Of a stretch of 64,000 bases of DNA, positions 1-64,000 are shown one piece after another. The notes beneath the pieces were generated by a model. That model had not been told where the DNA came from, searched no databases, and saw only the letters and a list, made by a program, of their open reading frames with translations. The position numbers and the translations under genes are program-made. The stretch comes from Basidiobolus meristosporus CBS 931.73 (Eukaryota; Fungi; Basidiobolomycota). The stretch covers positions 1 through 64,000 of the forward strand of contig MCFE01000359.1 in assembly GCA_002104905.1 (NCBI GenBank), read 5' to 3'. How positions within the stretch are numbered: position 1 is the stretch's first letter; every line of letters starts with the position of its first letter.

Positions 1-500
1 CCTGGATATATATCCCTACAGTGCTAATATAAGACTTCTAACACTCTTAATATACTGTGTATAGAAGTTGCTTCCAAAAGCCACTGAAATAGTTATATAT
101 ACAGCTCTTCCAATGTTTCTATTTGTATTGAAACAAACACATATAAACATTGCCTGGAGCATTTATGATGCATTTTGAGTGGCAGATACCTGAGACTATA
201 ATTGATTATGTGAGAGTTCCCATCAGCTGTTGAGACTGCGGTTGATATGGTGGGTTCTGAGTTGATTCCAGCTTTCAGAGCAAATAGCTCTGACATGTAC
301 TCATGCAATGCTCCTGAGTCAATCATGATCTTGGCAGGTACTCTATTGATTACTCCATTCAAGTATAATAGCTTTCCTGAGTTTGAGGTCATCTGGGATA
401 GATATTCTTCTGTCATGTGGAAGGTGAGTTCTGAGTCTTCTCTAAGTTCATCCTCCATGTTACTATGCTCCATGGCCTCAACATGGTTAAAGGTTTTTGA

Positions 501-850
501 TGTTGTAAGAGTCTTGGAGATATTGGAAGTGATTGGGAGAACAGGTAGATTATGTGGTTTTCACTTAATGATTTATTGAATGTAACAGTAGTATTTATAC
601 TTTTACCTGGTCTTGGCATTACAAACACGTAGAATAGGTTAAGGAAGATCCCAAGAACATGTGTGCAAAGTTTGGGGCTGTTTGGACAACTTTGAGAATT
701 TTCATGTTCTGGGTACCTGGTATTTTGGTGAAAATATTCTAAGTAAATCCCAACAAGGAATTTGGTCAGTATTCTCTAGGATTTGAAGGTAATGATCTAA
801 GTGACTAAGTTAGGTGAATATTTAGGTGGAAATACAAATTTTTTGCAACA
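501..850 (-). mobile_element. Solo LTR of the Copia family inserted in Gypsy gag
   Basis: TGTTG...CAACA termini; matches the LTRs at 12479 and 17542. Flanks TTTGA/ATTGA (5-bp TSD, 1 mismatch). The paralogous Gypsy copy near 6030-6070 lacks the insert. Confidence 0.9.
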
Positions 851-1740
851 ATTGATGGCTGGTGTCCATATCTTCTCTGAGGGCAGTACTTTGGAATATG
901 TCCCTGCTGGTCGCAATTGAAGCAAAGTCCTTTCTTCTTACATTCTTCTGAGGTAGGATTCTTCTGTAAAGCGCCTATTTACATTGGAACTGCTTTTGAC
1001 TGTCTTCTTTCATAGTGATTGTAGCCACTCTGATTAGTCATTGTTGGCTTCCCAACTCCAAACATAGCTGAGTCATAGTCAATGGCAATCTTGATGGCTT
1101 CTTCAATAGTCTGAAGTCTTTGATAATTCACTTCCTTACAAGTTCATTCTTCCAACCCATCAATATAGTATTCAACTTGATCCAGAGGGTCCATTCTTTC
1201 AATTTGCCCAAGTGAACATCTATATTCATAGATGTACTCTTGGACCATTCCTTTTTGTCTGAGTGTCTTCAACTTTCTTCTTAGTAGTGTCTGTTGGTGT
1301 GGGGGCTCAAAGGCATCCTGAATTTCCAACACAAACTCATCCCAGGTAGCAATTGTAGAGTATCCCATCATGGTGGCTCACCTGATCTTGTTGTGGTACC
1401 ACTGCAAAGCTGCGTCTGCCAGATAAGAGGCTGCATAATGTGACTTGCTTTCCGGAGCAATTCCCTTAGCCTTGAAAGCTACTTCAATCTGGAAGAGCCA
1501 AGTTCCCAGGTTTTCATTGACTCTGCCATGGTACCAGTTGACCTTCACACTAAAGTTGCTCTTGACAGGGTTTTGCTGGCTTTGGGCCATAGTGGTCATT
1601 CCTTGTTGCTGCTGGCTAAGGATCTGGAGTAACTGTTGCTGCTGGGCCAGGATTTGTTGCATAGTATTCTTCCATTCTTAATTTTTGGACATCTTGAGGG
1701 AGACCTCTTCTTTCTTCAGGAGGGATGTTTCTGGTTATTG

Positions 1741-1750
1741 CTGCTACCAA
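1741..1750 (-). promoter_or_regulatory. Gypsy primer-binding site (TGGTAGCAG, tRNA-iMet 3' end type)
   Basis: The minus strand reads ...TGTAACA-T-TGGTAGCAGC immediately inside the LTR end. TGGTAGCAG is complementary to the 3' end of eukaryotic initiator tRNA-Met. Confidence 0.7.
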
Positions 1751-2593
1751 TGTTACAAGTCTTGGTATAAGAGTTGTAGAGGAATAGGGAGTAGACTTGT
1801 TCCATCATTCCAGCTGATCATAGTGCCCAATAGTGCCATAGCATGCCAGATGGTGCCTGATCATGCCACAGAGTGCCAGATGGTGCCACACAGTGCCAAT
1901 TTGGGATCAAAATTGACATGCATATGACCCTAAAATATCAAATTAATAACAAAATATACAGCACTCTCTGGCACTATGATCAATGGCACAATGGAACAAG
2001 TCTAGTTTAGCAAGATTGTATTCAGTAAAACTTGAACTGATCTTTATTGAGATTCCAGCAGCTCCTTATATACATTTTGTCAGATCATTTGCTGACTAAT
2101 TGTATTTCCTAATGTAGGCTGTGGCTGATGACTCATTTGATTGCATCATCATCACCCAATAAGATCCTACCTAATATATCTATTTCTGTCTGATAAGGAT
2201 TTGCTGATTCATTTGCTGACTAATGTTACTGATTTGATAGATAATACTGATATACTGATAACCTTGATAAATAGCTAGTTGATTTGACTAAAAACTGATC
2301 TAACTTAAATATTCAAGTGGCAAATCATAACACTATTGCATTGTATGGATATGCACACACCACTAAGCTTACCTGGTTTCATCCATTGGCTAATAGGGAA
2401 AGCTTCAATCCAGAAGGAAGCCTGTTGCAGTTGGCAAAGTGATTTGGGTATAAGGAGCTTAGCACAAAACAGTAATAATAGTTGAGCTGTTGCTTATTCC
2501 TAAAGAAGCTGAGTATTTATATCTTTGTAGAAGTAATACAACTGTAATACTAAGTATGGTGGGCTTCTCAGCATTAAGGAACATTTTGTAACA
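1751..2593 (-). mobile_element. Probable 5' LTR of the Gypsy element (contains a MITE)
   Basis: TGTTACA at 1751 and TGTAACA ending at 2593 form inverted termini, adjacent to the PBS. No second copy in the window confirms the far boundary. Confidence 0.6.
1793..2003. mobile_element. 211-bp MITE, PIF/Harbinger-like
   Basis: 13-bp perfect TIR AGACTTGTTCCAT/ATGGAACAAGTCT, 3-bp TSD AGT on both sides, and eight TGCC motifs at exact 10-bp spacing (1821-1900). Confidence 0.85.
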
Positions 2594-3034
2594 GTTTTGG
2601 GGTTAGTGCACATTGTTTTGTAAAAGTGCTAAATTGATCTTGACTATAGGGGAATAAGCACAGGATCATAGATCTGAAGAAAGTGGTAAAGTAAGGGCTA
2701 TGACTTAGTCTAACAATCACCAAGACTAGTCCATAATTGTGAAGTAAATATCTTAGCTGCTGAATGAAGCCAAATAGTTCAATATTTCAACAGAGCTGTC
2801 TTAAGCTGAAGCTGGTTGAGATTGGCCCATGTAGTGTTACTTGCCATGGGGGTTGCTAAGGACTAGTAGTTTTATGCCTGATGAGTTGAATATGTAAATG
2901 TTATAGTGTGACTAACTCAGTGTTTCCATCTGAGGAAAATTGTTCAATATAACTTTAACATTAGAGACATTGCTTAATCTTTAGAGAGCAGATCCCCCAT
3001 CTATATCAACATTGGTACTTGGCTGGCACATACT

Positions 3035-3900
3035 TGACTTGCTCTGTTAAATAATGTCACATAGTACCTACCTATTTAGAGTACCAGATAAGTCTGGCAC
3101 TCTAATATTACATTTTGCCTGCAGTAGGATACAATTACTAGTAATTTTATGCAATCTTATTTTCAATGCTCCAAATAGAGCTTTTCTTTATTTACTTTTC
3201 AAATTGATCCAGACACATTTCTCTCAGTTCATGTTTCCTTTTACAAATATAATGGGTATTGATAAGTTTCCATAATTTTATATCTATACTGATGATTTCC
3301 TATATATATGAATTTCCTCCTTATTTACCTGCCAATATGCAAAATATATTGATATATCCAAATGTTTGCTTTACTCTTACTCTTACATGATGGAATACCT
3401 CATTCTAGAGTCTTTGCTTCCTGCTATGTATACCATTCCTTGGCCCCCTATAGGCTTTAATACTTCCTTATCTCTGACAATCCACTCCCATATTAGCCAA
3501 GTGTGCCATACATTTTCCCCTCTACCAAATTATGAATAATCCTGTACCCATAGTGCTGTCATGGCTACTTCCAGCAAATGGCCCACTGAACCAGGTAATG
3601 TTACCCTCCATGTCAGATAGTGCCTGAAATTTCACACACTATGCCTTACATTTGCCAGAGTGAAAGCACCTTTGCCCATTAGAAGGTCTGTTAATCCCAA
3701 CTGGGAAGGTATCCAAAATACTCTAATATGGAACTTGTTTCTGAGCACTCTAGGATATGTATGTGTATTGGAGCTTATAAACCTAGTATCAAACCTAGCA
3801 CTCCAAGCTTGTGCTAGGTCATCCATACCCTCTGAAAGGTGGTACTGTACTGCTGTCAGCTGGGAAGGTAAGTTTCTAGGACTCTTGTAGCCATGGATAA
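3035..3900 (-). pseudogene. Decayed PIF/Harbinger-type (DDE_Tnp_4) transposase with one remnant TIR
   Basis: Manual minus-strand translation across stops and frameshifts gives QLTAVQYHLSEGMDDLAQAWS (HTH-like), ILDTFPVGINRPSNGQRCFHSGKCKA*CVKFQALSDMEGNITWFSGPFAGSSHD, and RVRVKQTFGYINIFCIL. Bases 3035-3068 match the foldback TIR at ~25/34 and are preceded by ACT. Confidence 0.75.
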
Positions 3901-4099
3901 TGAATTGAGACCTTGTAGGGCAATAGCTCTGGTGAAAGTGTTACAAGTCTTGTTAGATCATAACAATAGCAAAAAAGTTTAAAAAGAGATCTCCTCAAGT
4001 AGATTGGGGTTAATGGTCCTCAGTGCTTGGTATAGAGCTCTTCCAATGTGTCAAAAGGAAATTCAGGAGTAGTAATGGGGCTGATAAGAAAGTACCATT

Positions 4100-4500
4100 C
4101 AAATGAGTACATCATATTAGGATATTTTGGTGATAATGCAGATATGATTTGAAACAACTTGGAACATTCAGGCTAGTTTATCTGATTTGCCTTGCATTGT
4201 AATTAAATCTCCATGAATTGGCATGTATCCCATCATTATTTTACAAAGATCATCTGCAAACAGTGACTTGCTGATTTTATCAATTATTAAGTCACAAGTC
4301 TATAATCACATAGGAAATCTGTAACTGATGTGATCTGATCTGTGTCAATGCATTCCAAGATGCATCATGTGTAATATATGGCAAATTTGAAAATCACGTC
4401 AGTTTTTGTACATAATTCATATAAGACCAGGTTGATGCCCATATGCTGCTGTATAGGTATCCAAATCTGTCACCATGGTCTCTATGACAAGTCTCAACTC
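4100..4500 (-). pseudogene. Possible non-LTR (LINE) reverse transcriptase fragment
   Basis: Only the motif KISKSLFADDL (FADD at 4249-4260) is recognisable. Confidence 0.35.
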
Positions 4501-5169
4501 ATCATTAGTATAACCCAGATATTATTCATCCTCTTACTCACTAGTGCAGTCTGGACTAGAAATGGCAAGGTCAGAGCCATTTGAGTTCCTGCAAAATGAC
4601 TCTAGTCAGGCACAAGTGTCTATGATGAGCCTTAATACAAATATTTGCACATTACTCATTGATCTAGTAGAACTGGATACCTCATAGAGCTGACAGATAT
4701 GGAAGAATTTGAGTAAAAAGCTATGGCATAGGCTTAACATCAAGATGCCAGCAGATGTATGTACAAAGATATGTAACAACACTGAAATTGAGAGTGCACT
4801 GAGAGTTAGGGGATTTGGTGAGAAAGTAGCATGCAAGCTATTCCCTGTGCAATTTGCACATTACAAATTGGAGGTGTCCACTTGTGCCTCAGCTTTTGGT
4901 GCCACAGAAGCTTTGAATGAATATTTGCTGTAAATAACCAATGTACAGTCTGATATATTAGTAGAGCTATCTGGCTTCTGAAAGCAGTTAACACAGCACA
5001 TTTGAAGGAAATAGTTCCAGATTATAGGAGAGAGGGTAATCAAATACCTTGAGGAATCAGAAGATAAGCTTCAACAGGAAGAATACAGACTATTGGCAAC
5101 TTTGCACAGAATGCACAGCACACCTTGCTGGATTCCTTACCATCCCTTGCAGCACCAACATGCTGGGGC

Positions 5170-6900
5170 ATGTCAGTCCTGTGTTTCATAGGAAGCACTT
5201 GTGCTCCCCATGGTGACCAGCTAGGCCTGGCTTATCCCTGCCTAAATAGTTGTCTCTGCATCACTTTGAATTCCACTGAACTCATCCTCTAAGGTGTCTT
5301 GTACACTGAAGGGCTCTCTCCTGTGTCAAAGGCATGATATATATCAATGACTGGTGGTAGGCTTACAGGTTTATCTGGAAGCATGTTTAAGTATTCCTTT
5401 AGAGGAGTCTGGACATTCAGGGGAACTGAATTAGAGAAATCATCCTGTAACACTGTCATGAGAAGCATCTGTGTACCTTTCCTAAGTGCTCTATAGAGCT
5501 ATGTTATGCTAGGCTCACTTGTGTCCATCACACTGGAACTGACAAAGTTGAAGTCCAGTCTAGCAGGTAGTAGCTCATAGGTCTGATTGTCTTTTGAATC
5601 TGAATTGTATAGGTTCTCTAATTGCTTGATGAATATAGTTGAATTGCCATACTTCTTAAAGCACCAGGTCAACTTTACAGTTTTGAAATATGTAGGGCTT
5701 TGGACCTTCTTCATTGGCATTGGCTTCATTCTTACTGGCTGTGTAATACAGTTGATTATGTTAGAGTTCCCATAAGTTGTTAAAACTGAAGTTAATTTGG
5801 CATGTTTCAAGTTGATTCCAGCTTCCAATGCAAATGGTTTGGATATGTACTTGTGTGATGCTCCTGAGTCTATCAAGCTCTTGGCTGGTACAAATTGATT
5901 ACTCCATTTAGGTGTAACAGCTTTCCTGAGTATGTGGGCATTTGTGATAAGTTCTCTTCTGTCATATGGAAGGTGAGTTCTGAGTCTTCTTCAAGTTCAT
6001 TCTCCACTTCACTATGTTCTTGTGCCTCAATGTGGTTGAGGATTCTTGTTGACTGCTGACTATTTCTTCTCTAAGGGCAGTATGTTGAGATATGCCCATA
6101 CTGATGGCAATTGAAACAAAGTCCTTTCTTCTTGCATTCTTCTGTAGTGGGCTTCTTCTGCATAGTGTCTAAATCCATTAGCATTGCTTCTGATTGTCAT
6201 CTATCATGGTGATTGCAGCTTTTCTGATTAGTCATTGTAGGCCTTCCAACTCCAAGCATAGCTGAGTTATTGTCACTGACAATCTTGATGACTTCTTTAA
6301 TAGTCTAGGTTCTGTGAAAACTCACTTCTTTGTAAGTTATTTTGTTCAACTCATCAATAAAGTTTTCAACTTGATCAAGGGAGTCAATACTTTCAATCTG
6401 TCCAAGTAGATATCATTACTCATGGATGTATTTCTTGACCATTAATTTTTTAGTTGGTGCCTTCAGCATCTGCCTTATCAGCACCTGTTGATGTGATGGC
6501 TCAAAAGCATCCTAAATTTCTAAGACAAACTCATCCCAGCCAGAGGTAATTGAGCATTTCATCATAGTGGCTGTCTTAATCATGTTGTTGAGCAACTTTA
6601 TGGCTGCATTTCCCAAATAAGAAGCTGCATATTGCAAGCTGCTTTCTGGGCAATTCCTTTAGCATTAAGGGCTTCTTTAGTTTGAAAGAGCCAAGTTCTC
6701 AGGCTTTCATATTTGCCTTGGTACTTGGAAAAGAAATGGCAATTCAATTTGTCTTTCAGTTGGTAACCCATGCCACTTGGTTCTAAAAAGGCCACCAGAT
6801 TCAATAGCTACTACCTTCTAGATTGGATTTCAGCTTGGTCAAATCCAGTGTGATGGACACAAGTGAGCTTAGCAAAGCACAGTTCTGTAGAGCACTCAGG
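5170..6900 (-). mobile_element. Second degenerate Ty3/Gypsy fragment (gag, protease, start of RT)
   Basis: Paralogous to 1-1660. Protease MIDSGAS (ORF 5499-5876). RT N-terminus LPP..HAFDTGESP...RMSSVEFK...RPSWSPWGAQVL at ~5180-5390. Gag remnants at 6100-6800. Confidence 0.8.
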
Positions 6901-8258
6901 AAAGGCAGCCAGATATTTCTCCTGGCAGTGTTATAAGATGATTCCTCTACTCCAGCTCCCCTGAAAGCAGCTGAAGAGTAGCTGGACAACAGCTTGCTTT
7001 GACTTTCTGTACAACAAGCAGGGCTATAACCAGAAAGATGCCCATGTGGAAAGTGTACCTACTGAAAGAAATAATGCAGACTCCTCAGGTTCTCAGTCAA
7101 GTTGGCAGTTTGGAGTCTCTGTGGAGCCTCAAGCTGACCATAATGCTGAAACAGATCAGGATGTAGCAAGCAGTACCTTCAGTTTAAGGCCAGGCAAGTG
7201 GCTGGCATAACACCACTATTACCCATGTGAGGAAGTATGTTGTCAGCTTGTACCCAAGTGTTAATGATGCAATTAGGTGAAGTAGCTGATAGGCTAGATG
7301 CAATGGTCCAGAAAAATCAGGAAATTGTCCCAAAACAGGATGCGTTGATAAAAGGTGTAGAGCAATCAATATCCTAGGTAGAGAAAGCAGTATATTTGCT
7401 GCAAAGAACAATCTCAAGTAGCTCAATGTCACAGCCAAGAATTGATCCATTTCCTGATGTAACAGCAGAGGAACACCATGCAGTTTTGGAAGCACAGCAA
7501 CAATGACCAAAGATAACGCCCACAGAAAAACTTATCACAGCATGGGAGGGATAAAGTGTAGTGTTTATACCAAAGCCTAAAAATAAAAGATATTGAAGCT
7601 CTATGAAGCCATCAAATGCAATAATGAAATGTAGACTAATATTGAAGAGGCTTTTGGAGGTATAGCACACCAATACCTTAAGGTTGCCACACCATGGGAC
7701 CACCAGGAACTTAAGGCCAAGCAGAATGCGCTTGACTTGTTTCATGGGCATTATCTGGATTCAAACAAGCAAGCAGATTATGGGCCAGCATTGGTATGCA
7801 AGGAAATTATGTCAAAAATAGAAGCAACTATCAAAGGCAGAAGAACAGGGGTGCAACAGCTAAAAACTAGCAGCTTCCTCAAAATCCTGCTAAAAGCAAG
7901 GCCACAAGCTCCAACATGCAGCAAAGAGACATCAGGTAGCTGGAAGAGTGCCAATAAGGGAAAAGCAGGCAGACACATATGCACTAGCACAACATTTACC
8001 TAGGAAAAAGCATAGTTGAACTCAAGAAGCACTCAGTAATAGTAGCAGTGATAACAACAAGCATCTACCTCAGGAGCCTGTAACAACATGGGCTGAGAGC
8101 CCAAAACAAGCAGGAAAGAGGCATCAGGATGCCTGCAGAGTGCCAGCAAGGGACAAGCAGGTCAAAGCAGATGCATCAGGCAGCAGTTACAAAGGAGAAA
8201 TGTAACCCAATACAAGAGGCACTTAGTCAAAGTAGCAGTGAAAGACCTGGCAGTGATA

Positions 8259-11213
8259 AAGTACCAGAAGCAAGAACAAAGTGCCTTTAACTGCATTTGC
8301 CTTAATGTTAAGGACAAATTGCTAATCCAGTACTCAAGAGCAAAAACAGCAAAGAATGCCTGGAAGGCATTAGAAGACACCTACCAGTCATGTTCAGCTG
8401 CTAAGAAAATGAATCTGAGATGAAAATTCATTACTACAAATATAATGCCAGGAGAAGAAATGAAAATTCTAATTAACAGAATTACCCTGCTGGTAGATGA
8501 AATGGAATCTGTGGGCGTACCAACTACTGATGAGGATGTGATATTTACCATCCTGAATAGCCAGACAGACAGGTTTCAGGGCCTTGTATCAGCCCTAGAG
8601 TCCAGAACTGAAGATTTGACTTTAAATTATGTATATGGAAGGCTCCTGAATGAAAATTAAGAAAATCAAGTGGCAATAAGAAGGAAGAAGAATATGCTTT
8701 AATAAGCAATGATAACCAACAAAGGAGGTACCCAAGACCGTACAAAGGCAACAGCAACCTGTTTTGTAACTACTGCAAAAGGAAAGGACTCACATCAGAC
8801 CGGTGCTTCAAAGAGAAAGATAGTCTGCAGAAAAGCCTGAATATGGAAATGCTGCAACAACAGAAGATAGACTATTCATATCTGCACTAAATATGACCCC
8901 AAACAAGTATTCTCAGACGTGGTATATCAGACTTGTTCTGTTTTATAGTGCCACATTGAGCCATGAGTGCCAAATGATGCCATAGTGTGCCAGGGAGGCT
9001 AAGTGAACCTATACTTGGCCACAGAGTGTGAAACATAGATCTGCATCTTCATGCAAAGCAGCCCCTGTATTTCACCAATGGTGTTGGAGAAAATTCATTT
9101 TTTGACCTTTTTTTAATGTCAATGTTGTGCAGGATGTGTAAGAGCACAAAAAGATTGAAAATATGCATTTGGTACTTGATACCCATGGCACTCTGAATCT
9201 TGCTCCTGTGGCTTGTAACATGTCACAACAATGCATGGCACTATCTTGGTCCACTGGTACTATCTGGCACTATAACTGCTTTGTATTGATCTTACTTCAG
9301 GGCTAATATTTAAATATAGTGCCAGATAGTACCAGTGGACCAAGATAGTGCCATACATTGTTGTGACATGCTACAAGCCACAGGAGCTAGATTCAGAGTG
9401 CCATGGGTATTGAGAACCTGATGCATGTCTTCAGTTCTTCTGTGCTCTTACACATCCTGCACAACATTGATCCACAAAATATCATCAAAAAATGGATTTT
9501 TTCCTGCATCACAGGTGAAACAGAGGGGCTGCTTTGCATGAAGATGCAGATCTATGTTTCACACTCTGTGGCCAAGTATAGGCTCACTTGGCCTCTCTGG
9601 CACACTATGGCACCATTTGGCACTCATGGCTCAATGTGGCACTATCCAACAGAACAAGTCTATTGACTCTGGAGTATCTCAACACTTGACATACCAAAAA
9701 GAGCATTTTATCCAATATCAAGAAATTTCAATTAAGAATATTTCATGGGTGACAATAGAACACTTGATGCAGTGGGAGAAGAAACTATCCAAGTAAACCT
9801 TAGAAGCAGTAAAGGAAGCCATACACTGACCTTCAAAGAAGTACTCTATGTACCAGAAATAGCCAAGAACCTTCTATCTGTCAGCAAGGCCATTGCAGAA
9901 GGACTCAGTTTCATCTTTAACAATTCTGGATGCAGGATCACTGATCAAAATGGTGCCCGTATTGCTTTGGGTATCAGAGATCAGAATCTATACAAGTTGA
10001 ATTATATTCCATCATATTTGGAAGCCAATATAAGTAGCTCAAATGAAGAAACACCAATGCTTTGGCACAGGAGATTTGGGCATATTAATTTTGATTAATT
10101 GTGCAAAATGATCAAAGATCAGCTGATTTCTAGAGTAAAAATTGATCCCCCAGGTAATTTGGAGCATTTTGAAGCCTCCATACATGGGACACAAGCCAGA
10201 AAACTATTCAAGAGCCCTGGGCTGATAAAAACTAAGAAAAAATTAGATCTAATTCACTCAGATCTGTGTGGACTTGTGCAAAATTTATCCTTAGGTGGGA
10301 TGAAGCATTACATCACTTTTATTGTTGATTATACAAGATACACATGGGTCTACTTCATGGAGAGAAAGGAAGAAGCTCTGACTAAGTTCAGGGAGTTCAA
10401 TGCCATGGTGGAGAGAGAAACTGGTGAAAAACCAAGAAAATATGCTTTGACAATAGCAGAAAATATATCTCAAAACTCTTCATCTACTTCTGAAAAATTC
10501 ATGGGATAAAGCAAGAGACTAATGTACCATACTCCCCACAGCAAAATGGAGTATCACAATCTGCTAACAGACCAATAATTGATATGGCAAGATCTATGAT
10601 CTATGATCAAAATTATCCCATATTTTAGGGCGGAATCAGTTGCCACTGCTGTATATCTTAAAAATAGGAGTTATAGCAGAATACTTTATGATTCTTCTCC
10701 ATTTGAAGCATGGTATGACTACAGACCAAGTGCAGAACATCTAAGAATATTTGGGTGTTCAGCATATGCCAAGAAACTGACCAGAAATCAGTCAAAATTT
10801 GAGCTAAAAGGTTTAAAATGCATATTTTAGAGTTACTGCACTCAGAGTAAAGCATACAGACTCTACAATATCAAAGTAAAGGAACTGATCAAGTCCAGGG
10901 ATGGTCTGATTGATGAAAACTCAAAATTTTCACAAGAAATGATATCAGATGATAACCAAAATCTGATCTAAAGTCCACCAATTGTCAGGATTGAATCAGA
11001 GCAAAACAATGTAAGTTTTTTCACCCCAGAAGACTCTACAACAGTGGTTCAGCCAAAATTAGCGCCCAGGAAAATCCCAGAAGTGATCATTCCAATATCA
11101 AGTGCCTAGAGATCCAATTGGACAAGAAATAGCCCAAATTGCTATATCAATGAGGGTATAAACTTAGCCTATGCCTATTCAGTCCATATTGATGAACCCT
11201 AGACTGTAAAAGA
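8259..11213 (+). mobile_element. Truncated Ty1/Copia element A (gag, CCHC, protease, integrase), interrupted by a foldback element
   Basis: Gag ORFs 8238-8660; knuckle FCNYCKRKGLTSDRC at ~8760-8810; GAG-pre-integrase LWHRRFGH; integrase LDLIHSDLCG..HYITFIVDYTRYTWVYF (10099-10509). Ends at a reversed LTR before RT. Confidence 0.9.
8929..9661. mobile_element. 733-bp foldback (hairpin) element, copy 1
   Basis: Arms 8929-9274 and 9315-9661 are reverse complements around a 40-bp spacer. Ends AGACTTGTTC/GAACAAGTCT. TSD ATC/ATT. It splits the Copia protease motif WFIDSG. Confidence 0.95.
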
Positions 11214-11512
11214 TGTTGTAAGAGTCTTAGAGATATTGGAAGTGATTGGGAGAACAGGTAGATTATGTGGTTTTCACTTAAAGATTTATTGAATGTAAAT
11301 GTAGTATTTATACTTTACCTGGTCCTGGCATTATAAACATGTAGAATAGGTTAAGGAAGGTCCTATGACCATGTGTGCAAAGTTTGGGGCTGTTTGGACA
11401 ACTTTGAGAATTTTCATGTTCTGGGTACCTGGTATTTTGGTGAAAATATTCTAAGTAAATCCCAACAAGGAATTTTGGTCAATATTCTCTAGGATTTGAG
11501 GGTAATGATCTT
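11214..11512 (-). mobile_element. Truncated Copia LTR
   Basis: Starts TGTTGTAAGAGTC like the other LTRs, stops ~40 bp short, and is fused directly to Copia gag-protease junction sequence. Confidence 0.85.
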
Positions 11513-14500
11513 AGATAGACTATTCATATCTGCACTAAATATGACCACAAACAAGGAATCTCAGACATGGTTTATTGACTCTGGAGCATCTCAACACTTT
11601 ACACACCAAAAAGAACTTTTTACCCAATTGCAAGAAGTTCCAATTAAGAAGGTTTTCATAGGTGACAATAGAACACTTGATGCAGTGGGAGAAGGAACTA
11701 TTTCAAGTAAACCTAAGAAGCAGTGAAGGAAGCCATACACTGACCTTCAAAGAAGTACTCTATGTGCCAGAAATAGCCAAGAATCTACTATCTGTAAGCA
11801 AGGCCACAGCAAAAGGACTCAGTTTTAGCTTTAACAATTCTGGATGCAAGATCACTGATCAAAACGGTGTTCATATTGCTTTGGGTATCAGAGATCAGAA
11901 TCTATACAAGTTGACTTATTTCCCATCATATCTAGAAGCCAATATAGGTAACCTAAATGAAGAAACACTAATACTTTGGCACAGGAGATGTGGGTACATC
12001 AATTTTGACTATTTGCACAAAATGATCAAAGGTCAGCTAATATTTGGAGTAAAAACTGATCCCCTAGCTAATTTGGAGCACTGAGAAGCCTGAATATACA
12101 GGTAGCAAGCTAGACAACTGTTCAAGAGTTCTGGGTTGATCAAAACTGAGAAAAAATTAGACCTAATTCACTCAGATCTGGGTGGACCTATGCAAAATTT
12201 ATCCTTAGGTGGGATAAAGTATTTCATCACTTTTGTTATTGATTATACAAGATACACATGGGTCTACTTCATGGAGAGAAAGGAAGAAGCTCTGTGTAAG
12301 CTCAGGGAGCTCAAAGCAATGGTGGAGAGAGAAACTGGTGAAAAATCAAGAAAATATGCTCTGACAATGGTGAAGAATATACCTCAAAACTCTTCATCCA
12401 CTTCTGCAAAATTCATGGGATAAAGCAAGAGACTACTGTACCATACTCCCCACAACAAGATGGAGTAGCAGAGCATGCTGTTGTAAGAGTCTTGGAGATA
12501 TTGGAAGTGATTGGGTGAACAAGTAGATTATGTGGTTATGACTTAATGATTTGTTGAATGTAAAGTGGTATTTATACTTTTACCTGGTCTTGGCATTACA
12601 AACATGCAGATTAGGCTGAGGAAGCTCCCAAGAACATGTGTGCAAAGTTTGGGGCTGTTTGGACAACTTTGAGAATTTCATGCTCTGGGTACCTGATATT
12701 TTGGTGAAAATATTACAAGTAAATCCCAACAAGGAATTTGGTCAGTATTCTCTAGGATTTGAAGGTAATGATCTAAGTGATTAAGTTAGGTGAATATTTA
12801 GATGGAATTACAAATCTTTACTACACTCCCACTCAGCTAAATGTTCATACTGGCTAGTCCTAATTTTGACCTAAGATATTCAAACTTTTCTCTAGCTAAT
12901 GGTTTGGTAGATATGTCTGCAATCATTTCATCTCTAGGACAGTTAGCTAAGCTAACTAAGCTACTCTCTATAGCTTCATATATGAAATGATATCTAATAT
13001 CTATGTGCTTGGTTCTAGCATGAAAAGTTGGATTTCTACCTAATTGTACATATCCTTGATTATCTTGAAATAAAATAATAGGAGTTTTTTGACATAGGCC
13101 TAAATCTGTAAGAAGCTTTCTTAACCACATTGCTTCTCTTGTAGCTTTACAGGCTGCCATATACTCTGCCTCTGTGGTAGAAAGTGCTACGGTTGGTTGC
13201 TTTCTTGAGCTCCATGAAATTGCTCCTTCACAGTAAAGAAAGGTGTATCCTGTGGTGGATCTTCTGACTTACAAATTTTGTCCCCAATATGCATCAGAGT
13301 ATCCCACAAGATCCTGTTCTGAGTCCTTATAAGTGTATCTTAAGCAGATATTAGCAGTTTCTTTTAGGTATCTAAAAATCTGCTTACTGCTGCAATATGA
13401 TCAGATCCAAAGTTCTGATTATGTTGGCTGACAACTCCCGGTGAATATGAGATGTCTGAACGTGTTAGAAGCATGATATACATAAGTCTGCCACTATAGA
13501 TTGATAACAAAAGTCAGAGCTTTCAGATGGCAGCAAGCACTCTTGATTTTGTTAAGTTTTGCCCAAGCTAAGGTTTGTCTCCATTGGAGTAGCTGCCTGT
13601 TTACAGTCTTCCATTCAATACTTCTTTAGTATATTTTGAATATACTTGGATTGGCTTAGGGTAATAGTCTGGGTACTTCTGTCTATGGAGAACCTAATCC
13701 CTAAGTAGTAACTAAGCTTCCTAGATTGGACATCTTGAACTCCTTAGATAGGCTGGATTTAGTCTCTTCCAATGTTTCTAGATTATTGGCAGCTATAATA
13801 AGATCATCCACATATAGAGCTAATAGAGCTGGATTTGCTCTATCTGGCTTATAGTATATACTATTGTCAGCATTACTCCTTTTGAAACTCAAAGATTCCA
13901 AATAAGAGTCTATCTTGCAATTCCAGGCTCTTGGTGATTGTTTGAGACCATATAGTGACTTTTTAAGCTTGCAGACCAAATGGGGGTTATCTTGGTCAGC
14001 AAACCCATCAGGCTGGTTCATGTACACCTCCTGATCCAGTTCCCAATTCAAGAATGCAGTTTTTACATCCATTTGATGAATAAAATACTTATATTTGGCT
14101 GCAATAGCAAATACTAGTCTGATGGAATTAAACTTGGCTACCAGTGCAAAGGTCTCAGTATAATCAAGTCCTTTTGTTTGAGGGTATCCTTTGGCTACAA
14201 GTCTTGCTTTGTATCTTTCAATTGTACCATCAGCCTTGTATTTTGTCTTGAAGACCCATCTGCATCCAATTGATTTTTGTTTGATTGGTAATTTGACTAA
14301 GTCCCAAGTCAGATTTTCCTTCAGGGCCTGATACTCTGCAGTCATTGCAGATCTCCAAAACTTTGTCTGAAAGCTATTTAGGGACTCTTTTACAGTCTGG
14401 GGCTCATCATTATGAGCTGAATAGGCAATGGCTAAGTTTGTGACCTCATTGATATAGTAGTTTAGGTTATTTCTTGTTGAATTGGATCATCAGGCATTTG

Positions 14501-15886
14501 ATCCTGTAATGTTCACTTCTGGGATATTTCTGAGCACTGATTCAGGATGATCCATGGCTGAAGAGTCCTGTGGAGTGAAAAGATTTTCATTGTTTTGCTA
14601 TGATTCAATCCTGACAATTGGTGGAATTAAGATCAGATTTTTGTCATCATCTGATGACATTTCTTGTGAAAATTTTGAATTTTCATCAAGCAATACATCC
14701 CTGGACTTGATTAGCTTCTTTGCTTTGGTATTGTAGAGTCTGTATGCTTGACTCTCATTGCTGTAGCCCAGAAATATGCATTTTACACTTTTTGGCTCAA
14801 ATTTTGACTGATTTCTGGGCAGTTTCTTAGCATATGCTGTACACCCAAGTATTCTTAGATGTTCTGCATTTGGTTTGTATCCATACCATGCTTCAAATGG
14901 TGTAGAACCACTAAGTATTCTGTTATAACTCCTATTTTTAGGATATACAGCAGTGGCAACTGATTCCGCCCTAAAATTATAGGATAATTTTTGATCATGG
15001 ATCATAGATCTTACCATATCAATTATTGATCTGTTAGCATGTTCTACTACTTCATTTTGCTGGGGGAGTAAGGTACAGTAGTCTCTTGCATTATCCCACA
15101 AATGTTGCAGAAGTGGATGAAGAGTTTTGAGGTATATTCTCCACCATTGTCAGAGCATATTTTCTTGATTTTTCACCAGTTTCTCTCTCCACCATGGCTT
15201 TGAGCTCCCTGAGCTTACACAGAGCTTCTTCCTTTCTCTCCATGAAGTAGACCCATGTGTATCTTGTATAATCATCAATAAAAGTGATGAAATACTTTAT
15301 CCCACCTAAGGATAAATTTTGCATAGGTCCACACAGATATGAGTGAATTAGATCTAATTTTTTCTTAGTTTTGATTGATCCAGAGCTCTTGAACAGTTGT
15401 CTGGCTTGTTTCCCATATAAGCAGGCTTCACAGTGCTCCAAATTAGCTGGGGGATCATTTTTTACTCTAGAAATTAGCTGATCTTTGATCATATTGCGCA
15501 AATAACCAAAATTGATGTGCCCAAATCTCCTGTGCCAATGCATTGGTGTTTCTTCATTTGAGCTACTTATATTGGCTTCCAAATATGATGGAATATGAGT
15601 CAATCTGTATAGATTCTGATCTCTGATACCCAAAGCAATATGGGCACCATTTTGATCAGTGATCTTGCATCCAGAATTGTCAAAGCTGAAACTGAGTCCT
15701 TTTGCTGTGGCCTTGCTTACAGATAGTAGGTTCTTGGCTATTTCTGGTTCATAGAGTACTTCTTTGAGGTCAGTGTATGGCTTCCTTCACTGCTTCTTAA
15801 GTTTACTTTGATAGTTCCTTCTCCCACTGTGTCAAGTGTACTATTATCACCCATGAAAACCTTCTTAATTGGAATTTCTTGATATT

Positions 15887-16620
15887 AGACTTGTTCTGTT
15901 GGATAGTGCCACATTGAGCCATGAGTGCCAAATGATGCCATAGTGTGCCAGAGAGGCCAAGTGAGCCACTACCTGGCCACACAGTGTGAAACATAGCTCT
16001 GCATCTTCATGCAAAGTAGCCCCTGTGTTTCACCCATTGCACAGGAGAAAATCCATTTTTTGACCTTTTTTTTTGGATCAATGTTGTGCAGGATGTCTTA
16101 GAGCACAAGCAGATTGAAGATATGCATCTGGTACTCAAGACCCATGGCACTCTGAATCTAGCTCCTGTAGCTTGTATCATGTCACAAAAATGAATGGCAC
16201 TATCTTGGTCCACTGGTACTATCTGGCACTATAAGTGCTTTGTATAGATCTTACTTTAGGGCTAATATTTAAATATAGTGCCAGATAGTACCAGTGGACC
16301 AAGATAGTGCCATTCATTTTTGTGACATGATACAAGCTACAGGAGCTAGATTCAGAGTGCCATGGGTATTGAGTACCAGATGCATATTTTCAGTTCTCCT
16401 GTGCTCTAACACATTCTGAGCTACATTGATCCACAAAAAAAGGTCAAAAAATGGATTTTCTCCTGTGCAATGGGTGAAACACAGGGGCTGCTTTACATGA
16501 AGATGCAGAGCTATGTTTCACACTGTGTGGCCAGGTAGTGGCTCACTTGGCCTCTCTGGCACACTATGGCATCATTTGGCACTCATGGCTCAATGTGGCA
16601 CTATCCAACGGAACAAGTCT
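15887..16620. mobile_element. 734-bp foldback (hairpin) element, copy 2
   Basis: Arms 15887-16233 and 16274-16620 (~95% identical by eye) around a 40-bp spacer, with the same TIR as copy 1 and a perfect TSD ATT/ATT. Confidence 0.95.
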
Positions 16621-17528
16621 ATTGGGTAAAAAGTTCTTTTTGGTGTGTAAGGTGTTGAGATGCTCCAGATCAATAAACCATGTCTGAGAGTCCTTGTTTG
16701 TGGTCATATTTAGTGCAGATATGAATAGTCTATCTTCAGTTGTTGTAGCATTTCCATATTCAGGCTTCTTTTGCTGATCATCTCTCTGTTTGAGACACTG
16801 GTCTGATGTGTGTCCTTTCCTTTTGCAGTAGTTGCAAAACAGGTTTCTGTTGCCTCTGTAGGGTTTTGGGTACCTCCTTAATTGGTAATTGCTGCTCATT
16901 AAAGCATTTTCTTCTTCCTTTTCATTTGCGCTTGATTTTCTTAATTCTTCATTCAGGAGCCTTCCATATACATAATTTAAAGTCAAATCTTCAGTTCTGG
17001 ACTCTAAGGCTGATACAAGGCCCTGAAACCTGTCTGTCAGGCTATTCAGGATGGTAACTATCACATCTTCATCAGTAGTTGGTATGCCCACAGATTCCAT
17101 CTCATCTACCAGCAGGGTAATTCTGTTAATAGATTTTTCAATTCTTCTCCTGGCAGCATCTTTGTGGTAAAGAATTTTCTTCTCAGATACATTTTCTTAG
17201 CAGCTGAACATGACTGGTAGGTGTTTTCTAATGCCTTCCAGGCCTTCTTTGCCATATTTGCTTTTGAGCATTGTATTAGCAATTTGTCTTTAATATTAAG
17301 GCAAATGAAGTTAAAGGCACTTTGTTCTCTCTTATGGTACTTCAAGGCCTCCTCTCTCATGTTCTTAGGAGGGCATCCTTCTCCCATGACAATATCCCAA
17401 AGGCCTCTTTCTTGTAGCAGCATCTTCATCTTCACCTTCCACACTTGGTAGTTAGATCCATCCAACTTTTCAGCAGAGGGAAAAGCTCCAGTAATAGCCA
17501 TAGTAGATATTGCAGAGAGTGACAGCTT

Positions 17529-17541
17529 GGGGCTCATAGCC
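17529..17541 (-). promoter_or_regulatory. Copia PBS GGCTATGAGCCCC (internal/half tRNA-iMet type); further copies at 20690-20702 and 21382-21394
   Basis: Directly abuts the LTR. Nearly identical to GGTTATGAGCCC, the complement of the tRNA-iMet anticodon arm used by Ty5/copia-type elements. Confidence 0.8.
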
Positions 17542-20454
17542 TGTTATAAGAGTCTTGGAGATATTGGAAGTGATTGGGAGAACAAGTAGATTGTGTGGTT
17601 ATCACTTAATGATTTGTTGAATATAAAAGTGGTATTTATGCTTTTACCTGGTCTTGGCATACAAACACATAAAACAGGTTAAGGAAGGTCCCAAAGACAG
17701 GTGTGCAAAGTTTGGGGCTGTTTGGACAACTTTGAGAATTTTCATGATCTGGGTACCTGGTATTTTGATGAAAATATTGCAAGTAAATCCCAACAAGTAA
17801 TTTGGTCAGTATTCTCTAGGATATGAAGATAATGATCTAAGTGACTAAGTTAGGTGAATATTTAGGTGGAACTACAAACTTTTACAACACATGAAAACAT
17901 ATCAATAATTGATATGGAAAGATCTATGATCCATGATCAAAGATTATCCTATGATTTTTGGGTGGAATCAGTTGCCACAGCTGTATACCTTAAAAATAAG
18001 AGTTATAACGGAATACTTTGTAATTCTACTCCATTTGAAGCATGGTATGGATACAGACCCAGTGCAGAACATATAGGAATATTTGGGTGTACTGCATGTG
18101 CCAAGAAACTGCCTAGAGATCAGTCAAAATATGAGCCAAAAACTGTAAAATGCATATTTTTTGGCTACTGCAATGAGAGTCAAGCATACAGACTCTACAA
18201 TACCAAAGCAAAGAAGCTAACCAGGTCCAGGGATGTGCTGTTTGATGAAAATTCAAAATTTTCACAAAAAATGTCATCAGATGATGACAAAAATCTGATA
18301 TCAAGTCCACCAATTGTCAGGATTGAATCAGAGCAAAGCAATGAAGATTTTTTCACTCCAGAGGACTCTCCAACCATGGTTCATCCTGAATCAGTGCCTA
18401 TAAATATCACAGAAGTGAGCATTACAGTATCAAATGCCTGGAGATCTAATTAGACAAGAAATAGCCTAAATTTCTATATCAATGAGGGTACAAACCTAGC
18501 CTATGCCTATTCAGTCCATATTGATGAGCCCCAGACTGTAAAGAGGTTCTAAATAGCCCTCAGACAAAGTTTTGGAGATCTGCTATGACTCAGGAATATC
18601 AGACCCTGATGGAAAATCTAACCAGGGACTTGGTCAAATTACTAATCAACCAAAAATCAATTGGATGCAGATGGGTCTTCAAGACAAAATACAAGGCTGA
18701 TGGTACAATTGAAAGATACAAAGCAAGACTTGTGGCCAAAGGATACTCTCAAACAAAAGGACCTGACTATACTGAGACCTTTGCACTGGTAGCCAAGTTT
18801 AATTCCATCATATTAATATTGGCAATAGCAGTCAAATATAAGTTTTTTAATCATCAAATGTATGTAAAGCTGCATTTTTGAATGGAGAACTTGATGAGGA
18901 CATGTATATGAACCAGCTTGATGGGTTAGTTGACCAAGATAACCCCCATTTGGTCTGCAAGCTTAAAAAGTTACTATATGGTCTCAAACAATCACCAAGA
19001 GCCTGGAATTGCAAGATAGATTCTTATATGGAATCTTTGAGTTTCAAAAGAAGTAATGCTGACTATAGTATATACTATAAGCCAGATAGAGCAAATCCAG
19101 TTATATTGGCTCTATATGTGGATGATCCTACTATAGCTGCCAACAACCTAGAAACATTGGAAGAGACTAAATCCAGCCTATCTAAGGAGTTCAAGATGTC
19201 TAATCTAGGAGAACTTAGTTACTACTTAGGGATTAAGTTCTCCATGGACAGAAGTACCCAGACTATTACCCTAAGCCAATCCAAGTATATTCAAGATATA
19301 CTAAAAAAGTACAAAATGGAAGACTGTAAACTGGCAGCTACCCCATTGGAGACAAACCTTAGCTTGGTCAAAACTCAACCAAACCAAGAGAGCTTGGTGA
19401 CATCTAAAAGCCCTGACTTTCCTTGTCAATCTATGGTTAGCAGTCTGACATATATCAGGCTTGCAACAAGTCCAGATATCTCATATTCAGTGGGAGTTGT
19501 CAGCCAACATAATCAGAACTTTGGATCTGATCATATTGCAGCAGTTAAGTGAATTTTTAGATACCTAAAAGGAACTACTGATATCTGCTTAAGATACACT
19601 TATAAGGATTCAGAGCAGGATCTTGTGGCATACTCTGATGCTGATTGGGGACAAAATATGGAAGTCAGAAGATCCACCGCAGGTTACACCTTTCTTTACT
19701 GTAAAGGAGCAATTTCATGGAATTCAAGAAAGCAACCAACCATAGCACTTTCTACCACAGAGGCAGAGTATATGGCAGCCAGTAAAGCTACAATAGAAGC
19801 AATGTGGTTAAGAAAGCTATTTACAGATTTAGGCCTATGCCAAAAAATGACTATTACTTTATTTCAAGATACTCAAGGATGTATACAATTAGGTAGAAAT
19901 CCAACTTTTCATGCTAGAACCAAGCACATAGATATTAGACATCATTTCATACGTGAAGCTATAGAGAATAACTTAGCTGGCTTAGCTTACTGTCCTACAG
20001 ATGAAAAGATTGCAGACATATTTACCAAACCATTAGCTAGAGAAGAGTTTGAATATCTTAGGTCAGAATTAGGACTAGTCAGTATGAACATTTAGCTGAG
20101 TGGCAATGTTGTAAAAATTTGTATTTCCGCATAAATATTCACCTAACTTAATCACTTAGATCATTACCTTAAAATCCTAGAGAATTCTGACCAAATTCCT
20201 TGTTGGAATTTACTTAGAATAATTTCACCAAAATATCAGGTACCCAGACATGAAAATTCTCAAAGTTGTCCAAACAGCCCCATACTTTGCACACATGCTC
20301 TTGGGACCTTTCATAACCTAATCTATGTGTTTGTAAGGCCAAGACCAGGTAAAAGTATAAATACCACTTTTATATTTAATAAACCATTAAGTGATAACCT
20401 CATAATCTACTTGTTCTCCCAATCACTTCCAATATCTCCAAGACTCTTACAACA

Positions 20455-21377
20455 ATCAAGGCAAATGCAGTTGAAGGCACTTTGTTCTTTCTTCTAGCAC
20501 TTTAAGGCTTCCTCTCCCACATTTTTAGGAGGGCATTCTTCTCCCATGACAAATACCCCAAAGGCCTCTTTCTTGTAGCAGCATCTTCATCTTCACCTTC
20601 CACACTTGGTTGTTAGATCCATTCAACTTTTCAGCAGAGGGAAGAATTCCAGCAATAGCAGTAGCAGATACTGCAGAGAGTGATATATTGAGGCTCATAG
20701 CCTGTTGTAAGAGTTATGAAGATATTGGAAGTGACAAGGAGAACAAGTAGATAATGTGCTTTCATGTACTGGCATATTTGTTGTAACAGTCTTGGAGATA
20801 TTGGAAGTGATTGGGAGGACAAGTAGATTATGTGGTTTTCACTTAATGATTTATTGAATGTAAAAGTAGTTTTTATACTCTACATGATCTTGGCATATCA
20901 AACACATAGAATAGACTAAGGAGGGTCCCAAGAACATGTGTGCAAAGTTTGGGGCTGTTTGGATAACTTTGAGAATTTTCATGTTCTGGGTACCTGGTAT
21001 TTTGGTGAAAATATTCCAAGTAAATCCCAACAAGGAATTTGGTCAGTATTCTTTAGGATCTGAAGGTAATGATCTAAGTGACTAAGTTAGGTGAATATTT
21101 AGGTGGAAATACAAATTTTTACCACAATTATTACATAATATTGGCAAAACAGCTTGAATAATATGTTCAGGAAGGTCCCAAGGACATGTGGACAAAGTTT
21201 GGGGCTGCTTGAGCAACTTATTAAAACTTAATGTTCTGGGTACCTGATGTTTGACAAGCCTATTCTAAGTAAATCCCAATTAGGAATTTGTTCAGCATCC
21301 TCCAGGATTTGTAGGTAATGATCTAGGTAACTAAATTAGGTGGGCATTTAAGTGGAATTGCAAGCTTTTGCAATACA
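20455..21377 (-). mobile_element. Copia fragment D: diverged 5' LTR (20703-21377) with a nested LTR (20779-21126), PBS and gag start
   Basis: The gag N-terminus at 20455-20690 is homologous to 17290-17530. The PBS is at 20690-20702. The outer LTR is a more diverged subfamily; the inner LTR matches the main family. Confidence 0.75.
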
Positions 21378-21394
21378 GCTTGGGGCTCATAGCC

Positions 21395-21742
21395 TGTTCT
21401 AAGAGTCTTGGAACTATTGGCAGTGATTGGGAGAACAAGTAGATTATGTGGTTTTCACTTAAGGATTTGTTGAATGTAAAAGTAGTATTTATACTTTGAT
21501 GTGGTCTTGGCATAACAAGCATATAGAACAGGTTTAAGAAGGTCCCAAGAGCATATGTGCTAAGCTTGGGGCTGTTTGGACAACATATCAAAACTCTATG
21601 TTCTGGGTATCTGATGTTTTGGCAATAGAAGTCCAGGTAAATCCCAACAAGGGATTTGGTCAGAATTCTCTAAGATTTATAGGTTATGATCTAAGTGACC
21701 AAGTAAGGTGAATACTTAGGTGCAATTTCAAAATTTGCAGCA
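21395..21742 (-). mobile_element. Copia LTR with PBS, in tandem with fragment D
   Basis: TGTTCTAAGAGTCTTGG...GCAGCA is homologous to the other LTRs. PBS at 21382-21394. Confidence 0.8.
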
Positions 21743-22846
21743 AAGCAGACATATTTACCAGGAGGAGACTAGGCAAAATAGTATTCATCACAGATTTGGT
21801 CACTGGCTGCTTGCTACTTCAAATTCTCAGTTGCAATTTCTGGTGGAAGGAAAAACACCAGCTGGATACCAGCAAAATACCATTAGAATACCAGCTGAAT
21901 ATTTGGCTGAAAATCAGATGAATTCCAACTTCAAGATTTCTCATAGGGTACAGTTAAGAGGAATAACAGCTAAATACCACAGGAAATTCAAGCTTGATAT
22001 TGTTCAAGGGGTATTTGTGGTAGTTTTGACCTCCCCTAAGCCTGATACTTTGCTTAGGGATTGTAGGCTTTATCCAAGTGGGAGTTACCCCATGGGGTTC
22101 TGATGTTATCCATTGAAAAGTTGCACCAACCTACAAGCAAGTAAAAGCTACCTTGTCATCTTTCAGTTTTCAGGCTAACTGGTGCATGAGCCCCAGGCAG
22201 GCAATACACAACACCACCAGTTCTCCAAATCACTTTCAACACTCCCCAAAATCCTCCATGCGTACTATGGGATATGTTGTGTGGTAGAGATGATTTGTCA
22301 CACAAGGGATCAGAGATTTTGCTCCACTGTTAGCCCCAAAATCAAATTAGACTCTCAAGCCAATGTGATGAGTAAATCATCTCTTGAGGGATTTGTCCAA
22401 TGGAGAGGGTATGTCAACCCGCCACATTGTTCCAAGTTAAACATGAAACCTGAATCGACAGAGTTGGGTGGTGAACCAATCGATTGCCACAAGTTTTATT
22501 GGAGGGTAACCTGCATACAGCCTTGCCACCCAGCCTTGCTACCCCCACGATCAAGCCCATCCAACTGCCTCAGCAAACCGCGTCCATCAACACCCGGCCG
22601 ACCATGACAAGCAGCTCAGGTGAAATCATGAATCACATCGTTCGGGATGAAGTGAATCGGTTGACTGGACGGTTCACACGCACAATCGATACGAATGGGT
22701 AGTTAATCTATGCAAGGTGGCTGATTTGGGGTGCATAGTCGGATTAAGCTATGACGCTCTCGTGACCTAATAATCGGCCCATGAGGTGGGTGGAGTCCGC
22801 AACGTATCTTGGTGAGCGGGAACCCTTATGAACCAGAACGGGGAAC

Positions 22847-25800
22847 ATGAACAACGAGAGCATCGCGAACCTACTGAACCGCGGGACCTTGCAGGAGGTC
22901 TCGGCACACCTGTCGAACGACACCTGGGAGCCCTGGAAGCTGAGTGTCACCGAGGTAGCTGACAAGCTGGCCGTCGACCCAAGCGTCGGTCTTGATCAGC
23001 GAGAAGCGCAACTCCGGTTGAAGCTGTTCGGCGAGAACCAACCACCCGACCGGAAACGACGTTTGAAATGGCACCAATTCGTGCTGCACGTGGTGACGGA
23101 TCCGGTGATCTTCCTACTGATAGCGGTCTGTGTATTATATCTGCTTTGGTACAATGGGATGGGGGCATTACCAGTGGTGCTGGTGGTTGTCCTCACGTTG
23201 GGAACGGAGGTAGGGGTCACTTTAGAGTTCAACCGTACCCCAGGTTGGGGGGATCGTGTCCGTCAGTTCTAAACCACGTAACAGCTTAGTATCCAATGGA
23301 AAGGGAACCTCACCGTCGACACCTTCACGGCCGAGATTCCGGAGAATGTCCTGGTCGTCCGCGAAGGCCACGAGCGAATCGTTGTCTCCCGGAAACTCGT
23401 CCCCGGGGATATTGTGATTGTGTCGCACGGGCAAAGAGTACCTGCCGATGGGATACTCATCAACTCGCAACACCTGAGACTAGACGAGAGTATATTCACC
23501 GGGGGGTATCACGAGGTACAGAAGTACACTTCTAACGAGCCATATGAAGCCAATGGTAAGCAAACGAAAATCCCCGTTGTTATGTGACTGCTAGCGACCG
23601 CCCATTAATTTTGCCTCTGGAAAGGGAACCTCGTCTCCTCCGGCTATCTGTACTTCGGAAGCAGCGTCGTCCAAGGAAAAGGTCAGTCCAGTTGGTATGG
23701 AAATCCCCCGGGGCGTCATGTGATAACGTCGATAACAACTAGGGGTCCTGATAGTGACCGCCACTGGAAAACATACTCGCTTGGCCAATGTCAAGAGCTC
23801 CACGATCTACGAAGACAAAAAGACCCCGCTGCAAGCGCTGACAAGAAATGTCACCCTTTGTTTGGCTCTCTTGGCATTGCTCGTATCCAGCGTCTTGCCG
23901 GTGGTCGGTTTGCTGAACGGGATCGACTGGCACGATGCACTGCTGACCGGAATGGGAATGGCCTTCGTGTTGATCCCCAGCAAGCTCCCTTCATTGGTCA
24001 ACGCCATCCTGATCGTGTCGGCGCACCGGCTGTCGCAAAGACGGCTTCTTTTACGTAGATTGGATGCCACGGAGGCCTTGGGCTCCGTCTCGGCCATTGT
24101 GACGGACAAAACGGGAACTCTGACTTGCAATGAGCTGAAAGTGGCCTCGGCGATAGTCCTCACCCGACCGGACCGCCAATCCCCTGAGAGCTTTCAGATC
24201 AACTGTCGAAGAATCCCCGTCACCTCCAGCAAGGACATTGCCCAGTACCTACTGCCCCTTACCATCACATGGACCCTCTCGATGGACCAATTCGCGAGCG
24301 ACATGTTGTTCCAAATGGTCCAAGAAGGCCATGGAGCTGGACCTGCGCATTCCTCACCATTACCGTTGGCAAGGGGGATCGACAAGGATGTGTTTGACTC
24401 GGCGATCTTCGATTTCTTTAGCTCGGCCGAGATCCCGGTGGAGGTGCAGCGCTATCTGATCCAATCCGCGCTACTCGTCTTCTCCAAATTCCCGGTGCCC
24501 ATTTCTGAGGAGCCGTTTGACGTGGTCAACCGGGTATCCTTCAGGACTCGCGGGTCCACGCGCAACCGGACGAGCGGGAGCAGGATCACCGTGGTCAGGG
24601 GTGCTCCGGAATCCATCCTGGACCTTTGCAATCGCATCTGGGTGAGTGGGTATGAGCGGGAATGCTCGGAATTTGACGAGAACCATCCCCCTCAGATTGA
24701 CCCCGACATGCTGAACGATGTGGAGGTCCTGACGGGGTATATCACTTCAAAGCTGACGGAGTCTATCAACGACGTCGCTCGAAAAGGCAGCCGGATTTTC
24801 GGCTACGCTTACTCGACCTCGGCTCACACCGAAGGCGAGGAGCTTCCTCGAGACTTCATCTTCGTCGGAGCCTATGTTTTCACGGACCCCATCCGGAAGG
24901 AAGTCCCTCACGCAGTTTCAGAATGCCAGGGGGCCGGGATCAAAGTTGTCATGGCCACGGGTGATTACCCGGGGACTGCGTTGGCGATTGCATCCAAGGT
25001 TGGCATCAACCAGGTCGCTTCTACTGAGCAAGCACCGGTTCTCCTTGGAAGACACCTCGACGAGATGTCTAGCGGGGCGTTGCTTGGGGAAGCGATTGAA
25101 AGAACCGATGTCTTCGCCAGGGTCACTCCGGCCCATAAGCTTCGGATCGTCCAGGCTTTGCAATCGCAAGGCCACGTGGTCGCCTTCATCGGGGACGGGA
25201 TCAAGGACGCCACAGCGTTGTATGCGGCCGACGTGGGTATTACAATCGGAGGGGCGGCCGCCACGGCAGATATGGCTTCGGACCATGCCTCGTTGGTCGT
25301 TCTTGGAAACCACTTCGACGCAGTGGTTTACTGCCTCCGAGAAGGACGGCATATGTTCGACAACATGAACAAAGTGGTCACCTTCTATCTGGCGTGCAAG
25401 CTAGGCCTCGCATCCTTGTTCACGCTCGCCATCATATTGCGCGCCAGCTTCCCGTTGAACCTGGTGCAAATCATACTGCTCGAAATGTTCGTCAACCTGG
25501 GGTCTGCCATCACGTTCGTGGTGGAGAGGGCGGAAATCGACATCATGAGGATCCCGCCGACTCTGGTGAACCAGCGTGGGGTCCGGAAAGGCCACCTGGG
25601 CTCTGCCATTGGTCGCCAAATCGTCTTCTATGCCGCTCTACTGCTTTTGTCGACTGGCAGCTCCTACTTCTATGGGGCCATGTACAGCGCCCAAGAGGAG
25701 TCCGCAGCAACCATGCTCTTTGTGTCCTACCTTATCAATCACATCACCTTAGGCCTGGCCATCCGGTCCCGCAGGACACCCATCAGAAAGCAAGGTCTCT

Positions 25801-26057
25801 TTAGCAATGGAAACTTTCTGATGTGGTTCGCGCTGGTGGTGAGTTGTATACTGGCCTACATATTTCTTCCCACCCTCCGAGCCACCCTTGATCTCACCAC
25901 TCTGAACCAATGCGAATGGTTGATGATCCTGACAGGCGCCCTATGCTTACTGATCGTATCGGAAGTATGTAAAGAGCTGTGTTGGCACTACGCGAAGCGT
26001 GAGAAGGAACGGCGCGATGACCATCGAAGCTCCGAACGAGCACCGCTCCTGATTTAA
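22847..26057 (+). CDS. P-type ATPase (type II-like cation pump fold) with non-canonical motifs; 4 exons
   Basis: Predicted exons 22847-23209, 23285-23555, 23625-23681, 23743-26057 (GT-AG). Cation_ATPase_N-like GLDQREAQLRLKLFGEN, VPADG, DKTGTLT, RGAPE, DPIRKEV, MATGD, VFARVTPAHK and C-terminal TM helices. Confidence 0.9.
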
Positions 26058-26168
26058 TTCAATGGCACTTGTTCCTGGCAAAAGAATGTACAGATCCCAC
26101 ACTATCTACAAGTGTATCCAAATAGAACAAAACGTATCAATAAAATTCTGTGGGGATTAACATTGGAA

Positions 26169-27302
26169 CTACGCAGGACTAGATGCCCTACGGTATATAT
26201 AAAATTTATGAAGGACCGGGTGGTTCCGGCCAGAGTCCTGGTTGTCCTGGTCGACGGCATCGGGCTGGTTCCTCCAGTCGACGATCTCCATATGGATTAG
26301 TTCGAACTTCGCCTCCCGCATCTCCTCCTCGAACAGCTCGATTTCGGTCAGGTAGCGGTTTCGCAACGGAAGCACGAAATAGATCCGGGAGCTAGTGGCC
26401 CGGCTGAGGAACTGCTCCAGAACGATGGGGATTGCCCGCGCCTGCCAGGCATCATAGATAGCGTCAGTGGCGATGATGTTTTCGAATTGGTCTTGATACA
26501 ACTCCTCGCCACGGTCCGCACTGATGGGGATGTTTCGGTTGATGTTGTCTATGTTCTTGGCGCTGTCTTTGAAGTACTCCCACCAGTCAAGCTTCTGCAC
26601 CTGACATATCTCTTCGCATTCGTTGCGATTGACATTGATCCGGACGTTGTCGAGGACACTAGGATGGTAATCGGTAAGCATCACATGGGACGCACCCAGC
26701 TTGGCACACATCAATCCAGCCAATCCAGTGCCGCATCCCAACTCCAGTATTCTTTGTCCGGACAGATCCAACACGTAGCCAGCTTCCCCGACCACCACCT
26801 CACGCTCGTACCCCTTGGTGTGGCCGCATAACAACTTTCCCATCACAATGCTAGCAGACCAGGTTCGACAGCCCAGATCGGCCTCCGCAAAGGTAGGCTC
26901 CCGAATATCCAGCCGAACGCTCTCCATACCTTTACGTTGACACTCGAATATCCAGAGTTGAGAGACTGGTCCGGTAGCAGCTCTACCACAACGGTTTGCT
27001 ATCATGGAAGTCAACCGCTCCATAAGCGGATCCTCGTCGAACATGTCCTTTGACCGACGCTTCAACACCCTGATCACCCAGTCGTTGCACATATTTCTGA
27101 CCATGGTGGAGTTTGTGGAGGGGTCGGAGGTGGTGTCTTCGACCTTGGGGGGCTCTGGCCGGTCCCAGATCTTTATGTCGACGTTTTTCTCGCCGAAATG
27201 TTTGTCTATGGTGTCCAGTATCGAGGTCACCTCCGCCTCGTCCATAGGATCGCAGCGCTTCAGTCGTAGCAGCAACTCGAGATGCTCTTCGTTGGTCCCC
27301 AT
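26169..27302 (-). CDS. Protein-lysine methyltransferase, Methyltransf_16 (METTL21/EFM-like) family
   Basis: 377-aa ORF with DLGCRTWSASIV, ILELGCGTGLAGL, LTDYHPSVLDN and IIATDAIY motifs. Confidence 0.85.
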   Translation of the reverse strand: MGTNEEHLELLLRLKRCDPMDEAEVTSILDTIDKHFGEKNVDIKIWDRPEPPKVEDTTSDPSTNSTMVRNMCNDWVIRVLKRRSKDMFDEDPLMERLTSMIANRCGRAATGPVSQLWIFECQRKGMESVRLDIREPTFAEADLGCRTWSASIVMGKLLCGHTKGYEREVVVGEAGYVLDLSGQRILELGCGTGLAGLMCAKLGASHVMLTDYHPSVLDNVRINVNRNECEEICQVQKLDWWEYFKDSAKNIDNINRNIPISADRGEELYQDQFENIIATDAIYDAWQARAIPIVLEQFLSRATSSRIYFVLPLRNRYLTEIELFEEEMREAKFELIHMEIVDWRNQPDAVDQDNQDSGRNHPVLHKFYIYRRASSPA

Positions 27303-27559
27303 GATCGGAATATCTGCAGTGTGGTGCTAAAAAGAAGGAGCCCAGAACTGCACGAACTCAAGCGACAAGCCTCGAATCTGAAAAAAAATCAACGGATATT
27401 TATTCAAGTTCGATTTAAACTTCGCTAAACTACGGATAAGTCTGCCTCAAGAATCCAGATTGTTTGATGTACATCAACTGGCTAGCATCAGAACACCCCC
27501 GACACGCGAGGTGCGTGCCCAGTGGAGATACGACCTGCGCGCGGATTGCTTTCGGATGT

Positions 27560-28232
27560 TCATTGCAACTGAGGCTTTGGCACGCTATCAGTTACCCAAT
27601 TCATGTATTCTTTGCTTCCATCGTCGATCTTGCAACATAACAACCTCGATTTTAGCCGTCGGAAGGTTCGAGTAAAGTTTCAACGACATACCTTGATCGA
27701 AATAACCTCCGGAACGTCATACGGGTGGTTCTCGTTCACGTGTTGAATGACGTTCTCCACTTTGTCGGCGGCGGTTTTCATCATCAACAGGACCTCGGTG
27801 GACTCCTCGATCTCCCCGTCCCACCCTAGCGATAGAAAAAAACGTTTACTAACCGGACCTATGGCCAGGAGAAACCAAGACTAGAAGGCACGAACAATAC
27901 ATGGAGGTCACCTTGGGGATGACGTTGATGCATGCCACCAACTTCTCGGTAAGCAACCCCCGGGAAAGCTTCTTGGCTATTTCCTCGTTTGGGCAGGTGA
28001 CGAATATGGCCCGAATATCAGGCACGCATTTGGACATGTTGGTAAGGGTTCGATAGCAAAGGCGGGATAAAGGTCTTCCTCTCGGCCAAGCGGTTCGTCG
28101 GCAAGTGTGGTTAAAGACAGGAGTGTGGATTCCGGGCAGTGGCCGAAACGGGTTACAGACTGAGTTGTTCGAGAACCTTTTAATCAAACCCAAGTTCAAG
28201 GCGAGTGGCTTCAGAATGGTCACTTGCCTCAT
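27560..28232 (-). CDS. cutA: CutA divalent-cation tolerance family protein; 3 exons, long N-terminal extension
   Basis: IFVTCPNEEIAKKLSRGLLTEKLVACINVIPKVTSMY / WWDGEIEESTEVLLMMKT...HPYDVPEVISIK / IDDGSKEYMNWV, joined by GT-AG introns. Confidence 0.9.
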
Positions 28233-28700
28233 GGAAATATCATCAATGATTCTGAGAATGGAGTACTGATCGTTCAGGCGTTCAAGTGGACTTGGCTAAA
28301 ACCCGAAACCTGCATCATTCATGTTGGGGAGCTGATTAATCGTTAGTCGATCCGGCGGGTAGCAGGCGGGTAAGGTAAGGAACCAGGTAAAGGGAGGGAA
28401 AGGCGGTAGGAACGCCGAATGCAGTAAAAAAGTATAAAATGTAAGTATACAGTGTAAGTAAACATTGTTCGTGACTGCAGCCGTGGTTCGGTCGGGAGAA
28501 TGTATTCGAGAATGAGCAAATTAAGGTGATATTTGTGTAATTGCCTATTATGGTGCAGCCAAACCGAGAAATTGAGAAATTTCGAAACATCACTTTTGGT
28601 TATCTGAGGAAGCTGTATGGCGATGTATGGTGATGGTGATGGAAATCAACAATGGGAATTTACGGATATATCACTCATTTGCATACCGCGTGGAATACTA

Positions 28701-28755
28701 GATTTGTACGTATTCTTGAACCTGATTTGCACGTATTCTTGAACCTGATTTGTGC
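28701..28755. repeat. 23-bp tandem repeat, ~2.4 copies
   Basis: GATTTGTACGTATTCTTGAACCT, GATTTGCACGTATTCTTGAACCT, GATTTGTGC. Confidence 0.85.
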
Positions 28756-28845
28756 TCGCCATAGCCAGGCGATCAGAATCCGTATTTAAACAGGGCCAGC
28801 ACCCCGTCAGAGGCCAGCACTCCAGCCAATTCAATATCCTCCTTA

Positions 28846-29973
28846 ATGGTTCTTGTAAGATTACAATCCACCGACCCAAGTAAGGGAGTCCCCATCCCCT
28901 TCCATAAGGTGGACCTGATGGATGTTAGCCACGTCGAGCCATTCTCGGATTTCTCATCCAGCTCAAGTAGCTCCACCGAAACCTTATCAGGCTCGCCAAT
29001 CCCACCTCGCTTCGTCTTCAAAGCCCCCAAACCATCACCACAGAAAAAGAGCCGCCCCGCAAAAAAAGAGGCCTGCCACCGGGGTACCCTCTGCGAGATT
29101 CCCCTTCTTGCGGCCCTCAAGAAACGTAAGAGCAACCTGTCCTTCAAGGAGCTCTACGGAAACATCACCAACGCATTCTGTATGGGTTCTGGCGGGGAAG
29201 TCTACATGGCAACCTCCCCCAAGACGGGCAAGAAGTATGCCATCAAGTCGTTCCGCCCGCGTTTTTCGTACGAAACCCCCGCCGAGTACTGCATGAACAT
29301 CAGCAACGAGATCTACATCGCCGCCTCCCTAGATCACGAAAACATCGTCCGCACTGTTGATGTGTTGGAGGAAAATGGCAAGATCTACGAGGTCATGGAG
29401 TATTGCCCGCGCGATCTGTTCTCGGTGTTTGAGACCTCAAACCCCACCGAGAGCGAAGTCAACAAATACTTCGTCGAGCTGGTCCATGGCATTGCTCATC
29501 TCCATAGCCGTGGCATCGCCCATCGCGACCTCAAGCTGGAGAATGTGTGCATTGGCGAAGACGGCCACCTGAAGATCATCGATTTCGGGTTTGCCACCAA
29601 CTTCTACAGCCCTTACCACCTCGAGTATATCCCGGCCAGCGGGGTGATCGGTTCAAGCACGTTTATCGCGCCTGAGGTGTGGACAGCAGAGAGCTACGAC
29701 CCATCGAAGGACGACATATGGGCCTTGGGCGTTCTCTATATCTGCATGCTAACGCGACTCTTCCCATGGGAGAAGGCCACCGCGGACGACAAAAATTTCG
29801 CCCTCTTCATGAACTCCTGGGACTCAGTCCCCCTACTCAAGAAATGCCCAGCCGAGGCGCTCCCCCTGCTTAAGCGAATGCTCGCGATCGACCCCAGCCA
29901 GCGTGCTAGTATCAAAGACGTCATGCAAGATCCTTGGTTTCAATCGCTTGAGGCCCAAGTCAAGGGCAACTGA
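28846..29973 (+). CDS. Ser/Thr protein kinase, HAL4/SAT4/HRK1/NPR1-like
   Basis: Intronless 375-aa ORF with GSGGEV, YAIK, HRDLKLEN, LKIIDFG, GSSTFIAPE and DIWALG. Confidence 0.9.
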   Translation: MVLVRLQSTDPSKGVPIPFHKVDLMDVSHVEPFSDFSSSSSSSTETLSGSPIPPRFVFKAPKPSPQKKSRPAKKEACHRGTLCEIPLLAALKKRKSNLSFKELYGNITNAFCMGSGGEVYMATSPKTGKKYAIKSFRPRFSYETPAEYCMNISNEIYIAASLDHENIVRTVDVLEENGKIYEVMEYCPRDLFSVFETSNPTESEVNKYFVELVHGIAHLHSRGIAHRDLKLENVCIGEDGHLKIIDFGFATNFYSPYHLEYIPASGVIGSSTFIAPEVWTAESYDPSKDDIWALGVLYICMLTRLFPWEKATADDKNFALFMNSWDSVPLLKKCPAEALPLLKRMLAIDPSQRASIKDVMQDPWFQSLEAQVKGN

Positions 29974-31215
29974 GATTCAGCGCCCCACTTAACGAATTGT
30001 ACATTACCTAGATCTAATTTTAATGGCAGTAACTGTAATTACGCAACCTTCATAATGGCACTACTAGCATGTTGATAAAATCCCTGAACCACAACCCAAA
30101 CCGCACCATGTAATTCTAGCCTTATCGTCCAAGTAAATCCACCCTGTTATCGATTCTCGCAATCGGGGCTTTCAGGAAAGAAAAATTCCAAGATTACCCA
30201 AAAAGGGAATGGAGAAATCCCGTTTTTGCCTCCTGCCCACGTCTGATTTGGAAAGTAGAACTCCCATAACGACACCTATGGAAGTTGAGAGTTCGTTCGG
30301 GAAGGCGAGTTGACTTGATGAAAACATGAGGCTTGCCTTATTCACCACTCAAGGATACTTGCTCCGACACAACTTGCCGACCCACATGATTGTCAAGCCT
30401 TGATGTAGTAATGTAATATAGGCCTCTTTTGGCGAGCAATGTAGAATAAAGCCATGTAGAATAAATCCCATTTGATGAGCCATATGGAATCAATCCTTTT
30501 GAAGCGCAGCCTGAAAATTTAACCTACCCTTGCGGTGGATGCAGTGTGTTTCTATTCCAAGATTAATTCAAGGTTCTAGCACCTAACAGTTGGGTTGAAA
30601 AGCGTTTTCATTAGCCAAATAAAAATAGGCTTATTTGTAGACATTGCTAAAAATCGCTCATATCTAAGCCTGATTTGGAAGCTAGGGTCATGCTAAAATA
30701 TATCCCGAAATATTGATTATCAATCCACTGCTGGGTATTCTACCAGCGGATCCTGGAAGATACCGGATCACCGGGTACCATCATTGTTCGACGACGGATA
30801 TCGGGAATATTTGACCGCATGCGCATTTTCCAAGTTGAGTCCTGGATGCTTAGGCATCGCGGTGAGGTAATGAAGAGCAGCAATGGTAGCAGTGTGAGTG
30901 GAAGTAGCAGTGGGGATCTCCTCTGGTAAATGGTGCAGTGTTGGTGAACATTTTTATTTACTTGGGCTACAGCTTCCTCGCCAGTAGGGGCGTAATCGTC
31001 ATTACATTACAAAGAGTATCGCCTTGAGAATAGATGAATAGCGCTATTGAAAACCTAATAAATAACCCCACTGGTTCTTGATTCAGTACGGTCAAAACGA
31101 GCGGTAGCGACCGGCATATGGTCAACCTAAGTGGAGCACAAACTACACAACAGCAACGCCTTCCTCTCAATCATGGCTAAATTCGCGGCACACTGATCAG
31201 CAGCATGGCTGGCCT

Positions 31216-32425
31216 TCAATGTAGAGTGAATTCGGGGTTTGGATCGTCGTTGGATAACTCCAGCATGCTCTCTTCATTGGCCATCTCGGAGACGAGCAGA
31301 GACCGATGTCCCGTTAGCCACTGCAGGTGAGCATCCCGAAGTTGGTGGAACTCCGCTTGCATCGACGCCAGCACGTTTCTTTCATCCTCCACCAGCAGCT
31401 TCTCCGTCAGGACTTTGTGAGCCTTGGAGCATCTTTGCTAGGATTCCCACGCGGTAAGCAAGTGGCCACGTAGACGCATGAATGAACGAAATGCAGTACC
31501 TTGGAATCGTTTTCGATGAAGTCGTTCAATCGTTTGTAGAGGCGGTTTTTCTTGGATACTAGCTGAATGGCAATGGCGCCTGCTATGAAATTAAACATCA
31601 GGAACTTCCCCGTGGTAAGGTGCTTGACGCGCTCATCGTAAGTGCGGATGGAGATACGGGAAAGCAATACACACCTTCGGTTTTGCTGATCTTGTCGTTA
31701 TTCGAAAGATCCGAATCAGGATACTGATATATATGGTAGGGCAATAACCGATTCACCGCATCATCTAGGGAGTTGAAGGGGGTGGTGTAGTCCGGCTGGT
31801 TAGTAGCGTGCTGGTCGGACGTAATCACCTCGTGAAATCTAAACGCGTGTCAGTTGGGCGAGAAAGAGAGAGAAACATGCCCTTCGAACCTTGCTCTAAC
31901 GAATTCGTGGTGTGAAAGTTGCTCCGGTAGCTTTTCAGCGGTCAGCTGTCTATTCGATGCGCTTGGCGAAGAGAGCTGCGGCTTGGCTTGCGGGATTTGC
32001 GCGCTAAATAACCCGTGTTGTGGTTGCTGCTGCTGCTGCTGCTGCTGTTGCTGAAGTTGCTGCTGCTGTTGCAAGATCCGTTTTTTGGAGTATTTCCCGG
32101 TTTTGTTGTATTTACGAGTGGTTTTGACGGAGCCATTGGGGGTGCCGGTCGGTGTTTGAGGCAAAGATTGTGGAGTAGAGCCGGTGGTGGTGGGTAGCTT
32201 TGCTGAGCGTGAGGATTGGGTTGCTGAGGGTAGAATCGGCACTTTGACTGGCGTGATGGATTGGATTTCCGAGTGGGTGTATTGAGATTTGCTGGGAGTG
32301 CTCTGAGACTGGCTGATTGCGCTTCCAAGTGAGGAGTGGAAATCCAACTGCGATAGGATGGGGTGAGTTAAACTGGAAGCTTGTAGATCGTGTAGCTCGT
32401 TTTGCGTTAACTCCAGGTTGTCCAT
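31216..32425 (-). CDS. GLTSCR1/BICRA-domain protein with a polyQ tract; multi-exon, 5' end uncertain
   Basis: PDYTTPFNSLDDAVNRLLPYHIYQYPD matches the GLTSCR1 motif. Q-rich low-complexity N-terminal part and coiled-coil-like C-terminal exon. Confidence 0.7.
32023..32072 (-). repeat. CAG/CAA trinucleotide repeat encoding polyglutamine
   Basis: Run of (TGC)n/(TGT) on the plus strand; QQQQQLQQQQQQQQQQ in ORF 31850-32425. Confidence 0.9.
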
Positions 32426-32882
32426 TTTAGCCTTATCCGAATCGTCAAGAGTGAGCTCTCTAATCTGGTGATGAGAATTACCCTGAAATCGCCAGTATTT
32501 TTTCAGCCTCAGGAATCCACGTGTTTCTGGAGAAATGAAGGGTTGGTGGGCTAATCATGTTGGTTGCAGTTGAGGTGTTTGATGTTTTTGATTTCCAAAA
32601 ATATGAATGTATCCAGTTGTAGAGAATAGATTGTATTGGCGCTTATTGGCGCTTATTGTTAGTATAAAGTTGATTATTCGTTGTGTGCGTATTTACCAAC
32701 AAAATCTCCACTCCGGTTTGTGACTGACACTGGCTAACCTTGATTTTCTTATTCAACCCAGAAGAGAATAACATCCCAAGCTTCTACCAAGCGGTATTGT
32801 CTTTTGGTAATCTTCCTTTTATACCTTCTTCCCTCAAGCCCCAGTAACTATCAAGAGGATAGTTTCTTTTGCAAAGGTTAAC

Positions 32883-35800
32883 ATGGATTCGGCACACAAC
32901 CAGGCCGATACTGTATGTAAAATTTTTCTGCCCAGCGTTCAATTTCTGCCGCTCATTTTCTTCTCTTTAGCCATCGAGATGCAATGAATTTTCTGAAGAC
33001 TGCAACGCACTTCTTGACGAGGATCTCTCGAAAAGCCGGTGCGTGGAGACCGCTTGCATTGTGGATTTCAGCTCAGAAACAAACCTGGAGAATTATTCGC
33101 AGCAGGGGGATTTTCAGCCCATCGTTTCGAAAATCCTGAATTCCCCACGCTGCGCGGAGGAGGTTCTTACAGAAAAGAACTCGCTCACCAACAGCCAGGC
33201 GAACAAGTAGGTGTGATGCGTCGTTGATGAAAGACCTTTCGCTAACCTCTGACCAAGAATCCTACTAGACACACTCACCGAGTTGATCAACACTTATTCA
33301 GACACCCTTGAGCGGAAAACTTGTAAGCACAACACCTAACCTCCGATTATTACCGAGGCCCGTGCTAACCTGGCGGTTCGTTAGACATCGTGGAGTACAT
33401 CAAAAAACCAATATCGCTCTTTGCGTTGTTGTGTGGGCTACTTTTGATAGGGTTCTACATCTATGCGACTATAGTTACTTCGCCGTACCAGTGGCGAGTC
33501 ACTGGTGTACTGATTGAAGGGATTCTGGTTCTAGCGCTGTATGTATGGAACGGATATTTATACCAACGAGAGAAATACCTCACTGCCACTGAAGTGCGTG
33601 ACCGAACCCAAGCCATATACGAGCAGATCGAGGAGATTGGAACGAATCTAGCTCAGCCGGTAGCGTATCTTTTGACCATCTGGCTTGATGCGTACAGATC
33701 ATTAACAGCCTGCTAGATGCTGCGAATTCCAGGGATACCGTCGGTGTCTACGGCGAAGGTTATTCGGGACCGTGTTCATAAAATCCTGCCCGACAACCTG
33801 CTCGTCAAGGGGGATATTGTGGAGATGAGATACGGGGACGTAGCGCCATGCAAAATGGTTTACGTATATCATGACGACGCCGGGTCGCATGAATCTGCAC
33901 TCGAGTATACTTTGGAGAGGAACCAGGTATTCAAGCCGACCCTGTTCGGGATACCTCCGCAGGTTCCAATTTCCAAAAAGAACATCCAGTATCAAGGCAG
34001 ATTTTGGTTCATTCTCCAAGCAACCCCGATATCCTACAACCTCCCACCGGCTTTTGTTCAAACCCGACCCGATACGATCATCCACAACCAGCTCAAGATC
34101 CTTAACCAACAGCTGCTAAAGCGGCTGCTCTGCGTGGTCCTGGTGGCATCGATGATAGTCAACATTGCGCGCTATGTTTTCCAGGACGTGGTCCAGGAGC
34201 ACCAGCCTGAAGACGGGTTTGAGGCAATCGTTCTTCTCCAAGTGTACGTTGTTCTCCCGTTTCTTCCTTTGTCCTTTCCCACGCTGTGGCTATTGGCCCG
34301 ATCCTACGGAAACGCCAAGATCTTGTCATTGTTTGAGGCATTACAGATATCGAAAACCGACTTTGAGGACGAAGAGGATGAGTTCGACGCCGAGGCTCCA
34401 CCTCCCACCAAGGATGTGGAGTTGAGTCGAGGTACAGTATTATGCCCTTCTGGAACGTTGTTGTCCAGCTTTTCTCACGCTTGTCAACCTAGCCGCCGTG
34501 TGGAATCGGTTTTGGTCCCTGCTGACCAAATGGGATCGTACATCCCTGGCTCGCTCGACCAACCTCCTCGAATCGCTGGGCTCGACAACGGTGATTTGCT
34601 CAATCGACAAAGAGGGCACGATTACTTCGGTACGTAGGCATGGCTTACACTGCATATAGGACGCGCCATGCTGACCGCCATCACAGCCCTACCCATCAGT
34701 GGAACAGGTCCTTTTCCCAACCGACGGCGATGAGCTGACCGCGCTGGATTTGACAGAAAACGAGTACAATGTCAATGGGATGCAGTTCGAGGACAGAGAC
34801 TGGCAGAAGTATCTCCCGTAGGTGTCACCGGCCCCGAAACCATGCTTCTATTGCTGACGTGCAGTTGTTAGGTCGCTCAAGCCACTGGGGTTGAACCTGT
34901 TGCTCAACACCGATTGTGGGGTGCGTCAAGGGCGGCGTCGTGCAGACCACCACCGGAAGTTCTCATCGATCCACAAGCATGCACGGCTGCTTCCATCGCG
35001 GCAATGTAGGTTTTCTTTACGCCGAGTCGTGCTCGATTTGAGTCTCATCCCCGCAACAGCGTGTCTTTGTCGATTAGGAAAAGAGATAGGCTTCTCCGAC
35101 GGTGCGCTGGCATCCTTCTCCAAAAAGAAGGATATTGGGACTTTCTCGCCCTACCGGCCTTCGCTGTTGCATTCGCTTAGACATCACCAGTACGAGGTCC
35201 CCAGCGTCCTGTCCACCATATACGAAGAGATGAATTCAGGTAATTCCCCCGAACCAGCGCGCCACCGCCTCCCTGGTTACTGACGGCTACTGTGTAGGCA
35301 GCTACCAGCTTCTGTGCGACGGAAACATCGAGCTCATCCTGGACTTCTGCTCGGATTACTGGAACGGCGAGCAACTCAACGTCCTTGATGATGGGGTAAT
35401 TCCGGTTCACCGATCGAGACTGTGTGTCGATGCTTACCCAACGTTTTCCTTTTTGAAAGATGGTGGACAAAATCCTTGATTTCTACGAGACGTCCGTGGT
35501 CAATGATATGCAGTGCATTGGATTCTCCTACCGTCCAATCAACATCGACAACGATGGAAAGATTCCATTCTTGAAGGGCAGAGCCGACGCGGACTTCGTC
35601 TACATGGACATTCCATGGTCTCAGGAGCAGCCCGCCCTATCCGACGACGACGAAGCCAAGCAGTGGAAGCGCCGCACCCGAAAGATATCCGTCTCGGTGG
35701 ACAATGACGACGGGTTCCACTTCAGTGGACAGGTCAGCAAGGAGGAGGAGGCGCTGTTCTTCAAAGAGGTCGTCAAGGGGCAGATCTTTCTGGGAATGGC

Positions 35801-37668
35801 CACTCTGTCACACCAACCCAAAGCGGTAAGCCACACCTCACTGCGCATGGAGCCCAGGCCCCGTTTCTCAACCGCAAGTTTTCTTTCAGGATGTCTGCAA
35901 CTCCATCGAGGATTTTGGACTGGCGGGGATTCGATTCGTGTACTTCTCTTCCTCCGCTGAGCGAGAAAGCAAAGGTTCGTGGTTCGCCGGCGGTGTAGTA
36001 TGGTGCTCCATCTGACCTTCTTTGTAGCGTTCGCCGAGAGGCTAGGACTGGAAACGGACTGGAACTCTTGTATTCTGTTGTCCTCGCCTGATGACGACGA
36101 GGGGGCTGGCTCCGGTTACCTGGAAACCCATGATATCAAGGCTCGACTCCCGCGTGGCATCGAGAACATCCGTCCCCACCTGGAAAACGTGGACGATATC
36201 CCGTTGCACGTGTCTCTTTTTGCAGAGTGCAACCCCGATGCCGTTCGGGAGATGATCAAGATTTTCCAGGAATACGGCGAAGTGGTCTGTTGTGTCGGCA
36301 GCGCACTGAACTCCAATCACACCGGGGCATTTGCCAGTGTAAGTTCCCTGTCTTCAGCTGGAATTGAACATCGGACTGACCGAACACCAACATCCGTGGT
36401 TGTAGGCTGATATCAGTGTTGCCATCGAGCCGATGCATACTCGTTTTCAATCCCGCTCGCGCTCCTCCGAATCCAGACAGGTCCAATCCCCCTTCTCCAT
36501 TGGCGCCGCCCTCACTAGCCTTCCATGTGCTTTGTTTTTACAACACGACACAAGTCTGTATGCCCTGGCTCAGGTCATCAGAGAGGCACGGCATCTGCTG
36601 AATGGGATTCGCCAGGTTGGACTCTTCTTGTCTCAAGTGCTGCTCCACGCGTGTCTAACCCTTGTCACAGGGGCTTGCCTTCGCGGCCTCCGCCCATCTA
36701 GCCATATCCCTATCGTTGCTCTTGTCTTATTGCTTCCTACAGCCACTGCTGTTCACTGGCTACCAAATCCTCTGGGTTCTGTGGATCATCTGCCCGATAC
36801 TTGCCATATCGCTGCTGTTTTCGCCCCATGAGGCGAACACCATGACGCTTATGACAGGTAAGCTTCCCCGTGGGTGGCCAACATCGCTAGCGCCAAGGCT
36901 AACCGGTTTTCTAGGGAAAAACATAGAGCACCTGAAAGATTACTGGCGATATTTCTTCTACGCCATATCCCGGTTCCTGCTGACCGTGATACTCACCGTG
37001 TTGGTGTATATTTTGTAAGTAGCGATGAAACCAAGCACCGCGGTACCACTCGAGACTGACCATTTATGCCATGCCGGATCAGGTCACTGTATTATTTCGG
37101 GAACCGCACGAAGTCCGTCTTCAACTTCACCGATCGCACTAGCTGGACTCGTCTAGGACACGCGCAGCAGTGGGAACTGCAATACGCACAGAACTGCGCG
37201 CTGTTTGTTTTCGTTTGGAACACAGGTAGGATTCACGATGCGGGACGCTCGAACCCTTGGCTGACATGAACCATTGATGTATAGTATGGATCTCGTCCAC
37301 CTTCGTGAACCGTACGTCCTCCTTGAGGAAGTTCCCGCCCTACAAAAACGTAGTCTGGTTGATCTCGGCGGTGGTTTGGTAAGGATTCGGCAGTAGGCGG
37401 TACCTTGCATGCATACTTACCTGTTGCCATTCCTGTCACGAATAGTGTGATCCTCCAGGTGGTGTTCTGCGCGTTGTCTCTCCTCCGTGGGCCCATCAAA
37501 CTCTCGGTGCTACCTTGGTTTGTGTACTTGATTGGCCTAGCGTCCCCATTGGTGGTGGTCCCGATTCAGGAGATAGTCAAGATGCACGACCGCAAGCAAT
37601 TCGTTCGTTTCCAGAAGCGATCCAAACTGGAGTTCAACACGAAATTGGGCCTCCACTCGCCGCTGTAG
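32883..37668 (+). CDS. TMEM94/KIAA0195 (ERMA)-like degenerate P-type ATPase; many introns
   Basis: Exon pieces LVKGDIVEMRYGDVAP, IDKEGTITS (34603-34629), MQCIGFSYRPI, GQIFLGMATL, ARLPRGIENIRPHLENVDDIPLHVSLF, IFQEYGEVVCCVGSALN and KLEFNTKLGLHSP, which are typical TMEM94 motifs. Start at 32883 inferred from the splice path. Confidence 0.8.
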
Positions 37669-38065
37669 AGCCTACATATATACCACACCCCTCTTGTAGT
37701 ATTCATAGATATCTCCGAACGCACCTACTCTACCTTCCTCTATTCTAATCTTAATCTCGGAGCATGGGATGGGATGGGATGCGGTGTGATGTAATGTATG
37801 GAAGAACAAATTCTCATCTCTTCCAAGAATAGGTAAATAAAAGCAGCTTGGCCATGGCGGACTCTCGTACCACCTTTCGCGATACATTTCGGGCGGGGAC
37901 AGTGATCTTGGCTGATGAAGGATGTTTTTTATTTTATCAAGTTGACATGAACTCTAGTGCTATAGGGTAATGTAGAAAAAATGCCGAGACTTCGCGAATT
38001 GATATGCGTAACTTCAGTTATGTTATGAGGATGGTTTACCCCGGGAATTGGGAGTGAGTGGGGAT

Positions 38066-39721
38066 TTACAAAAGCAACTTCAAGGGGTTCTCGAGGTAGC
38101 CCTTGAAGGACTTCAACCATTGGGCACCGACGGCACCATCAACGACACGGTGGTCGCAGGAGAGGGTGACGTTCATCACATTGCCAACGGCGAATCCGGA
38201 TTCTTTGCCAGCATCAGGGATGACCTTCTTTTGGGTGGCACCGACGGCAAGGATGCAGGATTGGGGTGGGTTAATGATGGCGGTGAAGGAGTCGATACCG
38301 AACATGCCCAAGTTGGAGATGGTGAAGGAACCACCTTGGTATTCTTGGGGCTTCAACTCGTTGTTTCTGGCCTTGGTGGCCAACTCCTTGACGGTCTTGG
38401 AGATGGAGACCAATCCTCTGGTGTCGGCGCCTTGGACAATGGGGGTGATCAAACCGGATGGAGTGGCGGTGGCGATCGAGATATCGGCGCTCTTGAATTG
38501 TCTGATGAAGTCACCATACCAGGCGCTGTTGACCTCGGGAACATCCTTGAGGGCGGCAGCAGAAGCCTTGACAACGAAGTCGTTGACGGAGAGCTTGTAT
38601 TGGTCGTTGGCTTGGCTGTTGAGGACTTCACGCAACTTGAGAACCTTGTCCATGTTAACCTCGCTAGACAAGTAGTAGTGAGGGATGGTTTGCTTAGATT
38701 CGGACAATCTGCCAGCAATGACTCTCCTCATGTTGGAAACAGGGATATCGCTGTAGTTACCGGTGGCGACAGCGGCATCGGCGGCTTGAGGAGCAGCGGC
38801 GGGAACGAATCCTTCGACGTCGGCCTTGAGGATTCTTCCGTTGGGTCCGCTGCCTTGAATTTGGGACAATTCGATGGAGCCCTCCTTGGCCAACTTCTTG
38901 GCGATGGGGCTGGCGAAGATACGGTCGGTGGAGGGAGCAGAGGCAGCAGGGGCAGAGCTGGTGGGGGCAGCGGCGGCGGGCTTCTCCTGGGCCTTGGGCT
39001 CCTCAGGCTTGGACTCGGCGGCAGCGGCGGGGGCAGAGGAATCCTCAAGAACATAGTCCTTGAACTTCTCGACATCCTCCTTGTTCTCGACCATGATGGC
39101 AATGGGGGTGTTGATGGAGACATCCTTAGCACCACTCTCGATGAAGATCTTGGCAAGATAACCCTCATCTTGGCACTCGAAGTCCATTTGAGCCTTATCA
39201 GTCTCAATCTCCACCAAAACGTCACCGGGAACGATTTCGTCCCCGATTTGCTTGCGCCAGGTACCGATGTTACCAGCAGTCATGGTAGGAGAAAGAGCGG
39301 GCATGTTGATCTTGGTGTGGGGAGGGAAAGCTAGAAAATAGTACGGGGCTCAGTATGGTCGTGCGAATACTAAGCAACCCTTGGGCATTCTTACCATCGG
39401 AGCTGTAGGCACGGGCCAAGACCGAACGAACAGAGGTAGGAACAGCAGAACGCAAAATGTGGGTGGTTTGACTACAGTGAAGGTCAGAAAGAGACAACTG
39501 TTACTACGAGTCACTTGGAGCTTGGGGGCTTGGTCGGTTGTGTACGGGAAAAGAATGGAGGAACGCTGGTCAAGAAAAACCACTTACGTCACAGTAGACA
39601 AATATCTAGCAGACTTGAGAACAGTCTTGGTAGCGTGAATAGCGGGAACAACACGAGCGACGTTCAAACCGCTTCTGGGGCAAGCTCTCAATAATACAGG
39701 GACTCTTCTAATAGCAGACAT
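38066..39721 (-). CDS. LAT1: Dihydrolipoamide acetyltransferase, pyruvate dehydrogenase E2; 3 exons
   Basis: Mitochondrial presequence MSAIRRVPVLLRA, lipoyl domain MPALSPTM..EIETDKA, E3-binding ASPIAKKLA..GSGPNGRI, and catalytic DHRVVDGA. Confidence 0.97.
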
Positions 39722-40937
39722 ATTGTGGGGAAGGTACGAAATAAAGAAATTCAGGACAATGACACCGCTAAGTTCGCAGCGAAACGTAATTTTTTTTGCG
39801 GATATTTATAAGATCGGGTGGTCAGATATGCTGGATTAATCTTTCCTACTGGATTTTAGCAAATCAGCGCCCCACTTTTGGGACCAATTTGTTCATGGAA
39901 AATACCGGGGTACAAACTACCGTCACCCAACTTAGCAATGTGGCTCAAAAGTCCCTCTGCCCAGCAATGCCTGTAGTCTAACCTCGCTCGTTTCGGGGCT
40001 CGGTTAATCCTCGCTGAAGATCAAGATGCGATGCTGATGTTGATGCTGATGGCGATAGTGATTGATCAACTGATGGTCAGAAGCAGAAGCATCACCCGCC
40101 ATGTGTGACGATTGAAGATTATCGCACTCTCCTGGCCTCAACATCCTCACTTCTACTCCTTTGGTGAATGGAACAAGCCTCCTGGTGGGCGAGGATCGGA
40201 AGAGATCAGAACCCTCATGCTTCCTTCTTTGGCCCCCAGTATGTGCACAATGTATATAACACTTTCACGTCGGAGATCATGATTTGCCACGATTGCCTCT
40301 TATGATTGGCCCAATCAAATGGCCTTGTCGCGGTAATTACCAGTGTGATGTGGCGTACCCCCTTCCTACTGGCTCCGCATGCACAAGATAATCAAGAATG
40401 AAGCGTACCACAACTGATAGCTTGCGCGGATAGCTTGCACACATACAAAGCGATCGATTGGATTTGAAGGGCCAGCCTACTGAGCAGCCTTATTACCAGA
40501 TAATCAAGGTTGCGAAACTAATGCTCCCCTAGCAGACGTAAACTGATAAGCACTTGGGGCACTCATTTCAAATCCTAATCACATTTGGATTCCCGATGAG
40601 TTTTTCTTCAAGCCATCCAGTTGCCTTATATGTGGATGGTTTCGGTGACACAACGAGACATTGGTTTACTGAGGTGTACAGCGATAGATTAGACGAGTGA
40701 ATTCGCCACACAAACGTGTTTGTGTATCACCCGCCCCTATGTGAAAACCACGGTTAAGCCCCGTCCATTGCCAGTCACCTCAGTGTGGCATAACGGCAAA
40801 TCGCAGCAAAATTAACATTTTATTAGAATCGTATTCGTAATAATGATCGCTATTACGGAGGGTGATGATTTTCGAGTTTATACACAGAAATGCCTTTTGG
40901 ATAGAGATCGGATATATATATATACAAGGCAGCACGT

Positions 40938-42531
40938 TTAACGGATGGTCATTCCTGAATAACCAAAGGATTCCGAGGGCTTCTCCTTGCGAGCGGACTT
41001 CGTCCCCTTGCCTGAGCTCTCGAAAATCTTCCAGAACTTGAGGTTCTCATCACTGGCCACACTGGCTACAGTTTGACCATCGGGGCTAAGTGCGGTGTGC
41101 AATACGCGAGTCTCGTGGGCTGGAATATCAATCACCTTGGAAAGTGAGGGATAGTTCCATATGGAGATGTGATTGTCTGGGAATCCATGCGAGGACATGA
41201 TTTCTTTGTATTCGGGGGACCAGATCAATGAAGTAACCTGGGATCCAGTATCAATGGAGTTCAATCGAGCAGCAGTCGTGGTGTTCCAGAAGTGGATGTT
41301 ACGATCGTTGGAGCCTCCTCCGGTGGCGAGCAGATTGGGCTGCCAGGGGCACCAGGCGAGCGCTTTCACCGCTGCAGTGTGATTGTTCTTGGTGAACTTC
41401 GGCACGCTTGATCGCGCATCCCAGATGTTCACCAAATTGTCGTTACCGCCGCTAGCAAGCTGTGTACCATCCGATCTCCACTTGAGACCACACACCTCGG
41501 AGGTGTGAGCAAGTAACTCGGCGACCTTGTGGTTGGCAATTCTCACATCATGATTCCAGATGCTTCCGTCGCGACAGCCCGAGGACAAAATGTGCTTGTC
41601 CCAGGAGAGTACACCAACTCTCGCAAGGTGGCCGGGCATCGACCGGATCTTGGTGCTGGATTCGATATCCCAGATTTGAGTGTCACCCTCGTCAGTTCCA
41701 ACCGCGAGGTAAGCACCGTCATTAGACCATGACAGAGAGGTGATCAAGTCTGAGGATTCAGTTTCACACAAACAGTTCACATCACCAGTGTCAGCATTCC
41801 ACAAATAAATATTCTTGTCCAGACCAATGGCTACAATATTGGCGCACGACCAGTCCAACAGATTCAGGTAGTAATCATCGACCAGCCCTGGGGCATCTAG
41901 GACTCGCTCAGGGGAGTTCAAGATCTTCCGCTTGGTTAGTTGTGTGATGGCCGTCTTCAATGGACGGTTGTATATTTTGCGCAAGTCCTCCTTGTCATTG
42001 GTCGGTGGGGCCCCTTTGAAAGCTAGGATCCGCTTATCAAGGGCAATACCGCATGCTTTGGCCACCTGCTCTTGGTATGCCAGAGCCGCGCTATCGAGCA
42101 TCTGCTCTTTGGTCATATCTTTGTGTGCGATATGGAATTGCGAGTTCGACAGGTCCATGGCCTCTCGGTTTGGAATAAACCTGTCATACTAAAGGAACGT
42201 CAGCTATTGCTCCATGCCATCAATATGAAGGGTGACTTACGTGTGCTTGGATTTTCTTGCCCTTCTTGGGGGTTGTTCCGGTAGCAAGCCAATCTTTGGC
42301 AACTACCTCGAAGGAGGATGTACGATAAAGAGACTTGGGGGTCTTTCCTCTGGGGGAACGAGACTTTGGCGAGCGTGTCTTCTTTCTGCCAGAGTTTAGA
42401 TAGTTAATGAGAGGCTGTGCCTGCTTGGGAGTCAATGGACTGAAGGGGGCGGTCTTGACGGGTGTCCCAGGCATATTACAATGTGAGGCGAGCTGAAGGA
42501 AAATGATACGTTGGCCATTGGAATGATACAC
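40938..42531 (-). CDS. CDC20: APC/C activator Cdc20/Fizzy; start uncertain
   Basis: C-box YDRFIPNR just after an intron, KILAFK-like RILAFK, LDAPGLVDDYYLNLLDWS, WD40 repeats and a C-terminal IR tail. Confidence 0.95.
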
Positions 42532-42881
42532 CGCACTTAAGTGTTTTTAGTTGCCCCTGCTACACTCCCATGTCGAATCTTCCGCCAATCATAAGCGGGC
42601 TACGGTTGCATTTGTAAACATCCCAAAACAAAAACGGTTGGCTTCACTGCATTTCGATTAAATTTATCGCGTCACGCTCGAATATAAACAACACATATAT
42701 CGCGCGATCAGCTTTCAACGGATTTTTTTCACCTATCATTGTGACTACGAGATATTCATTCCATCAGACTTCATCACCACCATTGATGGGCACAATTACT
42801 GGGGGTAGGTGATGTGATCCAGGTAAAATGGCTATTAAGACCGAGCAACAATAACTATTAACTTTCTAGCCCGCAACCACC

Positions 42882-43238
42882 ATGTCACTAGCAAAGGCTT
42901 TTACTTATTATCACAACCCAGCCTGCAGTAAATCTTGCGCTGGTCTCAAACTCCTCCAACAACGGATAAATAACTTTGATGAGCAGGTTGACTTGGTGGA
43001 GTATCTGAATTCACCTCCTTCCGCCGCAACTGTTCGGAAACTTGCCGAGGGACTTGGGCTTCAAGAGGATTATTCTTCCATCATCCGGGAAGAGGTGGCA
43101 GACAAACAAAACATTGACCATATCGTTAGCATGATTGTTGAACAGCCAAAACTCTTGCAAAGGCCTATTTTGGTAAACAATCTGACTGGTAAAGCGGCCA
43201 TCGGAAGGCCACTCGAAAATTTCGAGGGGCTTTTCTAA
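42882..43238 (+). CDS. arsC: ArsC/YfgD-family (thioredoxin-fold) arsenate reductase-like protein
   Basis: Intronless 118 aa with YHNPACSKS, EYLNSPPS, PKLLQRPIL and KAAIGRP. Confidence 0.85.
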   Translation: MSLAKAFTYYHNPACSKSCAGLKLLQQRINNFDEQVDLVEYLNSPPSAATVRKLAEGLGLQEDYSSIIREEVADKQNIDHIVSMIVEQPKLLQRPILVNNLTGKAAIGRPLENFEGLF

Positions 43239-43500
43239 GAAAACTCTCTGCTTTTATACCCTTGTAAAGTGCCTTGAATAAACCTTGCCCAGCAGCGCGG
43301 TGGTTTAACTGGTATTGGTTTACTATTTTTGCTAGCACCTACTCATTTGGTCGGTTCCCTCGCAACGTATCATACAATCAATTAGACAAACAGAGGAATA
43401 ATGTATATGCACAAAAAATCCAAAACAGGACGGGGTCGATACTGCGGTGGTACAGAAGATATCAGATAGCACTCAGGGTGGGCTGGTTTCTTTTGTCTTT

Positions 43501-45700
43501 TCAACCTGCTCTGGGGGTCTCCCTATTGTTACGTAGCTCGTTCTCAAATTCAAGATCATCCTTCGTGATCTTCGACATCCGCTTAGAGAGGAGAGCAACC
43601 CCACTGAAGATAACCAGTACTCCTAGGAAGAACATGCCGTATTGGAATGCGGAGAAGTCTTTGAACTCGTTGTAATAAATGCCTAAATTCAATAGAGATG
43701 GGGTTACTGCAAATCCAACAATCACTTCTTTGTTCATTCACTTGCCTCCGCCAATAATATCGAAAACGGACCAGATAACATAGAAGACTGGAACTTGCAA
43801 CATGGCATCGTATCTCTTCAATCCCATGTTGATCCAGTAGACCTGGGAGAATGCTGTAATGATAGTAACAATCAAAATCACCCAAGCAAGTGCACTGGTA
43901 AATTGGTTTTCCTTCTGAATAATGGACACCGATAGCAAATTAATCAGCGATTTAGCAAACAATGTGGTCATGGTGGCCATCATTGCTCCAATCGCTGCAT
44001 ATGATAAAGGCAATACATATCGGACTAATGGTGATGTTCGTGGAATCGTTCTTGGTAATGTCGGGATCCATACTATCTTCTTATATAGCCGTTTCACAAA
44101 GTCCCATTTGGTTACCGATTGTGTGGGAGTCACGGATTCTTTCGGGGCTGAATCGCAGTTACTATCAGGTTCATCAAGTGACTCCATACTGGACTCTCGT
44201 TTTTCCTTGTCGCTCTCCTTCAGAGTGTTGTGTGTGTTTTGGATTTCAACATTAGTGAGTGTCTCCGAGGATGTCAGCGTGCTGTCTCGGTTGTCTGTTG
44301 GGTTGCGGGGTACTTCCAGTGTCGCTGGAGAGTGGGTAGGGTTAACCGCCATGGGAATATCGGAGGTTTCCGGGGCCATGTTCTTCTCCATAATTTTAAT
44401 ATAAAAGAAAGCCCAGACAATGAAGCCAAATATCACGACTAGATATACGATTGTTGCAGTTTGCCTGAACAAATTCAAGAGCACGCAAAGTCGATAATCT
44501 AGAGGTAGGCAGCCAGTCAGCCATGTGAATCGTTGAGAATGAAAGTCACATCGCTACGAACCTTGAACTACTACGCCAGAGAAAACTACAACCAGAACAC
44601 ATCCACCAATGATCACCATTACACCCAAGATATCAAACTTTCCAAGCGATTCTTTGTTCATCAAGGGTGCGATTACCACATTGGTCACTAAGGAGATGGC
44701 TCCTAGAGGTGCTACTAGTGATTGTGGCGCAAATTGTAATGCGACGAAGTTGAGCAGACTGGCTGCTACATAGATAGCAAATCCAACCACCCAGACCTAT
44801 CAATTGGAATTGCTCACCTTAACAAATGGGTTCAGACGCTGTCGTTACGGTTACATACCAGGTTAGATTTTGTTAGTGAATGTGATGCTTTGCTCAGTAG
44901 CGAGTGATGCTGATTCGTATGATCCGCGCTGGTATCGTGCTGTGTAACTTCGCTGTGCTGTTCTGCGATTTTCTTCTTTTCCTGGTTCTTTCTTAAAGCA
45001 AACTTTTGTAGGTTCAGGCCTATGTTTAATGTTGTGCCGCCCAGGAGCACAAGCACTACACCAACCCATATGGAATTCTTTTCATTGACATCGTGGCATA
45101 TCCCCGACTCCGAAACTCCCCTCTGCTGAGTGAAACCAGGCTTATCAATATGGCACCAAGAGCCGGAACTACAAGAGTTCACCTCTCCGGATAACAAGGT
45201 GCATTTTTGGTTCATTGAAACTCCCCCACAGCAGGAGCCACTATTCAGGTTGTTTGGAGAATATGGCAAAGTCCAGGCACCATCACACGTCGACTGAATG
45301 GTACAGTAATTTGGGGAACATAAATTTGCTGGTGGAGTCACGTTACTGCGAAGATAGCTTTGATATGAGGCGCATTCCTCAGGAACACGGCATAATTCAC
45401 CTTGTTGAGTTGGTTAATTAGTAACGGTTAAAATGCCAACAGTAGTGAGTATTTCTTCTTTTCTTAATTACCGACTGACACGACATATTGGCATTTGTTT
45501 TGTACGCATATGTAATCTCCAATACGAGAAGATTTGAACTGTGTTGCGTCCGAAGGACTACTCAAACCAAGACTTGGTTCAACGCAATCCTTATCAACAG
45601 TACATGTGGAGGGTGGTTGAAAGGCAGCCGCAAGCCCACAGTATATGCTCAAGGCCGTAAATATACTCGTAACCTGGGAATTGAGGAAGGGTATCCGCAT
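43501..45700 (-). CDS. NIPA/DUF803 Mg2+ transporter family protein with signal peptide and Cys-rich N-terminal domain
   Basis: NIGLNLQK, ASLLNFVALQFAPQSLVAPLGAISLV, TTLFAKS, QVYWINMGLKRYDAMLQVPVFYVIWS, IYYNEF. Upstream exons encode MRIPFLNSQVTSIFTALSIYCGLAAA and many Cys. Confidence 0.88.
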
Positions 45701-46504
45701 TCTTTCTGGGCTTGTTGCCAAAAGAGTGATAACAATATACTTGGTTGCCTCTGGAGATTATTTCCAGAGAATGAGGTGTGCGCAGGAAAGTAAAGCGAGC
45801 TTTAGGGAGCAAATGTGGTCTTGGCGATAGATTAGTATCTAAATATAGCCGGCATTTAAAATGACAGTCAACAGCAGCATCAAAAACAACACCGATTTTA
45901 ATATATAATGGATTAAGCCACAAATTCATCAAATTGAGCAAACAATCACCATTCCAAATCAAGGAGGATATAATTTCTTGGCTTCATATAATCGGTAGAC
46001 GTTCCTTCAACAATGAACTATGTGTATGTTTCAAACAATGTATGCAGCGATCAAGAGCGTACACCAAGAGGGTTGAAGCCGCAGCACCCGCATCATTAAA
46101 ATATATGCATCATTGAACTGTATTGACTTCAAGACAGGATTTCAATATGCTTTATGTAACGAGGACCTTATTGGCCAATATAAAGACCGGTATTGATAGA
46201 TGCGTATATTACATTTTATTTGGGTCGTAGAATGGTACTGTACAAATATAGAGGTGAGTTAAAGCTGGAAATCGCCACAGCAATAGAATAAACAACACTG
46301 TTGATGACGGTGCTACTATATGGAAGAATGGCCGAATCCCGATCATCCAACTCCTTTGCACCCCCTAAACCTTAATATATAGCACTTGTTCATTGGGAAA
46401 AGGGTAGATTGCAGCGTGGTGATGGTGGTAATGCTAGCAGATGTGCTCGCAGCGTCAACATGTGGATATGGCCTTCAAAATAGTGAATGGTTGGATCAGG
46501 TAAC

Positions 46505-47398
46505 CTAGCGACAGGGTGATTCGTCCGGATTTTGTGACTTCCTTTCTTCTTCGGCAGTAGGGAGAAACGCCCAGAGTAGTGGTTGGGAATCTTGAAGAGT
46601 TTGCATAAGCATCAGTTTCCGCCAATGGGCTATGCTATCTTACCTTTGGGATTGATCCTTTCTGATGCTGCCACTGCGCTGGAGTAGAACATCCAGTAGT
46701 GGCCATTGTTACAATCAGCTAGGCACGAGAAACACGCAGTAGTGACATTGTATCCGAGAACATTTCCGCTGTAAATTCCACGTCAGGAAGTCAGTCTACG
46801 CTGGAGTTGTCATATCTGAATTGTATTTACCAGCCCAAGCAAGCGACATCTCGTATCTTACAATGGCAGTTATTCGTTGTGTACTCTGGACCAATGCGCT
46901 GCACCCTAAGGTAATTACCAGCCATAGGTGAGTGGGAAAACCAAAGTAAAGGCCAGCTTACTCGTGGAACAATACATACCCTGACGGGACAGAATCAGTG
47001 GAGAACAGTTCAACTCTTGTGTCTGCTAGTAGTATGGCATTCATTCCTCGCTGGCAAACGGTTGTATGGCATGAGCGGCAGGACAAAATGCACACGGTTT
47101 TGCTTCGGAATTGGGGATGAACATTTTGACTGCCCATAAGAGAACTATTGTTGCCTGTATTTCCCAGATGAATGCCCCGTGAATTCAGATATTCCCCTTG
47201 ACTCGAAATGCGGTGGCTTCTTCGAGGAGAATGATGCAATGGGGCCATTTGAAAGCTACTTTGAGAAGCAGACTTCTCGAAATTTCCGGAAGGTTGGAGA
47301 TAGTGAGTCCACTGGTTGGAAAGAAGAAATATGGCCTGGGAGGAGTTCCGGTCGTTCCGTTGAGTCAGCCTTATTAAACGCGATTTGTGGTAAAGCAA
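46505..47398 (-). CDS. FAM72-family (Yippee/Mis18-like) protein; 4 exons
   Basis: VCILSCRSCHTTVCQRGMNAILLADTRVELFSTD / CHCKIRDVACLGC / GNVLGYNV..C..CLADCNNGHYWMF / LLWAFLP. Confidence 0.85.
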
Positions 47399-48127
47399 AA
47401 ATAGCCCGGTCCTAATGGAGTCGCAGGAATTCCGGTTGATAAAGCAAGAGGGGAATCCACAAGATTATCGGTGAGATTTGGGCAAGAGGACACTAGAAGT
47501 GCGTTAGAGTAGAAGCAGAATTTGTGGGCTACCTTCAGTGACTACTGTTTTGTGGGGGCCCCCTATTTTTCGATTGCAATTTATTCAATCGAATTCACCA
47601 TCCATCAATCCATGGTTGAAGAATATTTCGCCAGCTGTAGAGCCAACCATAATATATATGTTGGCTAACAATCATTTATATTTAATTACTAAAAGGAGTT
47701 TTTCATAATTATGGGGCAAATTGCATTGGCAAGCATGTATTAACTATTTTCGAGATACTTCCAAGGCGTAAGCTAGACGAGGCTAGCATCGACTATTGGT
47801 TCATTTCTAGCTGCTGATTCAGTGATGTACATTGATATTTTACCATTCGGTCTTTTCCGCGCTCGATTTTTTGTCACCATTACTCTTGGCACCTAATAAG
47901 GTTCAGCTGGTAGGGTAATGAATGGCTTTGGTATCCATGATGTAACCGCTGTCAAAGTTTCATGCACTTGTTGAATATTGTTGGTGGACATTTGGCGGTT
48001 TTTATTGATTAAAAGGCTCACAACTACTTGCTGCTCATGTGACCGTCTGATGTATCGATCCGTAAGGGCAATGGTGTTCCAAAACTGCTATAGGTTTCGT
48101 GTGATGGCGTTTTGTGTATTGTGCTTG

Positions 48128-54938
<6,811 letters not shown>

Positions 54939-55598
54939 AACTTGCCTTTCTCGAAAGTATGGTCAACCACGTCAATATCGATGCGGGCCAAAATTCCTTG
55001 GGATTATGATTTAATTGGAATTAAGCTAAACCGAATAGATTAAGATGTTGAAAGGGAATCGAGTCACAGCAATTGTTGACTGATTTCTGAACCAACGGCA
55101 CGTGTTTTATGTACAAATCATCGAATGTGTAGCACCTTTGATCAACACAGCTTTTTATATGCGGACACCAGTTCGGTGATTGCATAGACTTGAGAGACAA
55201 TGTCGCACCAACCTGCCCATCGCTGCATATGTATTATTGAGTGGTAAACGCAATCAAGTTAGTACAAAGCCATGCTACTGGAGTTGGCAGTGGTTAAGGT
55301 TTCGGGGTTCGTCTATATTTTATATTGTACTTGGCACCCCTTACAGGTGCAATTTTGAAGGTACAGTCCCACTACAGGGATGGATACTAGAAGATATATC
55401 AGCATCAGACAGGATGTATCCACTTTTCATTAACTTGTTGATCCTCAGCTACTAGTCTGTCTCTGACAACTCTAAAGAATATTTAGTACTTTAACCTTTC
55501 ATTTGATAATTTTGTTAACTCTTTGGACTCTCTTGTTCTGCACCTACACTATCTCTTTGAAAATAAGCCGGTCATTTCTGTCTTGACATATAACCCCA

Positions 55599-58497
55599 AT
55601 GATGACCAACGTTGATAACAAACCCTCCTTGAGACCACCCTTGAGCCTCACGAAGGTAAGCTTTCCCATGAACACCGCTGCGGTAGTCGGGCGATATCGC
55701 TAACAAATACTTTCCTACCACAACCTCAACAACTACTTTTATTCCAATCTAGCCTTCAAGCTCCCGGTTTGCTAAAAGTCAACAAGCTAACGAAGAGCTG
55801 AATACCAGCAATGCTGGGTATGGCGATGCTGAAGGCTTGGAGGTCGGAAAACCAGGCAACATTGAAAGCGGCCTAAACAAACTCGGTGGTAACCTCAATA
55901 CACTGCGCCCTGCACGCAGTAGACTAGGGCTACCTCCACCTTCAACCACTTTCAAATCGGGTGGTAAACCAAATGAAGAGGAGTTAAGCAATTCGGAGGC
56001 ACTGAACATACAGAACCTGACGATCACTACGAAAGAAACACCCCCTAAAGCCAAATTCCTTGATGCAGCAGCCAACGTTCAAGTTGGTGGCACTGGTACC
56101 CCAAAATCTGTGCCGCCCCCAGGAAAGCGAGAATTCAGTCCAGCGCAAAAGTCCCCAGCTTTGAACCGGAATAAGGTCAACGTGAATCCCTCCAAAACTG
56201 CAGTGGCGATAGACAAGATGAAGCAGGAGAGAGAGGAGAGAAGGAAACGATTCGCAGAAGCAAGGGTACAAAAGCAGCAACAACAAGGAGAAGCTTTTGA
56301 GGTAGCCAAATACATGGAGATGATAGGGGAAATTCGCTCCGAGTTGGATACCAAAATAGTGCGATCTAGACGCAAATCTATTGGTAACTGTGGTATCTCT
56401 GGTACTGGTAAAGACGTATCCATTCAGGTATGCGTAAGGAAGAGGCCCTTGAGCAGCAAAGGTCAGTAGTAACTACATGAATCGCTTCACGTATGGCCAG
56501 TCCAGCTCATTTCCTCGATATAGAGAGCAACGCTTATGCATTCGATATTGCAACTTCGGCACCAAGCAAGCATAGAAACTCGTTGAGCAGAGTTTATATC
56601 CATGAGCCGAAATGCCGCCTGGATCTCACCAAGACCATTGATACGCAATGGTTTGATTTTGATGAGGTATTTGATGAAAATAGTACCAATCTGCAGATCT
56701 ACCAGGTGGTTGGAAAGCCATTGGTGGAAAAGCTCTTCGACGGAGGAAGCTCCACATTGTTCGCATACGGACAGACTGGAAGTGTAAGCCCGATCTCATC
56801 TGGTCAAGATCTATCGAAAGTTACTAATTGTTGTCGTTTAGGGAAAAACTCACACGATTTTTGGCTCTCCTGGTGGGCAGCACTCGACTCTTGGAGTCTA
56901 CGAATACGTATGTAAAGATCTGTTCCTAATGAAGGAGGGCTACGGTGCAGGTGAATTGACAGTGTCGATGTGCTTTTTCGAAATCTACGGAGGCAAAGTA
57001 TTTGATCTTTTTGGAGACCGGGCATCAGTGAACATCCTAGAAGATGGATCCGGAAACGTACAGGTGGTTGGGTTGAATGAGATCTATGTTAATTCTTTAG
57101 ACGAAATGCTACAATGCATAGATCGCGGAAACCAGTCACGATCAACTGCCAGTACGGAAGCCAATGCGACATCGTCTCGGTCACATGCAATCTTCCAAAT
57201 CGTCATCCACAGAGCAGACCAATCCACCCTCGGGAAGTTCTCGTTGATTGATTTGGCGGGCTCCGAGAGAGCCTCGGAAAGTGGCTCTGCAACCAAGCAA
57301 TCCCAATTTGAAGGTGCCGAGATTAACAAGAGCCTGCTGGCTCTGAAAGAGTGTATCCGTGCATTAAGCATTTATGGAGATTCCAAAAATGGACATGTGC
57401 CATTTAGAGCAAGCAAGCTGACTCAGATACTGCGAGACGCCTTGACCGGACCTCGCTCCAGTACAGTAGTCATTGCCAATATTTCCCCCAGCTCGCATAG
57501 TTGTGAGCACACGCTAAATACCTTGAGGTATGCTGGAAGAGTCAAGGATTTGAGAAGCGGCACCATTGCATACACCCCTGGTAAGAAAACTGGGAATAAG
57601 CAAAATCTTGGCCCAGAGACGCCAACATCCATCAGTGAAGAAGAAGATAATCTACTGTCAAGTGAGGAGACGGATTCTGACAGCCTTTCCAATGCAAAGG
57701 AGGATGAGCTGATAACACCCGTTTCAAGCGATGCTACCAACTCCTCAATCGAAAAGCTCCAACGCAACCTAACATCATCATCATCGAATCATGAAGATCC
57801 GATCCCTCCAAAGCAGAGTATTAAGAGAAACCAGGGTAGCGAAGAACAGCCGCTCTCTGCAAAAGCATTGGTCAACTCCAAAAATGCGCCCCTGCCTTCA
57901 CCGGAATCCTCCTTGAATGCCTCCCCGTTGGCTGGCTTACCACGAAGAATGGTCAAAACACCAGAGCAGATCCAGGGAATCAACACCACAAAAGGAATTT
58001 CTCATGAGGAGAACATCAAAGCGGTGAATACTGCAAACACCGCTGTAGCTTCTAGGTTCAACAAGACGATTCGCACTCCCAGTACTACCAACACGGCTGC
58101 AAAGATTTCACCTGTGAACACACGGAACAACTTGCGAAAGCCAAGCAAAGAGGCTGATCCAGCTCCTACGACACCAACCGTGTCTATTTCTCTGGAGCCA
58201 ACTTCTCCATCGGTCGTCAATAATACGGAACTGCAAGAATCTTTGGACCGTTTACTCAAGCAGCAGGCATATGCAATTGAAAGTGTGAATAAATTAAGCG
58301 ACCAAGAAAACAGAATGTTCTCGGAGATTAACCATACGGATGTGACGGCAATAGTAGACTATCCAAGCAAATTGGAGGACATTCTAACCGAAAAGATTGC
58401 TGTACTCACCGCCTTTAAAGATCTGGTCACCGGGTTCAAGCAGAAATCGAGGCAAGCTGTCGCCTGGGAGAACCTGAAAAATGCTGGTCTGGAATGA
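55599..58497 (+). CDS. Kinesin-13 (KIF2/MCAK-like) microtubule depolymerase
   Basis: IQVCVRKRPLS, EPKCRLDLTK, FDFDEVFDE, FAYGQTGS, FFEIYGGKVFDL, SSRSHAIFQI, LIDLAGSER, EINKSLLALKECIRAL, HVPFRASKLTQILRD. First exon MMTNVDNK inferred. Confidence 0.92.
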
Positions 58498-58819
58498 CCT
58501 GATCGTACATTAAAGATATTCATGTTTTTTGCCTGACCACTCATAGCTAGAAAACTCCTATCCTTCGCCTATATCCAAATAGAATTAAGCCAATAAACCC
58601 AAACATAGCTGCAATGGGTCAATGCATGGCTTCCTGTGCTACTTTGGAGTGTCAATGTAATGTCTTCAACAAATACCATACCACTGAAACTCTCTATCAT
58701 AGGTGCGAGTGTTTGGATTTGGATTTGAGAAATTCTTTATTATCATTATTGAAAATATGTGGACTTGAAGCTAGTATTTTGATAGTATATATGGTGAATA
58801 TCGGTGTGACCTGCAATGC

Positions 58820-59348
58820 TCACAAATACATTAAAGCTGCTCCAACAGCCATCATTCCCACAGCTAGACATGGCTTTCCTATAGCTGCAGAGTTCACCTT
58901 GGTTGTTCCCGTCGGCCTCATGCTGGAAGAGGCTGAGCTTGGACGTGCTGATCCCGAGCTGGTGCACATAGAGTTAGTTGATATGTTGGAATATAGCCAC
59001 ATCTCTTGTCTATTACCTTGAACGGGCACTATTTGCCGGAGTTACTGAAATGAACGAATTTGAAACTGTGCTGCTACTCGTTGGTGTAGACGACATAGCT
59101 GAGCTAACGGATGGGCTGAACGGGAGAGCCGTGTTTCTAGAGCTACTGGCGACGGAAGATTGAAGGAACGAGGGAGTTGGTATTGCCGATGAGGAATGGC
59201 TTGTGAGCGCTGAAGTCTCGCTAGTGCGTTCACTGCTACTAGTTGGCTCTGCACTTATATTGCTATCCTCAGGTCTGAAATCAACCTCGTTCATTTGAGC
59301 GACCACAGCAGTACTCAGAGCAAGCACGATGATTTGACGGAAATGCAT
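58820..59348 (-). CDS. Small Ser/Thr-rich secreted, probably GPI-anchored cell-surface protein; 2 exons
   Basis: Signal peptide MHFRQIIVLALSTAVVA, S/T-rich body, GT-AG intron, and C-terminal NSAA plus hydrophobic tail LAVGMMAVGAALMYL. Confidence 0.75.
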
Positions 59349-59937
59349 GATTGAAAAGTTGATGTAAATCTAGATGGAATGGAGTGAGCAATCTCGAACT
59401 TGACACTTGCTATTTATAGGGTATCCTCTTCCTTTTCAGCTCTCCCTGACCACTTCTACTACCCCTAGGGTGTCTCTGCACCTCAATTCAATCCCTACAT
59501 CACACCAACAGTCTATTGAACATTTAAGGCCCACAAGCATTTCGGTGACGATAGAGATAGGAGAATGGATCCACCCAGCTGGTAGGATCTACAGCAGTAT
59601 GAAGGAGATGTAAACGATATTCATGACGATTTCACTTGGAGACAGGGCTGATGCAGCTCTCCCAGTATTTCTGTGCTATATCATATTTTTTTGACCAGTA
59701 CTCTGCTTAAACTAGGCATATCCGATAGGCTTAATTAAACATGAATGTTTACACAAGATCAGTATTTTTCTTCCAGGAATTTGTGATTTTGCGAACGATA
59801 GTCATAAATGGCGATAGCCATCCAACCAAAATTTGGGCCTATCCATCATACCCTAAAGATTTTCCGATATTTTCCAGTAGAGTAAACGATCCGTTATCAA
59901 CGTTGCTCCCATCGCCTGGCCTTTCAGTATACTAAAG

Positions 59938-60618
59938 ATGGCTACTTCACAATTACTTCCACTTGGTAAGTACAGATTCCTCCGAGCAGATCGATATGTC
60001 CATATATTAGCCAATACACACTTGCGCAAGTAACACCCCACTAAAATTCCCTTACCAACGAAACCATTCTTTCGGCTATAGAACTCATTGATAAATGTAT
60101 CGGATCTAAGATCTGGGTTGTTATGAAAAGCGAACGCGAGTTTACCGGGATCCTCTCTGGTTTTGACGATTATGTCAGTATCCTTTTTGAGCGCTGATTG
60201 TTTGGTTTGGTGAAGATCGCAACCTTTTCAACATGGCCGTGCGATGTCGACCGTTATCGCTTTAACTCCATCGATTCATAGATATGGTTTTGGAAGACGT
60301 GACTGAATAGTAGGTTTTTGTCTTCTAAGCTACACTGCGTGCACCTTAGTTAACTTGCTTCTGTTCGAACCAGCGAAACCACGCCTGAAGGGGTCAAAAG
60401 CATGAAGTTGGATCAGATATTGCTGAACGGCAACAACATCTGCATGGTAAGTGAAGCGTTCGTTTTTGCCCTTGAGCGAAAGTTTACCTAGCGAGGCATT
60501 CACTAACTGCTTATTTACACAGCTTATTCCTGGTGGAGAGTAAGCAGCTTTTCTTCGCTTGATCATTTGTCAGACTATTTACCCGGTTGATTGTTATAGG
60601 GGACCTGTTCATCAATGA
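59938..60618 (+). CDS. LSM5: U6 snRNA-associated Sm-like protein Lsm5; 6 short exons
   Basis: MATSQLLPL / ELIDKCIGSKIWVVMKSEREFTGILSGFDDYV / NMVLEDVTEY / ..KLDQILLNGNNICM / LIPGG. Not in the ORF track because the exons are short. Confidence 0.93.
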
Positions 60619-61496
60619 TTTAACAATTTTGCAATGAATTAAAAATCGATTAATCACTTATCACAGCTGTGGCTTCCATAGTATGTGGTTGAATTTGGAT
60701 ATCAAGGGGAAAAGAATATTTCTAAATAGATGTAATAGCAGAGATCAGGATTAGGGTTGGTAGAGGTGCTATGCACTCAAGGCCACGGCTCGTTAATGTT
60801 GGAAAGAAAGGAGCCTTTTAAATGATGATAAGCCAAAGAAACTTAATGCACCAAAGTCAACACACTACTGACGTAATTTAGAGTTTCGCTTTGGGAACAT
60901 TGTGAATGGCATCTCTGCCATCAGGATGGATCAACAATACCCCTTCAAGTAGCCTGCCTAGACTTTATCCGGCAGGCTTGAGGTGTTGAGCTTCGGTGGC
61001 ATACAGGATGGCATTAACATTTCGTTTACACGCGGCAATACTCTCACGCTCGATGGCATTAACCCCTTATAGAAAGCAAACAATTGGCTACTTTCTCACC
61101 ATCCAATAACCCAGCGATCAACCAATCCAGGGAAATCTTATCGTTAAAGGGTGGACACTCACCTGACCAAAATGACTCATTCTCGAGTTGAGATGAAGTC
61201 CCGATCGGTGCCATATTTGTTTAGAACCCTTCTATCAACCAAAATTCAGCAACGTAAATACGAAGAGCCCCAACCGCATCACAAACCGAGGTTTGCCTTT
61301 TTCGGCCAAGGGGAAGCCAGATAATTGGGTGATGGGCGGATTTCGGATCAATCGGATTTCGAAAGAAATGAACAATGGCAGGTGTATATCTTTATAAGGA
61401 TCTGGTTTGTCACACTGGAATCAAAGCACCTACGCCTTCATCACCAAATAGAATCTCGGTTCATTCCCCCTCTAATAATTTCCTATTAATCTTAAT

Positions 61497-62890
61497 ATGG
61501 GTGGTAACAGTGGTTTGGAAGAGAAAGAACCTCCTCAGTTGGAGTACGACGACACATCGAACGACCCTCATCGTACGCGCACTGGGTCCAGTGTGGGTGC
61601 ATACTTCAACATCGTATGCGTCATTGCTGGCACAGGCACACTGCAGCTGCCGTTAGCTGTGAGCCAGGCCGGGTGGATCGGTGTTGGAATGATCATTCTT
61701 TCTGCCATCATCGCTATATACACCGGGGGCCTGCTGATTAAATGCTTGTATTATGATGGGTATGTTTCTGTGCGACTGCTGTGTACCAACCACACACTAA
61801 ACGTTATTCCTTAGAGTTTCGAGGCTGCCAGACTATCCTTCAATTGGCCAAGCTGCTTTTGGAAGATTTGGCAAAGCGTTCATTCGAGCGTTTCATTACT
61901 CGATCCTTCTTGGCGCCGCCTGCATTTACATTCTGCTGGCTGGCCAAAACATCTACAACCTGGTGGGTCACCTGGGTGTTCACTTCAGCCAGAAATACTG
62001 GATCATTATTGCCGCCTCGATCATTTGGTTTCCGTACGTCAGCCTCAAGACAGTCAAGGAGGTTGCCTGGCTCTCGTAAGTACTTTCCAGGTGAAATGCC
62101 TGCAATCAGGTCCGAAATTAACCATTCTTCGAATAGTATTTTCGGTGCTGTGACAACATTGATTGTGGTCGTTATCTCAGTGGCCGTCGGGTTTCTGGAT
62201 ACCAGCGTAAAGCACGAGCACATCGTCCACTCGTCGGCGAATCTGGATGGACTGCCACTCGCGCTTGCATCCATCTGCTTCTCGTTCGGTGGAAATGTCA
62301 TTTATCCTCATGTAGAGGAGGGCATGCGCTCACCAAAGTCTTGGAACAAAATCGTCACCTACGCTATTATTACTATTCTTGGCATGTACCTCTTGATCAG
62401 TATCCCTGGATATATCGTGTACGGCAACATCGTACAGTCACCTATCTACAATTCGCTTCCAGACTGGCCTGCCACCAACGCTGCGATTATCTTGATCACC
62501 GTCCATATCATCATGGCCGCCCCCTTGTACCTTACCAGCTTTGCTAATGAGATGGAGGATCTCCTGAAAATCTCTCGCAAATACCACTCACGCAGCAAGG
62601 AGTTTATATTGCGGGTTATCCTTAGAACGCTGATCGTGATTGCTATGACGTTGCTCGCAATGTATGTGCCGTATGTGGATACTCTCATGTCCCTTATTGG
62701 CGCCCTTTCCTACAGTATCATTGTATATATAGCACCAGTTGTACTGTATCTGAAATTGTATGGATGGAGGAGCGTCGGAATACTGGAGCTGCTATGGTGT
62801 CTCATCATCGTTGCCATTGGTATGATTGCGCTTGTGCTTGGCTCGAAAGATGCCGTCCAACAGCTGGTTCAACAGTTCAGAGACCATTAG
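61497..62890 (+). CDS. Amino acid/auxin permease (Aa_trans, AVT-like) transporter
   Basis: GAYFNIVCVIAGTGTLQLPLAVSQAGW, LASICFSFGGNVIYPHVEEGMRSPKSW, multiple TM segments, and introns. Confidence 0.9.
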
Positions 62891-64000
62891 AAAATCCATC
62901 ACCAACATAACCCCCTACATATTTTGTATAATAAACCTTATAGTTTGTCATATTTTATGAAACATTCGGCAGATTTAGGAATGTGACATTTCGCCTTACA
63001 CTTTATTAATGGTCCGCTTTTGGAAGGACCAGCTGGCGAGCTTGTATAAGGAGCAAATTATGTCAAAAAAAAAGCAAAGTGGCACAAATAGATGTAATAC
63101 AGAACATTGATGTCCGTGGGAACAAGAGGATTTCACACAACCCAAAATTCAGTGAATAACCACCAATTTAACAAACATGAAATTAAACTGGAATTTACTC
63201 ATATTTGGTACCTTAACCAAATACGAAATAAGGTACGAATTGCGTAGTCACCGCGACATCTCACCCATTCTTATCAGCGTTATGAAGCATTTCCTCTAAA
63301 GGAAGCGACTGGACTAAATGTGGGGAGTGGAAGCACACCCAACAAATGAAGAAATACGTAGATATTCGGAAGCACTTTCGTTGGTGATCTAATTGAGTCC
63401 CATGTAAGGTGTATGGGTAAGCCAAACACTAGGAATACAAAATGAGGAATGAGTGGTGCATAATTGGCTATCATTAGATGCATTGATCCATGTGGGTCAC
63501 ATGAATTCTGCAGATACGAGAGATAAGTTCTGTTGCGCGAGATATCGCAAGAAGAAGACACCACATCTAGGTAGGAGCCAAATCCTCCCTCGGCGTCGCC
63601 TATGTTCTTGCTTTTAATTGTGACATATGTACGAGGTGAAGCTTGTGCTCGTTAAAGTAACAACTCAGGTGACCATCAAACGAATAATTCGATACTTAAT
63701 CTCGAGCTAAATTTGGGAAAAAGATCCAAGTAGAATGTCCCATGCCATAACGGCCACTCAGAAAATTTATTGGTTGACAAATGGTTCTTCGAATGAAGTC
63801 TGGAATAAGATAATGTCAGCCAATTGAGTAACCGGTTCTTCTTCTAATCTAGTGGTTGTTGCATACAATAATTGTTACTGGATCCAGAAATTTTCGGTCG
63901 GATATAAAAACTGGCCTTGTCTCCAAGAGACAACATAGATCTCGAGGTTTATTTCAGTTCCCTTCTGCCATCCTTTCACCAAGTCGTACACTCATTGGAT

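Follow-up and report, generated by a model that had tools for sequence, protein, structure and literature searches.

A gene of Basidiobolus meristosporus CBS 931.73 encodes an undamaged P-type ATPase in which conserved ion-site and catalytic residues have been replaced. It lies in a window of 64,000 nt, the whole stretch of DNA analysed here (contig MCFE01000359.1, positions 1 to 64,000). P-type ATPases are a textbook case of near-absolute conservation of such residues, and to our knowledge naturally degenerate members that are kept by selection have rarely been reported. Among the readings offered in a preliminary description of the locus, a pseudo-pump was the best supported, based on the ion-site and catalytic losses, purifying selection, and a shift of constraint from the membrane core to the nucleotide-binding (N) domain. 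The protein would then be an old, selection-maintained derivative of its family that pumps no cations, turns over very slowly, and retains ATP binding and possibly autophosphorylation. We give this reading a probability of about 0.5.

Gene model and state of the motifs

The gene (22847-26057, + strand) has four exons and encodes 1001 aa (Table 1). The product is identical to the NCBI protein ORX90783.1 of B. meristosporus, annotated as "calcium ATPase" (working identifier P0121), and the translations of all four exons are exact substrings of that protein in the correct order. All three introns are of the GT..AG type. The frame of about 1000 residues and the splice sites are thus undamaged, as had been proposed at the outset. 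For analyses at full length, P0121 and P0001 were taken from the database; their sequences equal the exon translations. The domains PF00690, PF00122, PF00702 and PF00689 all scored above their gathering thresholds in ORX90783.1; a Pfam search for an extra domain in its N-domain insertions gave no match, with PF13246 below the cutoff (15.8 vs 21.7 bits). The GC3 of the gene was 0.70, compared to 0.69 in the neighbouring gene, and the introns had a GC content of 0.46-0.53. An AT-rich transposon field adjoins the gene. A second copy in the assembly (L003) differs at 9 of 3211 nt and carries identical motif codons. Six of the differences are exonic, three non-synonymous and three synonymous, and the divergence between the two copies is a uniform 0.3% in genes and spacers alike.

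Table 1. Exons, introns and motifs of the gene in the window; relatives are members of the family alignment.
Feature	Position	Strand	Details
Exon 1, aa 1-121	22847..23209	+	Cation_ATPase_N, then TM1-TM2; PF00690, E 1.7e-14; substring of P0121 from residue 1
Intron 1, 75 nt, phase 0	23210..23284	+	GTAGGG..AACAG; B. ranarum intron at identical position and phase
Exon 2, aa 122-212	23285..23555	+	Start of actuator domain, including degenerate TGES; PF00122, E 8.1e-17; P0121 from residue 122
TGGY for TGES (Glu195 to Gly, Ser196 to Tyr)	23498..23509	+	Glu in 114/114 relatives; B. ranarum TGEN
Intron 2, 69 nt, phase 1, AAG acceptor	23556..23624	+	GTAAGC..GAAAG; in NCBI model; position and phase kept in B. 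ranarum
Exon 3, aa 212-231	23625..23681	+	Actuator-domain strands; translation matches P0121
Intron 3, 61 nt, phase 1	23682..23742	+	GTCAGT..AACTAG; position kept in B. ranarum
Exon 4, aa 231-1001 and stop	23743..26057	+	End of A domain, TM3-4, P and N domains, TM5-10; PF00122, PF00702, PF00689; P0121 from residue 232
TM4 PSKL for family PEEL (Glu310 to Ser, Glu311 to Lys)	23976..23987	+	First Glu in 116/118 relatives; B. ranarum PGAL
DKTGT phosphorylation motif, intact, Asp352	24105..24119	+	B. ranarum DKSGT
TGD motif, intact	24957..24965	+	B. ranarum TSD
Hinge GDGIKD for GDGIND (Asn718 to Lys), then ATAL for APAL	25191..25208	+	Asn in 118/118 relatives; B. ranarum keeps GDGIND
TM6 LLEMFVN for family LELFMD (Glu811 kept, Asp815 to Asn)	25476..25496	+	Asp in 118/118 relatives; B. 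ranarum likewise Asn

Motif conservation was scored by aligning the protein with 118 members of the family. Every substitution listed in the preliminary description (TGGY, PSKL, GDGIKD and LEMFVN) and the intact DKTGT were found at the positions given there, and the replaced positions proved to be near-invariant among the relatives. In the hinge, GDGIKDAT, Pro721 is changed to Thr in addition to Asn718 to Lys, and both Asp residues are retained. When aligned with the Ca2+-ATPase of Listeria (LMCA1), for which a structure has been solved, the replaced sites fall opposite its TGES, IPEAL, GDGVND and INLVND motifs, with IPEAL aligned to IPSKL and INLVND to LEMFVN. The B. meristosporus protein has retained Asp352, Lys353, the TGD Asp638, Lys696, Asp715 and Asp719, the nucleotide-pocket residues Phe489, Arg581 and GAPE, and the family-site residues Lys783 in TM5, Glu811 in TM6 and His897 in TM8. 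The near-invariant columns number 81; 69 of them are conserved in B. meristosporus and 66 in B. ranarum, and the other family members keep 75/76 to 81/81 (0-4 changed vs 12-15 in Basidiobolus). Nine losses are common to both Basidiobolus species, including the TM4 Glu and the TM6 Asp. Three are found only in B. meristosporus (Leu135Phe, Glu195Gly and Asn718Lys) and six only in B. ranarum. TGES, DKTGT, (T/S)GD and GDGxND are kept by all other fungal members.

Family placement and predicted fold

The P-type ATPase superfamily model TIGR01494 gave 221.9 bits (cutoff 62.3), and the superfamily motif DKTGT is present, but the actuator Glu of TGES/DGET and the hinge GDGxNDxP are not. On sequence grounds the protein falls into a P2-like family, mostly prokaryotic and uncharacterised, for which we use the working name PEEL/ELFMD. 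Its members are about 866 aa long in bacteria and archaea and longer in Kickxellales, Ramicandelaber and Gonapodya, the other fungal groups in which the family was found, and they often carry automatic names ('Ca2+-transporting ATPase', 'P-type Ca2+ transporter type 2C'). In the tree, nine fungal rows formed a clade (SH-aLRT 100) that was sister to the prokaryotic members, and within it Basidiobolus was sister to P0003 and Coemansia. The nearest relatives share 31-35% identity with the Basidiobolus protein. The tree placement was thus that of a family member, but the signature ion-site residues PEEL and ELFMD read PSKL and EMFVN. The Pfam domain set is shared with the family, as are the Lys of TM5 (YxLACK), the Glu of TM6 and the His of TM8, which are all that remains of the family ion site in Basidiobolus, and N-domain insertions are shared with the fungal members. 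Unlike the rest of the family, the Basidiobolus pair lacks the Glu-Glu of TM4 and the Asp of TM6, and B. meristosporus additionally lacks the Glu and Ser of TGES and the Asn and Pro of the hinge. A canonical paralogue in the same genome, for which the preliminary description had proposed a search, was not found in Basidiobolus among the matches listed for two queries, the window protein and the canonical P0003.

No NCBIfam equivalog model reached its cutoff for ORX90783.1. The best was TIGR01522, for PMR1/SPCA Ca2+-ATPases, which was rejected at 386 bits (cutoff 798.3), with the Ca2+-coordinating TM4 Glu and TM6 Asn/Asp missing. The CtpE family (family 23) was also rejected as a known subfamily, as it carries VPEGL. 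A literature search on pseudo P-type ATPases, P-type ATPases of Basidiobolus, the PEEL motif and subfamilies of early-diverging fungi found nothing specific. With no equivalog reached and no paper found, we could not assign the substitutions to an already characterised subfamily; such an assignment would have spoken against the preliminary description. The label 'calcium ATPase' on ORX90783.1 and ORX76780.1 is, judged by the model score, the low identity to Ca2+-ATPases and the altered ion site, not supported.

The AlphaFold model of the protein (pLDDT 86.7, pTM 0.86) has ten TM helices and A, P and N domains. Foldseek matched it to E1-state SPCA1, Na,K-ATPase and SERCA with target TM-scores of up to 0.84, and with an E-value of 1.5e-54 to SPCA1a and other P2 pumps. 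The prediction suggests that the 10-TM fold of a P-type ATPase has been retained. By sequence, the best match with a solved structure was LMCA1, a bacterial P2A Ca2+-ATPase (E 7e-85), and by fold it was E1-state SPCA1a (target TM-score 0.83). Identity to SPCA/PMR1 and LMCA1 is only about 22-25%, and in contrast to them the Basidiobolus protein lacks equivalents of the Ca2+-coordinating TM4 Glu and TM6 Asp.

The B. ranarum orthologue and shifted constraint

B. ranarum has a syntenic orthologue with about 61% identity. A Methyltransf_16 gene is the neighbour in both species, and the three introns have equal positions and phases. The codon-position differences between the species were 0.30/0.19/0.62 for positions 1/2/3. 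We obtained a pN of 0.23 against a saturated pS of 0.81 (uncorrected ratio 0.29), where the difference in GC3 between B. meristosporus (0.70) and B. ranarum (0.34) inflates pS, so that dN/dS is not precisely quantifiable. The dN was 0.26, and dS could not be computed by the NG86 and YN00 methods of Biopython because synonymous sites are saturated. The comparison with an orthologue named in the preliminary description thus pointed to purifying selection, but it could not yield a precise ratio. The terminal branches were equal (0.30 and 0.31), and non-synonymous change was about 1.6-fold faster than in the neighbouring gene (61% vs 76% identity). The substitution pattern, together with the conserved frame, introns and synteny, shows that the reading frame of about 1000 residues, its introns and its genomic position are held by purifying selection, as would be the case for a pseudoenzyme with a retained role. 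The idea of a young, relaxed duplicate at a heterochromatin edge had to be abandoned in light of the syntenic orthologue with the same introns, the saturated synonymous sites, and the failure to find a canonical family paralogue among the Basidiobolus matches listed.

The aligned motifs of the two species show that the TM4 glutamates and the TM6 Asp were lost in their common ancestor. After the species split, different catalytic residues were lost, namely the TGES Glu and the hinge Asn in B. meristosporus, and in the B. ranarum lineage DKTGT became DKSGT and TGD became TSD. The distribution of constraint was then compared with that in the canonical fungal pair P0003/P0014, with an overall identity of 0.62 vs 0.60 in the Basidiobolus pair. 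In TM1-4 the identity was 61/131 (47%) in the Basidiobolus pair and 95/130 (73%) in the canonical pair (Fisher p 1.6e-5). In the second part of the P domain it was 0.61 vs 0.75, and in the N domain 0.71 vs 0.57. Between the two Basidiobolus species the N domain is thus the best conserved region and TM1-4 the least. Conservation of TM1-4 is low in the P0014/P0047 pair as well. By these identities, constraint has moved off the membrane core TM1-4 and onto the N domain.

A putative pseudo-pump and its alternatives

TGGY falls on a stretch of six consecutive G (ccggggggtat) in which one might imagine a homopolymer error, but a one-base change would break the frame, which is open and alignable on both sides. 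The identical motif codons in the second copy make a sequencing or assembly error unlikely. Nine substitutions common to B. ranarum and an exon model equal to the deposited one also argue against an artefact at the motif codons or in the exon model, which we consider hardly credible. Drift towards a pseudogene, with function recently lost in B. meristosporus through Glu195Gly and Asn718Lys before the frame was broken, would fit the confinement of the most damaging catalytic changes to one lineage, the faster non-synonymous evolution, the transposon field next to the gene, and the equal numbers of non-synonymous and synonymous changes between the copies, although these are too few for a verdict. 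It is nevertheless improbable, as the 1001-codon frame is open with GT..AG introns in both assembly copies, GC3 is gene-like, and the terminal branches are equal, with no speed-up in B. meristosporus. Furthermore, the B. ranarum gene is intact despite catalytic-motif changes of its own, which suggests long-standing tolerance and not recent death.

The protein might instead be a working, possibly slow pump for a new substrate (proton, anion, organic or lipid-like) with a neutralised site (PSKL or PGAL, and EMFVN), whose catalysis would rest on the retained Asp352, Lys696, Asp715 and Asp719. A TM4 Glu is also missing from P4 pumps (PISL) and P5B pumps (PPAL). Both species have retained the residues for phosphorylation and nucleotide binding, the TM5 Lys783, TM6 Glu811 and TM8 His897 of the family site are in place, B. 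ranarum has the TGES Glu, and purifying selection is strong. Coemansia paralogues such as P0047, P0138, P0141 and P0035 resemble Basidiobolus in their altered TM4 and TM6 (PAEIP, PAAIP, ALFMD, VLFTD and IKLVAD) but differ in that TGES, DKTGT, TGD and GDGIND are intact, and they therefore look like working pumps with changed specificity. They show that the membrane site is evolvable in the fungal clade. Set against this are the missing TGES Glu and hinge Asn in B. meristosporus; we know of no functional P-type class, P4 and P5 included, that does not retain the TGES Glu. The TM4 replacements also differ between the species (SK vs GA), and a newly tuned and selected binding site should be well conserved, the opposite of the 47% found in TM1-4. 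The earlier proposal of an altered-substrate pump with a Lys in TM4 thus keeps its general part, but the Lys is not conserved (PGAL in B. ranarum), and TGGY and GDGIKD weigh against it. We regard a new-substrate pump as doubtful.

In P2 ATPases the Glu of TM4 and the Asp of TM6 serve as cation ligands, and in the preferred reading, that of a pseudo-pump, a hard cation would not be coordinated in the B. meristosporus protein. The Glu of TGES/DGET drives dephosphorylation (PMC13466520). TGGY and GDGIKD together should cripple this step, and with the TGES Glu and the hinge Asn missing we infer a lack of catalytic turnover. ATP is probably still bound and the aspartyl-phosphate may form, but the phosphate would not be hydrolysed at a useful rate. 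With slow hydrolysis and no cation coordination, the most likely role would be that of a membrane-anchored switch, sensor or scaffold that depends on ATP or phosphorylation, and not that of a transporter. Several points temper this reading. The B. ranarum orthologue may still turn over, because its Thr to Ser and Gly to Ser changes are conservative and the TGES Glu (TGEN) and GDGIND are kept. The complete phosphorylation machinery in both species would also fit a working enzyme, and some Coemansia paralogues, which lack TM4 or TM6 acids (PAAIP, VLFTD and IKLVAD) but have intact catalytic motifs, indicate that loss of the acids alone is no proof of lost transport in the family. A more tentative form of the pseudo-pump, which we think rather unlikely, is a one-way phospho-switch in which ATP is bound, Asp352 is autophosphorylated without a transported ion, and an E2P-like state would be long-lived for want of the Glu and Asn needed for dephosphorylation. 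The new Lys311 in TM4 and the family Lys783 in TM5 may serve as tethered charges in B. meristosporus, and the pump cycle would serve signalling or scaffolding, not transport.

The nearest parallel we came across is in alveolate guanylate cyclases, with their P4 module. In these P4-ATPase and guanylate cyclase fusions (P4GC; for example Plasmodium GC-beta, Cryptosporidium and Tetrahymena) the ATPase module is retained and structurally conserved, and in some lineages the DGET Glu, the DKTGT Asp or both have disappeared, with a possible non-catalytic supporting role (PMC13466520). Whereas this module is of the flippase type and joined to a cyclase, the Basidiobolus protein is stand-alone and P2-like, and it keeps the phospho-Asp and has lost cation-site and dephosphorylation residues instead. 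The Basidiobolus pair is a natural experiment in which the cation site was lost first, followed by species-specific catalytic losses, while constraint persisted on the phospho-Asp, Mg2+ ligands and ATP pocket, and most of all on the N domain. The parent PEEL/ELFMD family, with no characterised member, has a wide distribution across bacteria, archaea and early-diverging fungi. If the protein is expressed, it would offer a tractable test of non-pumping uses of the P-type ATPase scaffold, and the phospho-switch, if true, would be a free-standing P2-type pseudo-pump maintained by selection, of which we could find no earlier description.

Gene structure and replaced motifs

The ATPase gene lies at positions 22847-26057 on the forward strand, where three-frame translation and splice signals gave a model of four exons, listed in the table, and three introns (75, 69 and 61 nt), all of the GT..AG type. 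The exons were searched individually, and all four translations were exact, ordered substrings of the 1001-aa protein ORX90783.1, deposited as 'calcium ATPase [Basidiobolus meristosporus CBS 931.73]'. Thus, the model equals the deposited NCBI model, and full-length analyses used the database protein. This bore out the preliminary description of an undamaged frame of about 1000 aa with intact splice sites. Intron 2 (23556-23624) ends in an AAG acceptor (ggaaag) rather than the usual YAG, is present in the NCBI model and keeps its position in B. ranarum. The protein contains the Pfam domains Cation_ATPase_N, E1-E2_ATPase, Hydrolase and Cation_ATPase_C, and PF13246 fell below the cutoff because the N domain has strongly diverged from the generic model.

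The gene sits just within the gene-like side of a boundary near 22 kb, where the GC content switches from 36-41% in AT-rich, repeat-laden DNA to 51-56%. The AT-rich field (1-22000) stops roughly 800 bp short of the ATPase start codon, and its repeats recurred many times inside the window when contig MCFE01000917.1 (L003) was compared with it by BLAST. A Methyltransf_16-family gene (377 aa, 26169-27302, reverse strand) stands tail-to-tail with the ATPase, with synteny conserved in B. ranarum.

Exons and sequence motifs of the ATPase gene
Feature	Position	Strand
Exon 1	22847-23209	+
Exon 2	23285-23555	+
Exon 3	23625-23681	+
Exon 4	23743-26057	+
Actuator, TGES replaced by TGGY	23498-23509	+
TM4, PEEL replaced by PSKL	23976-23987	+
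Phosphorylation site DKTGT, intact	24105-24119	+
TGD, intact	24957-24965	+
Hinge, GDGIND replaced by GDGIKD	25191-25208	+
TM6, LELFMD replaced by LLEMFVN	25476-25496	+

Every motif reading made earlier was reproduced, and in an alignment of 118 homologues the replaced positions were near-invariant: the TGES Glu was conserved in 114/114, the TM4 Glu in 116/118, and the hinge Asn and TM6 Asp each in 118/118. They align opposite TGES, IPEAL, GDGVND and INLVND of the solved Listeria Ca2+-ATPase. A second copy of the gene in the CBS 931.73 assembly, on L003 (ORX76780.1), differed at 9 of 3211 nt, none within the motif codons, which makes sequencing error there unlikely. The block present in two copies (18820-30676 of the window and L003:5967-17828) carries the ATPase, Methyltransf_16, CutA1 and a kinase; the second copy represents either a haplotig or the product of a very recent segmental duplication. 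Divergence was about 0.3% in unique DNA and 5-10%, with indels, in the upstream AT-rich repeats. The two proteins differ at three residues (H169Y, G627E and M958V).

Family and phylogenetic position

The closest relatives were 31-35% identical and belong to a large, mostly bacterial and archaeal P2-like family of about 866 aa with the signatures IPEELP (TM4), YYLACK (TM5) and LELFMD (TM6), here called the PEEL/ELFMD family. The generic P-type model was the only NCBIfam model passed; no equivalog was reached, the best being PMR1-type (386 bits, where the cutoff is 798), and literature searches yielded no publication that deals with this family or with P-type ATPases of Basidiobolus. The family seems to lack a characterised member, and the possibility that the substitutions mark an already characterised subfamily was not borne out. 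CtpE, the one characterised 'new' family that was compared, carries VPEGL and was rejected as an identity.

Fungal members came from Kickxellales (Coemansia, Linderina, Martensiomyces, Dipsacomyces), Ramicandelaber, Gonapodya and a Logan contig (P0003). Among the matches listed, the named eukaryotic members were all from early-diverging fungi (Kickxellales, Ramicandelaber, Gonapodya and Basidiobolus), a distribution reflecting either ancestry with loss in Dikarya or an old transfer. Maximum-likelihood analysis placed the fungal proteins in a single clade (support 100), with the Basidiobolus pair on a long stem (1.0 substitutions per site) as sister to P0003 and Coemansia. All other fungal members have TGES, DKTGT, (T/S)GD, GDGxND and the TM6 Asp intact. 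The Coemansia paralogues P0047, P0138, P0141, P0035, P0034 and P0048 combine an altered ion site (TM4 PAEIP or PAAIP; TM6 ALFMD, VLFTD or IKLVAD) with intact catalytic motifs, and by their motifs seem to have diversified separately in pump specificity.

Constraint between the two Basidiobolus species

In B. ranarum the orthologue is KAK9762695.1, a protein of 999 aa with about 61% identity whose gene lies at L001:3000-6237; it also has a Methyltransf_16 neighbour downstream, and its introns match at all three positions and phases. This synteny, together with saturated synonymous sites, contradicts the earlier idea of a young duplicate; a canonical family paralogue in Basidiobolus was not found among the matches listed in either of two protein searches. 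Differences at codon positions 1/2/3 were 0.30/0.19/0.62. Between the two species pN was 0.23 and pS 0.81, and the raw pN/pS of 0.29, uncorrected as formal dS is not computable at this saturation, is an upper bound. The pS is also raised by a GC3 shift (0.70 in B. meristosporus, 0.34 in B. ranarum), a gap that will distort dS-based dating within the genus. The ATPase GC3 is close to that of the neighbouring gene (0.69) and above the ATPase intron GC (0.46-0.53). The neighbouring methyltransferase showed 76% identity and a pN of 0.13, so the ATPase evolves about 1.6-fold faster yet is clearly constrained, and the substitution pattern clearly indicates purifying selection.

Of 81 alignment columns with family-wide conservation of 95% or more, B. 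meristosporus kept 69 and B. ranarum 66, compared with 75/76 to 81/81 in other members. Nine losses are common to both species and thus probably date to their common stem, among them the TM4 Glu, a TM4 Gly, the TM6 Asp (now Asn), the TGES Ser, and Pro, Met and Val of the hinge. A further three occur in B. meristosporus alone (Leu135Phe, the TGES Glu replaced by Gly, the hinge Asn by Lys) and six in B. ranarum alone, where DKTGT has become DKSGT and TGD has become TSD, among others. Both kept the phospho-Asp, Lys353, TGD Asp, Lys696, both hinge Asp, Phe489, Arg581 and GAPE.

Regional constraint was compared with a canonical pair of similar overall identity (P0003 and Coemansia P0014, 0.62; Basidiobolus pair, 0.60). 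In TM1-4, 61/131 residues were identical in the Basidiobolus pair against 95/130 in the canonical pair (Fisher p 1.6e-5), and the second P-domain part was also less conserved (0.61 against 0.75, p 0.012). In contrast, the N domain was more conserved (0.71 against 0.57, p 0.007) and was the most conserved part between the two species. An AlphaFold model from a 92-sequence alignment was confident (pLDDT 86.7, pTM 0.86), and the predicted fold matched E1-state structures of the P2 pumps SPCA1, Na,K-ATPase and SERCA.

A proposed pseudo-pump and its alternatives

Mutagenesis of SERCA links Glu183 and Asn706 to E2P processing, which is blocked when they are substituted. Coordination of the cation falls to the TM4 Glu and the TM6 Asp. 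Hydrolysis of the aspartyl-phosphate is carried out by a water molecule that the Glu of TGES/DGET activates (PMC13466520). Given these roles, the B. meristosporus sequence is most economically read as that of a pseudo-pump kept for some other role (probability about 0.5); this part of the preliminary description stands as the best reading, now for a gene shown to be under purifying selection. The main rival, a slow pump acting on a new substrate, is less likely: the phosphorylation machinery is retained, the B. ranarum actuator reads TGEN and the Coemansia paralogues pair altered TM sites with intact catalytic motifs, but TM4 carries different substitutions in each Basidiobolus species and TM1-4 is the region of least constraint. 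Recent decay in B. meristosporus is improbable, as both assembly copies are intact, the terminal branches are equal (0.30 and 0.31) and codon bias is gene-like.

The nearest parallel described so far is the P4-ATPase module carried by alveolate guanylate cyclases, where the DGET Glu or DKTGT Asp was lost in some lineages with the structure conserved (PMC13466520). In contrast to that module, the B. meristosporus ATPase is free-standing and P2-like, and keeps the phospho-Asp with its ion site and dephosphorylation residues lost. As a pseudo-pump, the protein would keep its fold and ATP binding and might still be phosphorylated, but would no longer be able to occlude a cation; the B. meristosporus protein would also have lost resetting at a useful rate.
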